Source: Gammaproteobacteria bacterium
GTDB taxonomy: Bacteria > Pseudomonadota > Gammaproteobacteria > Eutrophobiales > Eutrophobiaceae
Assembly: GCA_965116495.1 (NCBI GenBank)
Contig: OZ220696.1
Coordinates: forward strand, 64,001-128,000
DNA length: 64,000 bases
Direction: 5' to 3'
Below are positions 1 through 64,000 of the stretch, in pieces. The position numbers were made by a program, and so were the translations under genes. The notes under the pieces are model-generated. The model was given only the letters and a program-made list of their open reading frames with translations, ran no database searches and was not told the origin of the DNA. Numbering within the stretch: the stretch's first letter is position 1; every line of letters begins with the position of its first letter.

Positions 1-930
1 CTTGATAATATTGGAAGCATCCATCACACCGCCCGAGGCGGCGCCGGCGCCGATAATGGTATGTATTTCATCTATGAACAGAATAGCGCCATCGTAACGC
101 ATGAGTTCGGCAATGACGCCCTTGAGCCGTTTTTCAAAATCTCCGCGATACTTGGTTCCGGCAAGCAGGGCACCCATATCCAGCGAAAAAATTGTGCAAT
201 CCAGCAATACTTCCGGCACCTGGTTATCGACAATCTGTTTGGCAATGCCTTCGGCGATAGCGGTTTTGCCGACTCCGGCTTCGCCGACGAAGAGCGGATT
301 ATTCTTGCGCCGCCGGCACAGGATCTGGATAGTTCGTTGCACCTCGTTTTCGCGACCGATCAGCGGATCAATCTTGCCGAGTTCCGCCTGTTGATTCAAG
401 TTGGTCGTGTAGCTTTCCAGTGGATTGTTGCCGCCTTCATCCTGGCGTGTCTCATCATGGTCGCCGGATGCGGGTGAATCACCGGTTTCGTCCTCCGGAC
501 TTTTTGTGATGCCGTGAGCGATGTAATTCACCACGTCGAGTCTGGCGATGTTTTGCTGGTGCAGGAAAAAAGCGGCATGGGTTTCACGTTCGCCAAAGAT
601 GGCAACCAGGATATTGGCGCCGCTGACTTCTTTTCTGCCGGACGACTGTACATGCTGAACAGCCCGCTGGAATACCCGTTGAAAGCCCAGTGTGGGTTGG
701 GTCTCACGCTCGTCATTGTCGCTGAGACGCGGTGAATTGTCCTCGATAAAACGTGTAAGTTCGCTATGTAATTCCTCCATATCGGCGCCGCAGGCCCGCA
801 ACACCTTGATCGCGGCCGGGTTGTCCAGCAATGCCAGTAATAAATGCTCAACCGTCACAAATTCGTAGCGCTTGTCGCGTGCACTGCGGAACGCGTCATT
901 CAGTGTCTGTTCCAGGTCTTTATCGAGCAT
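1..930 (-). CDS. clpA: ATP-dependent Clp protease ATP-binding subunit ClpA (N-terminal part; runs off the window)
   Basis: Not in the ORF track because it is open at the edge. The reverse strand from ATG at 930 reads MLDKDLEQTLNDAFRSARDKRYEFVTVEHLLLALLDN..., later KNNPLFVGEAGVGKTAIAEG (Walker A). It lies directly downstream of clpS. Confidence 0.95.
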   Translation of the reverse strand, partial: MLDKDLEQTLNDAFRSARDKRYEFVTVEHLLLALLDNPAAIKVLRACGADMEELHSELTRFIEDNSPRLSDNDERETQPTLGFQRVFQRAVQHVQSSGRKEVSGANILVAIFGERETHAAFFLHQQNIARLDVVNYIAHGITKSPEDETGDSPASGDHDETRQDEGGNNPLESYTTNLNQQAELGKIDPLIGRENEVQRTIQILCRRRKNNPLFVGEAGVGKTAIAEGIAKQIVDNQVPEVLLDCTIFSLDMGALLAGTKYRGDFEKRLKGVIAELMRYDGAILFIDEIHTIIGAGAASGGVMDASNIIK

Positions 931-945
931 AACGTTATCCTGTAT

Positions 946-1269
946 TTAGTGGTCTTTCTCCATTGTACATTTCAATGGATGTTCATGTTCCCGTGAGTAA
1001 TGATTTACCTGCACGACCTTGGTCTGGGCAACATCATGGGTAAATACACCACACACTCCCATACCGCGCGTGTGTACTTCCAGCATGATCCGCGTTGCGG
1101 TTTCCCGGTCCAGGCAAAAAAATATTTCCAGGATGTGTACCACAAACTCCATGGGGGTGTAGTCATCATTAAGCAGGATGACCTTGTACAGGGGCGGTCG
1201 TTTTAACTTGGGCTTGGCCTCCAGTAACGCCAGGTCTTCGTTATAACGCTCGTCAGTTTTCTCGGACAT
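946..1269 (-). CDS. clpS: Clp protease adaptor ClpS
   Basis: [20 protein letters not shown]...[10 protein letters not shown] signature; precedes clpA. Confidence 0.97.
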
Positions 1270-1425
1270 TGCGGTCCCGTATCGTGTGTTTTGTTAATGA
1301 TAGCGTAACAGGTTGTGACTGCCAATATTGCAGTTTCAATATCGCTACTGGGTGGTCGTAACGGATTTGCAGGCAACGCAGCGGCAGTGTAGACTGGCCA
1401 TTTTCGTTTCGTTAAGGAGAATTGA

Positions 1426-2715
1426 ATGAACAATGCAATAAAGCAGATTGAGCGGGACTGGGTAGAGAACCCTCGTTGGAAAAATGTCAGGCGGGACTAT
1501 GGCGCCGCTGACGTGGTGAAATTGAGAGGTTCCGTACAGGTCGAGCATACACTGGCAAAACGCGGCGCGGAGAAGTTATGGGACCTGGTGAACAACGAGG
1601 ATTATATAAACAGTCTGGGCGCGGTAACCGGCGGTCAGGCCGTACAGCAGGTCAAGGCCGGCGTAAAAGCTATCTACCTGTCGGGTTGGCAAGTGGCGGC
1701 CGACGGCAATACTTCAGAGACGATGTATCCTGATCAATCACTTTATGCAGTCGATTCAGTCCCCACCGTGGTTCGACGCATCAATAATGCCTTCAAGCGG
1801 GCTGATGAAATCCAATGCGCCAGGGGTGCAGGGAACGTGGATTACTTTGCGCCTGTAGTTGCCGATGCCGAAGCCGGGTTCGGCGGGGTCCTGAATGCGT
1901 TTGAATTGATGAAGGGCATGATTGAAGCAGGAGCCGCCGGCGTACATTTTGAGGACCAGCTTGCCTCCGTCAAGAAATGCGGGCACATGGGAGGAAAAGT
2001 ACTGGTGCCCACCCAGGAAGCTGTCCAGAAATTGGTGGCGGCAAGATTGGCGGCGGACATAATGGGCGTACCGACCATTGTCCTGGCCAGGACAGACGCC
2101 AATGCCGCGGCGCTGCTGACCTCCGATGTGGATGAAAGAGACCATCCGTTCATCACCGGCAAGCGGACCGCAGAAGGATTTTATGTCACCAGCGCCGGGT
2201 TGGGCCAGGCGATTGCCCGTGGCCTGGCCTACGCGCCGTACTCGGATCTACTCTGGTGTGAAACAGCGGTGCCGGACCTGGACGAAGCCAGACGTTTTGC
2301 CGAGGCAATCCACAACGAATATCCGGACCAACTGCTGGCCTATAACTGCTCGCCGTCTTTCAACTGGAAAAAGAACCTGGATGATATCACCATAGCCAAA
2401 TTTCAACGTGAGCTGGGGGCGATGGGTTATAAGTACCAGTTCATTACCCTGGCGGGTATCCATAACATGTGGTACCACATGTTTGATCTGGCCCATAATT
2501 ATGTAAACAGGGGCATGACCGCCTATGTCGAGATGATACAGGAACCGGAATTTGCTGCGGCGAAAAAGGGCTATACGTTCGCCTCGCACCAGCAGGAAGT
2601 GGGCGCCGGCTATTTCGATGAAGTGACTAATGTTATACAGGGTGGCCGCTCATCGGTAACGGCGTTGACGGGCTCCACGGAAGAGGAACAGTTTGATAAG
2701 GCGGCCAGTAACTGA
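1426..2715 (+). CDS. aceA: Isocitrate lyase
   Basis: KKCGHMGGK catalytic motif, [20 protein letters not shown]; AAGGAG RBS upstream. Confidence 0.98.
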
Positions 2716-2784
2716 GGAGAGAACAAAAAGAACCGGGAAGGCGGGGGCGCCGAAACCCGCCCCTGCGCATCCCCGGGCAGTCTC

Positions 2785-3435
2785 ATGAGTTTCACAACAT
2801 TGTTCCTGCAGCGTCTGGCAGAGCTTAAGGAACGGAAACCGCAAACCTTCCCCGCACACCTGCTTCCCGGCAAATTCTCCAGTGCCGCCGTTTTATTGCT
2901 GTTCTGGCCGGGTCCGGATGATGCCGTTGAAGTGGTTTTCACCAAACGTACTGAGACTGTTTCCAGTCATCGCGGCCAGGTGTCCTTCCCCGGCGGCGTA
3001 TTTCATGCCGGTGATGAGGACATGGCTGCTACCGCGTTACGGGAGACACAGGAAGAACTCGGAATTGATCCCGGCGCCGTCACCATAATGGGCCGTCTGG
3101 ATGACGCCTACAGTATCGCCGGCCATCACGTGATCCCTTACGTGGGTTGGGCCGACAGGATGCCTGAGATTACCGCAAATGCCGGTGAAGTGGCAGAGGT
3201 GATCATTGCCGACGTCCGGTTGCTGTTACTCCCTGAAGTGAATACCTCGCATACCGTTGACTTACCCGGCAAACCACGGACGACCCATGCCTTTGACTGG
3301 GACGGCGGTTACGTCTGGGGTCTTACCGCCGATTTGCTGCTGGAATTTCTTATCTGGCTCAAACAGGAATCCTCCGACCGCTTCCAGTTGCGCCTGCAAA
3401 AAATGAGCGACCTGACCGGGTATAAGGCGGGTTAG
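2785..3435 (+). CDS. Nudix CoA pyrophosphatase (NudL/PCD1-like)
   Basis: HRGQVSFPGG followed by Nudix box ALRETQEELG, and VWGLTA. Confidence 0.88.
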   Translation: MSFTTLFLQRLAELKERKPQTFPAHLLPGKFSSAAVLLLFWPGPDDAVEVVFTKRTETVSSHRGQVSFPGGVFHAGDEDMAATALRETQEELGIDPGAVTIMGRLDDAYSIAGHHVIPYVGWADRMPEITANAGEVAEVIIADVRLLLLPEVNTSHTVDLPGKPRTTHAFDWDGGYVWGLTADLLLEFLIWLKQESSDRFQLRLQKMSDLTGYKAG

Positions 3436-3479
3436 CCAGTGCCTGGCATCGCTGGAATCCCGGAGCAGGCCGGATTTCC

Positions 3480-4607
3480 CTAATACCTGATCATCAGGCG
3501 CGTCAGGATTGCCTCGTACAGGGCCGACAGCATTTCCAGGTCGGCGCTGCGCACGCATTCGTTGACCTTATGAATGGTGGCGTTTACCGGCCCCAGTTCC
3601 ACCACCTCGGCGCCGGTTGGAGCAATGAAGCGCCCGTCGGAAGTGCCACCGTCCGTGGAAATCTCCGGCTTGATGCCGCAGATGTCCGCAACCGCGCCTT
3701 GAACCGCGTCCAGTAGTTTCCCTGATTGCGTCAGGAAGGGCTGGCTGCAGGGCCGCCACAGGATGTCGTATTCCAGTCCGTGTTTTTGCAGCAGGCCCTC
3801 AATAGCATCCTTGAGTTTCTGTTCGGTCCATTCGGTGGAAAAGCGCAGGTTGAAACTGACTTCCACGGAGGCCGGTATCACGTTTTCTGCGCCGGTACCG
3901 GCATGGATATTGGAGACCTGAAAGCTGCTGGGGGGATAATGGACGTTGCCATTATCCCATACCCGCTGACTCAACTCCACCAGGGCCGGGCCGACCAGGT
4001 GCACGGGATTTTTTGCCAGTGCGGGGTAGGCCGTATGTCCCTGTATGCCGGAGACGGTCAGCACGCCGGACAGTGAGCCGCGCCGCCCGTTCTTGATTAC
4101 ATCTCCGAGTGTTTCACGGCTGCAGGGTTCGCCTACCAGGCACCAGTCAAGCCTGATGTTGTTCCGCTCCAGGTATTCCACAACTTTCACTGTGCCGTTT
4201 ACTGCGATACCCTCTTCATCGCTGGTCAATAACAGGCAGATAGTCCCGTCATGCAGGGGATTTGCTGCGACGAAACGCTCCAGCGCGGTCACCATGGCGG
4301 CGATGCTGCCTTTCATGTCGGCCGCGCCGCGACCGTACAGGTAGCCGTTCCGTTCCCGGGGTTCAAACGGTGCTGAATCCCAGTCTGATTCAGACCCTGC
4401 CGGCACCACGTCGGTGTGGCCCAGGAAAGTGAAGCAGGGCGCCCCCCGGCCGTGAGTGGCCCACAGGTTGGTCACGTCCGCGCAGGGCATGTGGGTGATG
4501 TTGAACCCGCATTTTTTCAGGCGTTCAGCAATCACCGACTGGCAGCCGGCATCGTCGGGCGTTACCGAGCGCCTGGAAATGAGTTCCCTGGTCAATGCAA
4601 GTGTCAT
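3480..4607 (-). CDS. dapE: Succinyl-diaminopimelate desuccinylase
   Basis: GHTDVVP, GRGAADMKG, SDEEG, NGRRGSL, GGTSDGRF, TIHKVNE. Confidence 0.96.
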   Translation of the reverse strand: MTLALTRELISRRSVTPDDAGCQSVIAERLKKCGFNITHMPCADVTNLWATHGRGAPCFTFLGHTDVVPAGSESDWDSAPFEPRERNGYLYGRGAADMKGSIAAMVTALERFVAANPLHDGTICLLLTSDEEGIAVNGTVKVVEYLERNNIRLDWCLVGEPCSRETLGDVIKNGRRGSLSGVLTVSGIQGHTAYPALAKNPVHLVGPALVELSQRVWDNGNVHYPPSSFQVSNIHAGTGAENVIPASVEVSFNLRFSTEWTEQKLKDAIEGLLQKHGLEYDILWRPCSQPFLTQSGKLLDAVQGAVADICGIKPEISTDGGTSDGRFIAPTGAEVVELGPVNATIHKVNECVRSADLEMLSALYEAILTRLMIRY

Positions 4608-4686
4608 GGGATATTACCTGACGACAATGGACGTGATGGCGCTATCGTACCACCTTGTGTGTGTGTTTAGCCGGGATTTTCCCGCG

Positions 4687-5253
4687 TTAGCCTGCAGAGG
4701 AGAAGGCGCCACTATCCTGTATGATACCTTCGTACAGTTTTTCAAATTGTGTATGGACTACCTCGCCGAATAACGGGTCCTCAACCTGGGAAATATTATC
4801 ATTTATCATTTTCCATTCCGTGTCCTCCAATGTGCCTCTCGCTTTTGGGAAAATGACGCCTTCCTCCATGTCCATATGTTTCCATAACAGGTTGATGTAC
4901 GCCCTGGCATTGTCCAGTATCACGTCCATGGGTATAATCGCTCCGTTGATTACACCGTTCAGAGCGTCTTTCAAAGCCAGCCCGGTGACGGCCAGTTGTT
5001 TGTGCTCGTTATTCAGTTCGCGGACCTGGGGGGAACTGTCCGGATCAAGTGCTCTCAGCACATCAAAGATGAGTTCCTCATGGGGATGATGAAAAGTATC
5101 AGGAAAACTGACCATGTAGTTCGCGATGTCGTACATGCGCACGAAATCGGCTTCTTCTCCCTGTTCCAGCTTGTCTGCTTCCGCGCTCAACAAGCCCAGT
5201 AGAACTGCATAATTCTTGTGTTCTTCATGGAGGGTTTCGAGTAAGGTAGCCAT
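4687..5253 (-). CDS. Hemerythrin-like (HHE) cation-binding domain protein
   Basis: EEH...HHPHEE...EH...HMDMEE His/Glu pattern; DPLFG C-terminal motif. Confidence 0.85.
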   Translation of the reverse strand: MATLLETLHEEHKNYAVLLGLLSAEADKLEQGEEADFVRMYDIANYMVSFPDTFHHPHEELIFDVLRALDPDSSPQVRELNNEHKQLAVTGLALKDALNGVINGAIIPMDVILDNARAYINLLWKHMDMEEGVIFPKARGTLEDTEWKMINDNISQVEDPLFGEVVHTQFEKLYEGIIQDSGAFSSAG

Positions 5254-5433
5254 GGCTAAAATTATCCCGGATTAGTTGATATTATAGCAGTTCATGGCCA
5301 GGCGTACATTGGAATGTGATAATGATAAAAGGCCATAATTAATATCTGTCATAACATGCAAGCCCTGCATGCAGGAGGTGCAAGGACCAGGGCGTGGTTA
5401 CAACAATAACGATAACTGATTGGAATACTTGTT

Positions 5434-6720
5434 ATGCATGACCTGCAACAACTGGCGTTAATCTGGGCCAGTGTATTTATCGCTTCCTGGCTGGCGGCCA
5501 GGACCAAGCTTACGCCGGTGCTGTACTTCCTCGCCGCGGGTTGCATCCTGGTAAACCTGGGCTGGTTGCCCACCCACGCTACGCCTTTCATCAGCGGGAT
5601 TTCAGAGGTGGGCATTATCCTGATCATGTTCGCCCTGGGGTTTGAAGCAAACCCGGGTCATTTTGTCCAAAGCGCCAAACGCAGCTGGGGGATTGCCCTG
5701 TTCGGCGCGCTGGCCCCGTTTATTGCCGCCTGGTCCTGTGCGCAATATTTCTGGGGGGATGACAAGATCGCCCTGTTGTGCGGCCTGACCATGACTGCGA
5801 CGGCCGTATCACTGACCATGGTCTCATTGAAAAGTGAAGGGCTGCATTTATCCGGCGCAGCCAACGGCATCATGACATCGGCAATAATAGATGATGTAGC
5901 CTCCCTGGTCCTGGTTGCCATTCTGATCCCCATAGCTACGGGGTCAGGGGACCTGTCCGTCACCGGGATAGGGATGATTCTGCTCAGAGCGCTGTTTTTC
6001 TTTGTCCTTATAGTCATTATTGCAGCCTGGATCATGCCCCACAATGCCGAGAGGGGATTGCTGGCCCGCTACCCCGTCCTGCGCCGCTTCGGCATGGTTA
6101 ACCTGCTTTCCATAGATAACGGCAGCAAGGCCACCCTGGGGATTTTACTGGTCGCCATCTCGATCAGCCTGCTTGCTCATCACCTGGGACTGCATCCGGC
6201 CATCGGCGCCTACATGGCGGGCCTGATCATCAAGGAGGAATATTTTCATTTCGGAAAAGGAGAGAACCGGGAAACCCTGTACCAGGACACCCGTAAAATT
6301 GTCGATGATGTTGCTTTCTCATGGATTGGCCCTATCTTTTTCGTTAACCTGGGCACTGAACTCGTGTTTGACGCGGGGATCTTCATTTCCGTCCTTGATG
6401 AGGCCCTGATCGTGCTTGGTAGCGTGTTTTTTGCCCAGGTGATATCAGCCTCTGCCGCGGCGCGTTACACCGGCAGTTTTAACTGGCAGGATTCCGTAAT
6501 GATAGGGTTTGGCATGCTGGGGCGGGCGGAACTGGCGTTCGTAGTCATGAATATCGCATACATACAGCACGGTCTCTTCACCGAGGAAGTATTTTATACT
6601 CTCATGATTACAATTTTCTGGTTAAACGTTGCCGTCCCCGTCACTATCAGGTTCTGGCGCCCATATTATGCGGGGGAAAAACCGCTACCCGCGATCTTGA
6701 GAATCAGGAACTTAGAATGA
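5434..6720 (+). CDS. Cation:proton antiporter (CPA2/NapA-like)
   Basis: Multiple hydrophobic TM segments; TATAVSLT, IIDD and GMLGRAE motifs. Confidence 0.88.
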   Translation: MHDLQQLALIWASVFIASWLAARTKLTPVLYFLAAGCILVNLGWLPTHATPFISGISEVGIILIMFALGFEANPGHFVQSAKRSWGIALFGALAPFIAAWSCAQYFWGDDKIALLCGLTMTATAVSLTMVSLKSEGLHLSGAANGIMTSAIIDDVASLVLVAILIPIATGSGDLSVTGIGMILLRALFFFVLIVIIAAWIMPHNAERGLLARYPVLRRFGMVNLLSIDNGSKATLGILLVAISISLLAHHLGLHPAIGAYMAGLIIKEEYFHFGKGENRETLYQDTRKIVDDVAFSWIGPIFFVNLGTELVFDAGIFISVLDEALIVLGSVFFAQVISASAAARYTGSFNWQDSVMIGFGMLGRAELAFVVMNIAYIQHGLFTEEVFYTLMITIFWLNVAVPVTIRFWRPYYAGEKPLPAILRIRNLE

Positions 6721-6844
6721 TGGACCATGATGCGGCATTATTTATGTCGCTGTGTATAATTCCTAACCTGGCCAAGCCAGAACCAAACAGGATTCTTGAT
6801 CATTTTTCACAGGATTTTACTCGTAAGAGACTAATTCTTAATTG

Positions 6845-7012
6845 AAAGGTTGTTCGGGGAAATGACCTCCTGCCAGAACCCCGAACGGGTCAACCGCGTG
6901 GTGGTTTCGGCTAAGGGAGATGTCCCTCCACCACCACTACCAGTACTCCCTGTACTGATTTAGTCCATCAAGTTGAAATGTTTACGTAACAAGCTCCATC
7001 TTGTGGACAGGC
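6845..7012 (-). ncRNA. Putative CsrA/RsmA-titrating small RNA (CsrB/RsmY/RsmZ-like)
   Basis: The minus strand has consecutive hairpins with GGA in the loops: ACAAG-ATGGAG-CTTGT, TGAT-GGACTAA-ATCA, CAGTAC-AGGGA-GTACTG, GGAG-GGACAT-CTCC, TGGC-AGGAG-GTCA. The last sits inside a long terminal hairpin (6848-6895) followed by TTTC. A matching promoter lies upstream. Ends are inferred. Confidence 0.55.
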
Positions 7013-7018
7013 ATGGAA

Positions 7019-7064
7019 AGTCTACCTGGAAGGGAAGATGTTTGATGTGGGAAAAGTCACATTT
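7019..7064 (-). promoter_or_regulatory. CRP-type box plus -10 hexamer (class II CRP-dependent promoter geometry)
   Basis: TGTGG-GAAAAG-TCACA at 7046-7061 is one mismatch from TGTGA-N6-TCACA and is followed by TTT. The minus-strand -10 TAGACT is at 7024-7019. The box centre is 41.5 bp from a start at about 7012. Confidence 0.6.
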
Positions 7065-7108
7065 TGTTAAAAAAACAATAAAAATGTTACAGGCAGGCTG
7101 CAGGATGA

Positions 7109-7828
7109 CTATTTTTTATAAGTTCCTATCGTATCCTGGATCATGTTTTCAAGTTTTACCACGTCGTTTATTCGCAGCCAGTTTTTCCCTTTATAGATCA
7201 CGCCGGATGATGCGAGCTGCGTCAACTCCCGTGTGATAGCTTCCCGGTGCGTACTGATCCGGCTTGCGAGCTCAATATGCCTGGGCGCCGGTGATATTGT
7301 CGCGGTATTGGAATTATCCATATTCTGCAGGGCTAAACGGAGTAGTTCAGCATGGAGTCTGTTTCTTACGTCCAGGGAACTGAATTCAACCACACGTTCC
7401 GATAATAACCTGATCAGTTGGGCAAAGCGCGCCAGTGTACGGGTCATGATCGAAGGATAAAGCTGCATAAGCCAAAGAAAATTCTGCGCGGACATGGTCG
7501 CGAGAATGGTCTCTGACAAGGTTAAAACATAAGCGGACCGGGATTTGTTGTCCACGGCAGCGATTTCCCCGAACATTTCCCCCGCTACCTGGTCACGAAA
7601 AGAGATTTCCTTTCCTGAAGCGGAATAGATGGCCACTCTTACCTTACCGCTGATGATAAAATGAACATCGCTGTCAATATCGTTATGGGACGTGACGATA
7701 TCTCCCGCAGCAAATTTTTTTCCGTGGCATTTATCGGCAACCACCTTGCGATCGTTAAAGGAAAGGTCATAAAACAATTCTACTGCGGTCAGTGAGCCCG
7801 CCGTTATCTCAATGGATGCGTTTGTCAT
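7109..7828 (-). CDS. Crp/Fnr-family cNMP-binding transcriptional regulator
   Basis: cNMP cassette FGEIA...RSA; C-terminal HTH with recognition helix THREAITR (R-E-x3-R as in CRP). Confidence 0.92.
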   Translation of the reverse strand: MTNASIEITAGSLTAVELFYDLSFNDRKVVADKCHGKKFAAGDIVTSHNDIDSDVHFIISGKVRVAIYSASGKEISFRDQVAGEMFGEIAAVDNKSRSAYVLTLSETILATMSAQNFLWLMQLYPSIMTRTLARFAQLIRLLSERVVEFSSLDVRNRLHAELLRLALQNMDNSNTATISPAPRHIELASRISTHREAITRELTQLASSGVIYKGKNWLRINDVVKLENMIQDTIGTYKK

Positions 7829-7913
7829 TTTTTCACCATATTCAAATTATTCCGTTAATCGTATCTTGCGTCGGGCTGGTTTTTTCCGTCTCCTGTACTG
7901 TCCCCACTATGGT

Positions 7914-9830
7914 TCAATGATTTTTCGGGTTTCCGGCCAGGGAGTAATGATGGTCAAGCAATTCCGGATGAAGTCTGACTTGCTCGGGAAAGTCTTCTTC
8001 CAGTACCCAGATAATCCGCTTGTGCAAATGTTGTCGTACGCGTTTCAATATGCTTTGATACGCCACCTCGCGCATCAATACCCACTTGAACGTGTAACAG
8101 GCGTCTTCCGTATCTCCTGTTTTTACCAGTAACCCGGACCTGCACAGGGTGTTCAATGCATAATCGAGCTTATCCCGGTTTTGTGTCCAGATCTTTGTGA
8201 TCAGGCGATAGCTGAATTCCTGCCCCAGGGCAGCAGCAATCTGTGCCACTTCACGGGAGATTGAGTGCTGGTCGAGTCGCGCCATCAAAACAGCATGCAC
8301 TTTTTTGGGTATTTCTAAATCTGCAGGGACTGGCTGTAAATTCCCGGTTCCGGCCGGCTGTGTCTGTAAAGCTGTCCTGGTTAATTCTTCCAGGAAGAAA
8401 GGGATGCCGTCGCCCCCGGCAATAATCCGGGAGATAAGTTGTGTGGAAATTCGTTTCTCTCCGACTACCTGGCGAATGAACAATTCTGCGGCAGACCGTT
8501 TAAGTGGGCGCAAGGAAATTCTTTCCACATGGTCGTGTTCAAACCATTGTGGCGGCGGTCTGAAATGAATCCGGTGCGATATTGCCAGCAGCACCGGTTT
8601 CCCCCTTATTTTCGGTATCAGCTTGTCGAGCAACCCCAGCGACACCGGATCCATCCAGTGCGCGTCTTCCAGAATAATCAAATGGGGTTTCGCTTCAACC
8701 GGCTTTGCTGCCGGATTTTTTTCCGCAACGGACTCCGTACGGGCTGGCTCGACTGAAGCCTGGATTTGCTCGAGACAAGAGTACAGGTTGTCCTTGTTTT
8801 GTAGCGGTGAGCAGCGGAAAATGAACTGGTCTGATTTTTCCAGGGAGACATATGTGCGCAGTGTCTCCAGCAGGTTTGATTTTCCTATACCCGTCTCACC
8901 GCAGACCAGCACTACCCGGCCATTCCGGTGCCGGGCCAGCTTCCATTGCCCGATGACACGTTTGAATTCCTTGTTTCTGCCTACCAGTCCCGCCGGGTTG
9001 ATTTGCCCGGTGGTATGCAGGCGCTGTTCCATATCGGCGCTATTAACTACCTGCCACAGCATCTGTCGTTTGCTGAATCCTGCTAATGCATGTACCCCGA
9101 TATTCGCCAGCCTGAACCGGTTTTGTATGATATTGCGGGTTTCGGTGCTTACGATTACCGTATCGGGTTGCGCCAGTGTCTGTAATCTTGCGGCCAGGTT
9201 GGGAGCCTCTCCGATTACGGTTTCCTGCGGCTCGGCGCCGGCCCCTATTGGGTTGCCCACCACGACTAGCCCTGATGCAATCCCTATGCGGATGGAAATC
9301 CTGTTCCCGTTCCCGTCCCCCAGTCGGGTTTCCCCGGATTTAATCGAGGCGAGCAAATCCAGGGCCGCGGATACAGCACGCTCCGCATCGTCTTCATGGG
9401 TCTGGGGATAACCGAAATAACTCATAACGCCATCACCCATATTGCACGCGACGAAGCCGTCGTATTTGTTAATTATTGCAATGCAGAGGTTCCTGTAGTT
9501 CTGGATAACCTGTAACAGTTCCTCGGGGTCCAGTCTTGTGGCCAGACCGGTGGAATTAACCAGGTCACAGAACATGATGGTGAGATAGCGGCGTTCAACC
9601 CGGTTGATGGGATCAATATTTTCAACCGGCCCGTCATCGATAATCCGGCTGTAACAGGCATCTTCTTCCCGTATTGTTCCGGGTAACGGGTACCGACAGT
9701 TAGTGCAAAACCGGGATGCCGGTTCCCTGCCCGCATCGCAGCAACCACATTGCAATACCAGTGACGCCCCGAACCAGGAGCAAAAGTATCGCTGTTTAAG
9801 GCTTTCGCGATGGCAAGGAATATATTCCAT
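7914..9830 (-). CDS. Class III adenylate/guanylate cyclase with N-terminal zinc ribbon and AAA/STAND-type ATPase domain (short form, no TPR tail)
   Basis: CxxC...FCxxC; MFCDLVNST, GDG, GEAPNLAARLQ; Walker A GETGIGKS, LEDAHW, GIPFFLEEL. The exact start is uncertain. Confidence 0.88.
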   Translation of the reverse strand: MEYIPCHRESLKQRYFCSWFGASLVLQCGCCDAGREPASRFCTNCRYPLPGTIREEDACYSRIIDDGPVENIDPINRVERRYLTIMFCDLVNSTGLATRLDPEELLQVIQNYRNLCIAIINKYDGFVACNMGDGVMSYFGYPQTHEDDAERAVSAALDLLASIKSGETRLGDGNGNRISIRIGIASGLVVVGNPIGAGAEPQETVIGEAPNLAARLQTLAQPDTVIVSTETRNIIQNRFRLANIGVHALAGFSKRQMLWQVVNSADMEQRLHTTGQINPAGLVGRNKEFKRVIGQWKLARHRNGRVVLVCGETGIGKSNLLETLRTYVSLEKSDQFIFRCSPLQNKDNLYSCLEQIQASVEPARTESVAEKNPAAKPVEAKPHLIILEDAHWMDPVSLGLLDKLIPKIRGKPVLLAISHRIHFRPPPQWFEHDHVERISLRPLKRSAAELFIRQVVGEKRISTQLISRIIAGGDGIPFFLEELTRTALQTQPAGTGNLQPVPADLEIPKKVHAVLMARLDQHSISREVAQIAAALGQEFSYRLITKIWTQNRDKLDYALNTLCRSGLLVKTGDTEDACYTFKWVLMREVAYQSILKRVRQHLHKRIIWVLEEDFPEQVRLHPELLDHHYSLAGNPKNH

Positions 9831-10070
9831 TACAGCTAGAACATGGAGAGAATTAGTGACGGAAAAGCAGGGGAGCGGTCAAAAATGACGCAAGGCATTC
9901 CATCGCTGTCCCAATCCATTAAAGTCCGGGTGAGGCCTTTCCTTCTGCAGGTTTACTTCCAAAACCATCCACTGCAATACCGCTTGTGGTTTACAATATG
10001 TCCAGCTTAAACCAGATAACAACTACTGTCAATTCCCGTATCCTGTCCCTGGCCTCCGGTTCTTTCCAGC

Positions 10071-11138
10071 TCAGGGGCAGAATGCCTCATTGACCGCATC
10101 ACTCAGCCCGGCAAATTGTTCCAGGGCAGAGTTTGCAGCATTGATCTGTCCCCTCGCCCTGATCTCACTGTGTGTGCTGTGGCTGCTGAACCGCTCCGAG
10201 TCCCATGAGAAATAATCCTCGTTCAAGGCATCGGCACAGAAGCGGGCGGCCAACTCGAGGTATATCGTCAATGTTGCCGGCGGAATGGCGAGCCACTCCT
10301 CCCGTGTAAGCAACGTTCCAGCATGCCTGGCATAGCCTCTGAGCGCCGCGCGGCAGTGTGCCATTGAGAAATACCCGTCAGTCGTATCTTCGCCTGACGG
10401 GTTACACCAGGAACGCAGGGCGTCGCCCAGTTCCAGGTAAACCGGCATCTTGTTCAAGGTATCGAAATCCACCATGCATTTCACTTCCCGGTCATCGCTT
10501 GTGAAGATAAAGTTGGATATTTTCGGGTCACCGTGTACCAGCCTCCCGGCAACTGGGGGCAACCTGGGGAGTTGTTCCAGGCGCATCAGGATGGTTTCTC
10601 CCAGCGGTTTGATCGCGCTGTATCTTTTATGACTCCTGTTATTCTCCAGCGTGTTTTTCAGATGCAGGGTATGGCGGGACGTATCATGGGTGCCCGGCCG
10701 GGAGGTCTGTAACTCATAATCGAGCAGCGCCAGTCCGGTATGCAGGCGTCCCAGCATGGCGCCTGCCGCCCCTGCCTGCCCCGGCTGTTTCAGACGCTGA
10801 TGAATATTACCGCTGATATAACTGAATAAGCGCCAGATTTGGCCTGATTCCCGGTAAAATAGCATCCCGTGCCGGTCAGGCAGCAGCCTGGGGGTCAATA
10901 TGCCTGATTTCTCCAGGTGGCGGGTTACCACATCGATATCCAGGTTCACTTCAGGAGGAAACATCCTGTTTACAGCCTGCAGGATATATTCCGGTCCATT
11001 GACATCCATGACTCGATAGGTCTTGTTGATCAGGCCGCTTTCAACAGGTCGAACTCGGGCGGGACTGATTGCGTAAGCCGCGAGGACGTCACGGATATGG
11101 GCAGGTATCGGCGCTGTCATGACATGACAGAATCTCAC
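10071..11138 (-). CDS. Aminoglycoside-phosphotransferase (APH)-family kinase, N-acetylhexosamine-kinase-like
   Basis: GLINKTY, HGDPKISNF, VDFDT motifs. Confidence 0.8.
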   Translation of the reverse strand: MRFCHVMTAPIPAHIRDVLAAYAISPARVRPVESGLINKTYRVMDVNGPEYILQAVNRMFPPEVNLDIDVVTRHLEKSGILTPRLLPDRHGMLFYRESGQIWRLFSYISGNIHQRLKQPGQAGAAGAMLGRLHTGLALLDYELQTSRPGTHDTSRHTLHLKNTLENNRSHKRYSAIKPLGETILMRLEQLPRLPPVAGRLVHGDPKISNFIFTSDDREVKCMVDFDTLNKMPVYLELGDALRSWCNPSGEDTTDGYFSMAHCRAALRGYARHAGTLLTREEWLAIPPATLTIYLELAARFCADALNEDYFSWDSERFSSHSTHSEIRARGQINAANSALEQFAGLSDAVNEAFCP

Positions 11139-11246
11139 ACCGGTTGATTACATGCAATTTCAGTTTCCGGCTAAAATCCGGATATCAACCGGCGGACAGA
11201 CACTTCCAGGCCGGGGGAAAGCCGCACAATGACGGTGACGGGAAAC

Positions 11247-11282
11247 GTACCGGCAGTACCGGCAGTACCGGCGGTACCGGCA
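11247..11282. repeat. Tandem repeat, 4 x 9 bp GTACCGGC(A/G)
   Basis: gtaccggca gtaccggca gtaccggcg gtaccggca, in the divergent intergenic region before the TonB operon. Confidence 0.9.
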
Positions 11283-11540
11283 ATTGCGCGTGTCCGGTTC
11301 TTGTTATAGAATAATCAATGATTGGACCTGGGGCCGGAATTCAGTTTTTCATATTCATTTAATATTTACTATTGTATAATCGCCGCTTGTCTGCTTGACT
11401 CTCGCCTGAACGGGCAGAATAATTTAAAAAAACTACGTGTGGATATCAAAAAGCCGATCAACTGAAGTGGATTAAGCAGTCCATATGCAGGGATTTTTGA
11501 GATTTGCCTTATATTATCACCGCGGGGAGGTTATTTCCTT

Positions 11541-12320
11541 ATGGGTATTATGAAAATATTAGTAACTTTGAAGAAGTTATTAGTGTTGGGTCTTATATTC
11601 GGATTCAGTTCGATCAGTTATAGCCAGGATGCGGTTGACGAGGTTGTGGAAGAGGGTGTTGCCCGTAACCAGGATGCTGTCGAGTCGCAGAAACGTATCG
11701 ACACAACGGCGAGTGAGGCGGAGAAACTGGCCTCGAGGTATCGGCGCGAACTGAAAGTCATTGACGGACTGAAGGTCTATAACGCACTGTTGCAGAAACA
11801 GGTGGATGATCAGAACCGGGAAAAACGCACGATTGCCGAATCGATTGACGAAATAGCGGTAGTGGAACGCCAGATCTTTCCTCTCATGCTCAGAATGGCG
11901 AATACCCTGGAACAGTTTGTCGAGCTTGACCGTCCTTTTCACATGGAGGAACGCCGCAAAAGAGTTGCAGACCTGAAAGCTTATATCGGCGACGCCGGAA
12001 TCAGCGCAGCGGAAAAGTTGCGCCTGGTGCTTGAAGCCTATCGAATCGAGACGAGTTTCGGCGGTGACCTGGATGAATACAACGATGTCATCGAGATCAA
12101 CGGTCAGGAACGACCGGTGAATGTTCTGCGGTTTGGTCGTCTGGTGCTGGCCTACCAGACCGACGACGGCAAGGAGAACGGTGTCTGGGACCAGGAAGCC
12201 AGGGAATGGGTACCGTTGGAATCTGCAGAGTATCGCAATTATATCCGCCAGGGATTGAAAATTGCCAGAAAACAGCTTCCGCCCGATATATTCATATTGC
12301 CGGTGAGTGCGGCGCAGTAA
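11541..12320 (+). CDS. DUF3450 family protein (TonB2/TtpB-like component)
   Basis: Signal peptide, coiled coil, LEQFVELDRPF...EER, LRFGRLVL; first gene of the ttpC-exbB-exbD-tonB operon. Confidence 0.85.
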   Translation: MGIMKILVTLKKLLVLGLIFGFSSISYSQDAVDEVVEEGVARNQDAVESQKRIDTTASEAEKLASRYRRELKVIDGLKVYNALLQKQVDDQNREKRTIAESIDEIAVVERQIFPLMLRMANTLEQFVELDRPFHMEERRKRVADLKAYIGDAGISAAEKLRLVLEAYRIETSFGGDLDEYNDVIEINGQERPVNVLRFGRLVLAYQTDDGKENGVWDQEAREWVPLESAEYRNYIRQGLKIARKQLPPDIFILPVSAAQ

Positions 12321-12336
12321 CAGAGGAGACCCAGAC

Positions 12337-13713
12337 GTGAAACTTTACCAATACCTAATCGTTGTTTTATTGCTTTCTGGTTATCTCTCTCCCGCAGTTG
12401 CCGCCGATGAGGCGATGTCGCTTGATTCGCTTCTGGATCAGGTGCAGCAAGGCAGGATCGATGAATCCAAGGAGAACCTGGCCAGGGAGGAAGCATTTGA
12501 ACGTAACAAGGCCAGCCAGGCTGGGCTACTCCAGAAGGCGAACCAGGAAAGGGCCGCCCTGGAGGCGGTCAGTGAACGTTTGGAGAAGGAGTTTGAGACC
12601 AACCAGGACGATATAGACCTGTTGAAACAGGATTTGCAGGATGCCCTGGGGTCATTAAAGGAACTGTTTGGTGTACTGCAGACTGCTGCGGGTGATTCCC
12701 GTGCTACATTCGACGCTTCATTGACCAATATCGAATATCCGCACCGCGGTGATTTCATGACCGTGCTGGCTGAGAAAATGGGCTCCGGCAGCGAACTGGC
12801 ATCCCTGGAGGAAATTGAAGAGCTCTGGTTCGAGATCCAGCGGGAGATGACCGAGACCGGCAAGGTGAAGCGCTTCACGGGGAACGTTGTCCTGCCTGAT
12901 GGGCAAGAAGTGGAAAAAGACATCATAAGGGTAGGCGTATTCAACCTGGTTGCCGACGGCAAATATCTCAAATATGACCCGGAAACACAGAAGATTTCCG
13001 AACTGCTGCGCCAGCCGGAAGACCGGTTTGTCAGTGGCGCCGAAGACCTGGATGAGGCTGAAGGAGGTTTTGTCCCCTTCGGGCTGGACCCGACCAAGGG
13101 CCAGTTGCTGGGACAGTTGGTTGATGTTCCCAGCTGGTATGAGCGGTCCACGACCCAGGGCGGGACAGTGGGCTGGATTATCATCGGCCTGGGCATCTTC
13201 GGCATCACTGTCGCCCTGCTCAGGATACTTTACATGATGGGTGTCAGCATGTCGGTTGCCAAGCAGGTACGTAATGTGAATAATCCGTCCGGCAATAATC
13301 CGCTTGGCCGGGTATTGCTCGCCTATCATGAGAACAAGGATATCGATGTGGAATCCCTGGAATTGAAGATGGGCGAAGCGGTGCTACGCGAGGTTCCCAA
13401 GCTGAGTCGGTTAAATACGCTGATCAAGGTTATCTCCGTGGTTGCCCCGTTGCTGGGGTTGCTGGGAACGGTTATCGGTATGATCGTGACGTTCCAGTCC
13501 ATCACCTTGTTCGGTACCGGTGACCCGAAACTCATGGCAGGCGGTATTTCACAGGCCTTGATTACCACCATGCTGGGCTTGTGCGTTGCCATTCCGACGG
13601 TGTTCCTGCACAGCATGATGGCCGGCCAGAGCCGCAGGATCATCGAGACACTGGAAGGGCAGGCAACCGGTTTTGTCGCAGAGGCATCGGAGCAACAGCA
13701 CCGGACAGCATGA
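12337..13713 (+). CDS. Long MotA/TolQ/ExbB-family protein (TtpC-like)
   Basis: GTG start after GAGGAG; APLLGLLGTVIGMI and GGISQALITT proton-channel motifs; long periplasmic N-terminus. Confidence 0.88.
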   Translation: MKLYQYLIVVLLLSGYLSPAVAADEAMSLDSLLDQVQQGRIDESKENLAREEAFERNKASQAGLLQKANQERAALEAVSERLEKEFETNQDDIDLLKQDLQDALGSLKELFGVLQTAAGDSRATFDASLTNIEYPHRGDFMTVLAEKMGSGSELASLEEIEELWFEIQREMTETGKVKRFTGNVVLPDGQEVEKDIIRVGVFNLVADGKYLKYDPETQKISELLRQPEDRFVSGAEDLDEAEGGFVPFGLDPTKGQLLGQLVDVPSWYERSTTQGGTVGWIIIGLGIFGITVALLRILYMMGVSMSVAKQVRNVNNPSGNNPLGRVLLAYHENKDIDVESLELKMGEAVLREVPKLSRLNTLIKVISVVAPLLGLLGTVIGMIVTFQSITLFGTGDPKLMAGGISQALITTMLGLCVAIPTVFLHSMMAGQSRRIIETLEGQATGFVAEASEQQHRTA

Positions 13714-13734
13714 TTCGGCTTTTGCTATTGACAG

Positions 13735-14316
13735 ATGACTGATCTTATTTATTTAATCCTGCGCGGCATTACCTCCCTGTTCGGCCTCGAGCAGGGCTTC
13801 ATCAATATGTGGGAAGCCATTCGTGATTTCCTGGAACTGGGGGGGCCTGTTTTATACCTGGTAGCCCTGGTGCTGGCGATTATGTGGCTGTGTATTGTGG
13901 AGCGGTTAATTTATTTCTCGTTGCGCCAGCCGCGTCTGTCGGAAGATGCCGTCAAGCGCTGGGACACGCGTCCGGAAAGGAAATCCTGGAATGCCCACCG
14001 GGTGCGGGAAGCCATGATATCGGATGTCAAGATCCAGGCGAATCAATTCCTGGGAACCATCAAGGTCTGTGTCGCCCTGTGCCCGCTGGTAGGTTTGCTG
14101 GGAACGGTAACAGGGATGGTCACGGTATTTGAGGTGATGGCTTTTCTTGGCACCGGCAATGCCAGGGCAATGGCGGCCGGGGTATCACAGGCCACGGTGC
14201 CGACCATGTCCGGCATGGTTGCGGCGCTGTCCGGTTATTTTATCAGTGTATGGTTACAGAGCAAGGCTGATTCAGAGGTTGAGAAACTGAGTGAGCACTT
14301 GACTATGGACCATTAA
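13735..14316 (+). CDS. exbB: ExbB proton channel protein
   Basis: PLVGLLGTVTGM...AGVSQATVPTMSG. Confidence 0.88.
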   Translation: MTDLIYLILRGITSLFGLEQGFINMWEAIRDFLELGGPVLYLVALVLAIMWLCIVERLIYFSLRQPRLSEDAVKRWDTRPERKSWNAHRVREAMISDVKIQANQFLGTIKVCVALCPLVGLLGTVTGMVTVFEVMAFLGTGNARAMAAGVSQATVPTMSGMVAALSGYFISVWLQSKADSEVEKLSEHLTMDH

Positions 14317-14342
14317 CATATCTGCTGTGAGGAAGGTTAAAC

Positions 14343-14744
14343 ATGCGTAGAATCACCAGTGTATCCACCGATGACGAATCAGAGGTCAATATCACGCCTT
14401 TGATTGATATCGTATTCATCATGCTGATTTTCTTCATCGTGACTGCAACCTTTGTCAAGGAGGCGGGCATCGATGTGAACAAACCTGACGCACCGACTGC
14501 CGAAGTGAAGAAAAAAGCGAACATCCTGATAGCCATTGACGCCAACAACAATATCTGGCTGGACCGCAGGAAGATCGATGTCCGCTCCGTCATTCCGAAT
14601 ATCAAACGCCTGCGCTCCGAGAACCCGGAGGGATCAGTTGTCATACAGGCGGATGAGGAGTCCAAGAATAAAATGCTGGTCGAGGTCATGGACGCGGCGC
14701 GCCAGGCAGGCGTGACCAATATAGCGCTTGCAGCCGAAAAATAA
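14343..14744 (+). CDS. exbD: Biopolymer transport protein ExbD
   Basis: NITPLIDIVFIMLIFFIVT; VVIQAD...VMDAARQAG. Confidence 0.93.
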   Translation: MRRITSVSTDDESEVNITPLIDIVFIMLIFFIVTATFVKEAGIDVNKPDAPTAEVKKKANILIAIDANNNIWLDRRKIDVRSVIPNIKRLRSENPEGSVVIQADEESKNKMLVEVMDAARQAGVTNIALAAEK

Positions 14745-14761
14745 CTGCGGGTCCTGGTCTG

Positions 14762-15391
14762 ATGCTAGCTCGAAGCTTATTCGTTGGCCGTTACATCGTA
14801 GCCGGTGGTTCTGCACTGGTTGTCGTATTCGGCCTGTTCTGGCTGATGCAGTACCTGATTAACATAGCTGACCGGGAACTGGATAAGGATGAAGCGGGCA
14901 GGATGCTGGAGTTTGTCCGGGTCAATCCCGAGGAGGTGGTCAACCGTCGTAAGCCGCCGCCGAAAAAACCTCCACCCCCGGATCAGCCGCCTCCGGAACC
15001 GCCGCCTCCTGCCATGGACAATATAACGCCGGAAGCCCAGAGCGTACAGGTGTCGGCAGCCCCGGTGAATACCAATATCAACCTGGACGCAAGCGGGTTT
15101 GGCCTGGCGCCCAGTGACGGTGAATATCTACCCATCGTCAAGGTCCAGCCCATCTATCCCCGACGGGCACAGTCGCGAGGTATTGAGGGTTACGTGATCG
15201 TTGAGTTTACCGTCACCAAAACGGGTACAACCAAGGATATTCATATAGTCGAAGCCGTCCCCCCGGGCATTTTCGACAAGGCCTCGCTACAGGCTGCAGC
15301 CAAGTTCAAGTATAAGCCCCGCGTCGTTGACGGCCAGCCCATAGAAGTGCCCGGCGTACAGAACAAGATCACTTTTGAACTTGAGGATTAA
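14762..15391 (+). CDS. tonB: Energy transducer TonB
   Basis: N-terminal TM, Pro-rich linker, YPRRA...EGYV.VEFTV C-terminal domain. Confidence 0.92.
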   Translation: MLARSLFVGRYIVAGGSALVVVFGLFWLMQYLINIADRELDKDEAGRMLEFVRVNPEEVVNRRKPPPKKPPPPDQPPPEPPPPAMDNITPEAQSVQVSAAPVNTNINLDASGFGLAPSDGEYLPIVKVQPIYPRRAQSRGIEGYVIVEFTVTKTGTTKDIHIVEAVPPGIFDKASLQAAAKFKYKPRVVDGQPIEVPGVQNKITFELED

Positions 15392-15400
15392 CGTTGGAGA

Positions 15401-16747
15401 TTGATGCTTATGACTATTCGCTATACAACGGTTAAGCCCCTGCTTCTTCGAGCGGTGCTGCTGGCGCTTGCGCTCGTTATAGTCCCTGCTCTCGTTGTGT
15501 CAACTTCACCTTGGGTGTTCGCGCAGGAATCATCAAATAAGGGAGAGAAGCGGAAAACCCGGAAAACGCCTTCGATGAGTGAAAAGGTCTACAACAAATT
15601 GACGGAAGCGCAGGAACTGATTGAGGCAAGGAATTACGAAGCGGGATTGGCAGCCCTGAGTGACTTGGCACAGGAGCCGAAGTTGTCGAGCTATGAAAGA
15701 GCGCAGTTGTACAATTATTTTGCCTATACCTATTTCACCCTGGAACGATACAAGGACGCCATATCCTCGTATGAGAAAGTGCTGGCGCAACCGGACCTGC
15801 CTGAGGCGCTGGAAACTAATTCCCTGTATACCCTCGCCCAGCTTTATTTCATTATCGAAGATTATAAAAAGGCGGTAGACATCATCAACAGGTGGTTTGC
15901 CGTGACGGAAAAACCCACTGAAAATGCCTACATGCTGCTGGGTCAGGGCTATTATCAGTTGGAGCAATACAAGAATTCGCTGGTTCCCCTGAATAAGGCT
16001 TACGCCATGGTCAAGGCCCGTGGCGACATACCGAAAGAAAACCTGATGCTGTTGCTCCGGGTGGACTACTTCAATCTCGGCGATTACGACAATATGCTGA
16101 AGATTTTAAAGGAGCTGGTCATCTATTATCCCAAGTCGGAGTACTGGCTGACCATGGCCGGTACTTACTCGGAATTGAAACGACTGGACAAGCAGATGTC
16201 CATCCTGGAAATGATGTATGAAGCAGGCACGCTGCAGAGAGGCAACCAGCAACTGAACCTGGCCAACCTGTACATGCTGCATGAAGCGCCCTACAAGGCT
16301 GCGGTATTGCTGGAAAAGGGAATGGAAGAGGGGAAAATCGAGGAAAATATCAGGAACTTGAGACTGTTGTCACAGGCCTGGCTGCAGGCCCAGGAGAATG
16401 AAAAATCACTTCCGCCTTTACAACATGCTGCCCGGTTATCCAAGGATGGCGAACTGGATATGCGCCTCGCCCAGGCTTATATCAATCTGTACAGGTATGA
16501 TGAAGCCATTAAATCCCTGCGCACTGCGTTCAAGAAGGGCGGTCTGAAGCGTGGCGACCAGGCCAATATCATGCTGGGGCTTGCCCTGTTTGAGACACAG
16601 AAATTTGATGCATCCCTTAACGCCTTCCGCGAGGCCAGCAAGGACAAGAGGAGCCGCAAGGCCGCAGAAACCTGGCTGGGCTACGTTAACAGCGAGAAAG
16701 AAAGAAAGAAGCAGCTTGAAGAGAGCCTGAAACAACGCCGCAGTTGA
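15401..16747 (+). CDS. Periplasmic TPR protein of the TonB2-type system (TtpD-like)
   Basis: Signal/TM N-terminus, TPR-like helical repeats, last gene of the TonB operon. Confidence 0.82.
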   Translation: MMLMTIRYTTVKPLLLRAVLLALALVIVPALVVSTSPWVFAQESSNKGEKRKTRKTPSMSEKVYNKLTEAQELIEARNYEAGLAALSDLAQEPKLSSYERAQLYNYFAYTYFTLERYKDAISSYEKVLAQPDLPEALETNSLYTLAQLYFIIEDYKKAVDIINRWFAVTEKPTENAYMLLGQGYYQLEQYKNSLVPLNKAYAMVKARGDIPKENLMLLLRVDYFNLGDYDNMLKILKELVIYYPKSEYWLTMAGTYSELKRLDKQMSILEMMYEAGTLQRGNQQLNLANLYMLHEAPYKAAVLLEKGMEEGKIEENIRNLRLLSQAWLQAQENEKSLPPLQHAARLSKDGELDMRLAQAYINLYRYDEAIKSLRTAFKKGGLKRGDQANIMLGLALFETQKFDASLNAFREASKDKRSRKAAETWLGYVNSEKERKKQLEESLKQRRS

Positions 16748-16973
16748 TTTGAATTACAGCTGACGCAAAAGTTTGCGATTATATTTTATATCAGCGCAGG
16801 TTTTCCCGGCAAATCTAACTGTAAATTTCCCTGCAGCACAGAATACACTGGGAAATGTTTTATGTTATCTACGTAAATCCATGCCCCCCTGCTGACGACA
16901 TGCAAGGGCAGGCTCTGTATGTTTGAAGCAGGGGTGCGTAATCTGCGGATAAATTACCCACCTGTGAATAATC

Positions 16974-18635
16974 ATGACTGAGTCAGTGCAGCGCGAAGCC
17001 ATGGAATACGACGTGGTCGTTGTCGGCGGAGGACCGGCGGGACTGGCGACGGCCATTCATCTCAAGACCCTGGCGCAACGGCAGGGCCGGGATGTCAGCG
17101 TCTGTCTGCTGGAGAAAGGATCCGAGGTCGGCGCCCATATCCTCTCGGGGGCCGTGCTTGAACCGCGCGCCCTGGATGAACTGATCCCTGACTGGAAACA
17201 ACGGGGACCCCCGTTAAACACACCGGTCAGCCAGGACCTCGTGTACTTTCTGACGAGCGAAAAGTCCGCTATCAGGGCTCCCGGCATCGTTGTTCCCGCA
17301 AGCATGCACAACCGGGGCAATTATATTGTCAGCCTGGGGAACGTCTGCCGCTGGCTGGCGGAGCAGGCGGAGGCGCTTGAGGTTGAGATATATCCCGGCT
17401 TTGCGGCGACGGAAATCCTGTACGATGCTGCGGGTTGTGTAACAGGCGTGGCAACGGGAGACATGGGGATATCCGCTGCCGGAGCGATGAAGGACGCCTA
17501 TGAACCTGGCATGGAACTCCATGCCAGGTATACCGTGTTTGCCGAGGGCAGTCGGGGACACTTGGGCCGGCAACTGATTGACAGGTATAAGCTTGACGAG
17601 GGTTGTGACCCACAACATTACGGTCTGGGCATCAAGGAACTGTGGGAGGTGGACTCGCAGAATTTCCAGCGCGGGCTGGTGGTGCACGGTTCAGGCTGGC
17701 CGTTATCCGGTGATGCGTCCGGCGGTTTTTTCCTGTATCACCTGGAACAGAACCAGGTGGTGGTGGGATTGATCATGGACCTGAATTATTCCAATCCGCA
17801 CATAAGTCCTTTTGATGAATTTCAACGCTTTAAACACCATCCTCTGGTAGCGAAAACTCTGACCGGTGGCCGGCGCCTTGCCTATGGCGCCCGTTCTATC
17901 ACCAAGGGGGGGTTGAATTCGTTGCCGAAGATGTCCATGCCCGGTGCATTACTGGTTGGGTGTGACGCAGGAACGCTGAATTACGCGAAGATAAAAGGGA
18001 CGCATACCGCCATGAAATCAGGTATGGTCGCCGCGGAAACCCTGATGCCCGAACTCGAAACGGAAGGCGCTGCAGGAAAAGACCTGGTTGCCTATGGCGA
18101 CAATTTTCTGGCCTCCTGGGCTCATGACGATATACATCGGTCCCGGAATTTTGGTGCTGCCCTGCACAAGTTCGGACTGTACCTGGGAGCTGCATTCAAT
18201 TTAATCGATCAGTCAGTTTTTTCCGGCAGGTTGCCGTTCAGCCTGCGTGACGGACAAGCGGACCATGAATGTCTGAAGCCTGCGGTGGACTGCAGGGAGA
18301 TCGACTATCCGAAACCTGACGGTGTATTAAGTTTTGACAAGCTCTCATCGGTATTCATCTCCAATACCAACCATGAAGAGGATCAACCCTGCCATTTGAC
18401 CCTGAAAGACGACAGGGTTCCCATAGACACGAATTTGAAACTGTACGCAGCGCCGGAGCAGCGCTATTGCCCCGCTGGCGTCTACGAGATCATTGCCGAA
18501 GATAACAATCCGAAATTACAGATCAATGCGCAAAACTGCGTGCACTGCAAGACCTGTGATATCAAGGACCCGACCCAGAACATTATCTGGGTAGCCCCTG
18601 AGGGCGGGGGAGGACCGAACTATCCGAATATGTGA
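16974..18635 (+). CDS. Electron transfer flavoprotein-ubiquinone oxidoreductase
   Basis: GGGPAG FAD motif, GAHILSGA, CPAGVYE...NCVHCKTCDIKDP 4Fe-4S motif. Confidence 0.96.
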   Translation: MTESVQREAMEYDVVVVGGGPAGLATAIHLKTLAQRQGRDVSVCLLEKGSEVGAHILSGAVLEPRALDELIPDWKQRGPPLNTPVSQDLVYFLTSEKSAIRAPGIVVPASMHNRGNYIVSLGNVCRWLAEQAEALEVEIYPGFAATEILYDAAGCVTGVATGDMGISAAGAMKDAYEPGMELHARYTVFAEGSRGHLGRQLIDRYKLDEGCDPQHYGLGIKELWEVDSQNFQRGLVVHGSGWPLSGDASGGFFLYHLEQNQVVVGLIMDLNYSNPHISPFDEFQRFKHHPLVAKTLTGGRRLAYGARSITKGGLNSLPKMSMPGALLVGCDAGTLNYAKIKGTHTAMKSGMVAAETLMPELETEGAAGKDLVAYGDNFLASWAHDDIHRSRNFGAALHKFGLYLGAAFNLIDQSVFSGRLPFSLRDGQADHECLKPAVDCREIDYPKPDGVLSFDKLSSVFISNTNHEEDQPCHLTLKDDRVPIDTNLKLYAAPEQRYCPAGVYEIIAEDNNPKLQINAQNCVHCKTCDIKDPTQNIIWVAPEGGGGPNYPNM

Positions 18636-18637
18636 TT

Positions 18638-18820
18638 CAATTGGGAATTAGGAATTAGGAATTACGAATTACGAATTACGAATTGGAGGTATGTCACTGT
18701 TTGCCTTAATCCAGCTTTCTGAAAGCCTGCGACTCATTGATAACCAGCCTCCGCAGGAGGCACGTTCATTCCTAATTCCTAATTCCTAATTCGTAATTCG
18801 TAATTCCTAATTCCTAATTG
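18638..18820. repeat. Heptamer-armed inverted-repeat element, copy 1
   Basis: Left arm of tandem GAATTAG/GAATTAC units (18638-18685), ~80 bp core, right arm of the complementary CTAATTC/GTAATTC units (18768-18820). Confidence 0.9.
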
Positions 18821-18825
18821 TTTTT

Positions 18826-19782
18826 TCACTCCCATTCCAGTTCGGAGAAGGCCTTGGAGACGTTGCGTTTGTGGTATTGTTCGTGCAGCAGCCACCTGGT
18901 TTTTTCAGATTTGCCGACCTTATTGAGCACCTCTTCCATGAAGGTCCACTCTTCGATTTCCTTCCTGGTCTCGCTTAACAGCGAGTTCAGGTAGCGATCC
19001 TGGGCGCTTGAAGCATCGGGCCAGGGCAGGGTGATGGCGCCGTGACCGGGGATGACGTGGTTTGCCTGCTGTAATTTTAATGTCTCCATGGTCTTCAACC
19101 AGCCTCTCAGGCTGCCGTCCAGGACCGGGATTCTTTCAATGAAAAGCAGGTCGGAGAGCCACAGGGTCCCGGTATTATTATCGTAAATCGATAAATCGGT
19201 ATAAGAGTGGGACGGGGGGTGCGCATTGAGGGTGATCACACGGTTGCCCAGATCCAGTTCAAGCCGGTCGGAAACGCCAATATCAGGTCCGATAATCGAT
19301 GCGTCACCTGGGTTTTCTCCCAGGTTTGCTGCAAAGTCCGACAGGAAAAAGGAACGGTTTTGTTCCATCTCTCCGATGAGGTTTTGATGCCCGACGAATT
19401 CAGGTTCATACTCTTTGAATGCAATATTACCCAGCACATGGTCGAAGTGCACATGGGTATTTATGACATAGCAAACCGGCAGGGGGGATATGTGTTTTAT
19501 GGCACTTTTAAGCGCATGGCCGATGTTGACGGAACCGCCCGTGTCAATGACGGCGATACATTCATCCCCCGTTATAAAGCCGATGTTGGCGATGTCGTCA
19601 TGGTCAACATGTTCCAGGCCGACGTGTTTCCCCTGGTGAACGTAAATACCCTGGCTGATCTCGGTCAGGTTGAACGTCTCCGTATTGTCCGTGCCGGCGT
19701 AAGCATTGCCGATCAGCGCAAGTATCAACCATGTTCTGGAGATCGTAACCACAATTCCAGGGATGTTGATGCAGGCGATCAT
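18826..19782 (-). CDS. Periplasmic MBL-fold metallohydrolase, SoxH-related (quinoprotein relay system type)
   Basis: Signal peptide; IANIGFI.G, VIDTGGS, THVHFDH, IPGHG, C-terminal ELEWE. Confidence 0.8.
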   Translation of the reverse strand: MIACINIPGIVVTISRTWLILALIGNAYAGTDNTETFNLTEISQGIYVHQGKHVGLEHVDHDDIANIGFITGDECIAVIDTGGSVNIGHALKSAIKHISPLPVCYVINTHVHFDHVLGNIAFKEYEPEFVGHQNLIGEMEQNRSFFLSDFAANLGENPGDASIIGPDIGVSDRLELDLGNRVITLNAHPPSHSYTDLSIYDNNTGTLWLSDLLFIERIPVLDGSLRGWLKTMETLKLQQANHVIPGHGAITLPWPDASSAQDRYLNSLLSETRKEIEEWTFMEEVLNKVGKSEKTRWLLHEQYHKRNVSKAFSELEWE

Positions 19783-19934
19783 CAGGAACGAGATACGGAC
19801 TGAAAAATAAAATGATGGGAAAATGTCATGCTGCCAATAATAAGATATATTTTGCTTGTAGTCTGTGAAAATATAGACTAACTTTTAATTGTGTTCTTTC
19901 CATTCCGATTTTACCGAACCCGAAGGAGGCTTCT

Positions 19935-20162
19935 ATGTTCGAATATGAGCAGGAGATCGTCAATGCTTTGCTGAGCGAAAATGAAAATTTTAAGCGGCTT
20001 TATTCAAGACATGGCGAGTTGAAGGAGAAAGTGAAGAATGCTAATTCCGGGGCTGAACCGTTGGATGGCTACGAGTTGGATAACCTGAAAAAAGAAAAAC
20101 TGTTTGTCAAAGATAAACTGGCGGCAATGATCAGCCAGTACCGCCAAAGCCACCTGAACTGA
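19935..20162 (+). CDS. DUF465/YdcH-family small coiled-coil protein
   Basis: FKRLY..H.EL...LKKEKL.VKDKL pattern; AAGGAGG RBS. Confidence 0.8.
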   Translation: MFEYEQEIVNALLSENENFKRLYSRHGELKEKVKNANSGAEPLDGYELDNLKKEKLFVKDKLAAMISQYRQSHLN

Positions 20163-20178
20163 GGAGCCCCGGCATTTC

Positions 20179-20224
20179 CAGTTACATAAAAGACCCCGCA
20201 ACAGCGGGGTTTTTTATGTAACTG
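20179..20224. terminator. Bidirectional intrinsic terminator
   Basis: CAGTTACATAAAAGACCCCGC-AACA-GCGGGGTTTTTTATGTAACTG between convergent genes. Confidence 0.85.
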
Positions 20225-20999
20225 CCAGACGTCCACCAATGAGTAACAGCATCAAGGCAAGCAGCATCCGCATGAATTTTTCCGGTATATGCAGGCCGGT
20301 ATGGCTGCCCAGGTAGATGCCCGGAAGCGATCCGATAACCAGGCTGAGCAGCAAGTGGAAATCGACTGAGCCCAGGTGCCAGTGTCCCAGGCCTGCTATC
20401 GCGGTGATGGGTACCGCATGGGCGAGGTCCGTGCCCACGATCCTGACGGTACTCAGACGGGGATAGAGAAAAAATAAAAATGCCGCACCGAGAGCGCCGG
20501 CGCCGACTGATGAGAGCGTCACCAGTATGCCGATGATAATGCCGGCAAGGATGGTCATCGGTGTGCATAATTTCCTGTGGATCATACGGATGAACTGGAA
20601 CGGCTCTGTCCTGCCGAGAGACTGTAGGCGGTTTTTAAACAAAATGACCAGTGACGTCAATATCAGGGCGATGCTGAGCGTGGAGGTAATGATGGGCTCG
20701 TAGTTGATGCCCCTGTTTGCCAGTTGTTGAAGTATAAATACCGCGGACAATGTCGCTGGGATACTGCCCATTGACAGTAACCTGACTACCCGCCAGTCAA
20801 TGGTTTTCTGCCTATGGTGGGAAAAAATACCGCCTCCTTTGGTGATGGCAGCATATAACAGGTCGGTCCCAACTGCTATCGCCGGTTTAATACTGAACAC
20901 GAGTACAAGAACCGGCGTCATCAGCGAGCCGCCGCCGACTCCGGTAAGACCGATAATGAAGCCGACTATAAAACCGGCGAAGGTAAATCCAATGTCCAT
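20214..20999 (-). CDS. TauE/SafE-family sulfite exporter (probable sulfate/sulfur compound permease)
   Basis: GLTGVGGGSLMTP, AVGTDL, VGTDLAHAVP; divergent from cysB. Confidence 0.88.
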   Translation of the reverse strand: MDIGFTFAGFIVGFIIGLTGVGGGSLMTPVLVLVFSIKPAIAVGTDLLYAAITKGGGIFSHHRQKTIDWRVVRLLSMGSIPATLSAVFILQQLANRGINYEPIITSTLSIALILTSLVILFKNRLQSLGRTEPFQFIRMIHRKLCTPMTILAGIIIGILVTLSSVGAGALGAAFLFFLYPRLSTVRIVGTDLAHAVPITAIAGLGHWHLGSVDFHLLLSLVIGSLPGIYLGSHTGLHIPEKFMRMLLALMLLLIGGRLAVT

Positions 21000-21106
21000 G
21001 ATATTAATTGAAAATAATCTGGTTCAATAAAAGAGTGCTACTTTAATGCCAAACATATATACTTAAAAGTAATTATTTTCTATATTTTTAGCACTAAATA
21101 TCATAA

Positions 21107-22160
<1,054 letters not shown>

Positions 22161-22162
<2 letters not shown>

Positions 22163-22289
22163 TTAGGAATTAATGTGTCGCCGGCAGCGGCAATTTATCA
22201 ATGCATCGCATCTTATCCGCAAGCCGGATCAAGGTACACAGTGATGTACACCACCAATTCGTAATTCGTAATTTCTAATTTTTAATTCC
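22161..22289. repeat. Heptamer-armed element, copy 2 (inverted relative to copy 1; the right arm overlaps the cysH stop)
   Basis: GATTAGGAATT...core...AATTCGTAATTCGTAATTTCTAATT; the reverse complement of the core aligns without gaps to the core of copy 1. Confidence 0.85.
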
Positions 22290-23006
22290 AAGGTTGCCTG
22301 CGTGCAGTCCGCATTCCTTCCTGGTTTCTTCTTCCCACCACCAGCGGCCTTCGCGTTCATGCTGGTTGGGTAATACCGGGCGGGTACAGGGTTCGCAACC
22401 GATACTGGTGTAACCCCGGCCATGCAGTTCATTATAGGGTACGTCCTGCGCGCGAATATAGCTCCAGACCTGTTCGGAAGTCCAGTTTGCCAGGGGATTG
22501 AATTTATACAGTGTATGATCGGCAGTCGAGAAAGCTGTATCTGCCTCCATTGTCCGGACATTTGTCCTGGTAGGGCTCTGGTCTTTTCTCTGACCGGTGA
22601 TCCAGGCATCGAGCGTGAGCAATTTCCGTCGTAACGGCACGATTTTGCGAACGCTGCAGCACTCCTTGTGCCCATCCTTGTAGAAACTGTATAAACCTTT
22701 TCCTTTGACGAATTTTTCCAACTGCACGTTATCCGGCGACAATATTTCCAGCCTGATGTTATAACGTTCTCTGACCTGTTCCAGAAAACGGTAGGTTTCG
22801 ATATGCAGACGTCCGGTATCCAGCGAAAAAACCTGGAGATCCGGGTTTATCCGGCTGGCCATATCGATGAGTACAACATCCTCCGCGCCGCTGAAGGAAA
22901 TGGCTATATTGTCAAAATTCCGGAAGGCAAATTGCAGGATGTCGGTCGGATCTTTGTCCTGATAGTCCCTGGCATGGGTTTCAATGTCAAATTTTTCGGT
23001 TGTCAT
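22275..23006 (-). CDS. cysH: Adenylyl-sulfate (APS) reductase, thioredoxin-dependent, Fe-S type
   Basis: SFSGAED, LDTGRLH, ECC..RK and SIGCEPCT (Fe-S cysteines of the APS-type enzyme), C-terminal ECGLH. Confidence 0.93.
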
Positions 23007-23058
23007 GATGCTGTCGTAATAATAAAGACGAGCATTCTAACAACAATATATATTCCAA

Positions 23059-23835
23059 TCAATAATAAGTAATACTAGTTATATTACGATTTGATATAAG
23101 ATAACTGCCTGGTGCCTTTTCTTCATCCCGGTTTACCCACTGTATATCCATTTGATCTGTCAGCCTTTCCCAGAGTGATGCAGGGTCGTCAGTGAATATC
23201 ATGGCAGCATCCACCCTGAACAAATGCCAGTCTCCGCGCAGGAGTTCCTTCTCCAGTTGCCCCGGATACCAGCCCGCGTAACCGGCATACAGACGCAGAC
23301 TAAACTGCCCCATCTCCTGTTGCAGCAGGTGCTGTACACCCCGCAAATCCGTGATTTGAAAGACGTTGTCAATTACCTGGTAGTCTTCGCCAAGGTCCAG
23401 CCCGGTTTGTACCAGGAGCCGCAGGCTGTTCATCCGTACCGGCCCACCCAGGTAAAGGTTGAGTGAATCCAGTCCCAGTTCCTGTAATTGCGGCAGGATT
23501 TCCACGGCAAGTTTTTCCAGGGGACGGTTCAGGACAAGTCCGAGGGTTCCGGTTTCATCATATTCCGTAATCAACAGCACCGTTTGGGCAAAATTTGGGT
23601 CTGTCATCGACTTTTTGGCGATCAGGATAACACCGCGGGCAAGTCTGACCTGTTCCTGTACTCCCTGCATTGGCTGCTTCAGGGAGTAACTGTCGACCGG
23701 CTGTATCAACTGTCTGTGATCCTGGGCCCGGCTGCCGCTATTCACACCCGGCAGAAAGATAAAGACCAGCAAAATCGTTAATGCGCACCGGACTTTCCTG
23801 CCGGGCAACATAACATCCGCAATTTTATGATACAT
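23059..23835 (-). CDS. YqgE/AlgH-family protein with an N-terminal hydrophobic extension
   Basis: DPNFAQTV, GLVLNRP, GGPV, GYAGWYPGQLEKEL..GDW. The start was moved to ATG 23835 to avoid overlap with the rhodanese gene. Confidence 0.82.
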   Translation of the reverse strand: MYHKIADVMLPGRKVRCALTILLVFIFLPGVNSGSRAQDHRQLIQPVDSYSLKQPMQGVQEQVRLARGVILIAKKSMTDPNFAQTVLLITEYDETGTLGLVLNRPLEKLAVEILPQLQELGLDSLNLYLGGPVRMNSLRLLVQTGLDLGEDYQVIDNVFQITDLRGVQHLLQQEMGQFSLRLYAGYAGWYPGQLEKELLRGDWHLFRVDAAMIFTDDPASLWERLTDQMDIQWVNRDEEKAPGSYLISNRNITSITYY

Positions 23836-23888
23836 TTCGGGCAAGCTACTATCGTAAATGTTGAATTCATTATAGGTAACAATCAAAC

Positions 23889-24731
23889 ATGTACAATACG
23901 TTAATTGAAGCAGAAACCGTACACAAGCATCTCGCCGGGTCTGGCTGGACATTCGTGGACTGCCAGTATGATCTGGCGGACAAAAACGCAGGCTACCGAT
24001 CCTACCTGGCAGGTCATATACCGGGCGCCGTTTATGCCAGCCTGCACAGGGACCTCAGCGGTCAGCCGGATACCGATTGCGGGAGACATCCCGTGCCTTC
24101 CCGTGGAGCCCTGGAAACAACATTTTCCGCTCTGGGGATAAGCAATCACAAACAGGTGGTGGCTTATGACAATTCCGGCGGAACATTCGCCGCGCGCCTG
24201 TGGTGGTTGTTGAATTATGCAGGTCATACCCGGGTGGCGGTTCTGGATGGGGGCCTGAATGCCTGGAAACAGGCGGGTTATAATCTGAAAAATAATGAGG
24301 AACATGCCGTCATGGGAAGCTTCAAGGCCGTCCTCAACGGTGCGTCCCTGGTCAGACTGAACGAGGTGGCCACCGTACCCCGGCTGATTGATTCACGTGA
24401 ACCCGACAGGTATGCCGGCAAAACGGAACCCATAGACTCCGTTGCCGGCCATATTCCCGGGGCAAAAAATCATTTCTGGAAAAACAACCTGGACGGCCAG
24501 GGAAAATTTTTGGCCCCGGCGCGCCTGGGACAGGCACTCCGGAAAGTGTATGCCGGTACCCGGGCGGAAGATGTCGTGTTTTACTGTGGTTCCGGCGTTT
24601 CGGCGTGCCATAACCTGTTGGCGGCGGTCCATGCAGGTTATCCGCTCCCTGGATTATATGCCGGCTCCTGGAGCGAATGGTGTTCAGACCCGTCCCGTCC
24701 CGTTGCAGTCGGTATTGAAGCCGGTGAATAA
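23889..24731 (+). CDS. Two-domain sulfurtransferase (rhodanese, SseA-like)
   Basis: GHIPGA twice, GRHP.P, YCGSGVSAC active site, YAGSWSEW. Confidence 0.92.
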   Translation: MYNTLIEAETVHKHLAGSGWTFVDCQYDLADKNAGYRSYLAGHIPGAVYASLHRDLSGQPDTDCGRHPVPSRGALETTFSALGISNHKQVVAYDNSGGTFAARLWWLLNYAGHTRVAVLDGGLNAWKQAGYNLKNNEEHAVMGSFKAVLNGASLVRLNEVATVPRLIDSREPDRYAGKTEPIDSVAGHIPGAKNHFWKNNLDGQGKFLAPARLGQALRKVYAGTRAEDVVFYCGSGVSACHNLLAAVHAGYPLPGLYAGSWSEWCSDPSRPVAVGIEAGE

Positions 24732-25692
24732 CAAAGGATTATTAAGCTGTCTTCTGGATAATGAATATCATTCAGGCAGCAGGTTGTCTGCACACCTGGG
24801 CGTAAGTCGCACGGTCGTCTGGAAGGGGATCAAACAACTCCGGGAATTGGGGTTACTCATCGATGCCAGGCATGGCAAGGGCTACCGTCTGCGGGATGAG
24901 ATTGACCTGCTGGACGAAGCTGAAATCGCCGGCGAACTGGGGCAGTATGCGTGCGGTTGCCGGATTGACATCCTGTTTGGTACTGAATCAACCAACAAAT
25001 GCCTGACTGAACGCTTTGGTCAACCTGATCTGCACAACCGGATAGTCATTGCTGAGAGCCAGCATGGCGGCAAGGGCCGGCGCGGCAGGACCTGGGTATC
25101 CCCGTTCGCCCGGGGCCTGTACCTGTCATTGGGCTGGCATTTTGCCATGGCGCCGGCGTCGCTGAATGCCTTGTCCCTGGCTTCCGGCGTAGCGCTGGTG
25201 CGGGCATTGAACGCGCTGGACCTGACGGGGACTTTTCTCAAGTGGCCCAATGACCTGGTCTGGGATAATAAAAAAATGGGTGGGATCCTGCTGGAAGCAA
25301 GGAGTGAAACAGCGGCATCCTGTGACGTGGTAATCGGTATCGGCATCAATATCCGTCTGACAGACGAATTGAAAGACAACCTGGATCAGCCGGTTACCGA
25401 CCTGGCAGGTATTCACCAAAACCTGCCTTCCAGGAACAGGCTGGCGGGCAGGATTATTGCAGAGCAGTTATCGATGTTGAACCGTGTAGCCGCCGGCGGG
25501 ATGAGGGAATACGTGGCGGAATGGCGCGGCCTCGACTACCTGTCAGGCAGGCAGGTGGAATTGCTCATGCCGGGCCAGGTATTGCACGGTCGGGTCAGGG
25601 GAGTGGATGATAGCGGCCAGTTGTTGCTGGAAACCTTGGACGGGACCGAAAAATTCAGCAGCGGCGAACTGCGCGTAAGGGCGACAGGTTGA
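24724..25692 (+). CDS. birA: Bifunctional biotin ligase/repressor BirA
   Basis: GTG start; HTH SG..L...LGVSRTVVWK; GKGRRGR.W, KWPND, KMGGILLE. Confidence 0.93.
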   Translation: MNNKGLLSCLLDNEYHSGSRLSAHLGVSRTVVWKGIKQLRELGLLIDARHGKGYRLRDEIDLLDEAEIAGELGQYACGCRIDILFGTESTNKCLTERFGQPDLHNRIVIAESQHGGKGRRGRTWVSPFARGLYLSLGWHFAMAPASLNALSLASGVALVRALNALDLTGTFLKWPNDLVWDNKKMGGILLEARSETAASCDVVIGIGINIRLTDELKDNLDQPVTDLAGIHQNLPSRNRLAGRIIAEQLSMLNRVAAGGMREYVAEWRGLDYLSGRQVELLMPGQVLHGRVRGVDDSGQLLLETLDGTEKFSSGELRVRATG

Positions 25693-26480
25693 AATTACTC
25701 GTGGATATCGGTAACACCCGGGTCAAATGGGCCTGTGGGGATAATATCACCCTGTTCGACCACGGTGGTTTTACCTGCACACAGGACACGCTTCCTGAAC
25801 GGCTCGCGCATAACTGGCGCGCAATGGTACAGCCGGAACACGTATATATTGCCAGTGTGGCCGATGCGGAAACGACCGGTATGGTCCGGGAGTATGTCCG
25901 GGCTGCCTGGTCTCTGGAACCACGGCTGGCCGTGGCCGAAAAGGAACGGGCCGGGTTGAGAAACGCCTATGCCGATGTAACGGCTATGGGTGTTGACCGC
26001 TGGCTGGCGATGCTGGCAGCCTGGAACAGGTATAGAAGGCCCGTATGCGTGATTGACTGCGGCACGGCGGTTACGGTGGATGCCATCCTGGAAGACGGCC
26101 GGCATGCCGGGGGGTTTATCCTGCCCGGTATGGCGCTCACAGCTGCTGCCCTGGTGCGGGAAACCCATGGTATTCGCATGCATCACGAAGCGGATGCGCA
26201 ACTGGAGTTCGGCCGTTCTACTGAGGCTTGCATCCGCAACGGTTTTGCTTTTGCGCTGGCGGGCCTGATAGAGCGGTGTGCCGGAAAAATCAGGGAAGAA
26301 GAGGGCGCCGAACTGCTGTTCATCGTCACCGGCGGCGGGGCGGAACAGGCGCTGCCCCTCCTGCCCGGTCAATATTTCCATGAGCCTCATCTTGTCCTGG
26401 AGGGCCTGAACCTCATTTCACGCGCTGAAAAACAGCATCCGGGGACGCCGGGGATGGTCGGGGACCCGAATATCTGGTAA
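25689..26480 (+). CDS. coaX: Type III pantothenate kinase
   Basis: DIGNTRVKW, MGVDRW, IDCGTAVTVD, TGG; follows birA. Confidence 0.94.
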   Translation: MKLLVDIGNTRVKWACGDNITLFDHGGFTCTQDTLPERLAHNWRAMVQPEHVYIASVADAETTGMVREYVRAAWSLEPRLAVAEKERAGLRNAYADVTAMGVDRWLAMLAAWNRYRRPVCVIDCGTAVTVDAILEDGRHAGGFILPGMALTAAALVRETHGIRMHHEADAQLEFGRSTEACIRNGFAFALAGLIERCAGKIREEEGAELLFIVTGGGAEQALPLLPGQYFHEPHLVLEGLNLISRAEKQHPGTPGMVGDPNIW

Positions 26481-26581
26481 ATTAGGAATTAGGAATTAGG
26501 AATTACGAATTACGAATTAGGAATTAACAGCCTGGATGAGGTTTTCCCATTCGTAATTCGTAATTAATAATTCGTAATTAA
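26480..26581. repeat. Heptamer-armed element, copy 3 (short core)
   Basis: About 6 tandem AATTAGG/AATTACG units, ~25 bp spacer, then inverted TTCGTAA units ending just before ATG 26583. Confidence 0.88.
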
Positions 26582-26582
26582 C

Positions 26583-26807
26583 ATGAGATGGTTGGCTTTG
26601 CTGTTGCTTGTGGGCAACGTTGGATACCTGGGCTGGGAGCTTGATCGCGAGACGAAAGCCCTGGTTGCCAACAGCCGCCCGGCGATTAAAATTCCGACCG
26701 GGACAGCAACACTGAAAAAAATTGATGAATCGACCAATCTGCGGGAGTTAAAAATTGTCCCCGTGTGGTACGGGCCGCGCCGGATCCTGGTACCGGTTCA
26801 GCATTGA
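26583..26807 (+). pseudogene. Probable truncated SPOR-domain membrane protein (N-terminal anchor only)
   Basis: MRWLALLLLVGNVGYLGW resembles the N-terminus of the SPOR protein usually found after coaX. It is only 74 aa with no SPOR domain and abuts the ubiA stop. Confidence 0.5.
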
Positions 26808-27692
26808 TTACAGGCTCAGCGCGATACCTGAAAAAATAATCAGGCCTACCCAGTTGTTGTTGAGAAATGCCTTGAAACACTTGCCCGGCGTACGGTCATA
26901 AATCAGGTATTGCTGGTATGCCAGCAGAGCCGCGGCGAGCAGCAGGGCAACGTGATAAACTGTGCCAAGCCCTGACTGGTGGCCGATGCTGTACAGGGCC
27001 GCTATAAACATGACCTGGATGATGCCGATGATGAGGCGGTCGGCGTCGTCCAGCAGGATGGCGGTGGATTTAAGCCCGACCCGCAGGTCATCCTCCCGGT
27101 CCACCATGGCATACATCGTGTCGAAGATTAATACCCACAGCATGTTCGCGGCAAAGATCAACCACGCCATGGCCGGGACGGTGTTGGTTGAGGCGGCATA
27201 CGCCATGGGGATACCCCAACTGAATGCGAAGCCGAGAAAAACCTGCGGCAGATAGGTATAGCGTTTCATGAAGGGATAGAGCAGGGTGATGCAGACGGCA
27301 AAAACTGATAGCAATACGGTCAGAAGATTGGTCGTCAGTACCAGCAGGAATGCACACAGCGTCAAAACGGCAATGACCGCACGGGCCTCTTTCACCGAAA
27401 CCTTGCCGGTAGCAAGGGGACGTTCTTTTGTGCGCTCGACAAAGGCGTCAAAATCCCTGTCCGCCAGGTCATTCACGGCAGCCCCGGCTGAGCGGGTCAG
27501 AAATACCCCCGCAATGAACACTACCAGTAAATGCAGGGATGGTATGCCCTCGTTGGCAAGCCACAATGCCCACAGGGTAGGCCATAACAGCAATAACCAG
27601 CCGATGGGTTTATCGAGCCGGATCAGTTGCGCGTAAAGAACGTACTTTGTTCTAACCGTGGGCCAGGTGAGTCCGCAGACCGAGGCAGCCAT
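26808..27692 (-). CDS. ubiA: 4-hydroxybenzoate octaprenyltransferase
   Basis: RLDKPIG.LLLLWP, NDLADRDFD..VERT..RP, YAMVDREDD; likely start is ATG 27692. Confidence 0.95.
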   Translation of the reverse strand: MAASVCGLTWPTVRTKYVLYAQLIRLDKPIGWLLLLWPTLWALWLANEGIPSLHLLVVFIAGVFLTRSAGAAVNDLADRDFDAFVERTKERPLATGKVSVKEARAVIAVLTLCAFLLVLTTNLLTVLLSVFAVCITLLYPFMKRYTYLPQVFLGFAFSWGIPMAYAASTNTVPAMAWLIFAANMLWVLIFDTMYAMVDREDDLRVGLKSTAILLDDADRLIIGIIQVMFIAALYSIGHQSGLGTVYHVALLLAAALLAYQQYLIYDRTPGKCFKAFLNNNWVGLIIFSGIALSL

Positions 27693-27775
27693 TGCGTGGT
27701 CTCCCCCCTGCGGCGCCCCGTTTTCTTTCGTTTCAGGATGGGCGGCTTCTTTGCCGTTTCCATCCATCCCGAGGT

Positions 27776-29875
27776 TTAAACTTTGCTGAAGTGAAATTTT
27801 GTGTTTAACCATCGCGCTATCAGTTTATCTGCCCGGCCGGGGTACTGCGCCAGAATAATATCAGCAGTTCGTTGTACCCGCGGTATCAGGTGCGCATCCC
27901 GAACGAAATCAGCGATGTGCAGTTCCGGCACTCCCGTTTGTTTTTTTCCCAGTATTTCCCCGGGTCCGCGCAATTCCAGGTCACTCTTCGCTATGGCAAA
28001 ACCGTCACTGGTTTCCCGCATCCTGTTCAGCCTCACCCGGGCGTTCTCCGACAAGGGTGTCTGGTAGAGCAGGACACAATCACTTGCCTGGGCGCCGCGG
28101 CCAACCCTGCCGCGCAACTGGTGCAGTTGGGACAACCCGAGCCGCTCCGCATTTTCAATGATCATGAGGCTGGCGTTGGCGACGTCAACACCCACCTCGA
28201 TGACCGTCGTCGCAACCAGCAGGTCTATCCGCCCGCGTTTGAAATCATCCATCACCGCTTCCTTCTCGGTGTTTTTCATTCTGCCGTGGATGAGGCCGAT
28301 AGTTAATTCAGCCAGTTGCCGGGCCAGGTGTTTCCGGATCTCTTCCGCCGCCTGTAATTGCAGTGTTTCCGAATTCTCAATCAAGGTACATACCCAGTAA
28401 GCCTGCCGTCCCTGCTTGCAGACTTCATGGATGCGTTCGATCACTTCTTCCCTTTTTTCATTCGAGATCACCGTCGTCTTGATCGGCTGTCGCCCGGGAG
28501 GCAGTTGATCGATGACGGAAATATCCAGGTCTGCAAACAATGTCATTGCCAGGGTCCTGGGTATAGGTGTCGCAGTCATGATCAACTGGTGGGGCTGCCG
28601 GGTTTTTTCCATGCCTTTTTCCAGCAGGGCAAGCCGTTGGTCAACACCGAAGCGGTGTTGTTCGTCAATAATGATCAGGCCTACGTTGCTGAAAGTAACC
28701 TGGTCCTGGAACAGGGCATGGGTGCCGACGACGACCATCGGTTGTGCCGAGCCAAGCTGCGCCAGCACTTCTCCTTTTTCGTTACGCGACTGTTTCCCGG
28801 CCAACAGCAATACCGGGATGCCGATAGGTGAAAACCATTGTCTGATATTGAAATAGTGCTGATCCGCAAGAATTTCAGTGGGCGCCATGAGGGCAACCTG
28901 GTAACCGGAGTGAATCACCTGCAGGGCGGAAATGGCGGCGACCACGGTTTTGCCCGAGCCCACGTCTCCCTGGACAAGGCGCAGCATCGGTACGGGCCGC
29001 AACATGTCGTTCCGGATTTCGGCCAGGACCCGTTTCTGGGCATGGGTCAGGTCAAAAGGGAGGTTGTCCAGAAATGTGTTGACTCCAGCGCTTGCGCCCT
29101 TGTGAACGGCAAACGCCGACTGTGCCTGCACCGTCTTCCTGACCAGGCGCAGGCTCAGGTGGTGCGCCAGCAATTCTTCGAATGCCAGGCGTTGCTGGGC
29201 CGGATGATTACCGTCCATCAGGCTGTCCAGGTCGGCGTCCCGCGGCGGCCTGTGGACATACCTGATCGCCTGTCCGAGGCTGAACAGGGCGAATTGATTC
29301 AAAATCCCGTCCGGCAGCAACTCCGTCAAGCCGGTCTTGTCCCTGGACAGGGCATCCAGGGCTTGTCCGGTCAGGTTACGCAACTTGAATTGGGAAATTC
29401 CCTGGGTCAGTGGATAGACAGGGGTCAGGGTCTGTTCCAGGACGACGTCCTCATCGGCATCAACCCGCTGGTATTCGGGATGGGCCATTTCCATGGAGTG
29501 ATTGACGATTCTTGCCTGGCCCCAGCAGCGCAGGGTCATGCCCTGCTTCAGGTTGGCCTGCTGTGTCCAGGAGAAATGAAAAAACCGCAGGGTCAGGGCG
29601 CCGGTGCCGTCGCTGATGCGGCAGAGCAGGCTGCGCCGCCGGCCGGTCAGTACCTGGACCAGTTCAACCGTACCCTGGCACAGGGCGCTGTCCCCCGGCC
29701 TCAGACTGCCGATGGGGATAAGCCGGGTACGGTCTATGTATCGATTGGGCAGGTGAAATAACAGGTCCTGGATTACCCGGATACCCAGGTGTTGCAACCG
29801 TTCTCCGATCCGTGGGCCGACACCTTTCAGGGTGTTAACGGGGGCGTTGAGAGTTGGGAGTTGTTCGGATCCCAC
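27776..29875 (-). CDS. recG: ATP-dependent DNA helicase RecG
   Basis: QGDVGSGKT, DEQHRFGV, MTATPIPRTL, QLHQLRGRVGRG. Confidence 0.97.
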   Translation of the reverse strand: MGSEQLPTLNAPVNTLKGVGPRIGERLQHLGIRVIQDLLFHLPNRYIDRTRLIPIGSLRPGDSALCQGTVELVQVLTGRRRSLLCRISDGTGALTLRFFHFSWTQQANLKQGMTLRCWGQARIVNHSMEMAHPEYQRVDADEDVVLEQTLTPVYPLTQGISQFKLRNLTGQALDALSRDKTGLTELLPDGILNQFALFSLGQAIRYVHRPPRDADLDSLMDGNHPAQQRLAFEELLAHHLSLRLVRKTVQAQSAFAVHKGASAGVNTFLDNLPFDLTHAQKRVLAEIRNDMLRPVPMLRLVQGDVGSGKTVVAAISALQVIHSGYQVALMAPTEILADQHYFNIRQWFSPIGIPVLLLAGKQSRNEKGEVLAQLGSAQPMVVVGTHALFQDQVTFSNVGLIIIDEQHRFGVDQRLALLEKGMEKTRQPHQLIMTATPIPRTLAMTLFADLDISVIDQLPPGRQPIKTTVISNEKREEVIERIHEVCKQGRQAYWVCTLIENSETLQLQAAEEIRKHLARQLAELTIGLIHGRMKNTEKEAVMDDFKRGRIDLLVATTVIEVGVDVANASLMIIENAERLGLSQLHQLRGRVGRGAQASDCVLLYQTPLSENARVRLNRMRETSDGFAIAKSDLELRGPGEILGKKQTGVPELHIADFVRDAHLIPRVQRTADIILAQYPGRADKLIARWLNTKFHFSKV

Positions 29876-29887
29876 GAGCCGGCAGGC

Positions 29888-31999
29888 TTATCTTCTGCTG
29901 ATTTTGGATACGTGGGGAATATTCCTGATCCGCCTGATAATGTTAGCCAGATGCAGCCGGTCGGAGACTTCCACAACAAATTTCAAGGTCGTATAGCGAT
30001 CATCCTTGTCATTCATTTCCACACTGACGATATTGGCGTTACGCGCAGCGATTTCAGTTGCAATCTTGGCCAGAACACCGCGTTGGTTGGTAACATCCAC
30101 CCTGATATTGGTCGGAAAGCTGCTGCCGATCTCCTCTTCCCAGGCTACGTCAAGCCATTTATCCGGGTGGTTCCTGAATTCCGTCACGTTCGGGCAGGTC
30201 TGGTGATGCACGACAATACCGCGGCCGGTTGTAACAAACCCGAGAATAGGATCACCGGGTATGGGACGGCAGCACTTGGGGAAGTTTACTACCATGCCTT
30301 CGGTGCCTCTTATGGTCAGCGGCGCGCTGTTGCGGCTGGTTCTCTTTTTTGTCCTGACCGGTTTTTCTATCAGTTGCCTTGCAACGATGGCGGCAATCCT
30401 GTTGCCCAGGCCCACTTCCTGTAGTAATTCGTTCTGGTTGTCCAGGTTGAATTCCTTCACCAGCTTGTTCCATTGGGGAGGTTTGATTTCATCATAACTG
30501 GTCGAATAAAGCTTGAGTTCCCTGACGAGCAGGCGTTTACCCAGTGAGCGCGCCTCACTCTTGCGGAGATTTTTCAGATAGTGCCTGATGTTTGCCCTGG
30601 CCTTTGCCGTCACGGCAAAATTCAGCCAGGCCGGGTCGGGTTTTGCGCCGGGAGCGGTGATGACCTCGATAGTCTGTCCCGTGGCGAGATGGGTACTCAA
30701 GGGCGCCAGGCGCCGGTCAATCCTGACACCCACGCAACTGTTGCCCACGTCGGTGTGGATTGCATAGGCAAAGTCTACGGCTGTGGCGCCTTTTTGCAGT
30801 TCAAAGATATCTCCCTTGGGCGTGAACGCATAAACGGATTCCGGGAACAGGTCGATTTTAACGTGTTCCAGGAAGTCCTGTGGATTGCCCGCCGCGGTTT
30901 GCATTTCCATGATGTGTTGCAACCACTCCCGGGCGCGTTTATGCGCGCCGGTCCGATCAGCAGGAGGCCCCGATTTATACAACCAGTGTGCCGCAATGCC
31001 AACCTCGGCGACGTCGTTCATGTCCGTGGTCCTGATTTGCACTTCCAGGGGTACGCCGTAGGGTCCGAACAGGACGGTATGCAATGACTGGTAGCCGTTC
31101 GACTTGGGTATGGCCACGTAATCCTTGAATTTTCCCGGAACAGGCCGGTACAGGTTGTGTGCGGTGCCGACCACGCGGTAACAGGTATCCACGTCATCGA
31201 CAACGATACGAAAGGCGTAAACGTCATAGACTTCGCTGAAGGAAAGGTCCTTCTCCAGCATTTTCTGGTATATGCCGTAAAGGTGTTTTTCCCTGCCGAT
31301 TACCTTGGCCGGAATTTTTTCCTGCCGTAAGCGGCGCTTGATGGAGTTTTTTATCTTGGCAATGATTTCTTTGCGATGTCCCCTGGCCTTGATGATCTGT
31401 TCGTTCAGGATGCGGTAGCGCATGGGATAGAGTGTTGCAAAACCCAGGTCCTCAAGTTCCAGGCGGATGCTGTTTATGCCCAGACGCTGGGCTATGGGCG
31501 CATATATCTCCAGGGTTTCCCTGGCTATGCGCCGGCGTTTAGCCGGTTCGAGGGCGCCCAGGGTACGCATGTTGTGCAGCCTATCAGCCAGTTTCACGAT
31601 GATCACGCGGATGTCATTGCTCATGGCCATCAGCATTTTACGAAAGTTCTGGGCCTGGGCTTCCGCATGGGAATCGAATTCAACCTGTGCCAGTTTACTG
31701 ACGCCGTCGACCAGTTCCGCGATACCTTTGCCGAAGCGGCGCACGATTTCTTTTTTTTCGGTGTCGGTGTCTTCTATGACGTCATGCAGAATAGCTGCAG
31801 CCAGGGTCTGGTGGTCCATGTGCATATCGCCAAGAATACCGGCTACTTCCAGGGGGTGGCTGATATAAGGCTCGCCACTTTTGCGATGCTGACCCTCGTG
31901 AGCGGAAGCGCTGAACTCATAGGCGCGGCGTACTTTCTCAACCTCATCGGAGGTGAGATAGCCACCTATCCTTTTTTCAAGTTCGGAAATGGTAGTCAT
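29888..31999 (-). CDS. spoT: Bifunctional (p)ppGpp synthetase/hydrolase SpoT
   Basis: SGEPYISHP, HDVIED, KLADRLHNMRTL, TGS and ACT domains; the start may extend to 32038. Confidence 0.96.
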   Translation of the reverse strand: MTTISELEKRIGGYLTSDEVEKVRRAYEFSASAHEGQHRKSGEPYISHPLEVAGILGDMHMDHQTLAAAILHDVIEDTDTEKKEIVRRFGKGIAELVDGVSKLAQVEFDSHAEAQAQNFRKMLMAMSNDIRVIIVKLADRLHNMRTLGALEPAKRRRIARETLEIYAPIAQRLGINSIRLELEDLGFATLYPMRYRILNEQIIKARGHRKEIIAKIKNSIKRRLRQEKIPAKVIGREKHLYGIYQKMLEKDLSFSEVYDVYAFRIVVDDVDTCYRVVGTAHNLYRPVPGKFKDYVAIPKSNGYQSLHTVLFGPYGVPLEVQIRTTDMNDVAEVGIAAHWLYKSGPPADRTGAHKRAREWLQHIMEMQTAAGNPQDFLEHVKIDLFPESVYAFTPKGDIFELQKGATAVDFAYAIHTDVGNSCVGVRIDRRLAPLSTHLATGQTIEVITAPGAKPDPAWLNFAVTAKARANIRHYLKNLRKSEARSLGKRLLVRELKLYSTSYDEIKPPQWNKLVKEFNLDNQNELLQEVGLGNRIAAIVARQLIEKPVRTKKRTSRNSAPLTIRGTEGMVVNFPKCCRPIPGDPILGFVTTGRGIVVHHQTCPNVTEFRNHPDKWLDVAWEEEIGSSFPTNIRVDVTNQRGVLAKIATEIAARNANIVSVEMNDKDDRYTTLKFVVEVSDRLHLANIIRRIRNIPHVSKISRR

Positions 32000-32175
32000 A
32001 ACGGAAAGTATAACCTGCATTTCCGGAAAAAGGACCAAAACCCTGCACGGCCCGGCGCCGCCGGCAGGTTAATCCCGGTCATGGGACGGATGGAGATTTA
32101 TGCATGGAAAGCATGCCTTGTCCCTTGTCGGCAAAACAGTCTTCCAGGGTTGTTCGGGTTAATTGAAAACCCGTA

Positions 32176-32460
32176 TCAGAATGAGTCCTCGTTGGGGATT
32201 TCGCTTGATTCCACTGTCTGGAATTCAATGTCATCTATATCGGCATCAAACCGTGATCTGCCGATGGCTTCAATATTTTCATAGGTCACGACTCCTGCCG
32301 CAATCTCCCGCAATGCCATTACAGTCGGCTTATCCGATTGGTCCTCGATCAGGGGGTCGGAGCCCATAAGGAGTTGCCGGGTACGTTTGCTTGCCAGCAA
32401 AACCAGGTCATAGCGGTTTTCAAGATTTTCCAAACAGTCTTCTACAGTCAGTCTAGCCAT
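32176..32460 (-). CDS. rpoZ: RNA polymerase omega subunit
   Basis: MARLTVEDC...NRYDLVL.A.KR...DKPTV.ALREIA. Confidence 0.97.
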
Positions 32461-32555
32461 GTTAATTCCTGCGGTATGAAAGTGCCCTACGGATATTGAT
32501 CCCGTTGAAGAAACCTGTCAGGAGGTTGCTGCCAACGCTCGTACAACGCCACAGT

Positions 32556-33197
32556 TTACCGGATATTGCCGCCTTGATGCAATAATTGCTTAAGCAGGTT
32601 CTCAAAATAAGCCTGCTGACGGCCATAATTATGCCGGGCAGAGACCAGGATCGCGGCAAGCTGTTCCAGTGTGTCATCAAAGTTGTCATTGACTACCAGG
32701 TAGTCATATTCATGATAATGCTCTATTTCGCTGACAGCATCACGCAGGCGCCGGCGGATATTCCGTTCATCATCGCCCCGTCCCTTCAGGCGTTCTTCCA
32801 GCGCCGCAAGCGAAGGCGGCAGGATATAGATATTGATGGCGTCTTTCATGAGCGCCCGCACCTGTTGAGCGCCCTGCCAGTCTATCTCCAGGATGATGTC
32901 CTTCCCGTCAGCCAGTTGTTCTTGCACCCAGGCGCGCGAGGTGCCGTAAAGATGATCAAATACGTTAGCGTGCTCCAGGAACCGGTCCTGTTCAAGCAGG
33001 GCCTGAAATTTGTCTTCACTGACAAAGAAATAATCCATCCCGTGCTTCTCATTGGGCCGCGGGGGCCTGGTGGTATGCGAAATGGAAACACATAAATCGG
33101 GAATGGCATCCACCAGCGCCCGCACCAGGGAGGTCTTCCCGGCACCGGAAGGCGCGCAGATAATGAATAGGATGCCTTTGCGTTTGGAGGTGGGCAT
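32556..33197 (-). CDS. gmk: Guanylate kinase
   Basis: APSGAGKTSL, SHTTRPPR, YGTS, LEIDWQGA. Confidence 0.97.
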   Translation of the reverse strand: MPTSKRKGILFIICAPSGAGKTSLVRALVDAIPDLCVSISHTTRPPRPNEKHGMDYFFVSEDKFQALLEQDRFLEHANVFDHLYGTSRAWVQEQLADGKDIILEIDWQGAQQVRALMKDAINIYILPPSLAALEERLKGRGDDERNIRRRLRDAVSEIEHYHEYDYLVVNDNFDDTLEQLAAILVSARHNYGRQQAYFENLLKQLLHQGGNIR

Positions 33198-35788
33198 TAA
33201 TTTCCTGCCATACGATCAGTCAGTTCTTTCCGTGCTGATTTCTGAAGCCTTTTTTCATTGATTTGATTACGAATATCCTCGGCTACCTCAAGTATTTCAG
33301 CGGGTGCTCGCACCGACTCGCCTGCATTTTGGCGCAGGGCGATAACCAGGGGTTCCAACGTAGCTGATTTTGCGCTGTCACTGGACAGAATATTGACCAA
33401 ATCATACTCTGATAGGCCTGATGTAATCAAGTCAGGCACAATGCTGATCATCCCCTGCATCATTGTTTCAACGTCGGGCATGAACGCGGTATAGGCAAGA
33501 TGAAACGCTTCCAATGCGGCCTGTGTCTCCCCCTGTAACTGCAATGCTTCTGTTCGAAGACACATTACTCGCCATCTGAATATGTTTCCTTCTTCGCCGC
33601 TCAAGTATTTCCCAAGCCTTTGTTCGAGTTCTTCACATATTTCCAGGGCCTTATGTACGTTTTTGAGCCGGATTAGGCACTTACTTTTGTCGCTTAATGC
33701 TTGGGCAACCCACATCTGCATATCCCGTGCGCTACTTGTGCCAAAACGTCCGACGAATTCATCACAGGTGGTAATTGCGGCTGTATAATCACCAAGTTTT
33801 GCTAGCGCATTTGCTTCATGAACAAATGCGGCAGCAACCCACCTTTGAATATCAGGCACTTCACTCGCACCAAAACGCTCAACCACCGCGGCGTAGGCAG
33901 AAATTGCAGCTTCTAATTCGCCCAGTTTACTTAGTGCATTTCCTTTCTCGAACAATGCGACGGCAATGTCCTGCTGGATATTTGGAACGTTATCGGCACT
34001 GAATTGCTTAACAACCTGAGCGTAGACTGCGATTGCCGCGTCGAAATTACCGAGATTTTCCAGTGCCCTGCCTTTGTTAATCAAAGCTGAAGCTGCCAAT
34101 CTTTGAATGTCTTGTGCGCTACCGGACTCAAACCGTTCGACTACTCCGTCATAGACTGCTATAGCAGTATCGAAATCATTGATCTTTTCTAGCATCTCGC
34201 CTTTGTCCACCAAAGCTACGGTAACCCACCATTGGATCTCCATTGCGTCACTGGTACCAAAACGCTCTACAACCTCGTCGTAGGCTACGAGCGCTGTTTT
34301 GAAATCATCAAGTTCTCGTAACGCATCACCCTTAAGGCACAAGGCGATGGCAACCGTTAGCTGGATATTTGGATCGTCACTGACTCCAAAACGCTCGACA
34401 ACCTCATCGTAGGCCGAGATAGCTCCCCCGAAATCGTTGAGTTCTTTCCTCTCTCTTCCTTTTACGATTAATGTAAAGGCGACTTGCAACTCCAGGTGGT
34501 TAGAATAAAGACTCTTAATCTGTGGGTGTTCGGTAGCTGCCCTCCTCAAGCCCTCATGAATGACGGCGGATTTTGCCATATCCCGGATCAGACTATGGAA
34601 AATCTCAGTTTGTTCCTTTTCGCTATAAAACGTCACAATAAAGCGGATTAGATTTTGCACAACAGCCGCTTCATCGCGTTCGCGACGCAGTTTGTAATAA
34701 ATGCTGTAAAGACGTTCGACAGCGCTATACAAGCGCTTTTTACCGCTTCCTTCCACGATTACTGCACCCCGATTTATCAATCGACCAAGCATTGTTGATA
34801 CAGTCCGAACGTCCATGCGCGCTCGCTCCGCAATCTCACCGGGTTTGGATGGTTGCCAGAGATCGAGCACAGCAACGTAAACTCGCCGTTCGGTCTTTGC
34901 CAGCACTTCGAGATGACCACGAAAATACTCAGTGTGCTCATCGATAAGCGTAACCAGTTCTTCCATCAGTTGACGCAGGGATCGATGTTGTGTGAAGCCG
35001 GCAATGATCACCAACAGACGGGGATTGCCACCAGTCAGTATTTGAAGCGGTCTGATCTCCCGCCCTCGAACTGAATCGCCGCTGATTACCTGCCATAAAC
35101 AACCACATTCTTCGGTGGTCAGCGGTTCCAGGTCGATGATCCGGAACAACTCGAAGAACGGTTGGCTGGCATCGTCCAGACCTTTGAACCGGTTAGTGGC
35201 GGAAGCAAGCAAAATGACCTGTGGTTCCGACTGCAATATTGCCCGTAATTTCCAGCCAAAATCTTTATCCAGGTTCTCAAGTGATTGCAGGTTCTCGACC
35301 ATGAGGACAAGTTTCTTGCCCAATTGATCTGCGGTATCCAATACGGTCGCGCGGACGCGCTCCTCAAGTGACTGCTCGCGCCACTGTCTGCTGAGGTCCT
35401 CGTAAGTGCTTCGTAATTGGGCGGCGAGGGCGGGGTGTTGTGCGGCAGTCTCCCGCGCAAGGTGGAACAATGTTTCAAGCCAGAAGTCAGCAATATTTGA
35501 AATCTCCTGATTCTCTTCCATGAAACGGACCGGCATCAGATGCTCGGAGAACTCGTTCTTTGTGCGTATTTCGGCCGCTACACGAGCCAGCAGCATGGTT
35601 TTCCCCCGTCCACGAGGCGCGGTGATCAGGGTATGTTGGCAGGATGGTGATCCGATATTGTCCCGCAGCACATCAAGTATGGTATCGCATTCGTGCTTCC
35701 TTACTACGAACTGTTCTACCACTTCTACATCGGACTGGAATGCCCCCGGATTAAATTTACGGATTGGACGCTCTGGGATACTTGCCAT
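33197..35788 (-). CDS. STAND-like P-loop ATPase + winged-HTH + 43-aa TPR-like repeats
   Basis: Walker A APRGRGKT, atypical Walker B LVLMVEN, GGNPRL, HTH (PGEIAERARMDVRTVSTMLGRL), about 7 repeats of AI.AYD.VVERFG.S....IQ..VA.AL..KG; likely start is ATG 35788. Confidence 0.85.
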   Translation of the reverse strand: MASIPERPIRKFNPGAFQSDVEVVEQFVVRKHECDTILDVLRDNIGSPSCQHTLITAPRGRGKTMLLARVAAEIRTKNEFSEHLMPVRFMEENQEISNIADFWLETLFHLARETAAQHPALAAQLRSTYEDLSRQWREQSLEERVRATVLDTADQLGKKLVLMVENLQSLENLDKDFGWKLRAILQSEPQVILLASATNRFKGLDDASQPFFELFRIIDLEPLTTEECGCLWQVISGDSVRGREIRPLQILTGGNPRLLVIIAGFTQHRSLRQLMEELVTLIDEHTEYFRGHLEVLAKTERRVYVAVLDLWQPSKPGEIAERARMDVRTVSTMLGRLINRGAVIVEGSGKKRLYSAVERLYSIYYKLRRERDEAAVVQNLIRFIVTFYSEKEQTEIFHSLIRDMAKSAVIHEGLRRAATEHPQIKSLYSNHLELQVAFTLIVKGRERKELNDFGGAISAYDEVVERFGVSDDPNIQLTVAIALCLKGDALRELDDFKTALVAYDEVVERFGTSDAMEIQWWVTVALVDKGEMLEKINDFDTAIAVYDGVVERFESGSAQDIQRLAASALINKGRALENLGNFDAAIAVYAQVVKQFSADNVPNIQQDIAVALFEKGNALSKLGELEAAISAYAAVVERFGASEVPDIQRWVAAAFVHEANALAKLGDYTAAITTCDEFVGRFGTSSARDMQMWVAQALSDKSKCLIRLKNVHKALEICEELEQRLGKYLSGEEGNIFRWRVMCLRTEALQLQGETQAALEAFHLAYTAFMPDVETMMQGMISIVPDLITSGLSEYDLVNILSSDSAKSATLEPLVIALRQNAGESVRAPAEILEVAEDIRNQINEKRLQKSARKELTDRMAGN

Positions 35789-35802
35789 CGATCTTGCTGC
35801 GT

Positions 35803-37029
35803 TTATTTGTTGTCCGGAACGCGCGTCGGAAGGGGGATATGATGCCCGCGAAAACGCGCCGACCACCAATCCTTCAACAATCTCGATGGGAAGCGATAAC
35901 CATCTCCGGCAGGACTGAGATAGCCATCGTGTACGAGGACTTCGAGAGTATCCATGGTACGTCGGGACACATCATCAACTACATTGGAGTACAACTGTTC
36001 AAGGCATCGTCGCGCATCATGGGTGAACAAATCCTGGGTAGCCGCCTCTGCAAGAATTTCCATCGCTATGGAATAGTTTTCATCTTCGAGTGCTTCTTTC
36101 AAGCGTGTCTCATAATGCACCAGGTCGTTCTGTCCGGGAGGTCCGAGAAGCTCAGTACGATAGACCGTCCCCACATCCTCAACTAAAATTCGGTCTTGCC
36201 CTCGCATCACGGTGAAATCCCGCATACGTGCGAAAAAAGATTGGACGTGATGGGGAATGCCAACGCCTAGAGTTTCGTATACCTCGCCAGCTACCCCGTT
36301 CTCTACGTTCAGTTCGTAATTCTCTGCCAGAAGATTAAAACAGTCGATACTGGTATCTCGATCCCAGGGCGCAAGGCGATAGGGATAAAGATGGTTGATC
36401 CGGTCAGATATACCCAGTCTGCGCACAAGGGGTTCAAGTCCGATACTTCCCGAAATGATCAGGACCGGTGAATTCTCCCCATGAGACTGGAGCGCCTTGC
36501 GCAACCAACTCAAAAATTCATCAACCCGTCCCGCGTCGCCATCATGCTGAACCATCCGTTTAAGGAAAATGGGAAGCTCGTCAATTACCAGAAGTACCGG
36601 CTTATCGTGCATGGAGCAGGCATTCAGTAGTTGCTCCCCGTGACGTCGCCAGCTTCCAGTATCCAGCCCGGCGCGAATCTTCACGCTGAAATCGTAAGCA
36701 TTAATTTCCTCAACGTTGACATTCAACCAGCGTTTCATTCCGTTGGCAAAACGGGACGATATCGGGCGCACCGGATGTACTGCACGGGCAATTTCAGCGA
36801 TTGCGTCTTCAGCACAGGTTGCACCTTCGACGTCGGCAAAAAGAAAAGCCCAGTCCGAGGTTTCAAGGCGACGTCCCAACTCCATAACGACACTGGTCTT
36901 TCCCATGCGCCGTTGTCCTGTGAGTAGTACGTGATTATGGTCTTTCACGTAATTTTCCAGTATTCTCAAATCGGCCTCGCGATCAAAAAAGTCATCTCCG
37001 CAGACCCAGCGACCGGTTGACGATCTCAT
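35803..37029 (-). CDS. STAND-like/archaeal-type AAA ATPase with C-terminal winged helix
   Basis: FFDRE, Walker A GQRRMGKTS, Walker B LLVIDE, SGSIGL, GIPHHVQ, L.HDGYL...YRF...LLKDWW; ATG 37029 preceded by AAGGAG. Confidence 0.85.
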   Translation of the reverse strand: MRSSTGRWVCGDDFFDREADLRILENYVKDHNHVLLTGQRRMGKTSVVMELGRRLETSDWAFLFADVEGATCAEDAIAEIARAVHPVRPISSRFANGMKRWLNVNVEEINAYDFSVKIRAGLDTGSWRRHGEQLLNACSMHDKPVLLVIDELPIFLKRMVQHDGDAGRVDEFLSWLRKALQSHGENSPVLIISGSIGLEPLVRRLGISDRINHLYPYRLAPWDRDTSIDCFNLLAENYELNVENGVAGEVYETLGVGIPHHVQSFFARMRDFTVMRGQDRILVEDVGTVYRTELLGPPGQNDLVHYETRLKEALEDENYSIAMEILAEAATQDLFTHDARRCLEQLYSNVVDDVSRRTMDTLEVLVHDGYLSPAGDGYRFPSRLLKDWWSARFRGHHIPLPTRVPDNK

Positions 37030-37047
37030 GATATTTCGCTCCTTATG

Positions 37048-37103
37048 CAACAATTTTGTTGAATTAAGCCATACAACAAAATTGATGTCAACAAAATTGT
37101 TGA
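37048..37103. promoter_or_regulatory. Three copies of the palindrome CAACAA-NN-TTGTTG (putative operator array)
   Basis: caacaattttgttg 37048-37061, caacaaaattgatg 37074-37087, caacaaaattgttg 37089-37102, immediately upstream of the ATPase RBS. Confidence 0.7.
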
Positions 37104-37153
37104 ATAAAAAGGAACAGCTCCTAATAGTAGGAAAAGCCAATCCGTTTGACTGA

Positions 37154-38263
<1,110 letters not shown>

Positions 38264-38338
38264 CCTTGAATAGCTTACCCAAAGCTGCCCACAGATTGAC
38301 TGAATTCCGAAAAAGAATGGTTTATCATTGTTGGCAGC

Positions 38339-38689
38339 ATGGGTTTACTGACCACACACGTTCTGGATACGGCGCATGGCTTGCCCGCCGCGGGCATGAC
38401 GGTCGAATTGTTTTCGATTGATGGTGACGCGCGTTCCCTGGTGAAGACCGTAACGACCAATTCGAACGGGCGTTGCGACGAGCCGATGCTTGCTGGAGAA
38501 GCATTCAGGGTGGGCTCCTGGGAACTGGTGTTTCACGTAGCCGACTATTTCACTTCCCGGGGGGTCGAGTTGTCTGACCCGCCGTTTCTCGACCGGGTGA
38601 CTTTGCGTTTCGGCATTGCCGCCGCTGAGCATTACCATGTTCCCCTGCTGGTCTCGCCCTGGAGCTACAGCACGTATCGCGGAAGCTGA
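38339..38689 (+). CDS. uraH: 5-hydroxyisourate hydrolase
   Basis: LTTHVLD, GR, HYHVPLL, C-terminal YRGS. Confidence 0.96.
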
Positions 38690-38693
38690 CTTC

Positions 38694-40199
38694 ATGTCCG
38701 CAACAGAGCAAAAAGACGAGGATAACGGGACAATACGTTTCCTGCTGGATAACCGCGTGCATGAAGTTATGAATGCCGCGCCGACAACCACGGTATTGAA
38801 TTACCTGAGGGAGGAATTGCAACGCACAGGTACCAAGGAAGGCTGTGCGGAAGGGGATTGCGGCGCCTGTACCGTCGTCGTTGCCGAAGCGGACGCGGGA
38901 GGGGTACGCTTCCGTTCCATCAATTCCTGTATCCAGTTCCTCCCGACCCTGGACGGCAAGGCGTTATTCACCGTGGAGAGTTTGAAGAAGATCAGCAACG
39001 CTGCGTTACATCCGGTGCAGCAGGCCATGGTGGATTGCCACGGTTCCCAATGCGGTTTCTGTACACCGGGTTTTGTCATGTCGTTGTTTGCCCTGTACAG
39101 GAATAATGCCGGGCCGGAGCGGGCGGAGATCGATGACGCCCTGTCGGGCAACCTGTGCCGGTGTACCGGTTACCGGCCTATCATCGATGCGGCAGCCAGG
39201 ATGTATGACTACGGGGAGGACCTTGTCGACGAAGGGGAACTGGCGCGCCGGCTTGAGGAGATACGCCCGGATATTTCCCTGGAGTTGCCGGCACGCAGTC
39301 ATTCCCGCGCCGAAGCAGCGGACAGGTCCGGTAGTGCCGAACCCGACAGGTACTTTGCCCCGGCAAGCCTGTCCGAACTGGCGGATTTGCTGGTACGCTA
39401 TCCCGGCGCCACGATACTGGCCGGCGGTACCGACGTGGGCCTGTGGGTTACCAAGCAATACCGCGAGCTTCCCGTCATCATCTACATAGGCCGGGTGGGT
39501 GAACTGGATTATGTTGAAGAGACTGAAGACCGCCTGGAAATAGGCGCTGCCGTGAGTCTTACCGATGCGTTTACTGCCCTGGAAAAACACTATCCCGACC
39601 TGTCTGAGATCATGCGCCGGTTTGCCTCGCCTCCGATCCGCAATGCCGGTACCCTGTGCGGCAATATCGCCAACGGTTCGCCTATCGGCGATACGATGCC
39701 GGCGCTGATCAGCCTGGGTGCCGTACTGGTCTTGCGTTGCGGCGACCAGGTACGCGAATTACCCCTGGATGAATTTTACCTGGGTTACCAGGTAAAGGCC
39801 TTGCAGCAATCCGAGTTTGTCCAGGCAGTACGGGTTCCATTGGCGCGGGGAACCGGCCAATATTTCCGTTCCTACAAGATTGCCAAACGTTACGACCAGG
39901 ATATCTCCTCTGTCTGCGGCGCTTATTTCATACAGCTTGAGGCAGACGCCGTTACCGATGCACGCATCTGTTACGGCGGTATGGCGGCGGTCCCGCAACG
40001 GGCGAGACAATGTGAAGCTGCATTACGCGGCCGGCCCTGGAGTGATGCGACAATTGAAACGGCGTTGCAGGCCCTGGCGGAGGATTACCAGCCGTTGACC
40101 GATATGCGCGCGTCGGCCCAATACCGCGCACGCGTAGCCGGCAACCTGTTAAAAAGGTTCTACCTTGATACCACGGGCGAAGAAGTTTCGATATGGTAA
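38694..40199 (+). CDS. xdhA: Xanthine dehydrogenase small (2Fe-2S/FAD) subunit
   Basis: GTKEGCAEGDCGACT, HGSQCGFCTPGF, GNLCRCTGY, AGGTD, NGSPIGD. Confidence 0.95.
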   Translation: MSATEQKDEDNGTIRFLLDNRVHEVMNAAPTTTVLNYLREELQRTGTKEGCAEGDCGACTVVVAEADAGGVRFRSINSCIQFLPTLDGKALFTVESLKKISNAALHPVQQAMVDCHGSQCGFCTPGFVMSLFALYRNNAGPERAEIDDALSGNLCRCTGYRPIIDAAARMYDYGEDLVDEGELARRLEEIRPDISLELPARSHSRAEAADRSGSAEPDRYFAPASLSELADLLVRYPGATILAGGTDVGLWVTKQYRELPVIIYIGRVGELDYVEETEDRLEIGAAVSLTDAFTALEKHYPDLSEIMRRFASPPIRNAGTLCGNIANGSPIGDTMPALISLGAVLVLRCGDQVRELPLDEFYLGYQVKALQQSEFVQAVRVPLARGTGQYFRSYKIAKRYDQDISSVCGAYFIQLEADAVTDARICYGGMAAVPQRARQCEAALRGRPWSDATIETALQALAEDYQPLTDMRASAQYRARVAGNLLKRFYLDTTGEEVSIW

Positions 40200-40218
40200 T
40201 GAGTGAGCGGATGCCAAC

Positions 40219-42624
40219 ATGACTGACAACAGGACTGTTTTCGCTGCAGGCGCCGCCTTGCCCCATGAAAGTGCGCACCTGCATGTGAGCGGGGAAGCCG
40301 ATTACGTAGATGATCAGCCTGAGCCGCGCGGCCTGCTGTACGCCGCCATCGGTTACAGCGCGAGGGCCCATGCCCGGATCAGGCATATGGATTTCTCTGC
40401 CGTGCACGCCGCTCCCGGCGTAGTGGAGGTCGTCAGCGCGGAAGATATCCCCGGCGCCAACAATCACGGTCCCATACTGGCCGATGATCCCGTTTTTGCC
40501 GACGGTCTGGTCGAATACGTGGGACAATCCGTTTTTGCCGTGCTGGCCGATTCGGTGCTCAATGCCCGCAAGGCCGCGCGCCGGGCCAGGATCGAGTATG
40601 AAGATCTGCCGGCCATCCTGGATATGGACAGCGCCATGGCGCAGCAATCCTTCGTGCTCCCACCCCAGACCATTGTCCGCGGTCAACCGGAACAGGCGAT
40701 TGCCGGGGCAACCCATCAATTACAGGGCCGGTTGCGGGTCGGCGGGCAGGACCATTTTTACCTGGAAGGGCAGGTCGCCGCGGCATTTCCGCAGGAAGAC
40801 GGCGCCATGCTGGTCCATGTTTCAACCCAGCATCCGACCGAGGTGCAACACCTGGTTGCCCATGCATTGCAGGTTTCTTCGAAGGACGTGGTGGTCGAAT
40901 GCCGGCGCATGGGCGGTGGTTTCGGCGGCAAGGAAACCACGCCGGCCCTGTTTGCCGTCATTGCCGCCGTGTCCGCGCACAAGACCGGCCGGCCGGTAAA
41001 ACTGCGGGTGGACCGTGATGACGACATGACCATTACCGGCAAACGGCACGGTTTCCGTATCGACTACCGGGTCGGCTTCGATGCGCGCGGACTGATCGAG
41101 GGCATCGACCTGGAACTGGCCTCCGACTGCGGGCGTTCGGCTGACCTGTCAGGCCCCATTAACGTGCGCGCCATGTTCCATAGTGATAACAGTTATTTCC
41201 TCGACCATGTGCGGATTGTCTCCCATCGCTGCAAGACCCATAAGGCGTCAAACGTAGCCTTCCGGGGTTTCGGCGGCCCCCAGGGGATGATGGGTATCGA
41301 GAACGTCATCGACGAGATTGCCCGGTTTCTTGATAAGGACCCCCTGGACGTACGTAAAATCAACTTCTACGGCAAGGAGAACCGGAACGTGACGCCGTAC
41401 GGCATGACGCTGGAAGACAATATCATCCATGAACTGGTAGACCAGCTTGAAAAACAATCCGCCTACCGGGAAAGGCGCCGGCAGGTGGAGGCATTCAACG
41501 CCGGTGCTGGCGTACTCAAACGGGGTATCGCCCTCACCCCGGTCAAGTTCGGGATTTCATTCACCGCTGCGTTCTACAACCAGGCCGGCGCCTTGCTGCA
41601 CGTTTATCGCGACGGCAGCATCATGCTGAACCATGGGGGTACCGAGATGGGGCAGGGGCTTTATACCAAGGTCGCCCAGGTGATCGCCGAGGAGTTCCAG
41701 GTGGACCGGGACAGGATAAAATGCACCGCCGCCAATACCGGGAAAGTGCCGAACACCTCCGCAACCGCGGCTTCGTCCGGCAGTGATCTGAACGGCATGG
41801 CGGCCCGGGCGGCTGCCGTTGCGATCAGGACGCGCCTGGCCGGGTTTGCCGCGCAAAAATATGGAGTGCCGGTGGAACAGGTCCGCTTCACGCCGGCCGG
41901 CGTGCGGGCCGGCACGGAGCTGATCGATTTTGCCGAATTGACCAACCAGGCTTACCTGGCGCGAATATCACTGTCTTCCACCGGTTACTACCGCACTCCC
42001 AAAATCAAATATGACCCGGATACCCTCACCGGCCGGCCGTTTTTCTATTTTGCCTACGGCGCAGCCGTGACCGAGGTGCTGCTGGATACTCTGACCGGCG
42101 AATATAAAATACTGCGCGTGGATATCCTGCACGATGCCGGGGAGTCGCTAAACCCGGCCGTCGACATGGGGCAGGTGGAGGGCGGATTCCTGCAGGGGGC
42201 CGGTTGGTTGACCAGCGAGGAGTTGTGGTGGGACTCAGCCGGCAAACTCATGACCCATGCCCCGTCCACCTACAAGATCCCGACTGGCAGTGACTGGCCG
42301 CCGGAATACAACGTGGAACTGATCGACTGGGGCAGGAACAGGGAAGAGACGATATACCGCTCCAAAGCGGTGGGCGAACCGCCTCTTATGCTCGCCATAT
42401 CGGTTTTTCACGCTTTGAAAGACGCCATAGCCGCGCGGCAGGGTGGCCGGGCCAGACCTGTATTACATGCGCCTGCCACACCGGAGCAGGTATTGAACAG
42501 TATTGAAGAACTGCAGCAGCGCCAAAAGGAGTCGTGCCAGAAGGGGACACGCCAAGAGGGGACAGAATTTAATTCTGTCCCCAGTGACCCCCCCGGTGAC
42601 TCCACCAGTGGCCGCCTCCAGTGA
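40219..42624 (+). CDS. xdhB: Xanthine dehydrogenase molybdopterin-binding subunit
   Basis: HESA.LHVSG, GGGFGGKE, AFRGFGGPQG, HGGTEMGQG, SKAVGEPP. Confidence 0.96.
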   Translation: MTDNRTVFAAGAALPHESAHLHVSGEADYVDDQPEPRGLLYAAIGYSARAHARIRHMDFSAVHAAPGVVEVVSAEDIPGANNHGPILADDPVFADGLVEYVGQSVFAVLADSVLNARKAARRARIEYEDLPAILDMDSAMAQQSFVLPPQTIVRGQPEQAIAGATHQLQGRLRVGGQDHFYLEGQVAAAFPQEDGAMLVHVSTQHPTEVQHLVAHALQVSSKDVVVECRRMGGGFGGKETTPALFAVIAAVSAHKTGRPVKLRVDRDDDMTITGKRHGFRIDYRVGFDARGLIEGIDLELASDCGRSADLSGPINVRAMFHSDNSYFLDHVRIVSHRCKTHKASNVAFRGFGGPQGMMGIENVIDEIARFLDKDPLDVRKINFYGKENRNVTPYGMTLEDNIIHELVDQLEKQSAYRERRRQVEAFNAGAGVLKRGIALTPVKFGISFTAAFYNQAGALLHVYRDGSIMLNHGGTEMGQGLYTKVAQVIAEEFQVDRDRIKCTAANTGKVPNTSATAASSGSDLNGMAARAAAVAIRTRLAGFAAQKYGVPVEQVRFTPAGVRAGTELIDFAELTNQAYLARISLSSTGYYRTPKIKYDPDTLTGRPFFYFAYGAAVTEVLLDTLTGEYKILRVDILHDAGESLNPAVDMGQVEGGFLQGAGWLTSEELWWDSAGKLMTHAPSTYKIPTGSDWPPEYNVELIDWGRNREETIYRSKAVGEPPLMLAISVFHALKDAIAARQGGRARPVLHAPATPEQVLNSIEELQQRQKESCQKGTRQEGTEFNSVPSDPPGDSTSGRLQ
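42558..42582. repeat. 25-bp REP-like palindrome, copy 2, inside the xdhB 3' end
   Basis: ggggacagaatttaattctgtcccc; perfect inverted repeat around a central T. Confidence 0.82.
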
Positions 42625-42650
42625 GATGGTGGCTTAAACCAACAACGGGT

Positions 42651-43820
42651 ATGAACAATTGTTTCTCGTCACTGCTCGATGTTGCCGGCAGCGATCAGCC
42701 CTGTGTACTGGTGACGGTTGCCCATGTGGCAGGTTCGGCGCCGCGCGAAGCAGGTGCGCGCATGATCGTGACCCCTGCGCAGGTATTGGGCACTATCGGC
42801 GGCGGGAATCTTGAATTTGAAGCCATACGCATTGCACGGTCCCGGCTGGATGAACTGCAAACGCCGGGTTCGCAACGCTTTATCGAATTGTTCCCCCTCG
42901 GTTCCATGCTGCAGCAATGTTGCGGCGGTGCGGTCTTCCTGCATTTTGATGTAGTAAGGGACGGACAGGCCGGTTGGGTATCCGTAGCCGCTGATAGCGA
43001 ACAGAACAACATCCCCGCGCTATTGGTGAGCCGAACAATACAAAATGAGTCGGATTCTGCTGCGCCATTCCCGCGCAAGCGGGAATCCAGTGGAATCACT
43101 TCCGCTGCAAGCGGACTGTATTCCGGCGCGGGCCCGGCTTCGCTTACCGAAAAAATGATGTTCACGGAAACAGGTATTACGGGTAGCCTGGGCGATAAAG
43201 ACCTGGACGATCTCGCGGCGGCAAAAGCGGCCGCGCTCCTGTCCGCACAGGGAGCGCCGCAAACGTCCCTGCTGCATCCCCTGGTCGAGACGCAATCGAC
43301 CCTGCCCGATATCTCCGATGTCCTGTTTTTCGAAGCGATCATGCCCTGTGATTTCCAGGTCGTATTGTTCGGCGCCGGTCACGTGGGCCGCGCCCTGGTG
43401 AGTGCCCTGGCCGGCGCCACCCCTTGCCGTATCACCTGGGTGGACAGTCGCGCCGGGCAGTTTCCGCAGGGACTGCCGTCCAACGTAGAGCCCCGGCTCA
43501 CCGATAACCCTGTCGCGGAAATCGACGGCCTGTCCGGGCAAGCGTATTGCCTGGTCATGACGCACAGCCATCAACTCGACCAGGACCTGTGTGAAGCCCT
43601 CTTGCAGAGGGATGATCTCGCTTTCATCGGCTTGATCGGGTCGGCAACCAAACACCGGCGTTTTGTGCAGAGACTGGGCGAAAAAGGCCTGGGTGAACGG
43701 CAACTGGAACGGCTCACCTGTCCCATCGGCATTCCCGGCATAGAATCAAAAGAACCCGGCGTCATCGCCGTGTCCGTTGCCGCCCAGTTGCTTAAAATTA
43801 GATCCGCAGATTTAAATTAA
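42651..43820 (+). CDS. xdhC: Xanthine dehydrogenase accessory protein XdhC
   Basis: GSAPREAGA, GTIGGGNLE, QCCGG, FGAGHVG, MTHSH.LD, GLIGS..K. Confidence 0.92.
   Translation: MNNCFSSLLDVAGSDQPCVLVTVAHVAGSAPREAGARMIVTPAQVLGTIGGGNLEFEAIRIARSRLDELQTPGSQRFIELFPLGSMLQQCCGGAVFLHFDVVRDGQAGWVSVAADSEQNNIPALLVSRTIQNESDSAAPFPRKRESSGITSAASGLYSGAGPASLTEKMMFTETGITGSLGDKDLDDLAAAKAAALLSAQGAPQTSLLHPLVETQSTLPDISDVLFFEAIMPCDFQVVLFGAGHVGRALVSALAGATPCRITWVDSRAGQFPQGLPSNVEPRLTDNPVAEIDGLSGQAYCLVMTHSHQLDQDLCEALLQRDDLAFIGLIGSATKHRRFVQRLGEKGLGERQLERLTCPIGIPGIESKEPGVIAVSVAAQLLKIRSADLN
43067..43090. repeat. ATTCCCGC-N4-GCGGGAATCC REP-type palindrome, in frame within xdhC
   Basis: attcccgcgcaagcgggaatccag encodes FPRKRES. 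A half copy, gtcattcccgcg, is at 39298-39309 in xdhA. Confidence 0.75.
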
Positions 43821-44005
43821 TCCGCAGATGACGCAGATGTATAAGAATTATAAGTTCAGAAAAAATGTGACCGCCCCTGTTCCAGGTCAAACCTGCGCGT
43901 CAATTATATTTGATAAGAAATCCTGGCTAACCGAGTCCTGTTTCCCGTAACCGTAATATTTATATTATCATCTGCGTAAATCTGCGCTTGTGCTGCGGAT
44001 AAATT
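43801..44005. repeat. Intergenic element bounded by inverted CGCAGAT (9-bp period) repeats
   Basis: Left atccgcagat...atccgcagatgacgcagatg; right catctgcgtaaatctgcg...ctgcggataaa. Related single arms gtaatctgcggataaa are at about 16938 and 57302. Confidence 0.7.
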
Positions 44006-44006
44006 T

Positions 44007-45224
44007 ATGATCGAAGCATACATATTTGAATGGTTGAACCTGCTGCTGCGCTGGGCACACCTGATCGTGGGTATTGCCTGGATCGGTTCGTCATTTTATT
44101 TCGTCTGGCTCGATTTGAATCTGAACATCCCTCCCCGGGATCCGGAAGACGAGGCGGTTGCCGGCGACCTGTGGGCGGTACACGGTGGCGGTTTTTACCA
44201 TGCGCAGAAGTACAAGGTGGCGCCCGGTAAATTGCCCGAGCCCCTGCACTGGTTCAAGTGGGAGGCCTATACTACCTGGTTGACCGGCTTTGCCTTGCTG
44301 GTGCTGATGTATTACGTCAATGCTGATGTGTACCTTATCGATAAAACCGTCGCTAATATAACCCCGGACATGGCTGTTGCCGCAAGCATCGGTTTCATCG
44401 TGGCGGCCTGGGTGATCTACGACCTGTTATGCAGGACCGGCCTGAGTGACTCCTGGATTGGACTGGTCGGCTTTTTATTCCTTGTTGCCGCAGTTTATTT
44501 CATATCGGACCTGTTCAGCGGGCGCGGCGCCTATATGCAAATCGGCGCCATGCTGGGCACCATCATGGCCGCCAATGTACTCATGATAATAATTCCTGGT
44601 CAGCGGGAACTGGTGCAGGCCAAACTGCGCGGCGAAGAACCGGACCCGTTACCAGGTCTCAAGGCCAGACAGCGTTCCGTGCACAACAACTACATCACCC
44701 TGCCGGTGCTGTTCGTCATGTTGAGTCCCCACTATCCCATGACCTACGGACATGAATACGGCTGGTTGCTGCTCATCGCCATCTTCATCGCCGGCGTGTT
44801 GATCCGGCATTTCTTCAACCTGAGAAACCAGGGCAAAACAGCGCCGGCGCTGCTGGTTATCGCCATCATCATCCTGGTACTGGCCGCGTTCGTGGCCGCC
44901 CCGAAATCCAGGGCCATCCCTGACCGGGAGATGGCGGCACAGCCCGCGCAAACCGCCGAACCCGTTTCATTTGCGCAAGTGAACCGGGTAATCGTACAAC
45001 GCTGCAACATCTGCCACTCCGCTGAACCAAACCATCCTACCGCTCCCGTCGCGCCGAACGGCGTGATGTTCGACACCCCGGACCAAATCAGGCAATGGGC
45101 GCAGCGCATCCATGACAGGACCGTCACCAACAGGACCATGCCCCTGGCAAACCTGACGCAGATGACCGGCGAAGAACGTCGACTCGTCGATCGTTGGTAT
45201 AAGACGGGCGCCGAAATAGAATAG
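44007..45224 (+). CDS. puuD: Urate hydroxylase PuuD (membrane urate oxidase with cytochrome c domain)
   Basis: LLRW.H...GIAWIGSSFYF, VHGGGFY, WFKWEAYTTW, RSVHNNY, heme motif CNICH; purine cluster context. Confidence 0.92.
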   Translation: MIEAYIFEWLNLLLRWAHLIVGIAWIGSSFYFVWLDLNLNIPPRDPEDEAVAGDLWAVHGGGFYHAQKYKVAPGKLPEPLHWFKWEAYTTWLTGFALLVLMYYVNADVYLIDKTVANITPDMAVAASIGFIVAAWVIYDLLCRTGLSDSWIGLVGFLFLVAAVYFISDLFSGRGAYMQIGAMLGTIMAANVLMIIIPGQRELVQAKLRGEEPDPLPGLKARQRSVHNNYITLPVLFVMLSPHYPMTYGHEYGWLLLIAIFIAGVLIRHFFNLRNQGKTAPALLVIAIIILVLAAFVAAPKSRAIPDREMAAQPAQTAEPVSFAQVNRVIVQRCNICHSAEPNHPTAPVAPNGVMFDTPDQIRQWAQRIHDRTVTNRTMPLANLTQMTGEERRLVDRWYKTGAEIE

Positions 45225-45359
45225 AAGCGAGTAAATCCCAACCTCATCCACAGTAGTTTATGGCATTAGCGGTGAACACTGGTATTGTGGGAGAATGTCC
45301 AGGGAGCAGGTAATTGATATAGTGGGATAAAATAGTCTCTTTACTTAAGGTGAGCAGCA

Positions 45360-47141
45360 ATGTCCTGGGACAGCAATAGCATTTTTCGGCAACTTGATCT
45401 TGGTGAGGACAGTCGCGTAGAGTTCAAGGAAGTCGAGTTCATCGAAAACCGCGTGCGTGCGCCACATCGCGACGCTATTGCCGATGAGTTAGCCGCCTTG
45501 GGAAACACGATTGGCGGTACATTAATTTTCAGCGTGTCCGACTCCGGTGAGGTGCGTTCGATGAACCGGCAACAAATGGACGCGTTAGAATCCTTTGTCA
45601 GTGAGATTTGCGCAGACAGTATCCGACCTCCACTGGCATTTATCACCCGACGGCTACCTTTATCTGACGGATCTTCTGTGCTGATCACGGAAGTCGAACA
45701 GAGTGCGTTAGTCCACAAGAGTCCGGGGGGGTATTTGGCCAGACAAGGCAGTTCCAAGCGTGAACTATCATCCGAGGCACTGCAACGTCTGTTCCAACAG
45801 CGAGGCCGTTCCGGATTGCTTGGCCCAGATGAAGTAATCATTGCTGAAACCAGGCAGAAAACATTTGAGGAAAGTCTGGTGGATCGCTTTTTGAGTTCTC
45901 GAGCGATTGAGACCGATATAGTACAACTCACAAAGCTGGGTTTAATGCGGGAAGATGATAACGGAATCCTGCGTGCAACGGTTGCCGGTATTTTACTTTG
46001 TTGTGAGCGCCCGGAAAAATACATACCAGGCGCCATTATCGAAGCAGTTCGCTATCGCGGGACTGTGCTGGGCCGAGCAAGCCAGCACGATGCAGCGACT
46101 ATCACCGGCCCTTTAGACCGGCAGATCCGTGATGCTGTGAACTTCGTCAGGCTTAACACGCGGGTTGCGGCGCGCAAAGATCCCGGACGTATAGAGACAC
46201 ATCAATTCAGTCCCCGAGCGGTGTTTGAGGCTATGGTAAATGCAGTGGTGCATCGCGACTACTCGATTCATAATGAGAAAATACGCCTTTTCATCTTCGA
46301 TGACCGACTTCAAATATACTCGCCAGGCGCCTTGCCCAATACACTGTCTATCGAAGCCATGCGCAACCGGCAAGCGACTCGCAACGAAACCCTTGCATCA
46401 AGCCTGCGTATGCTTGCAGTAGGGGATATCGCCGGCGCCGGCGACAGACAGTATTTCCTTGAGCAACGCGGTGAAGGCGTTCCGATTATTTTCGAACAGA
46501 CCCGGGAATTGACCGGGCGTGACCCGGAATACAAACTGAACGGTGTTGCGGAACTATGTTTGACTATACCCTCTGCTAATCCACCGGTGGAGGGAATCAA
46601 AGGGGAAGTATCGGTAACCAGTTCGGGAAAACCTATTACGGGAGTGAAAGTCGTAACTCTCTATCCCAACAAAACCTGGATGGAAGGAGAAACCGATTCA
46701 TTCGGACGGGTTTCCTTTGGGTTTCATTCACAGCTGCCCATCACTGTCTTCTGTGCGGCGTCAGGGCATGGCGCCGGTGCTGTGCGTGATTGGCATCCAC
46801 CTGATCCCCTCACTGTTGAACTCGAACCACTGCCGCAGGGCGGTTCCGAGATATTCTCGGAGCGAACCGGTCATTTGCCCAATTTAATCGGCAGGCTTAA
46901 CCCAATTCTCGACAACCTCGACCGCATGTATCTCTACGCTACCAACATCGCGATAGATGAAGGAGAACAACAACCGGTGCACTTCAAACTGAAACAGCCC
47001 TTGCGTCTCACCGATATTAACGGGTTTGAGTGGACTGTGCGGTTTATTGAATTTATTGGAAAATCGGCGCTGTTGGAGTACAGGCCGCCAGACTTGGAAG
47101 GACAGGTGGCCGATGAAGATTGCCCCCTGAGTTGGCGTTAA
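45360..47141 (+). CDS. Schlafen/AlbA_2 domain + HATPase_c_4 (RecG-C-like) protein with a beta-rich C-terminal extension
   Basis: GEDSRVEFKE and A.GNT.GGTLIFSV.D (AlbA_2); EAMVNAVVHRDY, SPGALP, EQRGEG (HATPase_c_4); C-terminal ~175 aa beta-rich region. Confidence 0.82.
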   Translation: MSWDSNSIFRQLDLGEDSRVEFKEVEFIENRVRAPHRDAIADELAALGNTIGGTLIFSVSDSGEVRSMNRQQMDALESFVSEICADSIRPPLAFITRRLPLSDGSSVLITEVEQSALVHKSPGGYLARQGSSKRELSSEALQRLFQQRGRSGLLGPDEVIIAETRQKTFEESLVDRFLSSRAIETDIVQLTKLGLMREDDNGILRATVAGILLCCERPEKYIPGAIIEAVRYRGTVLGRASQHDAATITGPLDRQIRDAVNFVRLNTRVAARKDPGRIETHQFSPRAVFEAMVNAVVHRDYSIHNEKIRLFIFDDRLQIYSPGALPNTLSIEAMRNRQATRNETLASSLRMLAVGDIAGAGDRQYFLEQRGEGVPIIFEQTRELTGRDPEYKLNGVAELCLTIPSANPPVEGIKGEVSVTSSGKPITGVKVVTLYPNKTWMEGETDSFGRVSFGFHSQLPITVFCAASGHGAGAVRDWHPPDPLTVELEPLPQGGSEIFSERTGHLPNLIGRLNPILDNLDRMYLYATNIAIDEGEQQPVHFKLKQPLRLTDINGFEWTVRFIEFIGKSALLEYRPPDLEGQVADEDCPLSWR

Positions 47142-47196
47142 TCATCGAACTGACGTTGGATTCTGGCCCTGCTTAAAATATGGCGGGCAGGCTCGC

Positions 47197-47784
47197 TCAG
47201 GAACGTTGAGTACTTATACGGGAAGTTATCGCTGGCGCCAGGATTTCATGTATGAAAGGCCTGTTTTGCCGTATCTCGTCAATGGTCAATCCTTCCAGTG
47301 AAAACGGAAACTTTATCCATTGTTCCGTGGTATGCAGGTAATAATCAGGCTCGCGCCCGGTTTTATTGTGGCTGGGCTTATACCAGGGTACCGCGACCCG
47401 GATATCATCGGGTGTATTTAGCCTTGCCTTTTCACGTATTGTTTCGATGACCGCCTGAATCGTCAAACCGGTATCAAATACGTCATCGACAATGAGTAAT
47501 GAATCGGTGTGATTTATGTTTTTAATCAGGTAGTTCAAGCCATGGACCCGCACATCACGCGCACGTTTTTCTATACCGCTGTAAGATGACGTGCGGATAG
47601 CAATATGGTCGGTTTTAATACCGAAGTATTCGAGTATTTCCTGTACGGCAATGCCGATGGGCGCCCCGCCGCGCCATATCGCGATAATGACTTTTGGTTT
47701 GAATCCGCTGTTCAGAACCTGGCTGCCCAACCTGAACGAGTCTTCAAGCTGGCCTTGTGCGGAGAGATAGAGTTTTTCGGGCAT
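47197..47784 (-). CDS. Type I phosphoribosyltransferase (purine PRT-like), paralog 1
   Basis: WRGG, PRPP-binding loop LLIVDDVFDTGLT, PDYYLH...W..FP. Confidence 0.85.
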   Translation of the reverse strand: MPEKLYLSAQGQLEDSFRLGSQVLNSGFKPKVIIAIWRGGAPIGIAVQEILEYFGIKTDHIAIRTSSYSGIEKRARDVRVHGLNYLIKNINHTDSLLIVDDVFDTGLTIQAVIETIREKARLNTPDDIRVAVPWYKPSHNKTGREPDYYLHTTEQWIKFPFSLEGLTIDEIRQNRPFIHEILAPAITSRISTQRS

Positions 47785-47908
47785 CGGGAATAATTTTCTA
47801 TTGTGTTGTGTGTGATTATATACTGATGGATACTGAAGAATTATCTTAAATCATTTTTTTCAAGGCGCCGGCATGCCGGGAATGCCCTAATCGTTCTGGA
47901 ATTGAGAA

Positions 47909-48520
47909 TTGGATAAATTATTTATCAGCGCAGAAGAGCAATTGCTGGATTCCTACCGTCTCGGGGTAAAAATCCATGCGAGTGGTTTCAGGCCGGATTT
48001 TATCGTCGGCTTGTGGCGTGGCGGCAGTCCCGTCGGTATCGGCGTACAGGATTGTCTCGAATACCTTGGTGTGAAAACGGATCATATTTCCATACGCACC
48101 TCCTACACCGGCATGGATACCTATACGGACATGATCGAGAATGAATCGGGTATTCGCGTGCACGGACTGCAGTACCTGCTGGAGAACCTGGAAGCGGACA
48201 ACAACCTGTTGATTGTCGATGACGTATACAACACCGGACTGAACGTCAAGGCGGTGATTGACCAGCTGTCTGAAAAAACCCGCAGGAATATGCCTGTGAC
48301 AGTCCGTGTTGCCGTGGTCTGGTATAAACCGGCCAATAACCGAACCGGACGAATACCGGATTATTATTTACATGAAACCGATAAATGGCTGGTATTGCCC
48401 TACGAATTAAGTGGCTTGTCCCTGGATGAAATTTACCGGAATAAGACAGGGGTAAAAGAGATATTTGAAGAGTTGGAAGATATTTTACCTGCGAACGGAA
48501 ATAATCAGGGTGGGTTATAA
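47909..48520 (+). CDS. Type I phosphoribosyltransferase (purine PRT-like), paralog 2
   Basis: WRGG, LLIVDDVYNTGLN, PDYYLH...W..LP; TTG start. Confidence 0.85.
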   Translation: MDKLFISAEEQLLDSYRLGVKIHASGFRPDFIVGLWRGGSPVGIGVQDCLEYLGVKTDHISIRTSYTGMDTYTDMIENESGIRVHGLQYLLENLEADNNLLIVDDVYNTGLNVKAVIDQLSEKTRRNMPVTVRVAVVWYKPANNRTGRIPDYYLHETDKWLVLPYELSGLSLDEIYRNKTGVKEIFEELEDILPANGNNQGGL

Positions 48521-48529
48521 GTTGTTGTT

Positions 48530-48568
48530 ATCAGCGCTCGTAGGACTCCCGGCGGGAGGATTCGGACA
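48530..48568. repeat. 39-bp direct repeat, copy 1 (duplicate of the GuaB-like gene 3' end)
   Basis: atcagcgctcgtaggactcccggcgggaggattcggaca, identical to 50172-50210. Confidence 0.95.
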
Positions 48569-48588
48569 ATGTGTTCTCATGAAACAAA

Positions 48589-48792
48589 ATGATAAATTCA
48601 GACGACCCGCCCATGATGCATACCGACCTCACAAACGAATACATGCTCATGATCGATAAGCTCAAATTTGGAATTGAAGACATCAAAACATTTATATTAA
48701 ACGGGGTCGATGGCGCCTGGTTGGATGAGTCAACGAAGCGCCAGTGGCGTTCAGAGTGGTCTGCTGAGATTGACAAGATAATTCTGGAATAA
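48589..48792 (+). pseudogene. C-terminal fragment of an adenosine-deaminase-family gene
   Basis: INSDDPPM..TDL..EY...LNGVDGAWL is the ADA C-terminus. No N-terminal HxH region; it starts ~20 bp after the direct repeat. Confidence 0.75.
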
Positions 48793-48846
48793 ATTCAGCT
48801 GCCTTATATCGGTAGAACTTTTCATTACAGGTTGTGATTATCAGAA

Positions 48847-50076
48847 ATGAATACAGGTCCGAATAATTCCAGTTTCAGGGGGACACCATTTAATTCGCGC
48901 ACTGAGCCGCTGAATCTTTTCGTGAGATGGATAGCCTGGGATATCTATCATGTCGTAGATGTATTCAGTGGTCTCGATGATGAACTCAAGGCTATTCGTG
49001 AAGAAGTAGCTGTAATTGATATGTCGCCGCTTTCAAAATTTGAGATATCAGGACCGGATGCAGAGCGGTTTACCAACTATGTAATTACACGTGATGCAAG
49101 CAGAATGGAGGTTAATCAGGTCATTTATACACCATGGTGCGACCATAACGGCAAGGTTGTCAGTGACGGCATGGTTTTTCGGATGAACGAAGACAGGTTC
49201 CGTATCACCGGCGATCCGAGTCATGGCTGGCTTAAGCAAAATGCGGGAGGCTTTGACATAACGATTCAGGAAGTTACCCACGATCGTGGAATCCTGTCAT
49301 TACAAGGTCCAAAGTCCCGGGAAGTCCTTGATGCGGCAACAGCAGAGGACTGGTCGGAATTTAAATTCTCACGGATTCGTGTTGTAAAGATAGGGGAAGT
49401 TGAGGTGGAAGTTGCCCGGCAGGGATTTACAGGCGAACACGGCTATGAATTGTGTGTCGCCAATGACGATGCTGAAACATTGTGGGATACGATATTTGAG
49501 GCAGGAAAAGATTTCGGTATTAAACCCGCAGGTTATCTCGCGTTGGATACTGCCCGCATAGAGGCCGGCCTGATCATTCCGGGGCCGGATTTCACCAACG
49601 GCGGGGCGGAAACTGATGCAATCGGTGCCCCGATAGAAGTCGATTCGGAAAATATGGCTTCCCCGTTTGAGCTGGGTGCCGGCCGGTTTGTCGATTTTGA
49701 GGGTGATGATTTCCTGGGTAAAACAGCATTGCTAAATGAAAAGGGAACAGCTGTCAGGCGCAACAGGACAGGATTGCATATTGAATGGCAAGGGATAGCC
49801 GACCTGTTTACCGGGCAAGGATTGGCGCCGGTCGTAGTTCCAACACCGATATGGCACCCGCTAACGGTGATGAAAGATGGCAAAAAGATTGGCCGTGCGA
49901 CCAGTATTGCCTGGAGCCCGACAATTCAAAACGTTATTGCCTTCGGACACCTGGAAAAAGAATATTGCGAACCGGGTACGGATGTAACTGTTGAGTTTTA
50001 TGTCAAGGATAAAGCCGGTCCGGTGAATGCCAGGGTGGTAGATTTACCTTTCATCGATTTACGACGGGCCAAATAA
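48847..50076 (+). CDS. GcvT-family aminomethyltransferase / THF-dependent demethylase-like protein
   Basis: DMSPLSK...GPDA, LQGPKS, RQGFTGEHGYE, ARIEAG, VVDLPF. Confidence 0.88.
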   Translation: MNTGPNNSSFRGTPFNSRTEPLNLFVRWIAWDIYHVVDVFSGLDDELKAIREEVAVIDMSPLSKFEISGPDAERFTNYVITRDASRMEVNQVIYTPWCDHNGKVVSDGMVFRMNEDRFRITGDPSHGWLKQNAGGFDITIQEVTHDRGILSLQGPKSREVLDAATAEDWSEFKFSRIRVVKIGEVEVEVARQGFTGEHGYELCVANDDAETLWDTIFEAGKDFGIKPAGYLALDTARIEAGLIIPGPDFTNGGAETDAIGAPIEVDSENMASPFELGAGRFVDFEGDDFLGKTALLNEKGTAVRRNRTGLHIEWQGIADLFTGQGLAPVVVPTPIWHPLTVMKDGKKIGRATSIAWSPTIQNVIAFGHLEKEYCEPGTDVTVEFYVKDKAGPVNARVVDLPFIDLRRAK

Positions 50077-50171
50077 AATAATTGATAGTTTTACATCTAT
50101 ATTGTGAGACATGCATAAGTTCCATTGCAAAGATTTTGATTACCTGATTATACGACTGTACGGAGAGAGGC

Positions 50172-50210
50172 ATCAGCGCTCGTAGGACTCCCGGCGGGAG
50201 GATTCGGACA
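50172..50210. repeat. 39-bp direct repeat, copy 2 (intact 3' end of the GuaB-like gene)
   Basis: Identical to 48530-48568; includes the stop codon of the 50173-51636 ORF. Confidence 0.95.
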
Positions 50211-51636
50211 GGGGGACCAGGTACTTTTCCGGGTTGCCCAGAATCTTTGATCGCGCTGCTTGCAAGGAGGCTTCGCCGGCGTAGCTGATGGATGAACGCA
50301 GGTGCCCGCGGATACGATGTAGTATATCCTTGACGCTGCCTTTGTAGGGGACCTGTATCTCCTGGCCTTCGGGCGGGGTGTCCAGGGCTGCGTCCGTAGC
50401 CTCGGCGTTATCCGGGTCGTACAGTGATTCCAGCACCGCTTCCGGTGAAGTCATGCCGCGATAGATCTTCTTCTTGGTATGTGAGACAGGATCTTCGATG
50501 ACTCTGCCGGGCGCCTCGTCGGTGCCGGACAAGGTGCTGCCCAGCATGACTGTGGTTGCGCCGCATACCAGGGCGAGGAAGATATCCTTGTCCGTCTTGA
50601 CACCGCCGTCAGCCATAATGGGGATTGAATCTTCCAGGGTTTCCCAGGTCTCATGTATCGCCTGCAACTGCGGTACGCCGGCCGCGGTTTCCAGACGGGT
50701 ACGGCAACCCCGGCCCGGTCCAACGCCGACTTTCACCGCATCGGCGCCGATATCCCGTATAAACAGCGCTCCTTCAGCAGTGGCCACGTTGCCGCACACC
50801 AGGGGCACGTCGCCGAAACGTCCGCGAAATTCTCCGACGGCTTCTTCCATCACGGTGGAATGACCGTGGGCGATGTCAATGAACAGACAGTCCGCGCCAG
50901 CTTCCAGCAAGGCAGCGGAACGGTCCAGGTAGTCACCCCGCGCGCCGATGGCGGCAGCCACCAGCAGGTGTCCCTTGTCGTCCTTGCTGGAATAGGGGCG
51001 TTCCCGCAGTGAAAATATGTCGCGGCGCGTGATCAAACCGTGGATACGCCGTTCCGCGTCAACCAGCGGCAGGCGTTCGATGCGGTGTTCAAACAGGATT
51101 CTGGACGCCTGCCCGATGGAAATACCGGGATTATCGACAACGAGCCGGTCGAATGGTGTCATAAAGCGCTCTACAGGCTGGTCATCGTAGTCGCTGTTCC
51201 AGGGCATATCCCGCGACGACAGCAGGCCGGCCAGTATGTTGCTGCCGGGTTCAGTCTCGATAAGGATGCCGGTAATGGAATGGTTGCGGGCAAACTTCCT
51301 GGCCTGCTGGATGGTTGTGCCCAGCGGCAGACACAGGGGCTGGTTGATGACCGCGCTCTGGCTGCGCTTTATCTGCGCCACCTTGCGCGCCTGTCTCTCG
51401 ATAGTCATGGCGCGATGGATAACGCCTATGCCGCCTTCCATGGCCATGGCCCTGGTCATGTCCGCGCCGGTCACGCTGTCCATATTTGACGAGACTATGG
51501 GTAGTTCCAGGGAGAGGCTATTGGTCAAGACGGAGGTCAGGCTAATATCCCGGCGTGACTCCGTCATTCCTTTTTGCGGGCGAAACAGGAAATCGTCGAA
51601 GGTTTTTCCGGCCCAGAAGGCAGTATCTGTTGTCAT
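50173..51636 (-). CDS. Divergent IMP dehydrogenase/GMP reductase (GuaB-family) enzyme with CBS pair
   Basis: TFDD, SSNMDSVT, CBS domains, IDIAHGH, GNVAT, catalytic loop GVGPGRGCRTR, ADGG, YRGMTS, PEG...VPYKG. Confidence 0.85.
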   Translation of the reverse strand: MTTDTAFWAGKTFDDFLFRPQKGMTESRRDISLTSVLTNSLSLELPIVSSNMDSVTGADMTRAMAMEGGIGVIHRAMTIERQARKVAQIKRSQSAVINQPLCLPLGTTIQQARKFARNHSITGILIETEPGSNILAGLLSSRDMPWNSDYDDQPVERFMTPFDRLVVDNPGISIGQASRILFEHRIERLPLVDAERRIHGLITRRDIFSLRERPYSSKDDKGHLLVAAAIGARGDYLDRSAALLEAGADCLFIDIAHGHSTVMEEAVGEFRGRFGDVPLVCGNVATAEGALFIRDIGADAVKVGVGPGRGCRTRLETAAGVPQLQAIHETWETLEDSIPIMADGGVKTDKDIFLALVCGATTVMLGSTLSGTDEAPGRVIEDPVSHTKKKIYRGMTSPEAVLESLYDPDNAEATDAALDTPPEGQEIQVPYKGSVKDILHRIRGHLRSSISYAGEASLQAARSKILGNPEKYLVPLSESSRRESYER

Positions 51637-51849
51637 GAGGCGATCAGGTGATTGGGCTGCGCTGAGATGTCTTTATGTTGACTTGCTGTTTTATTCAGGA
51701 AAACGGCAGGTAATCTAACAATTTCTGCACGGATGTTCAATGACTGCAAGAGTGACATGGACATTGGGAGTCGCCTGAATATAATATATTTGCATATAAA
51801 ATGAACTTTTTATTATAGAAAGCTGTCCGGCAAGCAGGGAACGAATAGC

Positions 51850-54800
51850 ATGGTTCATCCATCTCCAGGGGTAAAGATTGTGTTATTCCTCTGCGTGGCG
51901 CTGGGATTTCCCACTACCGGCTTGACCCAGGATGATGCCATCGAGGAAATCGTGGTAACCGGTTCCCACATCAAGGGTATGCACGCAGAGGAATCCCTGC
52001 CCGTCACCAGCTTATCGAGAGATGACCTCGCCTACGAGGGTTCCCCCACGATAATCGAACTCATCAAGAACCTGTCTTTCAGCCAGGGTGCGGACGGAGA
52101 GTCCGACTTCTTCCAGGCGGGCGCCGGTCCCGACCGGGCAACGGTGAACCTGCGCGGGCTCGGGCCAAGCCGTACCCTGGTGCTGGTCAACGGCCGCCGC
52201 ACTACCTGGTCGCCCCATGCCATCAGCGCCCAGGCCCAGTTGCTGGTCGACGTGAATATGTTGCCCTCCATCGCCATGGAGCGGGTTGAGATATTGCGGG
52301 AAGGGGCCGCGTCCACCTATGGCTCCGATGCCATCGCCGGGGTGATGAACTATATCACCCGCAGCGACTTCTCCGGGGTGGAGGTCTCAGCCGCTTACAA
52401 GGGCGTCGATGGTTCTGCCGGTGACACTGATGCGGGTGTCATTCTGGGTACGGACCTGTTGCAAAACAGGGGACACGCTGTCAGTTCCTTCAGTTATACG
52501 AGGCGCGGCCGGCTTGAACTCATCAAACGCGACTGGGCGGTGCTGCCCTACGAGGAGAATCCATTGGGTGGTTGGTCCAGCATCGGCCGGCCGTCAGTCG
52601 TGGTGCCTCTGGACCGCTGGAAGGCAGCGCCTGTTGGCGGTTTCACGGGGATGCTGGCCAGCGGCATCGTCGATCCGAATTGTGAAAAACTCGGCGGGGC
52701 GCGCACGAACAAGGGAGTGCTGGGTAATGAGAACGGCGGTTTCTGCCATTTCCAGTATACCCCGTTCTATAACATGACCGAGATAACAGAGCGCTGGCAG
52801 TGGTTCACGGAACTCTCCCTGGACCTGAATGACAGCACAACACTGTCGGGTGAGTTTCTCATGACGGACAGCCGCGTGCCCACATTCCATACTTCACCCT
52901 CTTATCCGCCCAACCGGCTGATTGATGAAAACCGGACCATTCGCGCCAACAACCCCGGCCTGGTGGACATGGCCGCCAGGTATCCGGACCTGTACGGCGA
53001 CTATGCCTGGTGCGACCGGGACTATTGCCGCTGGGCCGGCGACCCGGAACAGACCGCGGCCGGCATTCCCCCGGCCTGGCAGGAAACGGCCTGGTTCTTC
53101 GGCCGTTCCTACGGCCAGGACGGTCCGTTGCGCGGCACTGGGCAGCAGACTGAGTTGTGGCGCGGGAACCTCGTCCTTGAGGGATCTTTCGCCAATTACG
53201 ACTGGAACATGGCGGCCACCTGGTCCAGGTCGAGGCGGCAGGTTCATGCGGGAGATACGATGGTATACCGGGATGCCCGGGCGCGCCAGGGACTCGCCGG
53301 TACGGAGTGCGAACAACTGGTGCCCAACCGGTATGACGACAACGGCAGGCTATTTTTTCCCCTGGACACGCTCATGGCCCATGCCGGGCAAGGTCCCTGT
53401 CGTTACTGGATACCGTTTTCCAATTCCATGCCGGGTTCACACCCGTATGTCCCCGACGGCCTTGAAGCGAACCCGGATTACAATCCGGCGCTGAACAACC
53501 AGGATATCTACGCTTACATGGTGAACAACGACTATGGAAGTCGCGGCAATACCTCACTGCTGGTACTGGATTCCGTCATCTCCGGCATGCTGCCCTGGTG
53601 GAGTCTGCCCGGCGGCGAATTGAGCTTTGCCGCCGGTTTCCAGTGGCGCAGCGAAACCTATAAGATCACCCCCCTGGGTTTCAGTGATTTCGAACGTTTC
53701 CCCTGTGCAGCCGGCCCCGAGCTTAAGGATTGCACGACTGATCGAAACGGATTGTACAGCTTCCTTGCGCCCGGATCTCCTCTCGATGAAAAGCGTGATA
53801 TCTATTCCTTTTTCGGCGAACTGCAGGCTCCTGTGACCGATAGCCTGGAAGCCCATTTTTTTCTGCGCTATGAGGATTATGGCAGTTCGGTCGGTGCCAG
53901 TATCGATCCCAAATTCCACCTACACTGGCAGGCGTTGCCAGGTATCGGTCTGCGCGCGTCAGCCGGCACAACTTTCCGCGGACCGACGCTCAACCAGGTC
54001 GTTTCCCATAATTCTTCGAATTCATTCCAGTACGTTGCCGCGACCAGCGCCTTCAAGCGTATCGACACCAGGGGTAACCCGCAGCTTGAACCCGAGGAGG
54101 CGCTCACCTTCAACGCAGGCGTATTGATCGATCAAGACAGTCTCTTCCATGACGGGGACTACTTATCGCTCAGCGTTGATTACTGGTTATACGACTTCGA
54201 AAAGCCATTGGTGACCGAACCCTATAACGCGGTGCTGGCACAGGCCTGCCCGGGAACCGCAGCGGACCCCTGTGATGTGTCCAGTCCCTACTTCGAGCGG
54301 TTGTCATTCGCCGGCAACCCGGTCGCCGCCAACGTCGAGATCATCGATATCAATATCATCAACGGCCCTGATATCAGGACCGACGGCATCGATTTCAGCG
54401 GGCTTTACCAGCTGCAGCTGGGACCGGGACAGTTCAGTATCGGGTTCAGCGGGACCAGAATCCTGGGTTATGATATTGACGCCTGGGCACTGGGTGATGC
54501 CTACAATGCGCTCGGCCGTCTTAACTATACGACGTCCCTGGCGCGTACGCTGGTCAAGCTGAAGGCCCGGGGGTTCATGAATTACGCCTGGAAGTCCCTG
54601 AATGTGCGTTACAGTGCCAGCTATGCCGATGATTACGTGGACGTAGACAGGAAAATTGACAGCCATGTCACCCACGACATCCATGCAAACTACAGGTTGC
54701 TGCAGGACCGGCTGGAACTGTGGGCCTCGGTCGCCAACCTGCTGGATGAAGACCCGCCGTTTGTCCCCAGGGAGATGAACTACGATCCGTTCACCCACAA

Positions 54801-54852
54801 CCCTTACGGGCGTACGTTCAAGGTCGGTATCCGCTACCGGATGGGTGAGTAA
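51850..54852 (+). CDS. TonB-dependent outer-membrane receptor
   Basis: Signal peptide, TonB box EEIVVTGS, plug NLRGLG..RTLVLVNGRR, YGSDAIAGVMN, C-terminal GRTFKVGIRYR. Confidence 0.93.
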   Translation: MVHPSPGVKIVLFLCVALGFPTTGLTQDDAIEEIVVTGSHIKGMHAEESLPVTSLSRDDLAYEGSPTIIELIKNLSFSQGADGESDFFQAGAGPDRATVNLRGLGPSRTLVLVNGRRTTWSPHAISAQAQLLVDVNMLPSIAMERVEILREGAASTYGSDAIAGVMNYITRSDFSGVEVSAAYKGVDGSAGDTDAGVILGTDLLQNRGHAVSSFSYTRRGRLELIKRDWAVLPYEENPLGGWSSIGRPSVVVPLDRWKAAPVGGFTGMLASGIVDPNCEKLGGARTNKGVLGNENGGFCHFQYTPFYNMTEITERWQWFTELSLDLNDSTTLSGEFLMTDSRVPTFHTSPSYPPNRLIDENRTIRANNPGLVDMAARYPDLYGDYAWCDRDYCRWAGDPEQTAAGIPPAWQETAWFFGRSYGQDGPLRGTGQQTELWRGNLVLEGSFANYDWNMAATWSRSRRQVHAGDTMVYRDARARQGLAGTECEQLVPNRYDDNGRLFFPLDTLMAHAGQGPCRYWIPFSNSMPGSHPYVPDGLEANPDYNPALNNQDIYAYMVNNDYGSRGNTSLLVLDSVISGMLPWWSLPGGELSFAAGFQWRSETYKITPLGFSDFERFPCAAGPELKDCTTDRNGLYSFLAPGSPLDEKRDIYSFFGELQAPVTDSLEAHFFLRYEDYGSSVGASIDPKFHLHWQALPGIGLRASAGTTFRGPTLNQVVSHNSSNSFQYVAATSAFKRIDTRGNPQLEPEEALTFNAGVLIDQDSLFHDGDYLSLSVDYWLYDFEKPLVTEPYNAVLAQACPGTAADPCDVSSPYFERLSFAGNPVAANVEIIDINIINGPDIRTDGIDFSGLYQLQLGPGQFSIGFSGTRILGYDIDAWALGDAYNALGRLNYTTSLARTLVKLKARGFMNYAWKSLNVRYSASYADDYVDVDRKIDSHVTHDIHANYRLLQDRLELWASVANLLDEDPPFVPREMNYDPFTHNPYGRTFKVGIRYRMGE

Positions 54853-54871
54853 TACGGCGCCGGCCGGTTGC

Positions 54872-55741
54872 TTAACGCGGGTTGAAAACGGCAAGCAGTT
54901 CGCCGGCTTTGCCGCGGTTGCTCCCGTCGCGGCTGATGTTTCTCCTGACCTTGAACCGGGATATTTCTGCCTGCCTCCCGCCATATAACTCGCGTACCTG
55001 CCTGGTATTGTGGTTTGAGATCACAACCTGTATCCCGTTGTGCGCCAGTTCGCAGGCGGCATCCGCCAGCCGTACCTGGTCCTCCCAGGTAAAACCTGCC
55101 GTGTGGTAGCCGGTAAAGTGCGCGGTATCCGACAAAGGGACATACGGTGGGTCGCAATAGACCGCATCGCCGGGTTGCGCCGTTGCCATGCTCTCGTGGA
55201 AACGGGCTTGCAGCAGGGTGGTGTTGTGTGCGCGTGCGGCAAAGGCCTGCATTTCTTTTTCGGGGAAGTAGGGCTTGTCATAGCGGCCAAACGGCGTATT
55301 GAACCCGCCCTTGCCGTTGTAGCGGCATAAACCGTTATAGCCGTGCCGGTTGAGATACAGAAAAAGCGCCGATTTCCTTCGGCTGTTACGGGTTTCATTA
55401 AATTCGTCGCGATAAGCGTAATAGCTGTCCCCGTTGTTGTGCCTGGCGTCAAAAAAACCCCGGCAATAGCGGATGAAAGAGGATCCCTCTTCGAGTAATT
55501 GTGTGTATAGGCCGATCAGGTCGGGGTTGGCGTCCGCCAGCAGGTAGGCGTCGTAACCGGTATTGAGGAAGACCGCGCCGGAACCGACAAACGGTTCTAT
55601 CAACCGTTTCCCCGGCTGCAAGGCCTTGCGTATTCTCGGCAGGAGCCGGTATTTCCCTCCGGGCCATTTCAAGAATGGCCTTATGTTAACCCCGGATTCC
55701 TCACCAGTTCGTCCGGTGGCAGGCTGAGGCTTATGACCCAT
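54872..55741 (-). CDS. dam: DNA adenine methyltransferase Dam
   Basis: FLKWPGGK, EPFVGSG, YLNRHGYNGLCRYN, YCDPPY. Confidence 0.92.
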   Translation of the reverse strand: MGHKPQPATGRTGEESGVNIRPFLKWPGGKYRLLPRIRKALQPGKRLIEPFVGSGAVFLNTGYDAYLLADANPDLIGLYTQLLEEGSSFIRYCRGFFDARHNNGDSYYAYRDEFNETRNSRRKSALFLYLNRHGYNGLCRYNGKGGFNTPFGRYDKPYFPEKEMQAFAARAHNTTLLQARFHESMATAQPGDAVYCDPPYVPLSDTAHFTGYHTAGFTWEDQVRLADAACELAHNGIQVVISNHNTRQVRELYGGRQAEISRFKVRRNISRDGSNRGKAGELLAVFNPR

Positions 55742-55766
55742 CGCATCAATTGGCTGGAAGTCCGGG

Positions 55767-56048
55767 CTACCCGCTTGCCGGCGTGTCTTCTTCCGGAGTG
55801 CGCGCCTTGATGCTCAGCGCGTGAATTTCTCCCGGCATCATGTCATCGACTGCCTGGTAGACCAGGCGGTGCCGCTGCAGGGTGGAATGCCCCCGGAACC
55901 GGGAACTGGTGATTTGGACGGAAAAGTGGCCGCCCCCGGCCGCGGCGCCGGCATGTCCGGCGTGCAGGTGGGAATCATCAGTTATTTCCAGCCGTTCCGG
56001 CGCCAGGGACTGTTCTAGTTTCGATTTGATGGTCTCCACCCTGTTCAT
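55767..56048 (-). CDS. bolA: BolA-family protein
   Basis: DDSHLHAGH, HF, RHRLVY, IHALSI. Confidence 0.88.
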   Translation of the reverse strand: MNRVETIKSKLEQSLAPERLEITDDSHLHAGHAGAAAGGGHFSVQITSSRFRGHSTLQRHRLVYQAVDDMMPGEIHALSIKARTPEEDTPASG

Positions 56049-56049
56049 G

Positions 56050-56613
56050 TCATTTCTTGCCGGCTTGCGGTTGTTCTATCGCGTAACGGGACAGGAAGAC
56101 GGCGACGCCTGTCAGGTAGACTATGTTCAATAACAGGAAACCGAACAATTTGAACATGGCCCAGGTTTCAGTGCTGAAGTTATAGGCGACAAACAGGTTG
56201 ATGAAGCCGCATAACAGGAAGAAGCCTGCAAAGGACAAGTTAACCCGGCGCCAGATGTTGCGCGGGGCATCGAACACCTGTCCCAGCAGCCGCGCTGACA
56301 GGTTACGGCTGCCGATGTAATCACTTGCCAGGAACGACAGGGAGAAAACCCAGAACACGATGGTCGGTTTCCATTTGATAAACCGCTCATCCTTGAGCAA
56401 TAAAGTAGCGCCCCCCAGGACCAGTACCACCAGGAAAATTACGACATACTGCTTTTCTATTTTTTTGGTAATGAGCCAGCCCAGGAATATCTGCAGGAAC
56501 GACGTCGCTATCAGTACTTTAGTCGCCAGGTAGATTCCCTCCTGCCGGTCTTCGGGGATGAACAGCGCAACCAGGAAAGCCAGTCCGGGCAAAAAATCCA
56601 GGAAAAATTTCAT
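56050..56613 (-). CDS. yciB: Inner membrane septation protein YciB/IspZ
   Basis: MKFFLDF.P, GGATL, FIKWKPT, W..FKLFG. Confidence 0.92.
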   Translation of the reverse strand: MKFFLDFLPGLAFLVALFIPEDRQEGIYLATKVLIATSFLQIFLGWLITKKIEKQYVVIFLVVLVLGGATLLLKDERFIKWKPTIVFWVFSLSFLASDYIGSRNLSARLLGQVFDAPRNIWRRVNLSFAGFFLLCGFINLFVAYNFSTETWAMFKLFGFLLLNIVYLTGVAVFLSRYAIEQPQAGKK

Positions 56614-56647
56614 ATTGTCGGGTCAGAAGTAATATCATAGTCAGTAT

Positions 56648-57286
56648 ATGGCCCAGTATTTTAAAATCCACCCTGAAAATCCACAAGTGCGATTATTGAA
56701 CCAGGCTGCATCTATCCTGCAGCAGGGTGGTGTCATTGCCTATCCGACCGACTCCTGTTTTGCCCTGGGCTGTCTGCCGGGCAACAAAAGCGCGTTTGAA
56801 CGAATACTTTCCATACGCCGTTTGGATCAGAAACACAATTTTACATTACTCTGTTCGGACATGACGACCGTCGGGACCCTGGCAAAACCAGATAACAGGG
56901 CATTCCGGCTGATAAAACGCGTGACACCCGGCCCTTACACGTTTTTATTACGGGCGTCCCGCCAGGTGCCCCGGTATATTCAACACCCGAAAAAAAAGAC
57001 TATCGGAATAAGGATACCGGCCCATGAAACACTGCTGGCCTTACTTGACCTGGTGGCAGAACCGGTTTTGAGCACCAGCCTGATCTTGCCGCACAATGAC
57101 ACACCCGAGACCGATCCCGAAGAGATTTGCACCAGGCTGGGCCGGGGCGTTGACCTGGTGATCGACACCGGTCCCTGCGGGACGGAGTTGACCACGGTCA
57201 TCGACCTGACGTCCGACACGGTTGAAATCGTGCGCCAGGGCCACGGGGATTTACCTGAACCTGTCAGTGCTTTGGCTTCTCTGTGA
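56648..57286 (+). CDS. yciO: Sua5/YciO/YrdC-family protein (YciO-like)
   Basis: MAQYF.IHPENPQ.RL, YPTDS, TPGPYTF, KKTIGIRIP. Confidence 0.85.
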   Translation: MAQYFKIHPENPQVRLLNQAASILQQGGVIAYPTDSCFALGCLPGNKSAFERILSIRRLDQKHNFTLLCSDMTTVGTLAKPDNRAFRLIKRVTPGPYTFLLRASRQVPRYIQHPKKKTIGIRIPAHETLLALLDLVAEPVLSTSLILPHNDTPETDPEEICTRLGRGVDLVIDTGPCGTELTTVIDLTSDTVEIVRQGHGDLPEPVSALASL

Positions 57287-57338
57287 CAGGGCAATTCTGT
57301 GGTAATCTGCGGATAAACAACAAATAAAGGGGATAATA

Positions 57339-58550
57339 TTGGTAACTTCAGCTAACCAGCGGGTGATGTCCGGGATGAGACCGACCGGCGCCCTGCATCT
57401 TGGTCACTATCACGGCGTATTGAAGAACTGGGTCAGGTTACAGAACGAATACGAATGTTTTTTCAGTGTCGTTGACTGGCATGCCCTGACGACAGAGTAC
57501 GAAACGCCCGATAAGGTGGAGAAAAATGTCTGGGAGATGATCATCGACTGGCTGGCGGTGGGCATCAATCCGGGTTCGGCGAAGTTGTACATCCAGTCAC
57601 GCATCCCGGAACACGCGGAACTGCACCTGCTACTGTCCATGATCACTCCGCAAAGCTGGCTTGAGCGGGTCCCTTCGTACAAGGAACAACAGGAACGCCT
57701 GCGCGACAAGGACCTGACCACCTACGGCTTCCTGGGTTATCCGCTGCTGCAAACCGCCGATATCATCATATTCAAGGCCAGCTACGTCCCGGTAGGTGAA
57801 GACCAGGTAGCCCACGTGGAAATGGCCCGTGAGGTGGCTCGGCGCTTCAATTACCTGTACGGTCGTGATCCCGGGTTCGAAAAAAAGGCGGAGAAAGCCG
57901 CCAGGAAAATGGGTAAGAAGAACAACAAGCTGTACTTTGACCTGTTAAAGAAATACCAGGAAAAGGGAGACGTCCAGGCCTTGGAAAAAGCCAGGGCGCT
58001 GGTGGAAACGCAGCAGAATATCAGCATCGGTGACCGCGAACGCCTGGTCGGGTACCTGGAAGGCGGCGGGAAAATGATCTTTCCCGAACCCCGGGCGCTG
58101 TTGACCGAGGCGCCTAAAATGCCAGGTACGGACGGGCAGAAGATGTCAAAATCCTACAACAACACCATTTCACTGAGGGAAAATGCCGGCAGTGTGGAAA
58201 ACAAGGTGCGGACCATGCCTACCGATCCGGCCCGGATAAGGCGTAATGATCCGGGCGACCCGGAGAAATGTCCCGTGTGGGACCTGCATAAGGTCTATTC
58301 CGGCGCCGATCTCAGGAAGTGGGTACAGGAAGGTTGCCGCAGTGCCGGGATAGGGTGCCTGGATTGTAAAAAACCCCTGATAGACGCCATTCTCAAGGAG
58401 CAGGCGGTTATCAGGGAGCGGGCCGATGAATACATCAACGACCCGGAGACCGTGCGCGCCATCATTAACGAGGGGTGTGAATCGGCACGGGATATGGCCA
58501 GGGAAACCCTGACGGAGGTGCGCGAGGCCATGGGGCTGGATTATGGCTGA
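57339..58550 (+). CDS. trpS: Tryptophan--tRNA ligase
   Basis: SGMRPTG.LHLGH (HIGH), VPVGEDQ, KMSKS. Confidence 0.96.
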   Translation: MVTSANQRVMSGMRPTGALHLGHYHGVLKNWVRLQNEYECFFSVVDWHALTTEYETPDKVEKNVWEMIIDWLAVGINPGSAKLYIQSRIPEHAELHLLLSMITPQSWLERVPSYKEQQERLRDKDLTTYGFLGYPLLQTADIIIFKASYVPVGEDQVAHVEMAREVARRFNYLYGRDPGFEKKAEKAARKMGKKNNKLYFDLLKKYQEKGDVQALEKARALVETQQNISIGDRERLVGYLEGGGKMIFPEPRALLTEAPKMPGTDGQKMSKSYNNTISLRENAGSVENKVRTMPTDPARIRRNDPGDPEKCPVWDLHKVYSGADLRKWVQEGCRSAGIGCLDCKKPLIDAILKEQAVIRERADEYINDPETVRAIINEGCESARDMARETLTEVREAMGLDYG

Positions 58551-59358
58551 CCCGGTAACAGGTCCCCGGCAGGGCAGCGCCACGCAGGAGGAAATGCCCT
58601 TTGCGGTAGTGCAGGGCGTTCCTGTGAGCGAAATTCCCAAGGACCTGTATATTCCGCCGGATGCACTGGAAGTATTCCTGGAAGCATTCGCCGGCCCGCT
58701 GGACTTGTTGCTGTACCTGATCAAACGCCAGAACCTGGACATCCTCGATATACCCATTGCCAGGGTGACGGAGCAATATATGGGTTACATCGAATTGATG
58801 GAGGTACTACAGCTGGAACTGGCCGGGGAATACCTGGTCATGGCGGCTATGCTGGCCGAGATTAAATCGAGAATGCTGCTGCCGCGCCCGGTCCAGGATG
58901 ATGAGGAGGAGGACCCGCGCGCGGAACTGGTGCGCCGCTTGCAGGAATACGAAATTTACAAGCAGGCGGCACAGGATATCGATGAATTGCCGCGGCTTGG
59001 CCGTGACTGCTTTGCGGCAATCATTGATTTTCCGGATAAGAGCATTCGCACTCGCCCGCCCGAAGTGTCACTGGATGTTATTTTGCAGACGTTTGCGGAG
59101 GTCCTGCAGCGCGCCGAAGTGTATTCCCACCATCATATCCAGCGCGAACCCTTGTCGGTCAGGGAACGCATGGTATCCATACTGGACCGGATCGGTGCAG
59201 AGGATTTTACCGATTTCAAGGATCTGTTTGTGGTCGAAGAGGGCAAGGCCGGGGTCATCGTGGTCTTGCTGGCCATACTGGAACTGGCAAAAGAAGCCCT
59301 GATCGACATGGTGCAGAACGAAACCAACGGGCCGATCTACATCAAGTCTGTAGTATGA
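58543..59358 (+). CDS. scpA: Segregation and condensation protein A
   Basis: F.GPLDLLLYLI, EYLVMAA.L.EIKSRMLLP, DPRAELVRRL. Confidence 0.94.
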   Translation: MADPVTGPRQGSATQEEMPFAVVQGVPVSEIPKDLYIPPDALEVFLEAFAGPLDLLLYLIKRQNLDILDIPIARVTEQYMGYIELMEVLQLELAGEYLVMAAMLAEIKSRMLLPRPVQDDEEEDPRAELVRRLQEYEIYKQAAQDIDELPRLGRDCFAAIIDFPDKSIRTRPPEVSLDVILQTFAEVLQRAEVYSHHHIQREPLSVRERMVSILDRIGAEDFTDFKDLFVVEEGKAGVIVVLLAILELAKEALIDMVQNETNGPIYIKSVV

Positions 59359-60035
59359 ATCACGCCGAATTGAAAAAGCTGGTGGAAGCCGCGCTGATGG
59401 TGATTGCCCAGCCCCTGAGTATCAGCGACATGTTATCCATGTTCGAGGATGACCTGGAGAAGCCCGGCCGTAATGAAGTCAGGAAAGCGCTGGATGAGTT
59501 ACGCGAAGACTATGCCGAACGCGGCGTGGAACTGAAGGAGGTGGCCAGTGGTTTTCGTTTTCAGGCCCGTTCGGATTTTGCGGGATGGATAAACCGGTTG
59601 TATGACGAAAGACCCCAGCGCTATTCCCAGGCGCTGCTGGAAACCCTGGCCATTATTGCCTACCAGCAACCCGTAACCCGAGGCGAAATTGAGAATATCC
59701 GCGGCGTCAGTCTCAGCACCGGCATTGTCCGCACCCTGTTTGAACGTGAATGGATAAAGGTAGTGGGTCACCGGGATGCGCCGGGTCATCCCGAGTTACT
59801 GGCAACTACGAAGCAGTTTCTTGATTATTTCAACCTGAAGGAACTGGCGGAATTGCCGTCACTGGGAGAGATAAAGGACATTGACCAAATCGAACCCGAC
59901 CTGTTTGAAAGCGTGGATCAAGCGCTGGATACCGGGGTGCAGCCTGCCCCTGAAGTTGCGGAGGAGGGTTCTGCCGAAGGCGTGTTCGAGGAGAGTAACA
60001 TCATTCCCTTTTCCAACCAGCCCGGTAGTGGCTGA
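59355..60035 (+). CDS. scpB: Segregation and condensation protein B
   Basis: LETLAIIAYQQPVTRGEIE.IRGV, TT..FLDYF.L. Confidence 0.95.
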   Translation: MNHAELKKLVEAALMVIAQPLSISDMLSMFEDDLEKPGRNEVRKALDELREDYAERGVELKEVASGFRFQARSDFAGWINRLYDERPQRYSQALLETLAIIAYQQPVTRGEIENIRGVSLSTGIVRTLFEREWIKVVGHRDAPGHPELLATTKQFLDYFNLKELAELPSLGEIKDIDQIEPDLFESVDQALDTGVQPAPEVAEEGSAEGVFEESNIIPFSNQPGSG

Positions 60036-60789
60036 CCGAATTCAAAAAGTCCTGGCGTCCATTGGTGTGGGTTCGCGCCGTCATATTGACGGCTTGATCA
60101 AGGCCGGGCGCGTGCGCGTTAACGGAAACGTCGCAAAACCGGGAGACAAGATCAGGACGACAGACCGGGTTGTAATCGACCGGCGCAGGATCCGGTTAAA
60201 TCCTCTGTCAGCGGACAGTGCAGGGGACAGGCCCAGGGTGCTGGCCTATTACAAACCCGAAGGAGAAATTTGTACGGTAAAAGACCCTGAGGGCCGGAGG
60301 ACGGTTTTTGCAAACCTGCCGAAGCTGCATCGGGGACGCTGGATCAGTATCGGACGCCTGGACATCAACAGTTGCGGCCTGTTGCTGTTCACCGACAATG
60401 GCGCGCTGGCGAATAACCTGATGCACCCGCGTAACCAGGTGGAACGCGAGTATGCCGTGCGCGTATCGGGCCGGGCTCGCCAGGAACAGCTTAATGCCCT
60501 GCTGAAAGGCGTCCGGCTTGAGGATGGCATAGCCCGCTTTGCCAGTATCACGGACGGTGGAGGCAAGGGCAGGAACCACTGGTATCACGTGATTATCATG
60601 GAGGGGCGAAACCGGGAAGTTCGGCGTCTGTGGGAGTCACAGGGTCTGCTGACGAACCGACTCATACGGATAAGATACGGATCTTACAGCCTGCCCCGTA
60701 TCAAGCGCCCCAGCCAGTCCTGGGAACTGAAACAGCAAGAGATTGATGCGTTACTGCAGGATGCAGGACACAACAACGGATATCAGTAA
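60028..60789 (+). CDS. rluB: 23S rRNA pseudouridine synthase RluB family
   Basis: GTG start; S4 domain RIQKVLA..G.GSRR; GRLD catalytic motif; EGRNREVRR. Confidence 0.9.
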   Translation: MADRIQKVLASIGVGSRRHIDGLIKAGRVRVNGNVAKPGDKIRTTDRVVIDRRRIRLNPLSADSAGDRPRVLAYYKPEGEICTVKDPEGRRTVFANLPKLHRGRWISIGRLDINSCGLLLFTDNGALANNLMHPRNQVEREYAVRVSGRARQEQLNALLKGVRLEDGIARFASITDGGGKGRNHWYHVIIMEGRNREVRRLWESQGLLTNRLIRIRYGSYSLPRIKRPSQSWELKQQEIDALLQDAGHNNGYQ

Positions 60790-60906
60790 TACTCCCCGGC
60801 CCTGTGCGGGTCGTCCATATCCTGCCAGCTATATGATCTTTGACTTTTCAGGGATTTCCTTTAACCTTGACATCCCTTTATGTATTGAATCGGTAAACCA
60901 TCCATT

Positions 60907-61662
60907 ATGACCAGCAGACAACCCCTGGTAGCGGCCAACTGGAAGATGAACGGCAGCCGTGCATCCGTCACCGCGCTGTTGCACGGGTTCCGGCAGGGCC
61001 TGCCTGTGGACGGTGTGGAAGCCCTGGTATGTGCGCCTCATATCCATATTCCACTGGCGGCAGAGAAACTGGCCGGGAGCACAATCGGGCTGGGGGCGCA
61101 GACGGTCTCGGAATATGCAAACGGCGCCTACACGGGTGAGATATCGGCGCATATGCTGCAGGATTACGGTTGCCGATATGTTATCATCGGCCACTCGGAG
61201 CGGCGCCATATCTTCGCCGAAACCAACGAGACGGTGGCGAACAAGTTCCGTTTTGCCCGGGAGAGCGGGCTGAAGGTCATACTGTGCCTGGGAGAACGGC
61301 TGCAGGAAAGAGAGGCGGACATGACCGAACAGGTCTTGTCGGAACAGTTGGACGCGGTGATCGACAAGGCGGGAATAGATGCCTTTGACGGCGCCGTGAT
61401 CGCTTATGAGCCGGTATGGGCCATAGGGACGGGGCGGACTGCAACGCCGGAACTGGCCCAGGCGGCCCACAGCTTCATCCGCTTGCAGGTGGCCAGGCAC
61501 AATGACCGGATTGCGGACGAATTACGTATCCTGTACGGAGGCAGCGTGAAAGCGGACAACGCCGCAGGGTTGTTTTCCATGGCGGACGTGGATGGTGGGC
61601 TGATTGGCGGCGCATCATTGAAAGTTGATGATTTCCTGGCAATTTGCCGGGCAGCGAGGTAA
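60907..61662 (+). CDS. tpiA: Triosephosphate isomerase
   Basis: ANWKMNG, GHSERR, AYEPVWAIGTG, YGGSVK. Confidence 0.98.
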   Translation: MTSRQPLVAANWKMNGSRASVTALLHGFRQGLPVDGVEALVCAPHIHIPLAAEKLAGSTIGLGAQTVSEYANGAYTGEISAHMLQDYGCRYVIIGHSERRHIFAETNETVANKFRFARESGLKVILCLGERLQEREADMTEQVLSEQLDAVIDKAGIDAFDGAVIAYEPVWAIGTGRTATPELAQAAHSFIRLQVARHNDRIADELRILYGGSVKADNAAGLFSMADVDGGLIGGASLKVDDFLAICRAAR

Positions 61663-61664
61663 AA

Positions 61665-62036
61665 ATGGGAACGTTACAAGCTCTATTACTGGTAGTTCAG
61701 GTGATCTGCGCTATCGCTTTGATCGGGTTCATCCTGATACAACACGGCAAGGGCGCGGATGCCGGCGCGGCCTTCGGCAGCGGCGCATCGACCACGGTAT
61801 TCGGTGCCTCGGGTTCCGGCAACTTCCTGACCAAAACAACGACGGCCCTGGCTTTTGTATTCCTGGTCAATAGCTTGGTGTTGGCCTGGATGGCCAAGGA
61901 GCGCAGCATGGAGGCGAGGGAATTGAACATAATTGAGCCGATGGTGCTTGAGCAGCCGGTTGAAGAAGCTCAGATCGATCCTGCCAATATACCTGTGGAA
62001 GTGCCTGAATCGGATATTTCGTCAATTCCCGAATAA
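61665..62036 (+). CDS. secG: Preprotein translocase subunit SecG
   Basis: LIQHGKGADAGAAFGSGAS.T.FG.SGS.NFL. Confidence 0.95.
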   Translation: MGTLQALLLVVQVICAIALIGFILIQHGKGADAGAAFGSGASTTVFGASGSGNFLTKTTTALAFVFLVNSLVLAWMAKERSMEARELNIIEPMVLEQPVEEAQIDPANIPVEVPESDISSIPE

Positions 62037-62055
62037 CAAAAAAACTCCCTACCGT

Positions 62056-62138
62056 GCCGATGTGGTGGAATTGGTAGACACGCTGTCTTGAGGGGGCAGT
62101 GCCCAAAAGGCGTGCCGGTTCGAATCCGGCCATCGGCA
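62056..62138 (+). tRNA. tRNA-Leu (anticodon GAG); CCA not encoded
   Basis: Acceptor stem GCCGATG/CATCGGC+A, D-loop TGGTAGAC, anticodon arm CTGTC-TTGAGGG-GGCAG, long variable arm, GGTTCGAATCC; canonical position after secG. Confidence 0.96.
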
Positions 62139-62158
62139 TTCAAATTTTGTTGTCCTTA

Positions 62159-62425
62159 TCAGCTTACTTTTGCCTTGAGCGGAAACCTGTCGGGGTTTTT
62201 AATAATCTCTTTGGTCAAATCCACGTCAATCGCCGGCCAGTAATAATGATCTGGAGATAATTCTTCTACATTCAGCACTGCGTCAATGGATTGTTTTTTG
62301 AACCAGGGGAAGTCTTCATAGGACATAAAAAACTCCTCATTATGCGCGAACAGCCATATTCCATGTGAGGAAACATGCGTAACCTCAACCGCTGAAGTGT
62401 CGCTCCCAAGCGCTGATGATCTCAT
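62159..62425 (-). CDS. DUF2442-family protein (putative antitoxin-like partner)
   Basis: GIWL...EEFFMSYEDFPWF...YWPAIDVDL...I.NP..FPL; overlaps the DUF4160 gene. Confidence 0.75.
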   Translation of the reverse strand: MRSSALGSDTSAVEVTHVSSHGIWLFAHNEEFFMSYEDFPWFKKQSIDAVLNVEELSPDHYYWPAIDVDLTKEIIKNPDRFPLKAKVS

Positions 62426-62624
62426 GGTAATGTTCCTCAATTAAGTTTTCGATATTTTTCAGATGTTTTCTCGAATAATGATAATTTTTCGCAAGTTCAA
62501 TTTCCGGTTCCAGCCAAAATTTGGCTTCACCTTCCGCTGACAGGACATGTACGTGCTTGCGCGCCTCTTCTCTTGAAAAAAAGAAAAACCGGTATCCATG
62601 CGCTCTGAAAATTGTGGGACTCAT
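62385..62624 (-). CDS. DUF4160-family protein
   Basis: MSPTIF...GYRFFFFSREE...HVHV....EAKFWLEP...AW..HF. Confidence 0.8.
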   Translation of the reverse strand: MSPTIFRAHGYRFFFFSREEARKHVHVLSAEGEAKFWLEPEIELAKNYHYSRKHLKNIENLIEEHYHEIISAWERHFSG

Positions 62625-62847
62625 GCTTCAATCTGCTGACTGACACCCGGTTTATGCTTCAATGTTGTTCCTTAAAGAACACTTGGTTCTGGTTTACAAG
62701 ACAAGCGTATCATTGTTAAGGATATATGTCATAGGTGGGCTGTTCAGGTCAAAATGCAACTGACAAAATTAATCAGGATATATTGATCGATGGATTCAGC
62801 GGCAACATCGTTTGGCCCATAACCCTGTGGCACCGCCTGACACGCCT

Positions 62848-64000
62848 TCAGACAGGCACATTAACAACCGGGCAACCGGACAATGTGCCGGGAATGACAA
62901 TTTCCATCCAGCGATGATAGGTATCCATACTACGGCCGGCAATTTGCTTCGGCCAGTGAATTTCCGCATCAAAAGGGAACACCTGCGCAGTAGGCAAGAC
63001 CAGGAAGTCGAATTGGGCAAACGCTTGTCGTAAGGCGCCATACCAAAGTCCCCTGGCTCTCGAGGCTGCTGCAACCTGGTCACCTGAAATAGTCTCTCCA
63101 GCTTCGATTTCCCAGATTAATTCCGGTTTCAACTGCGCACGTGTCTGCGGGTTTTGATATAAAGGCAATGCCCTGGCACGCACCAGCCAATGGCGAAAAG
63201 TCAGCCAGGTTTGCCACAATAGTTCCATGGAATAATCCAGTGTTACCTGTTCAACAATACAGCCATTGTCACGAAAGCCCTGCAATGCTGTTTCACAAAG
63301 GGAAAGTATGCCGTCTTCCATTGGCAGGTAGCCATTGAAATCACCTAGCCAACCTATTCTTACATCCCTGAAATCCTTCGCCAGAGGCCGGCTGAACTGT
63401 GCCGGCTCACACTTCAGTGATGTTGGAGACCCGGGGTGATAACCGGCCATGGTCGATAACAACATGGCGGTGTCCCGTACATTTCTGCCCATGGGGCCGT
63501 TACAGGGTAATTCTTCAATAAACGAGTCGCTCAAGGGCACCAGGCCCGGCGTCGGCCGATAGCCGATGACATTATTAAAGGCAGCGGGATTACGTAATGA
63601 GCCCATCAAATCACTGCCGTCCGCGACCGGCAACATCTGTAAAGCCAATGCGGCTGCGGCGCCACCACTGCTGCCGCCGGCCGAACTGCGCCCATCATAA
63701 GCATTGACAGTGGTGCCGAAAACGGGATTGTATGTGTGCGAACCGAGGCCGAATTCCGGCACGTTGGTTTTACCGATGATGATGGCGCCGGCGTCTTTAA
63801 TGCGTGCTACATGGATTGAATCCTCAACGGCAATATTGTCCCTGAATATCGGTGAACCCCGGGTGGTTTTCAGTCCTTCGGCATCCGCGAGATCCTTTAT
63901 TGCTACCGGAAATCCATGCATCCAGCCCCTGTTGGTTCCCTGTGCCAGTTCCTGGTCGTATCGGGTCGCCTGCAGCATCAAAGAATCAGGGTCCTGCAGA
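62848..64000 (-). pseudogene. Amidase-signature family enzyme, 5' end outside the window, apparently C-terminally truncated
   Basis: HGFPVAIKDL, GKTNVPEFG, GGSSGG, GSDLMGSLRNPA. The frame is open to the edge and stops right after PVVNVPV, lacking the usual GLP.G.Q..G tail. Confidence 0.7.

Follow-up and report, generated by a model that had tools for sequence, protein, structure and literature searches.

A conserved CRP-type box, two GGA-bearing RNA families and a candidate CRP route to CsrA in a gammaproteobacterial genus

Introduction

Can a nucleotide cyclase gene, a Crp-family gene and the structured RNA that appears to follow them form a regulatory unit that acts on CsrA? The locus in question lies in a 64,000 nt stretch of DNA, here called the window, and a preliminary description regarded it as a self-contained circuit with a Csr/Rsm-type RNA as its output. 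The genome that contains the window (G000) was compared with 22 relatives of its genus, which gives 23 genus genomes, and with 18 genomes beyond the genus, two of the same family and 16 of other families. The genus genomes are kin, and counts across them are therefore non-independent. These uncultured bacteria are probably sponge-associated.

A Crp-family regulator next to a class III cyclase

The gene order first reported was borne out. A class III nucleotide cyclase gene (7914–9830, minus strand; open reading frame 9830–7914), with a PF00211 match and an eroded STAND/AAA_16 region that still matches AAA_16, is followed by a co-directional Crp/Fnr-family gene, crp (7109–7828, minus strand; open reading frame 7828–7109), which has PF00027 and PF13545 matches. 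The regulator has the CRP-type DNA-contact helix attributed to it, a CAP-like R-E-x-x-x-R helix in which HREAITR aligns to CAP R180/E181/R185, and its cNMP phosphate cassette (G-E...R-S) is intact, as had also been claimed. Alignment to CAP chains shows that the pocket residues E72 and R82-S83 are matched and that the T127 position is Leu with S128 retained, i.e. L-S for T-S. The roles of these CAP residues in F-helix contacts and in the cNMP pocket have been described (PMC10187061). With NF008732, the NCBIfam model for true CRP, the protein scores 58.8 bits, below the cut-off of 266; judged by its residues and this score, it lacks the T127-S128 signature and is not an orthologue of enterobacterial CRP.

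G000 has one PF00027 match and one PF13545 match over the cut-off, both to this protein, which is the sole cNMP-binding/Crp-family protein predicted in the genome. Orthologues are found in 21 of the 22 relatives and in none of the 18 outside genomes; the phosphate cassette is intact in most of them and reads GD...RSP in G008. The module looks genus-limited, because a distant CRP relative (51% identity) has neither an adjacent cyclase nor the RNA discussed below (five loci inspected of seven found).

The box and its promoter geometry

A CRP-type box of the TGTGA-N6-TCACA class, with an A/T-rich centre, is located at 7046–7061, 47 nt beyond the crp stop codon, where it had been reported. The proposed class II geometry also holds: the −10 element TAGACT (7024–7019, minus strand) lies 21 bp past the box, and the box centre is at −41.5 for a start at 7012. 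This spacing equals 22 bp to the second base of the −10 element, which is a class II feature (PMC10187061). No match to a −35 element was found at this promoter.

In 16 of 20 loci the distance from the crp stop codon to the box is at most 600 nt, and in 14 of these 16 a TAnnnT sequence lies exactly 21 bp behind it. All five RNA copies not used in model building, among them those at about 20 kb (G004) and 327 kb (G013) from crp, have a box 32–33 nt upstream of the RNA. The box sequence alone is not rare: with at most one mismatch it occurs 81 times in G000 versus 76–91 expected. A/T-centred boxes number 21 in G000 versus about two expected, and the strict pattern is present in 21 of the 22 relatives (2–24 sites each) versus four of the 18 outside genomes (one or two sites). 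What rises above chance is the degree of conservation, the constancy of the spacing and the number of A/T-centred boxes.

RNA A and its GGA loops

The RNA, termed RNA A, is about 160 nt in length and is predicted to extend on the minus strand from the start at 7012 to 6852, the end of its last stem. The sequence after the promoter had been described as folding into hairpins, and its fold is indeed more stable than 200 of 200 shuffles (z −3.4). RNA A is single-copy; it is present in 20 of the 22 relatives (21 copies with G000) and has no real match in the 18 outside genomes. Weak RNA-model matches, one in G032 and an additional one in G017, are boxless and chance-like, and the G032 match is a simple repeat. 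A relationship to known families (CsrB, CsrC, RsmX, RsmY, RsmZ and RsmW in Rfam) found no support, the best matches being at chance level.

Five GGA-looped hairpins had been proposed. The consensus instead has four stem domains with two firm GGA loops and a variable one. Compensatory changes are seen in 13 of 39 pairs, and 95% of cells pair; by stem, compensatory pairs number 0 of 13 in P1, 3 of 6 in P2 and 5 of 13 in P4. The P2 hairpin (6941–6957) has an A(N)GGA loop at 6951–6947 and the P4 stem (6852–6886) an AGGAN loop at 6871–6867. Both GGAs are retained in 19 of 21 copies, fit the site descriptions CAGGA(U/A/C)G and ANGGAN and are predicted CsrA sites; the variable apical GGA of the P3 stem (6898–6937) is a possible third. 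The long P1 stem (6963–7008) has the most conserved loop motif (6993–6985), found in 21 of 21 copies, which is not a GGA site. The first GGA of the RNA lies inside the P1 stem and is replaced by ATGAAG/ATGAGG in most relatives, and the second is base-paired within P1. Thus two of the six GGAs of the G000 RNA are unpaired, in the P2 and P4 loops, a number also reached by 20 of 300 shuffles of this RNA. A loose genome-wide scan for GGA hairpins gave 597 scan windows with at least four and so is not discriminating.

Both firm GGA loops are lost in G004 and G017, where the box, P1 and csrA are retained. The proposal of a CsrB-type sponge stands in part: RNA A is a GGA RNA predicted to bind CsrA, but of low valency and closer to McaS or RsmU. 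The five-site claim was overstated because there are only two or three loops, P1 has no GGA site and the firm loops are lost in two of 21 copies. The U-run reported at the end of the RNA was not recovered either, as 6700–7200 has no terminator-like site and the 3′ tail is not conserved.

The conservation of P1 raises the question of whether the main function of a CRP-activated RNA A resides there, in base-pairing with mRNAs, probably with Hfq, or in binding another protein. The GGA loops would then be accessory, for stability or for a dual function of the McaS type, and the real decoy would be RNA B, a second family described below. P1 is the most conserved part of the RNA although it has no GGA loop; its loop motif persists even in G004, where every loop GGA is gone, RNA A has only two or three GGA sites, Hfq is present, and McaS is a dual-function precedent (PMC4152358). 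On the other hand, complements of the P1 seeds are not enriched in the translation-start regions of G000 (1, 1 and 3 among 102, 88 and 84 genomic matches), the comEA leader pairs with it no better than with shuffles (271 of 300 as good), no U-tract follows P4, and in 19 of 21 copies the GGA loops are carried by stems with compensatory changes. A main role for P1 is rather unlikely on this evidence.

P1 is also overlapped by a 5-codon micro-ORF (6999–6982, minus strand), and RNA A might act through it by sensing translation or through the peptide. A comparison of start and stop codons in 21 copies shows ATG in 19 and GTG and TTG in one each, with a stop at codon 6 in 15 copies and all three stop codons in use. 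This regularity is countered by a leader of only 13 nt, a missing ribosome-binding site, a start buried in the stem, changes at first and second codon positions and a frame that continues in six of 21 copies, all of which make such a role highly improbable.

Three RNA runs, chosen because they contain this stretch, give contigs that resolve neither strand nor start. In one run a single 151-nt contig at 6868–7012 ends at the predicted start, and the run has no contig over a 19-kb control stretch. This gives weak support to the start near 7012 proposed earlier, but the contig of a second run (6910–7083) spans the RNA A promoter and is read-through from crp or DNA carry-over. The third, X1, has no contig over RNA A, and RNA B1 is uncovered in all three runs; lack of cover is uninformative here. 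The promoter-crossing contig, together with the lack of a terminator between crp and RNA A, is what would be expected if RNA A were no more than a folded 3′ tail of the crp mRNA or a hairpin repeat that spreads. However, RNA A is single-copy and covarying, and it moves away from crp with its own box and −10 element.

CsrA and the missing BarA/UvrY

The presence of csrA in the genome, which the preliminary description presupposed, was verified: the gene scores over the NCBIfam cut-off in the lysC-csrA locus of G000, and csrA is found in 21 of the 22 relatives. Across the Gammaproteobacteria, activation of CsrA-antagonist RNAs is ascribed to BarA/UvrY, and FliW is the alternative elsewhere (PMC4682653). 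UvrY over the cut-off was found in none of the 23 genus genomes and neither of the two same-family genomes, as against five of 16 from other families. Hpt domains are absent from all 23 genus genomes, no uvrY was found upstream of uvrC, and G000 has no FliW. Its sole REC-LuxR protein scores 177.8 versus the UvrY cut-off of 280 and adjoins a UhpB-like kinase.

The cyclase as a possible input

The cyclase was originally considered the input of the module, and this appears overstated. The metal Asp pair and the transition-state Asn and Arg are kept in 17 of 17 cyclases, and dN/dS of the catalytic domain is 0.11–0.28. The cyclase adjoins crp in all 17 genomes that have it and is the only PF00211 match in G000. 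However, the substrate-selecting (adenine-selecting) Lys is Cys in G000 and R, Y, G, D, H, S or Q in relatives, the STAND domain is eroded or deleted, and in one clade (G002, G008, G018, G020) the gene is cleanly deleted, with crp, box and RNA retained. The link to the cyclase is weaker because of the lost Lys and this deletion, and the gene content of the clade indicates that the cyclase is not essential to the module. Where kept, it probably supplies the cyclic nucleotide.

The decoy model might also be right with the cyclase not being the input, the CRP being active without ligand or sensing a cyclic nucleotide from outside, e.g. host-derived, or another ligand. No CYTH cyclase was found in the 23 genomes and no class I cyclase in G000, which, with the four-genome deletion, the lost Lys, the eroded STAND domain, the G008 cassette and the Leu at T127, fits this proposal; apo-active CRP-like proteins are known (PMC10187061). 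The constant neighbourhood of cyclase and crp, the conserved catalytic residues under low dN/dS and the intact cassette of most orthologues all argue the other way, and the proposal is considered improbable.

RNA B, comEA and other box-bearing genes

RNA B is a second GGA RNA family, unrelated to RNA A. It is present in 19 of the 22 relatives in one to nine copies per genome, and each of the 23 genus genomes has RNA A or RNA B. The box with TAnnnT at exactly 40 bp is found in 29 of 31 distinct cores. GGA is kept in 18, 21, 22 and 21 of 22 copies at its four A(N)GGA motifs, with the N of ANGGA varying. Rfam searches with RNA B and with tRNA-like loci showed no family besides tRNA. RNA B has multiplied alongside a Uma2-like nuclease ORF in G006 and G018, which again recalls a spreading repeat, but one copy is fixed upstream of proS in many genomes. 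Taken with the properties of RNA A, this leaves the mRNA-end or repeat origin of RNA A very doubtful indeed.

The same box is upstream of comEA, a DNA-uptake gene, in 23 of 23 genomes, with TAnnnT at 40 bp in 18. By hand count, the comEA leader has three GGAs in 19 of 23 genomes and the tandem GGA-N4-GGA also found in RNA B in 17 of 23; among background genes the figure is four of 400. GGA is found in the ribosome-binding site as well. In the three genomes where RNA B is missing, the tandem motif is missing from the leader too, but two of these, G013 and G017, are the most diverged by CRP identity. The 40-bp spacing from box to predicted −10 puts the sites of RNA B and comEA in a class I position, one base short of the lac spacing. 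TfoX_N is in 11 of 23 genomes and absent from G000, and is therefore not a fixed part of the system.

The box also precedes tRNA-like RNAs, which ARAGORN did not call, and coiled-coil ORFs; hence a box alone does not imply a CsrA decoy. Nor is the circuit self-contained as first suggested, since the predicted regulon of the CRP, though small, extends across the genome, and RNA A has moved away from crp in some genomes.

A proposed CRP–CsrA circuit

In the mechanism favoured here, the Crp-family protein would bind the conserved box and activate RNA A transcription from a class II site, and RNA A would bind CsrA through two or three GGA loops and pull it off mRNA targets. CRP may thereby have taken over the job that BarA/UvrY has in other Gammaproteobacteria. 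It would also drive RNA B and comEA, in each case with 40 bp between the site and the −10 element. A coherent feed-forward loop would result, whereby CRP makes the comEA mRNA together with the decoys that free this mRNA from CsrA repression.

The comparative evidence gives good support to the predicted link from box to structured GGA RNA to CsrA, and the original interpretation is strengthened because BarA/UvrY was not found and because RNA B and comEA share the box. From these sequence comparisons it is judged reasonably probable that the activation of CsrA decoys has passed from BarA/UvrY to CRP, with comEA probably the target of a feed-forward loop. A more far-reaching proposal is offered tentatively, as possible but somewhat doubtful: a genus-wide exchange of BarA/UvrY for a lineage-specific cyclase–CRP pair that directly transcribes two new, unrelated decoy families, one of which mimics the tandem GGA of comEA, so that a CRP–CsrA loop gates DNA uptake.

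The genus would offer a concrete third solution to CsrA control in lineages without BarA/UvrY or FliW, built from a single CRP with its box, a pair of new RNA families and a putative target. Such decoys are missed by Rfam and UvrY-box searches. The circuit may also connect cyclic nucleotide signalling with CsrA and natural transformation in these uncultured bacteria.

Comparison with known systems

The wiring was first thought to be undescribed. This is correct only in part: CRP activation of CsrA-binding RNAs is known from McaS and from Yersinia CsrC, but a literature search on Csr/Rsm wiring, made mainly in open-access main texts, gave no account of a CRP in place of BarA/UvrY or of comEA under CsrA control. 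Comparable csrA genomes may appear in the supplementary genome table of PMC4682653.

An intrinsic terminator with a U-run is a feature of Csr/Rsm sRNAs, and RNA A has no such U-tail terminator. The Csr/Rsm sRNAs CsrB, CsrC and RsmX/Y/Z are structured, have loop GGAs and occur as redundant copies under one activator (PMC7652899, PMC4682653). RNA A and RNA B resemble these BarA-UvrY/GacS-GacA-dependent RNAs in having loop GGAs, redundancy and a single activator box in a csrA-bearing gammaproteobacterium. They differ in having no Rfam match, two to four sites versus up to 22, and a 16-bp CRP-type promoter box in place of the 18-bp far-upstream UvrY repeat.

Escherichia coli McaS depends on cAMP-CRP for activation and uses a few GGAs to bind and block CsrA (PMC4152358, PMC7652899); activation by a CRP and CsrA binding through few GGAs are predicted here too. 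However, McaS acts mainly by base-pairing, and its cell still has BarA-UvrY and CsrB/C, whereas here CRP appears to be the sole route, with two RNA families, a non-orthologous Crp-family protein and its own class III cyclase. CsrC is Crp-activated in Yersinia pseudotuberculosis and CRP-repressed in E. coli and Salmonella (PMC3523269, PMC7591399), and these are likewise cases of a Csr RNA level under CRP. In them CRP modulates a UvrY-bearing circuit, and the portions of these reports consulted note no direct activating site; in this genus a canonical site is conserved at fixed spacing.

The Xanthomonas RsmU is a genus-limited RsmA-sequestering RNA that has three or four GGAs, belongs to no Rfam family and is released by cleavage from the comEA 3′ UTR (PMC7694677). 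The genus limitation, the lack of an Rfam family and the comEA link are shared. RsmU is processed from an mRNA, whereas separate promoters are predicted for RNA A and RNA B, with comEA as a putative target. Lastly, the Sinorhizobium CyaD1/Clr system, in which class III cyclases signal to a Crp-family activator (PMC10187061, PMC4222275), provides a parallel for the gene pair. Clr differs in its helix (RPKVNR) and in its site; the regulator described here has a CAP-type helix and site, the cyclase is soluble and STAND-fused, and the predicted outputs are mainly non-coding RNAs.

The crp locus and its promoter

The stretch belongs to a genome assembled as a single 4.34-Mb contig that is 99.5% complete (G000). 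It was compared with 22 genomes of the genus, two of the same family and 16 from other families; the compared genomes are kin, and counts among them are non-independent tests. One RNA run that matches the stretch at 99% identity or more carries the label sponge metagenome, and a sponge association is probable only.

The gene order of the preliminary description holds. A cyclase gene (9830–7914) is followed by a Crp-family gene (7828–7109), a near-consensus CRP-type box lies 47 nt beyond the crp stop (7046–7061), and a TAGACT -10 element (7024–7019) lies 21 bp behind the box. This spacing agrees with the class II signature, 22 bp to the second -10 base, in the available part of PMC10187061. The box alone is within chance in G000, where 81 sites have one mismatch or fewer against 76–91 expected. 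An orthologue of the CRP occurs in 21 of 22 relatives and in 0 of 18 outside genomes (E 1e-20). The box is present downstream of crp in 16 of 20 fetched crp loci, and 14 of these 16 have TAnnnT exactly 21 bp behind it. The CRP, which has L-S where CAP has T127-S128, is the only PF00027 match and the only PF13545 match over cut-off in G000. As the sole candidate, and with a suitable recognition helix, it likely binds the box. A distant relative of this CRP (51% identity; L113–L115, L118) is without a cyclase neighbour, and a CRP-like palindrome is conserved some 260 bp ahead of its own gene.

RNA A

The 181 nt downstream of the promoter fold with a z-score of -3.4 and include RNA A, a structured minus-strand RNA of about 160 nt with a predicted start at 7012; no Rfam family matches it. 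It had been described as five hairpins, each with GGA in the loop, ending in a U-run terminator. GGA loops do exist, but there are four stem domains (P1–P4), only two of six GGAs are unpaired in G000 (P2 and P4), and no U-run terminator was found at its end. The P1 stem contains the first two GGAs, of which the first lacks conservation. Two unpaired GGA loops are within chance (20 of 300 shuffles equal this). Since neither these loops nor the box exceeds chance in G000 alone, the case for RNA A is one of conservation.

By a covariance model built from the 16 box-bearing crp loci, 20 of the 22 relatives have RNA A; two further weak matches were discarded. Five copies are new to the model, all with a box 32–33 nt before the RNA. 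The box is still present where a new copy is parted from crp by an insertion, by 20 kb or by 327 kb, thus box and RNA move as a unit. Pairs changed on both sides number 13 of 39, a value reached by 0 of 500 column shuffles, a control that ignores relatedness. On this comparative evidence RNA A is genuine and is conserved as a unit.

In the main rival reading P1 is the working part of RNA A, and CsrA binding is secondary. All 21 copies have the P1 loop motif, and P1 has zero compensatory pairs; the loop GGA is kept at P2 and P4 in 19/21 copies, G004 and G017 having lost both. We regard a P1-based function as unlikely and favour CsrA binding.

Run X3 yields a single 151-nt contig (6868–7012) that ends at the predicted start, and a 19-kb control is free of contigs. 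In run X2 a contig spans the promoter (6910–7083), and run X1 has no contig on RNA A. The X3 contig is a weak hint, as contigs reveal neither strand nor start.

P1 also contains a micro-ORF of five codons (6982–6999, minus strand), with a start codon in 21/21 copies (ATG 19, GTG 1, TTG 1) and a stop at codon 6 in 15/21, all three stop codons being used. The tail beyond RNA A (6720–6840) contains pieces of short repeats that occur elsewhere in the genome; relatives have heptamer arrays at this position.

RNA B and the predicted CRP regulon

The predicted CRP regulon is small. G000 has 21 A/T-centred boxes against about two expected, and on their promoter sides TAnnnT is found ten times at 40 bp and twice at 21 bp. 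The strict box pattern has 2–24 sites in 21/22 relatives and 1–2 sites in 4/18 outside genomes. Three boxes of contig C1 (1887563, 3357718 and 3772757) each precede a copy of RNA B (1887628–1887827, plus; 3357783–3358006, plus; 3772512–3772707, minus; L002–L004), a second, unrelated family of about 200 nt with four A(N)GGA motifs. RNA B is in 19/22 relatives with 1–9 copies each, one copy is fixed upstream of proS in many genomes, and every genus genome has RNA A or RNA B. A box with a -10 at exactly 40 bp accompanies 29 of 31 distinct cores examined. GGA is kept at the four motifs in 18, 21, 22 and 21 of 22 aligned copies and N varies, the same pattern of constant GGA and variable N that the accessible text of PMC7652899 describes for RsmE sites. 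The RNA B fold is less well supported than that of RNA A: the three G000 copies have z-scores of -3.2, -1.5 and -0.05, and 3/21 pairs are compensatory. No curated family includes RNA B.

Further boxes lie in front of tRNA-like RNAs and of short ORFs for coiled-coil proteins, and therefore the box by itself is no decoy marker. The three tRNA-like RNAs (boxes at 3646899, plus; 3651656, minus; 3660564, minus; L005, L006, L039) have a very long variable arm and a terminator-like hairpin before each. One of them scores 51.7 bits against Rfam tRNA; ARAGORN reports no tRNA among the three. Their island has nine boxes within 22 kb, together with short coiled-coil ORFs, RTX-repeat proteins, an integrase and a type I secretion ABC gene. 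A second perfect box with class II spacing (2007493, plus; TACACT) lies before a short ORF region (L007, L121). Extra RNA B copies (L090 and L091 in G018, L092 in G006) are repeated in tandem with a convergent Uma2-like nuclease ORF of 272–300 aa (PF05685) inside polysaccharide clusters, and in one case an insertion sequence lies between the copy and its box.

comEA

The comEA gene (C1 2924514–2924783, minus strand; L120, L122–L145) is preceded by a box in 23/23 genomes, and 18 of these boxes have TAnnnT at 40 bp. Three GGAs occur in the comEA leader of 19 of 23 genomes, compared with at least three in 41 of 400 background genes, scored in a somewhat shorter window. A tandem GGA-N4-GGA, the same as in the RNA B core, occurs in 17 of 23 leaders and in 4/400 background genes. 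G010, G013 and G017, which are without RNA B, have no tandem motif; G003, G005 and G007 have RNA B and are without the motif. G000 also has comEC, which lacks a box. On motif evidence comEA is a predicted joint target of CRP and CsrA.

CsrA and its usual controllers

The proposed CsrA sponge does have a csrA gene in the genome, above cut-off at the lysC locus, and 21/22 relatives have one. UvrY above cut-off is found in 0/23 genus genomes and 0/2 same-family genomes versus 5/16 from other families. UvrY loss may thus predate this CRP, as both same-family genomes are also without an above-cut-off UvrY. No uvrY lies in front of uvrC, and the sole REC-LuxR protein is below the UvrY cut-off and adjoins a UhpB-like kinase. 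BarA requires an Hpt domain, and such domains were found in 0/23 genus genomes; FliW was not found in G000. BarA-UvrY has been proposed as activator throughout Gammaproteobacteria, according to the portion available of a study whose genomes were picked for BarA, UvrY or FliW (PMC4682653).

The cyclase

The cyclase beside crp is the only class III cyclase of G000, which has no class I cyclase; no CYTH protein was found in 23 genomes. It occurs in 17/23 genomes and adjoins crp in all 17. Both metal aspartates, Asn and Arg are kept, and the catalytic domain has a dN/dS of 0.11–0.28 (15 pairs). The adenine-selecting Lys is Cys in G000 and this position varies freely, and the STAND domain is shortened or absent. 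G002, G008, G018 and G020 have the cyclase deleted and retain crp, box and RNA A; in G008 (L020) the cNMP cassette has drifted to GD...RSP. These deletions, the Lys position and the shortened or absent STAND domain make the cyclase the weak link of the module. The core idea of the proposed cyclase-CRP-RNA circuit stands, with fewer GGA sites and a looser tie to the cyclase. Within the cyclase-less clade (L020, L017–L019), G008 and G018 are among the genomes richest in boxes and in RNA B copies.

A proposed CRP-activated decoy system and its precedents

Judging by promoter geometry, CRP is the likely activator of RNA A, RNA B and comEA. Both RNAs likely bind CsrA, and plausibly they titrate enough of it to free comEA translation; whether the cyclase would provide the signal is uncertain. 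We think it fairly probable that a CRP-activated CsrA decoy system replaces the role of BarA/UvrY. This would be a genus-wide rewiring beyond the original idea and is directly testable.

In the literature as far as it was available, no account was found of CRP taking the place of BarA/UvrY, or of a CRP-CsrA loop onto comEA. CRP-activated CsrA-binding RNAs have precedents in McaS (PMC4152358) and Yersinia CsrC (PMC3523269), and CsrC of E. coli and Salmonella is repressed by CRP (PMC7591399), as given in the available parts of these papers. RsmU is a low-valency, genus-limited RsmA binder in the text available (PMC7694677). RNA A and RNA B fall outside the CsrB and RsmX/Y/Z families, given that no curated family includes them and UvrY control was not found, but they probably work like these RNAs.

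What the first reader, a model, noticed from the sequence alone, without database searches (positions are those of the whole stretch)
33197..37029. Paired STAND-like ATPases (ATPase-wHTH + ATPase-wHTH-TPR): candidate sensing or defence system with no obvious effector
Seen: a two-gene operon with a 14-bp gap. Gene 1 has a canonical Walker A/B (GQRRMGKTS, VIDE). Gene 2 has Walker A APRGRGKT but a degenerate Walker B (MVEN), an HTH, and about seven diverged 43-aa TPR-like repeats. The sequence looks more AT-rich than the flanking core genes. No nuclease, TIR, SIR2 or protease domain is visible. Established: STAND NTPases with TPR sensors include antiviral Avs proteins, and tandem ATPase pairs occur in the MNS clade of STAND NTPases with largely unknown function. 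Inference: a heteromeric active/inactive ATPase switch in which the repeats sense a ligand and the output is DNA binding.
Basis: partly seen in the sequence, partly recalled or inferred. Interest (0 to 1): 0.72.

Follow-up and report, generated by a model that had tools for sequence, protein, structure and literature searches.

The report
Self-repressed sensor–executor ATPase pair
Two linked ATP-switch genes travel together between many bacterial phyla behind their own palindromic control site; the larger one carries a fast-changing repeat array and likely keeps the smaller one in check until it senses an intruder, which would make this an untested bacterial counterpart of the paired immune receptors of plants.

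Summary
Observation confirmed. Gene A (408 aa) folds like the archaeal STAND ATPases SSO1545/Paby2304. Gene B (863 aa) is ATPase–winged helix–43-aa TPR array–cap, with an intact Walker A and an EN Walker B invariant in 78 aligned relatives. B follows A in 78 of 80 loci, and no third gene is conserved. The repeats are mosaic and vary from 0 to 17. Decay is one-sided: A is broken beside an intact B core in 14 loci, B is missing beside an open A once, and close strains have deleted A. So B likely restrains A. Defence-neighbour enrichment is weak (about twofold, borderline). No library or paper searched names the pair; the A–B complex prediction gave no answer. Best reading (0.45): a self-repressed sensor (B)–executor (A) surveillance module with unknown ligand and output. 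The scan has met this cassette on other DNA at least six times.

The parts
35803..37029 (-). Gene A, 408 aa: bare MNS-type STAND ATPase (NTPase, helical domain, winged-helix domain) with no effector or sensor domain
   Evidence: model pLDDT 94; best folds SSO1545 2fna Z 25.6, rmsd 3.4, 332 aligned, and Paby2304 2qen Z 25.5
36895..36918 (-). Walker A of A (residues 38-45)
   Evidence: R40, G43, K44, S46 invariant in 75 sequences
36577..36591 (-). Canonical Walker B of A (residues 147-151)
   Evidence: D150 100%, E151 98% of 75
33197..35788 (-). Gene B, 863 aa: STAND ATPase, winged helix, arm, 43-aa TPR array, conserved helical cap
   Evidence: model pLDDT 89.7; best fold PH0952 6mfv E 1.3e-10
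35597..35620 (-). Intact Walker A of B (residues 57-64)
   Evidence: R59, G60, G62, K63 invariant in 78 sequences
35291..35308 (-). Altered Walker B of B (hhhhEN, residues 161-166): catalytic Glu replaced by Asn
   Evidence: E165 and N166 invariant in 78 sequences
34715..34903 (-). Winged helix of B (residues 296-358), likely binder of the operator
   Evidence: Pfam TrmB; R324, S331, R336, L337 invariant and a basic wing; B's most conserved domain, dN 0.01 / dS 0.34 against G014
33587..34489 (-). Seven 43-aa TPR-like repeats (residues 434-734), likely sensor
   Evidence: 129-nt period; 0-17 repeats in 63 relatives; mosaic identity
34061..34421 (.). Segment of repeats 1-4 that close strains replace by a diverged sequence of equal length
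   Evidence: contigs of runs X6 and X7 skip 361 nt 'same length, diverged', with flanks about 98% alike
33245..33481 (-). Conserved C-terminal helical cap of B (residues 770-848), kept whatever the repeat number
   Evidence: in the same frame as the B core in 75 of 80 loci
37048..37102 (.). Operator array: three CAAC-N6-GTTG palindromes (37048-37061; 37074-37087 with one mismatch; 37089-37102), the last two at a 15-bp period
   Evidence: only site in G000 within the training score range (44 bits; next 17.7; training minimum 25)
37086..37091 (-). TTGACA -35 hexamer formed by the junction of two boxes
   Evidence: read from the sequence; TTGACA within 200 bp upstream in 57 of 78 relatives (no control run); the promoter scan did not list this site because the window's -10 is poor
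36112..37032 (.). 921-bp stretch (start codon and NTPase domain of A) deleted in close strains that keep the operator, B and gmk
   Evidence: joint 36111-37033 in contigs of runs X6 and X7; X7 record 16 spans gmk, B and the joint
32556..33197 (-). gmk (host gene, then rpoZ, spoT, recG); its start overlaps B's stop, and the upstream motif seen at empty sites is absent

Best explanation
The cassette is a mobile two-gene unit in which B likely represses the shared promoter and likely holds the bare ATPase A in check, until B's variable TPR array would bind a foreign ligand and release A as the executor of a costly response. Shown: pairing, motifs, folds, operator, repeat mosaicism, one-sided decay. 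Inferred step 1: B binds ATP but hydrolyses it poorly (Walker A and sensor-1 R200 kept, catalytic Glu replaced by Asn). Inferred step 2: B's winged helix binds each CAAC-N6-GTTG palindrome as a dimer and covers the -35. Inferred step 3: A and B meet in a heteromer, as plant sensor/executor NLR pairs or ORC/Cdc6 subunits do. Inferred step 4: a ligand, most likely a phage or mobile-element protein, opens B, lifts repression and frees A to oligomerise and burn ATP or clamp a host target, arresting the cell. Ligand and output are not identified.
For: Pairing: B directly follows A in 78 of 80 A-selected loci; one miss is a contig end. A sequence lies upstream in 44 of 44 B-selected loci with room. 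No third gene recurs in more than 7 of 78 loci. Operator: exact box in 75 of 79 upstream regions against 8 of 920 controls; double box in 69 of 79 against 3 of 920; single site in G000. More distant clades carry other repeat arrays of 15-17 bp period. B's winged helix is its most conserved part. Sensor variability: 0-17 repeats; P0272 is 98-100% identical outside the repeats but 68% in repeats 1-3, while P0275 is 91% in the NTPase but 96-97% in the repeats; segment replacement in runs X6 and X7. One-sided decay: A broken beside an intact B core in 8 of 80 loci and in 6 of 18 further hand-picked copies from the 44 carrier genomes. B is missing beside an open A once (L055, whose A has lost conserved motifs). 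14 vs 1 gives p=0.001. Symmetric test: 7 of 44 B-selected vs 1 of 70 A-selected, p=0.005. Close strains have deleted A. Analogy: autoregulated bicistronic Abi/TA operons with winged-helix repressors on inverted repeats (AbiE, PMC3985639, passages); sensor/executor NLR pairs (PMC8813719, passages).
Against: No effector domain and no known way for A to kill. A search for longer forms of A found 5 proteins and no effector fused to a close relative (the tool calls this weak evidence). Defence/TA neighbours: 23 of 148 nearest genes against 9-11 of 131 at random sites of the same set of genomes (p=0.025-0.10); 15 of 41 vs 7 of 32 loci (p=0.21); no excess over genes 6-10 kb away (11 of 97, p=0.45) (hand-classified). 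The window's copy sits among housekeeping genes. dN/dS in the repeats stays below 1 (0.29 and 0.53). One-sided decay also follows if B is simply a repressor, or useful alone. Two copies keep an intact A although B has lost its repeats or cap (L162, L163). The loci are not independent, and some breaks may be assembly errors.
Confidence: 0.45

Rival explanations
1. B is a ligand-responsive STAND transcription factor (MalT/PH0952-like), and A is an accessory ATPase that loads or strips it from DNA. The output is transcription of whatever lies downstream.
For: B's best fold match is PH0952, described as a predicted transcription factor (PMC6468293, passages). The winged helix is strongly conserved. 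B persists after loss of A, and two orphan B genes exist (L164, second B in L179). In the window B is coupled to gmk.
Against: No second operator in G000; no conserved downstream cargo; the first downstream gene is on the same strand in only 40 of 73 loci, and within 100 bp in 15 of 73. A regulator whose only target is itself has no output.
Confidence: 0.25
2. A selfish addiction module of the toxin-antitoxin kind: A is a toxic ATPase, B is antitoxin and repressor, and the repeats drift without sensing anything.
For: Coupled bicistron, autoregulation, patchy spread (6 of 41 related genomes; 7 of 401 in the phylum), up to several copies per genome, TA neighbours, one-sided decay, apparent capture of the gmk promoter in 4 of 23 genus genomes.
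Against: A 300-900 aa mosaic TPR array, varying most at helix-A positions 5, 8, 9, 12 and 15, is costly and unusual for an antitoxin. No mobility gene or terminal repeat was found.
Confidence: 0.13
3. A symbiosis factor: the TPR protein interacts with a eukaryotic host's proteins.
For: A run labelled 'sponge metagenome' (X7) holds a relative about 98% alike. Several named carriers (Ca. Palauibacter, Boseongicola sp. SB0662) are sponge-associated lineages (recalled). TPR proteins are enriched in sponge symbionts (recalled).
Against: Cytoplasmic ATPase architecture with a DNA-binding domain. Related pairs occur on plasmids of Moraxella osloensis, Clostridium estertheticum and Segatella copri, the Moraxella one near a Qat gene. 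No secretion genes recur nearby.
Confidence: 0.08
4. An ORC/Cdc6- or TnsC-like DNA-loading pair of a non-autonomous mobile element, with the boxes as origin or end sites.
For: Cdc6/Orc1 and TnsC are among A's fold matches (Z 15-19); variable insertion sites.
Against: No transposase, integrase or replication gene recurs. The boxes lie at one end only, over a -35. No relative was found in viral contigs (one pattern only), and only 8 distant ones on plasmids.
Confidence: 0.05

Closest known systems
SSO1545 (PDB 2fna) and Paby2304 (2qen); Pfam ATPase_2 PF01637; MNS-type STAND ATPases
   Same: Whole-length fold of A (Z 25.6 and 25.5, 332 residues aligned); 58 of 75 A-family members match PF01637 at E<=1e-3
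   Different: 17-20% identity; A is below the PF01637 cut-off (26.8 vs 33.2 bits); A is tied to a TPR-bearing partner and an operator array
PH0952 of Pyrococcus horikoshii (6mfv) and MalT-type STAND regulators
   Same: NTPase-WHD-arm-TPR order; best Foldseek match of B
   Different: PH0952 is a single protein with an N-terminal ArsR-like effector (PMC6468293, passages). B has no N-terminal effector, has an EN Walker B, and has a second ATPase gene
nSTAND2 two-gene system (Kaur et al. 2021, PMC8195603, section on GT4 read)
   Same: Mobile two-gene operon of one active-looking and one impaired STAND; predicted counter-invader role
   Different: [quoted passage not shown] Here Walker A is intact, the fusion is TPR with no effector, and PF20702 does not match
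Avs/AVAST and bNACHT antiviral STANDs (Lee et al. 2026, PMC13581612; abstract, three sections and passages read)
   Same: STAND plus variable TPR sensor
   Different: The Avs families described there lose toxicity when their effector domain is mutated. Here there are two genes, no effector domain and an operator. No Avs model matched in PADLOC 2.0
Plant sensor/executor NLR pairs (RRS1/RPS4) and NAIP/NLRC4
   Same: Linked pair of STANDs with division of labour (PMC8813719, passages; PMC9975940, abstract start). Restraint of the executor by the sensor (RGA5/RGA4) is recalled, not read
   Different: A different STAND clade; those executors carry TIR, CC or CARD domains, A carries none; no operator
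AbiE type IV toxin-antitoxin/abortive infection
   Same: Bicistron repressed by a winged-helix protein on inverted repeats covering the promoter (PMC3985639, passages)
   Different: No sequence or fold relation; AbiEii is a nucleotidyltransferase

Membership tests
STAND NTPase, MNS-type (ATPase_2 / SSO1545-like) | AAA+ NTPase, helical domain with GxP, C-terminal winged-helix domain | tested here: met
   models and fold searches; P259 of A invariant; G254, P256, R257 of B conserved
STAND NTPase, MNS-type (ATPase_2 / SSO1545-like) | Score above the curated PF01637 cut-off | tested here: not met
   26.8 bits vs 33.2; only the generic AAA_16 and AAA_22 pass
Npun2340/2341 family of the MNS clade (Leipe et al. 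2004) | Sequence membership of that family | tested here: inconclusive
   Paper not held; family named in one passage of PMC8195603. AAA_35, recalled as its Pfam proxy, matches 19 of 75 A members weakly, best E 1.3e-6
nSTAND2 two-gene system | Match to the nSTAND2 model PF20702 | tested here: not met
   0 of 75 A members at E<=1e-3; absent from the precomputed Pfam lists of 120 B homologues
nSTAND2 two-gene system | Impaired partner with eroded NTP-binding motifs, fused to GT4 or HEPN | tested here: not met
   B's Walker A is invariant and its C-terminus is TPR plus cap
iSTAND (MoxR-vWA ternary systems; BrxB) | Loss of Walker A/B and of the helical bundle; MoxR/vWA or BREX neighbours | tested here: not met
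   Walker A and helical domain kept; no such recurring neighbours; definition from PMC12839542 passages
Avs/AVAST | Effector domain fused to STAND-TPR; match to Avs models | tested here: not met
   No effector family; no Avs model among PADLOC hits for 75 A members and 12 further proteins
Avs/AVAST | Activation by a phage protein and anti-phage activity | not testable with these tools
   needs phage challenge or co-expression screen
Toxin-antitoxin system | Bicistron with operator over its own promoter | tested here: met
   (sequence evidence only; repression not measured)
Toxin-antitoxin system | One product toxic, the other neutralising | tested here: inconclusive
   One-sided decay fits but does not prove toxicity
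MalT/PH0952-type STAND transcription factor | Regulon outside its own operon | tested here: not met
   No second operator in G000 (one genome tested)

The most novel reading that the evidence does not exclude
A bacterial sensor-executor NLR pair: a non-hydrolysing STAND receptor with a shuffling TPR array both represses the operon and cages an effector-less STAND ATPase, which is itself the killing or arresting unit once a foreign protein is sensed. It would be an immune module that needs no fused enzyme effector, and it is spread across at least nine phyla.
Probability: 0.3. Interest if true: 0.88.

Novelty: new variant of a known kind. Interest (0 to 1): 0.62.

Why it matters
Characterised bacterial STAND receptors carry their own effector. 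This compact, widespread pair has none, yet shows arms-race-like variation of its sensor and one-sided gene loss. It gives a direct test of whether a bare STAND ATPase can be an executor and whether sensor-executor pairing, known from plants and animals, arose in bacteria too. It would also give a first function to the long-uncharacterised SSO1545/ATPase_2-like proteins. The defined operator makes a reporter assay for ligand discovery straightforward.

Tried and rejected
Complex prediction of B(1-440) with A and ATP: verdict 'no answer', score 0.00 in two runs, controls not folded; it counts neither for nor against binding. No RNA holder was listed for the stretch, so expression and co-transcription with gmk are untested. 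No relative was found in viral contigs with the one pattern used. PADLOC gave only weak P-loop or HTH hits (mad8, PDC-S01, PDC-S27, Csa3/CasR), rejected as membership. A and B are not a recent duplication: BLASTP found nothing significant, and hhalign aligned only the 46 columns around Walker A. A regulon in G000 was rejected. A downstream-cargo model was rejected. A conserved arginine finger was not established: position 210 of A varies, and B's R216 is not kept in distant partners. A universal 15-bp operator period was rejected: it holds in the near clades, while distant ones peak at 16-17 bp or show none, and my shuffles covered lag 15 only. No terminal repeats were seen around the cassette. 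The adenosine deaminase next door belongs to the purine-breakdown cluster and is adjacent to gmk at empty sites, so RADAR was rejected. The ESM Atlas returned only unnamed ATPase clusters. Eight literature searches listed no paper on this pair. Leipe et al. 2004 is not held. The clade tables in the supplement of PMC13581612 were too large to read (only part 1 of a source-data file was seen) and may already contain this clade with a defence score. The source data of PMC8195603 Fig. 6 were not read.
Full report
Observation. Both genes are present as described. Gene A runs 37029-35803 on the minus strand (408 aa) and gene B runs 35788-33197 (863 aa), 14 bp apart; B's stop overlaps the start of gmk by one base. 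A has canonical Walker A and B motifs. B has an intact Walker A, EN in place of DE at Walker B, a TrmB-type winged helix and TPR matches. Six 129-nt repeats are in register and a seventh is degenerate. No effector family appeared in Pfam, PADLOC or NCBIfam. The lower G+C is real but modest: 0.499 against 0.547, the 10th percentile. Each gene is single-copy in the complete genome G000.

What the proteins are. The model of A (pLDDT 94) matches SSO1545 and Paby2304 over its whole length (Z 25.6 and 25.5), ahead of a wheat resistosome (20.3), ORC2 (18.8) and Cdc6/Orc1 (17.8). A is therefore a bare MNS-type STAND core, with about ten residues before the NTPase and no sensor. The model of B (pLDDT 89.7) is NTPase, winged helix, arm, TPR solenoid and helical cap; its best match is PH0952. 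In 78 aligned B proteins Walker A, E165 and N166 are invariant and the sensor-1 arginine R200 is 96% conserved. I infer ATP binding with poor hydrolysis. More distant partners show DN, EN, EE, DS and similar; the weakly related 298-aa Segatella partner has a canonical DE and no repeats. A and B share only the Walker A region.

The pair is the unit. Of the best 80 of at least 393 genome loci found with A's alignment, 78 have B directly downstream; one miss is a contig end and one (L055) lacks B. Conversely, 44 of 44 new B-selected loci with room upstream hold A sequence; 9 of 53 lacked room. Pairwise identities of A and of the B core correlate (rho 0.89, 63 loci; shared descent contributes). 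The 63 intact A proteins fall in nine phylum groups, and the window's A is 73% identical to a Latescibacterota protein (quick tree only). Among relatives 6 of 41 genomes carry it, and 7 of 401 in the phylum. In the genus it lies directly upstream of gmk in 4 of 23 genomes, while in 13 the deaminase gene and gmk are adjacent with no insert. No third gene recurs in more than 7 of 78 loci (1028 ORFs called by my own script). Distant pairs (20-26% identity) occur on 8 plasmids; the three inspected, from Segatella, Clostridium and Moraxella, each have a B-like partner.

Earlier notes of this scan pointed to it and I tested it. Upstream regions carry CAAC-N6-GTTG palindromes: an exact box in 75 of 79 regions against 8 of 920 other upstream regions of the same loci, and two boxes at a 15-bp period in 69 of 79 against 3 of 920. 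The junction of two boxes makes a TTGACA. A plausible -10 follows in 45 of 78 relatives (uncontrolled), but the window's own -10 is too poor for the promoter scan. A weight matrix finds only this site in G000. Distant clades have different repeat arrays in the same place. B's winged helix is the likely binder: invariant recognition-helix residues, a basic wing, and 89-100% identity in eight close homologues. Binding itself is not shown.

The sensor varies. B is 515-1431 aa long with 0-17 detectable repeats, while the cap stays. Close homologues are mosaic in the repeats, and contigs of two runs replace 361 nt of the repeats by a diverged segment of equal length between flanks about 98% alike. 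dN/dS against G014 is 0.03 for the winged helix, 0.12 for A and 0.29-0.53 for the repeats; none exceeds 1.

Decay is one-sided. In the 80 A-selected loci both genes are intact in 68. A is broken beside an intact B core in 8, both are broken in 1, one has A intact with B running to the contig end, one is uninformative, and one has an open but eroded A without B. A census of 44 carrier genomes with both genes flagged further copies, of which I fetched 18 by hand plus two distant loci. Six have a broken A with intact B, two have an intact A with a B that lost repeats or cap but kept its core, two are orphan B genes, one pair is collapsed, and one A fragment stands alone. Fourteen against one gives p=0.001. 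The symmetric comparison, 7 of 44 against 1 of 70, gives p=0.005; five further B-selected loci (two events) have A split but passed my 85% rule. Contigs in runs X6 and X7 delete 921 bp of A while keeping the operator, B and gmk, and intact-A strains occur in the same runs. Caveats: several loci are near-copies and some frameshifts may be assembly errors, though errors should hit the equally long B core as often. The seven genus copies checked are all intact in A and in the B core. The simplest reading is that A without the B core is costly.

Defence context is weak. I scanned the first 148 of 246 nearest neighbours (11 near-duplicate loci dropped), 148 of 163 distant neighbours, and 131 of 159 genes at 40 random sites in 25 carrier genomes, and classified them by hand. 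Defence or TA families made up 23 of 148, 11 of 97 (same loci) and 9-11 of 131. This gives p=0.025-0.10 per gene, 0.21 per locus, and 0.45 against the distant set. These genomes are rich in such genes anyway. The first downstream gene is on the same strand in 40 of 73 loci, which argues against regulated cargo.

Mechanism. I commit, at 0.45, to a self-repressed sensor-executor module. B, ATP-bound and slow to hydrolyse, sits on the operator and restrains A. A foreign ligand on the TPR array releases both brakes, and A then acts as a growth-arresting ATPase or oligomer. Every step after the anatomy is inferred. The structure predictor gave no answer on A-B binding (see Tried and rejected). The rivals are a STAND transcription factor with an accessory ATPase (0.25), a selfish addiction module (0.13), a host-interaction factor (0.08) and a mobile-element loader (0.05).

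Relation to known systems. It works like AbiE in regulation and may work like plant sensor/executor NLR pairs in logic. It is not an Avs, nSTAND2 or iSTAND by the features tested. Two-STAND operons are known in principle: nSTAND2 in PMC8195603 (section read), and the Npun2340/2341 family (named there; its content is recalled, not read). I therefore class it as a new variant of a known kind. Papers seen: PMC13581612 (abstract, sections 5, 11, 15, passages, part 1 of one source-data file); PMC8195603 (section 15, passages); PMC6468293, PMC8813719, PMC3985639, PMC12839542 and 10.64898/2026.10.19.760177 (passages); others as search listings only. Eight searches listed no description of the pair, but unread supplements of PMC13581612 may hold its clade.

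Verdict. The system is real, conserved, unnamed and directly testable; its immune role is plausible but unproven. The scan has reported the cassette on other genomes at least six times. The short notes returned do not mention the one-sided decay, the strain-level deletion of A, the segment exchange in the repeats or the apparent capture of the gmk promoter. Interest 0.62.

Noticed in passing
window 33197-33260 and loci L096, L103, L104 versus L090-L109: Where the cassette is inserted, B's stop abuts or overlaps the gmk start, and the GTATACT motif that precedes gmk at most empty sites is gone. gmk-rpoZ-spoT-recG may now depend on the cassette's self-repressed promoter, which could lock the cassette in place.
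   Followed up: partly
window 37199-45224: Purine-breakdown cluster (adenosine deaminase-like, HIU hydrolase-like, xdhA/B/C-like, urate oxidase-like; names recalled from the translations), divergent from the cassette.
   Followed up: no
window 45360 onward (+): An ORF beginning like an AlbA_2/Schlafen-type DNA-binding domain (recalled resemblance), seen in the gene-caller test.
   Followed up: no
P0392, P0239: Single-record fusions: A joined in frame to a whole B (1092 aa), and A's core joined directly to TPRs and a B-type cap (700 aa). These may be natural fusions or frameshift artefacts.
   Followed up: partly
L179 (G045:C1:4549900-4558500), L014: A second B gene about 1.5 kb downstream of the pair, without its own A; in L179 its Walker A did not match the family pattern.
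   Followed up: partly
L053:7304-17006: The pair lies between an hsdM-like and an hsdS-like gene of a type I restriction-modification locus.
   Followed up: no
L152:4865-8045 (Segatella copri plasmid): Minimal version: WYL regulator, A-like ATPase and a 298-aa ATPase-winged-helix partner with a canonical Walker B and no repeats.
   Followed up: partly
L154:1596-12877 (Moraxella osloensis pNP7-2): A distant pair lies between Qat genes and a kinase on one side and a dUTPase-led operon of hypothetical genes on the other; a culturable source for testing.
   Followed up: partly
L171, L176-L178: A distant clade keeps similar boxes, but its B carries 42-aa TPR-type repeats of another kind and lacks the cap, so the sensor array has been exchanged wholesale.
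   Followed up: no
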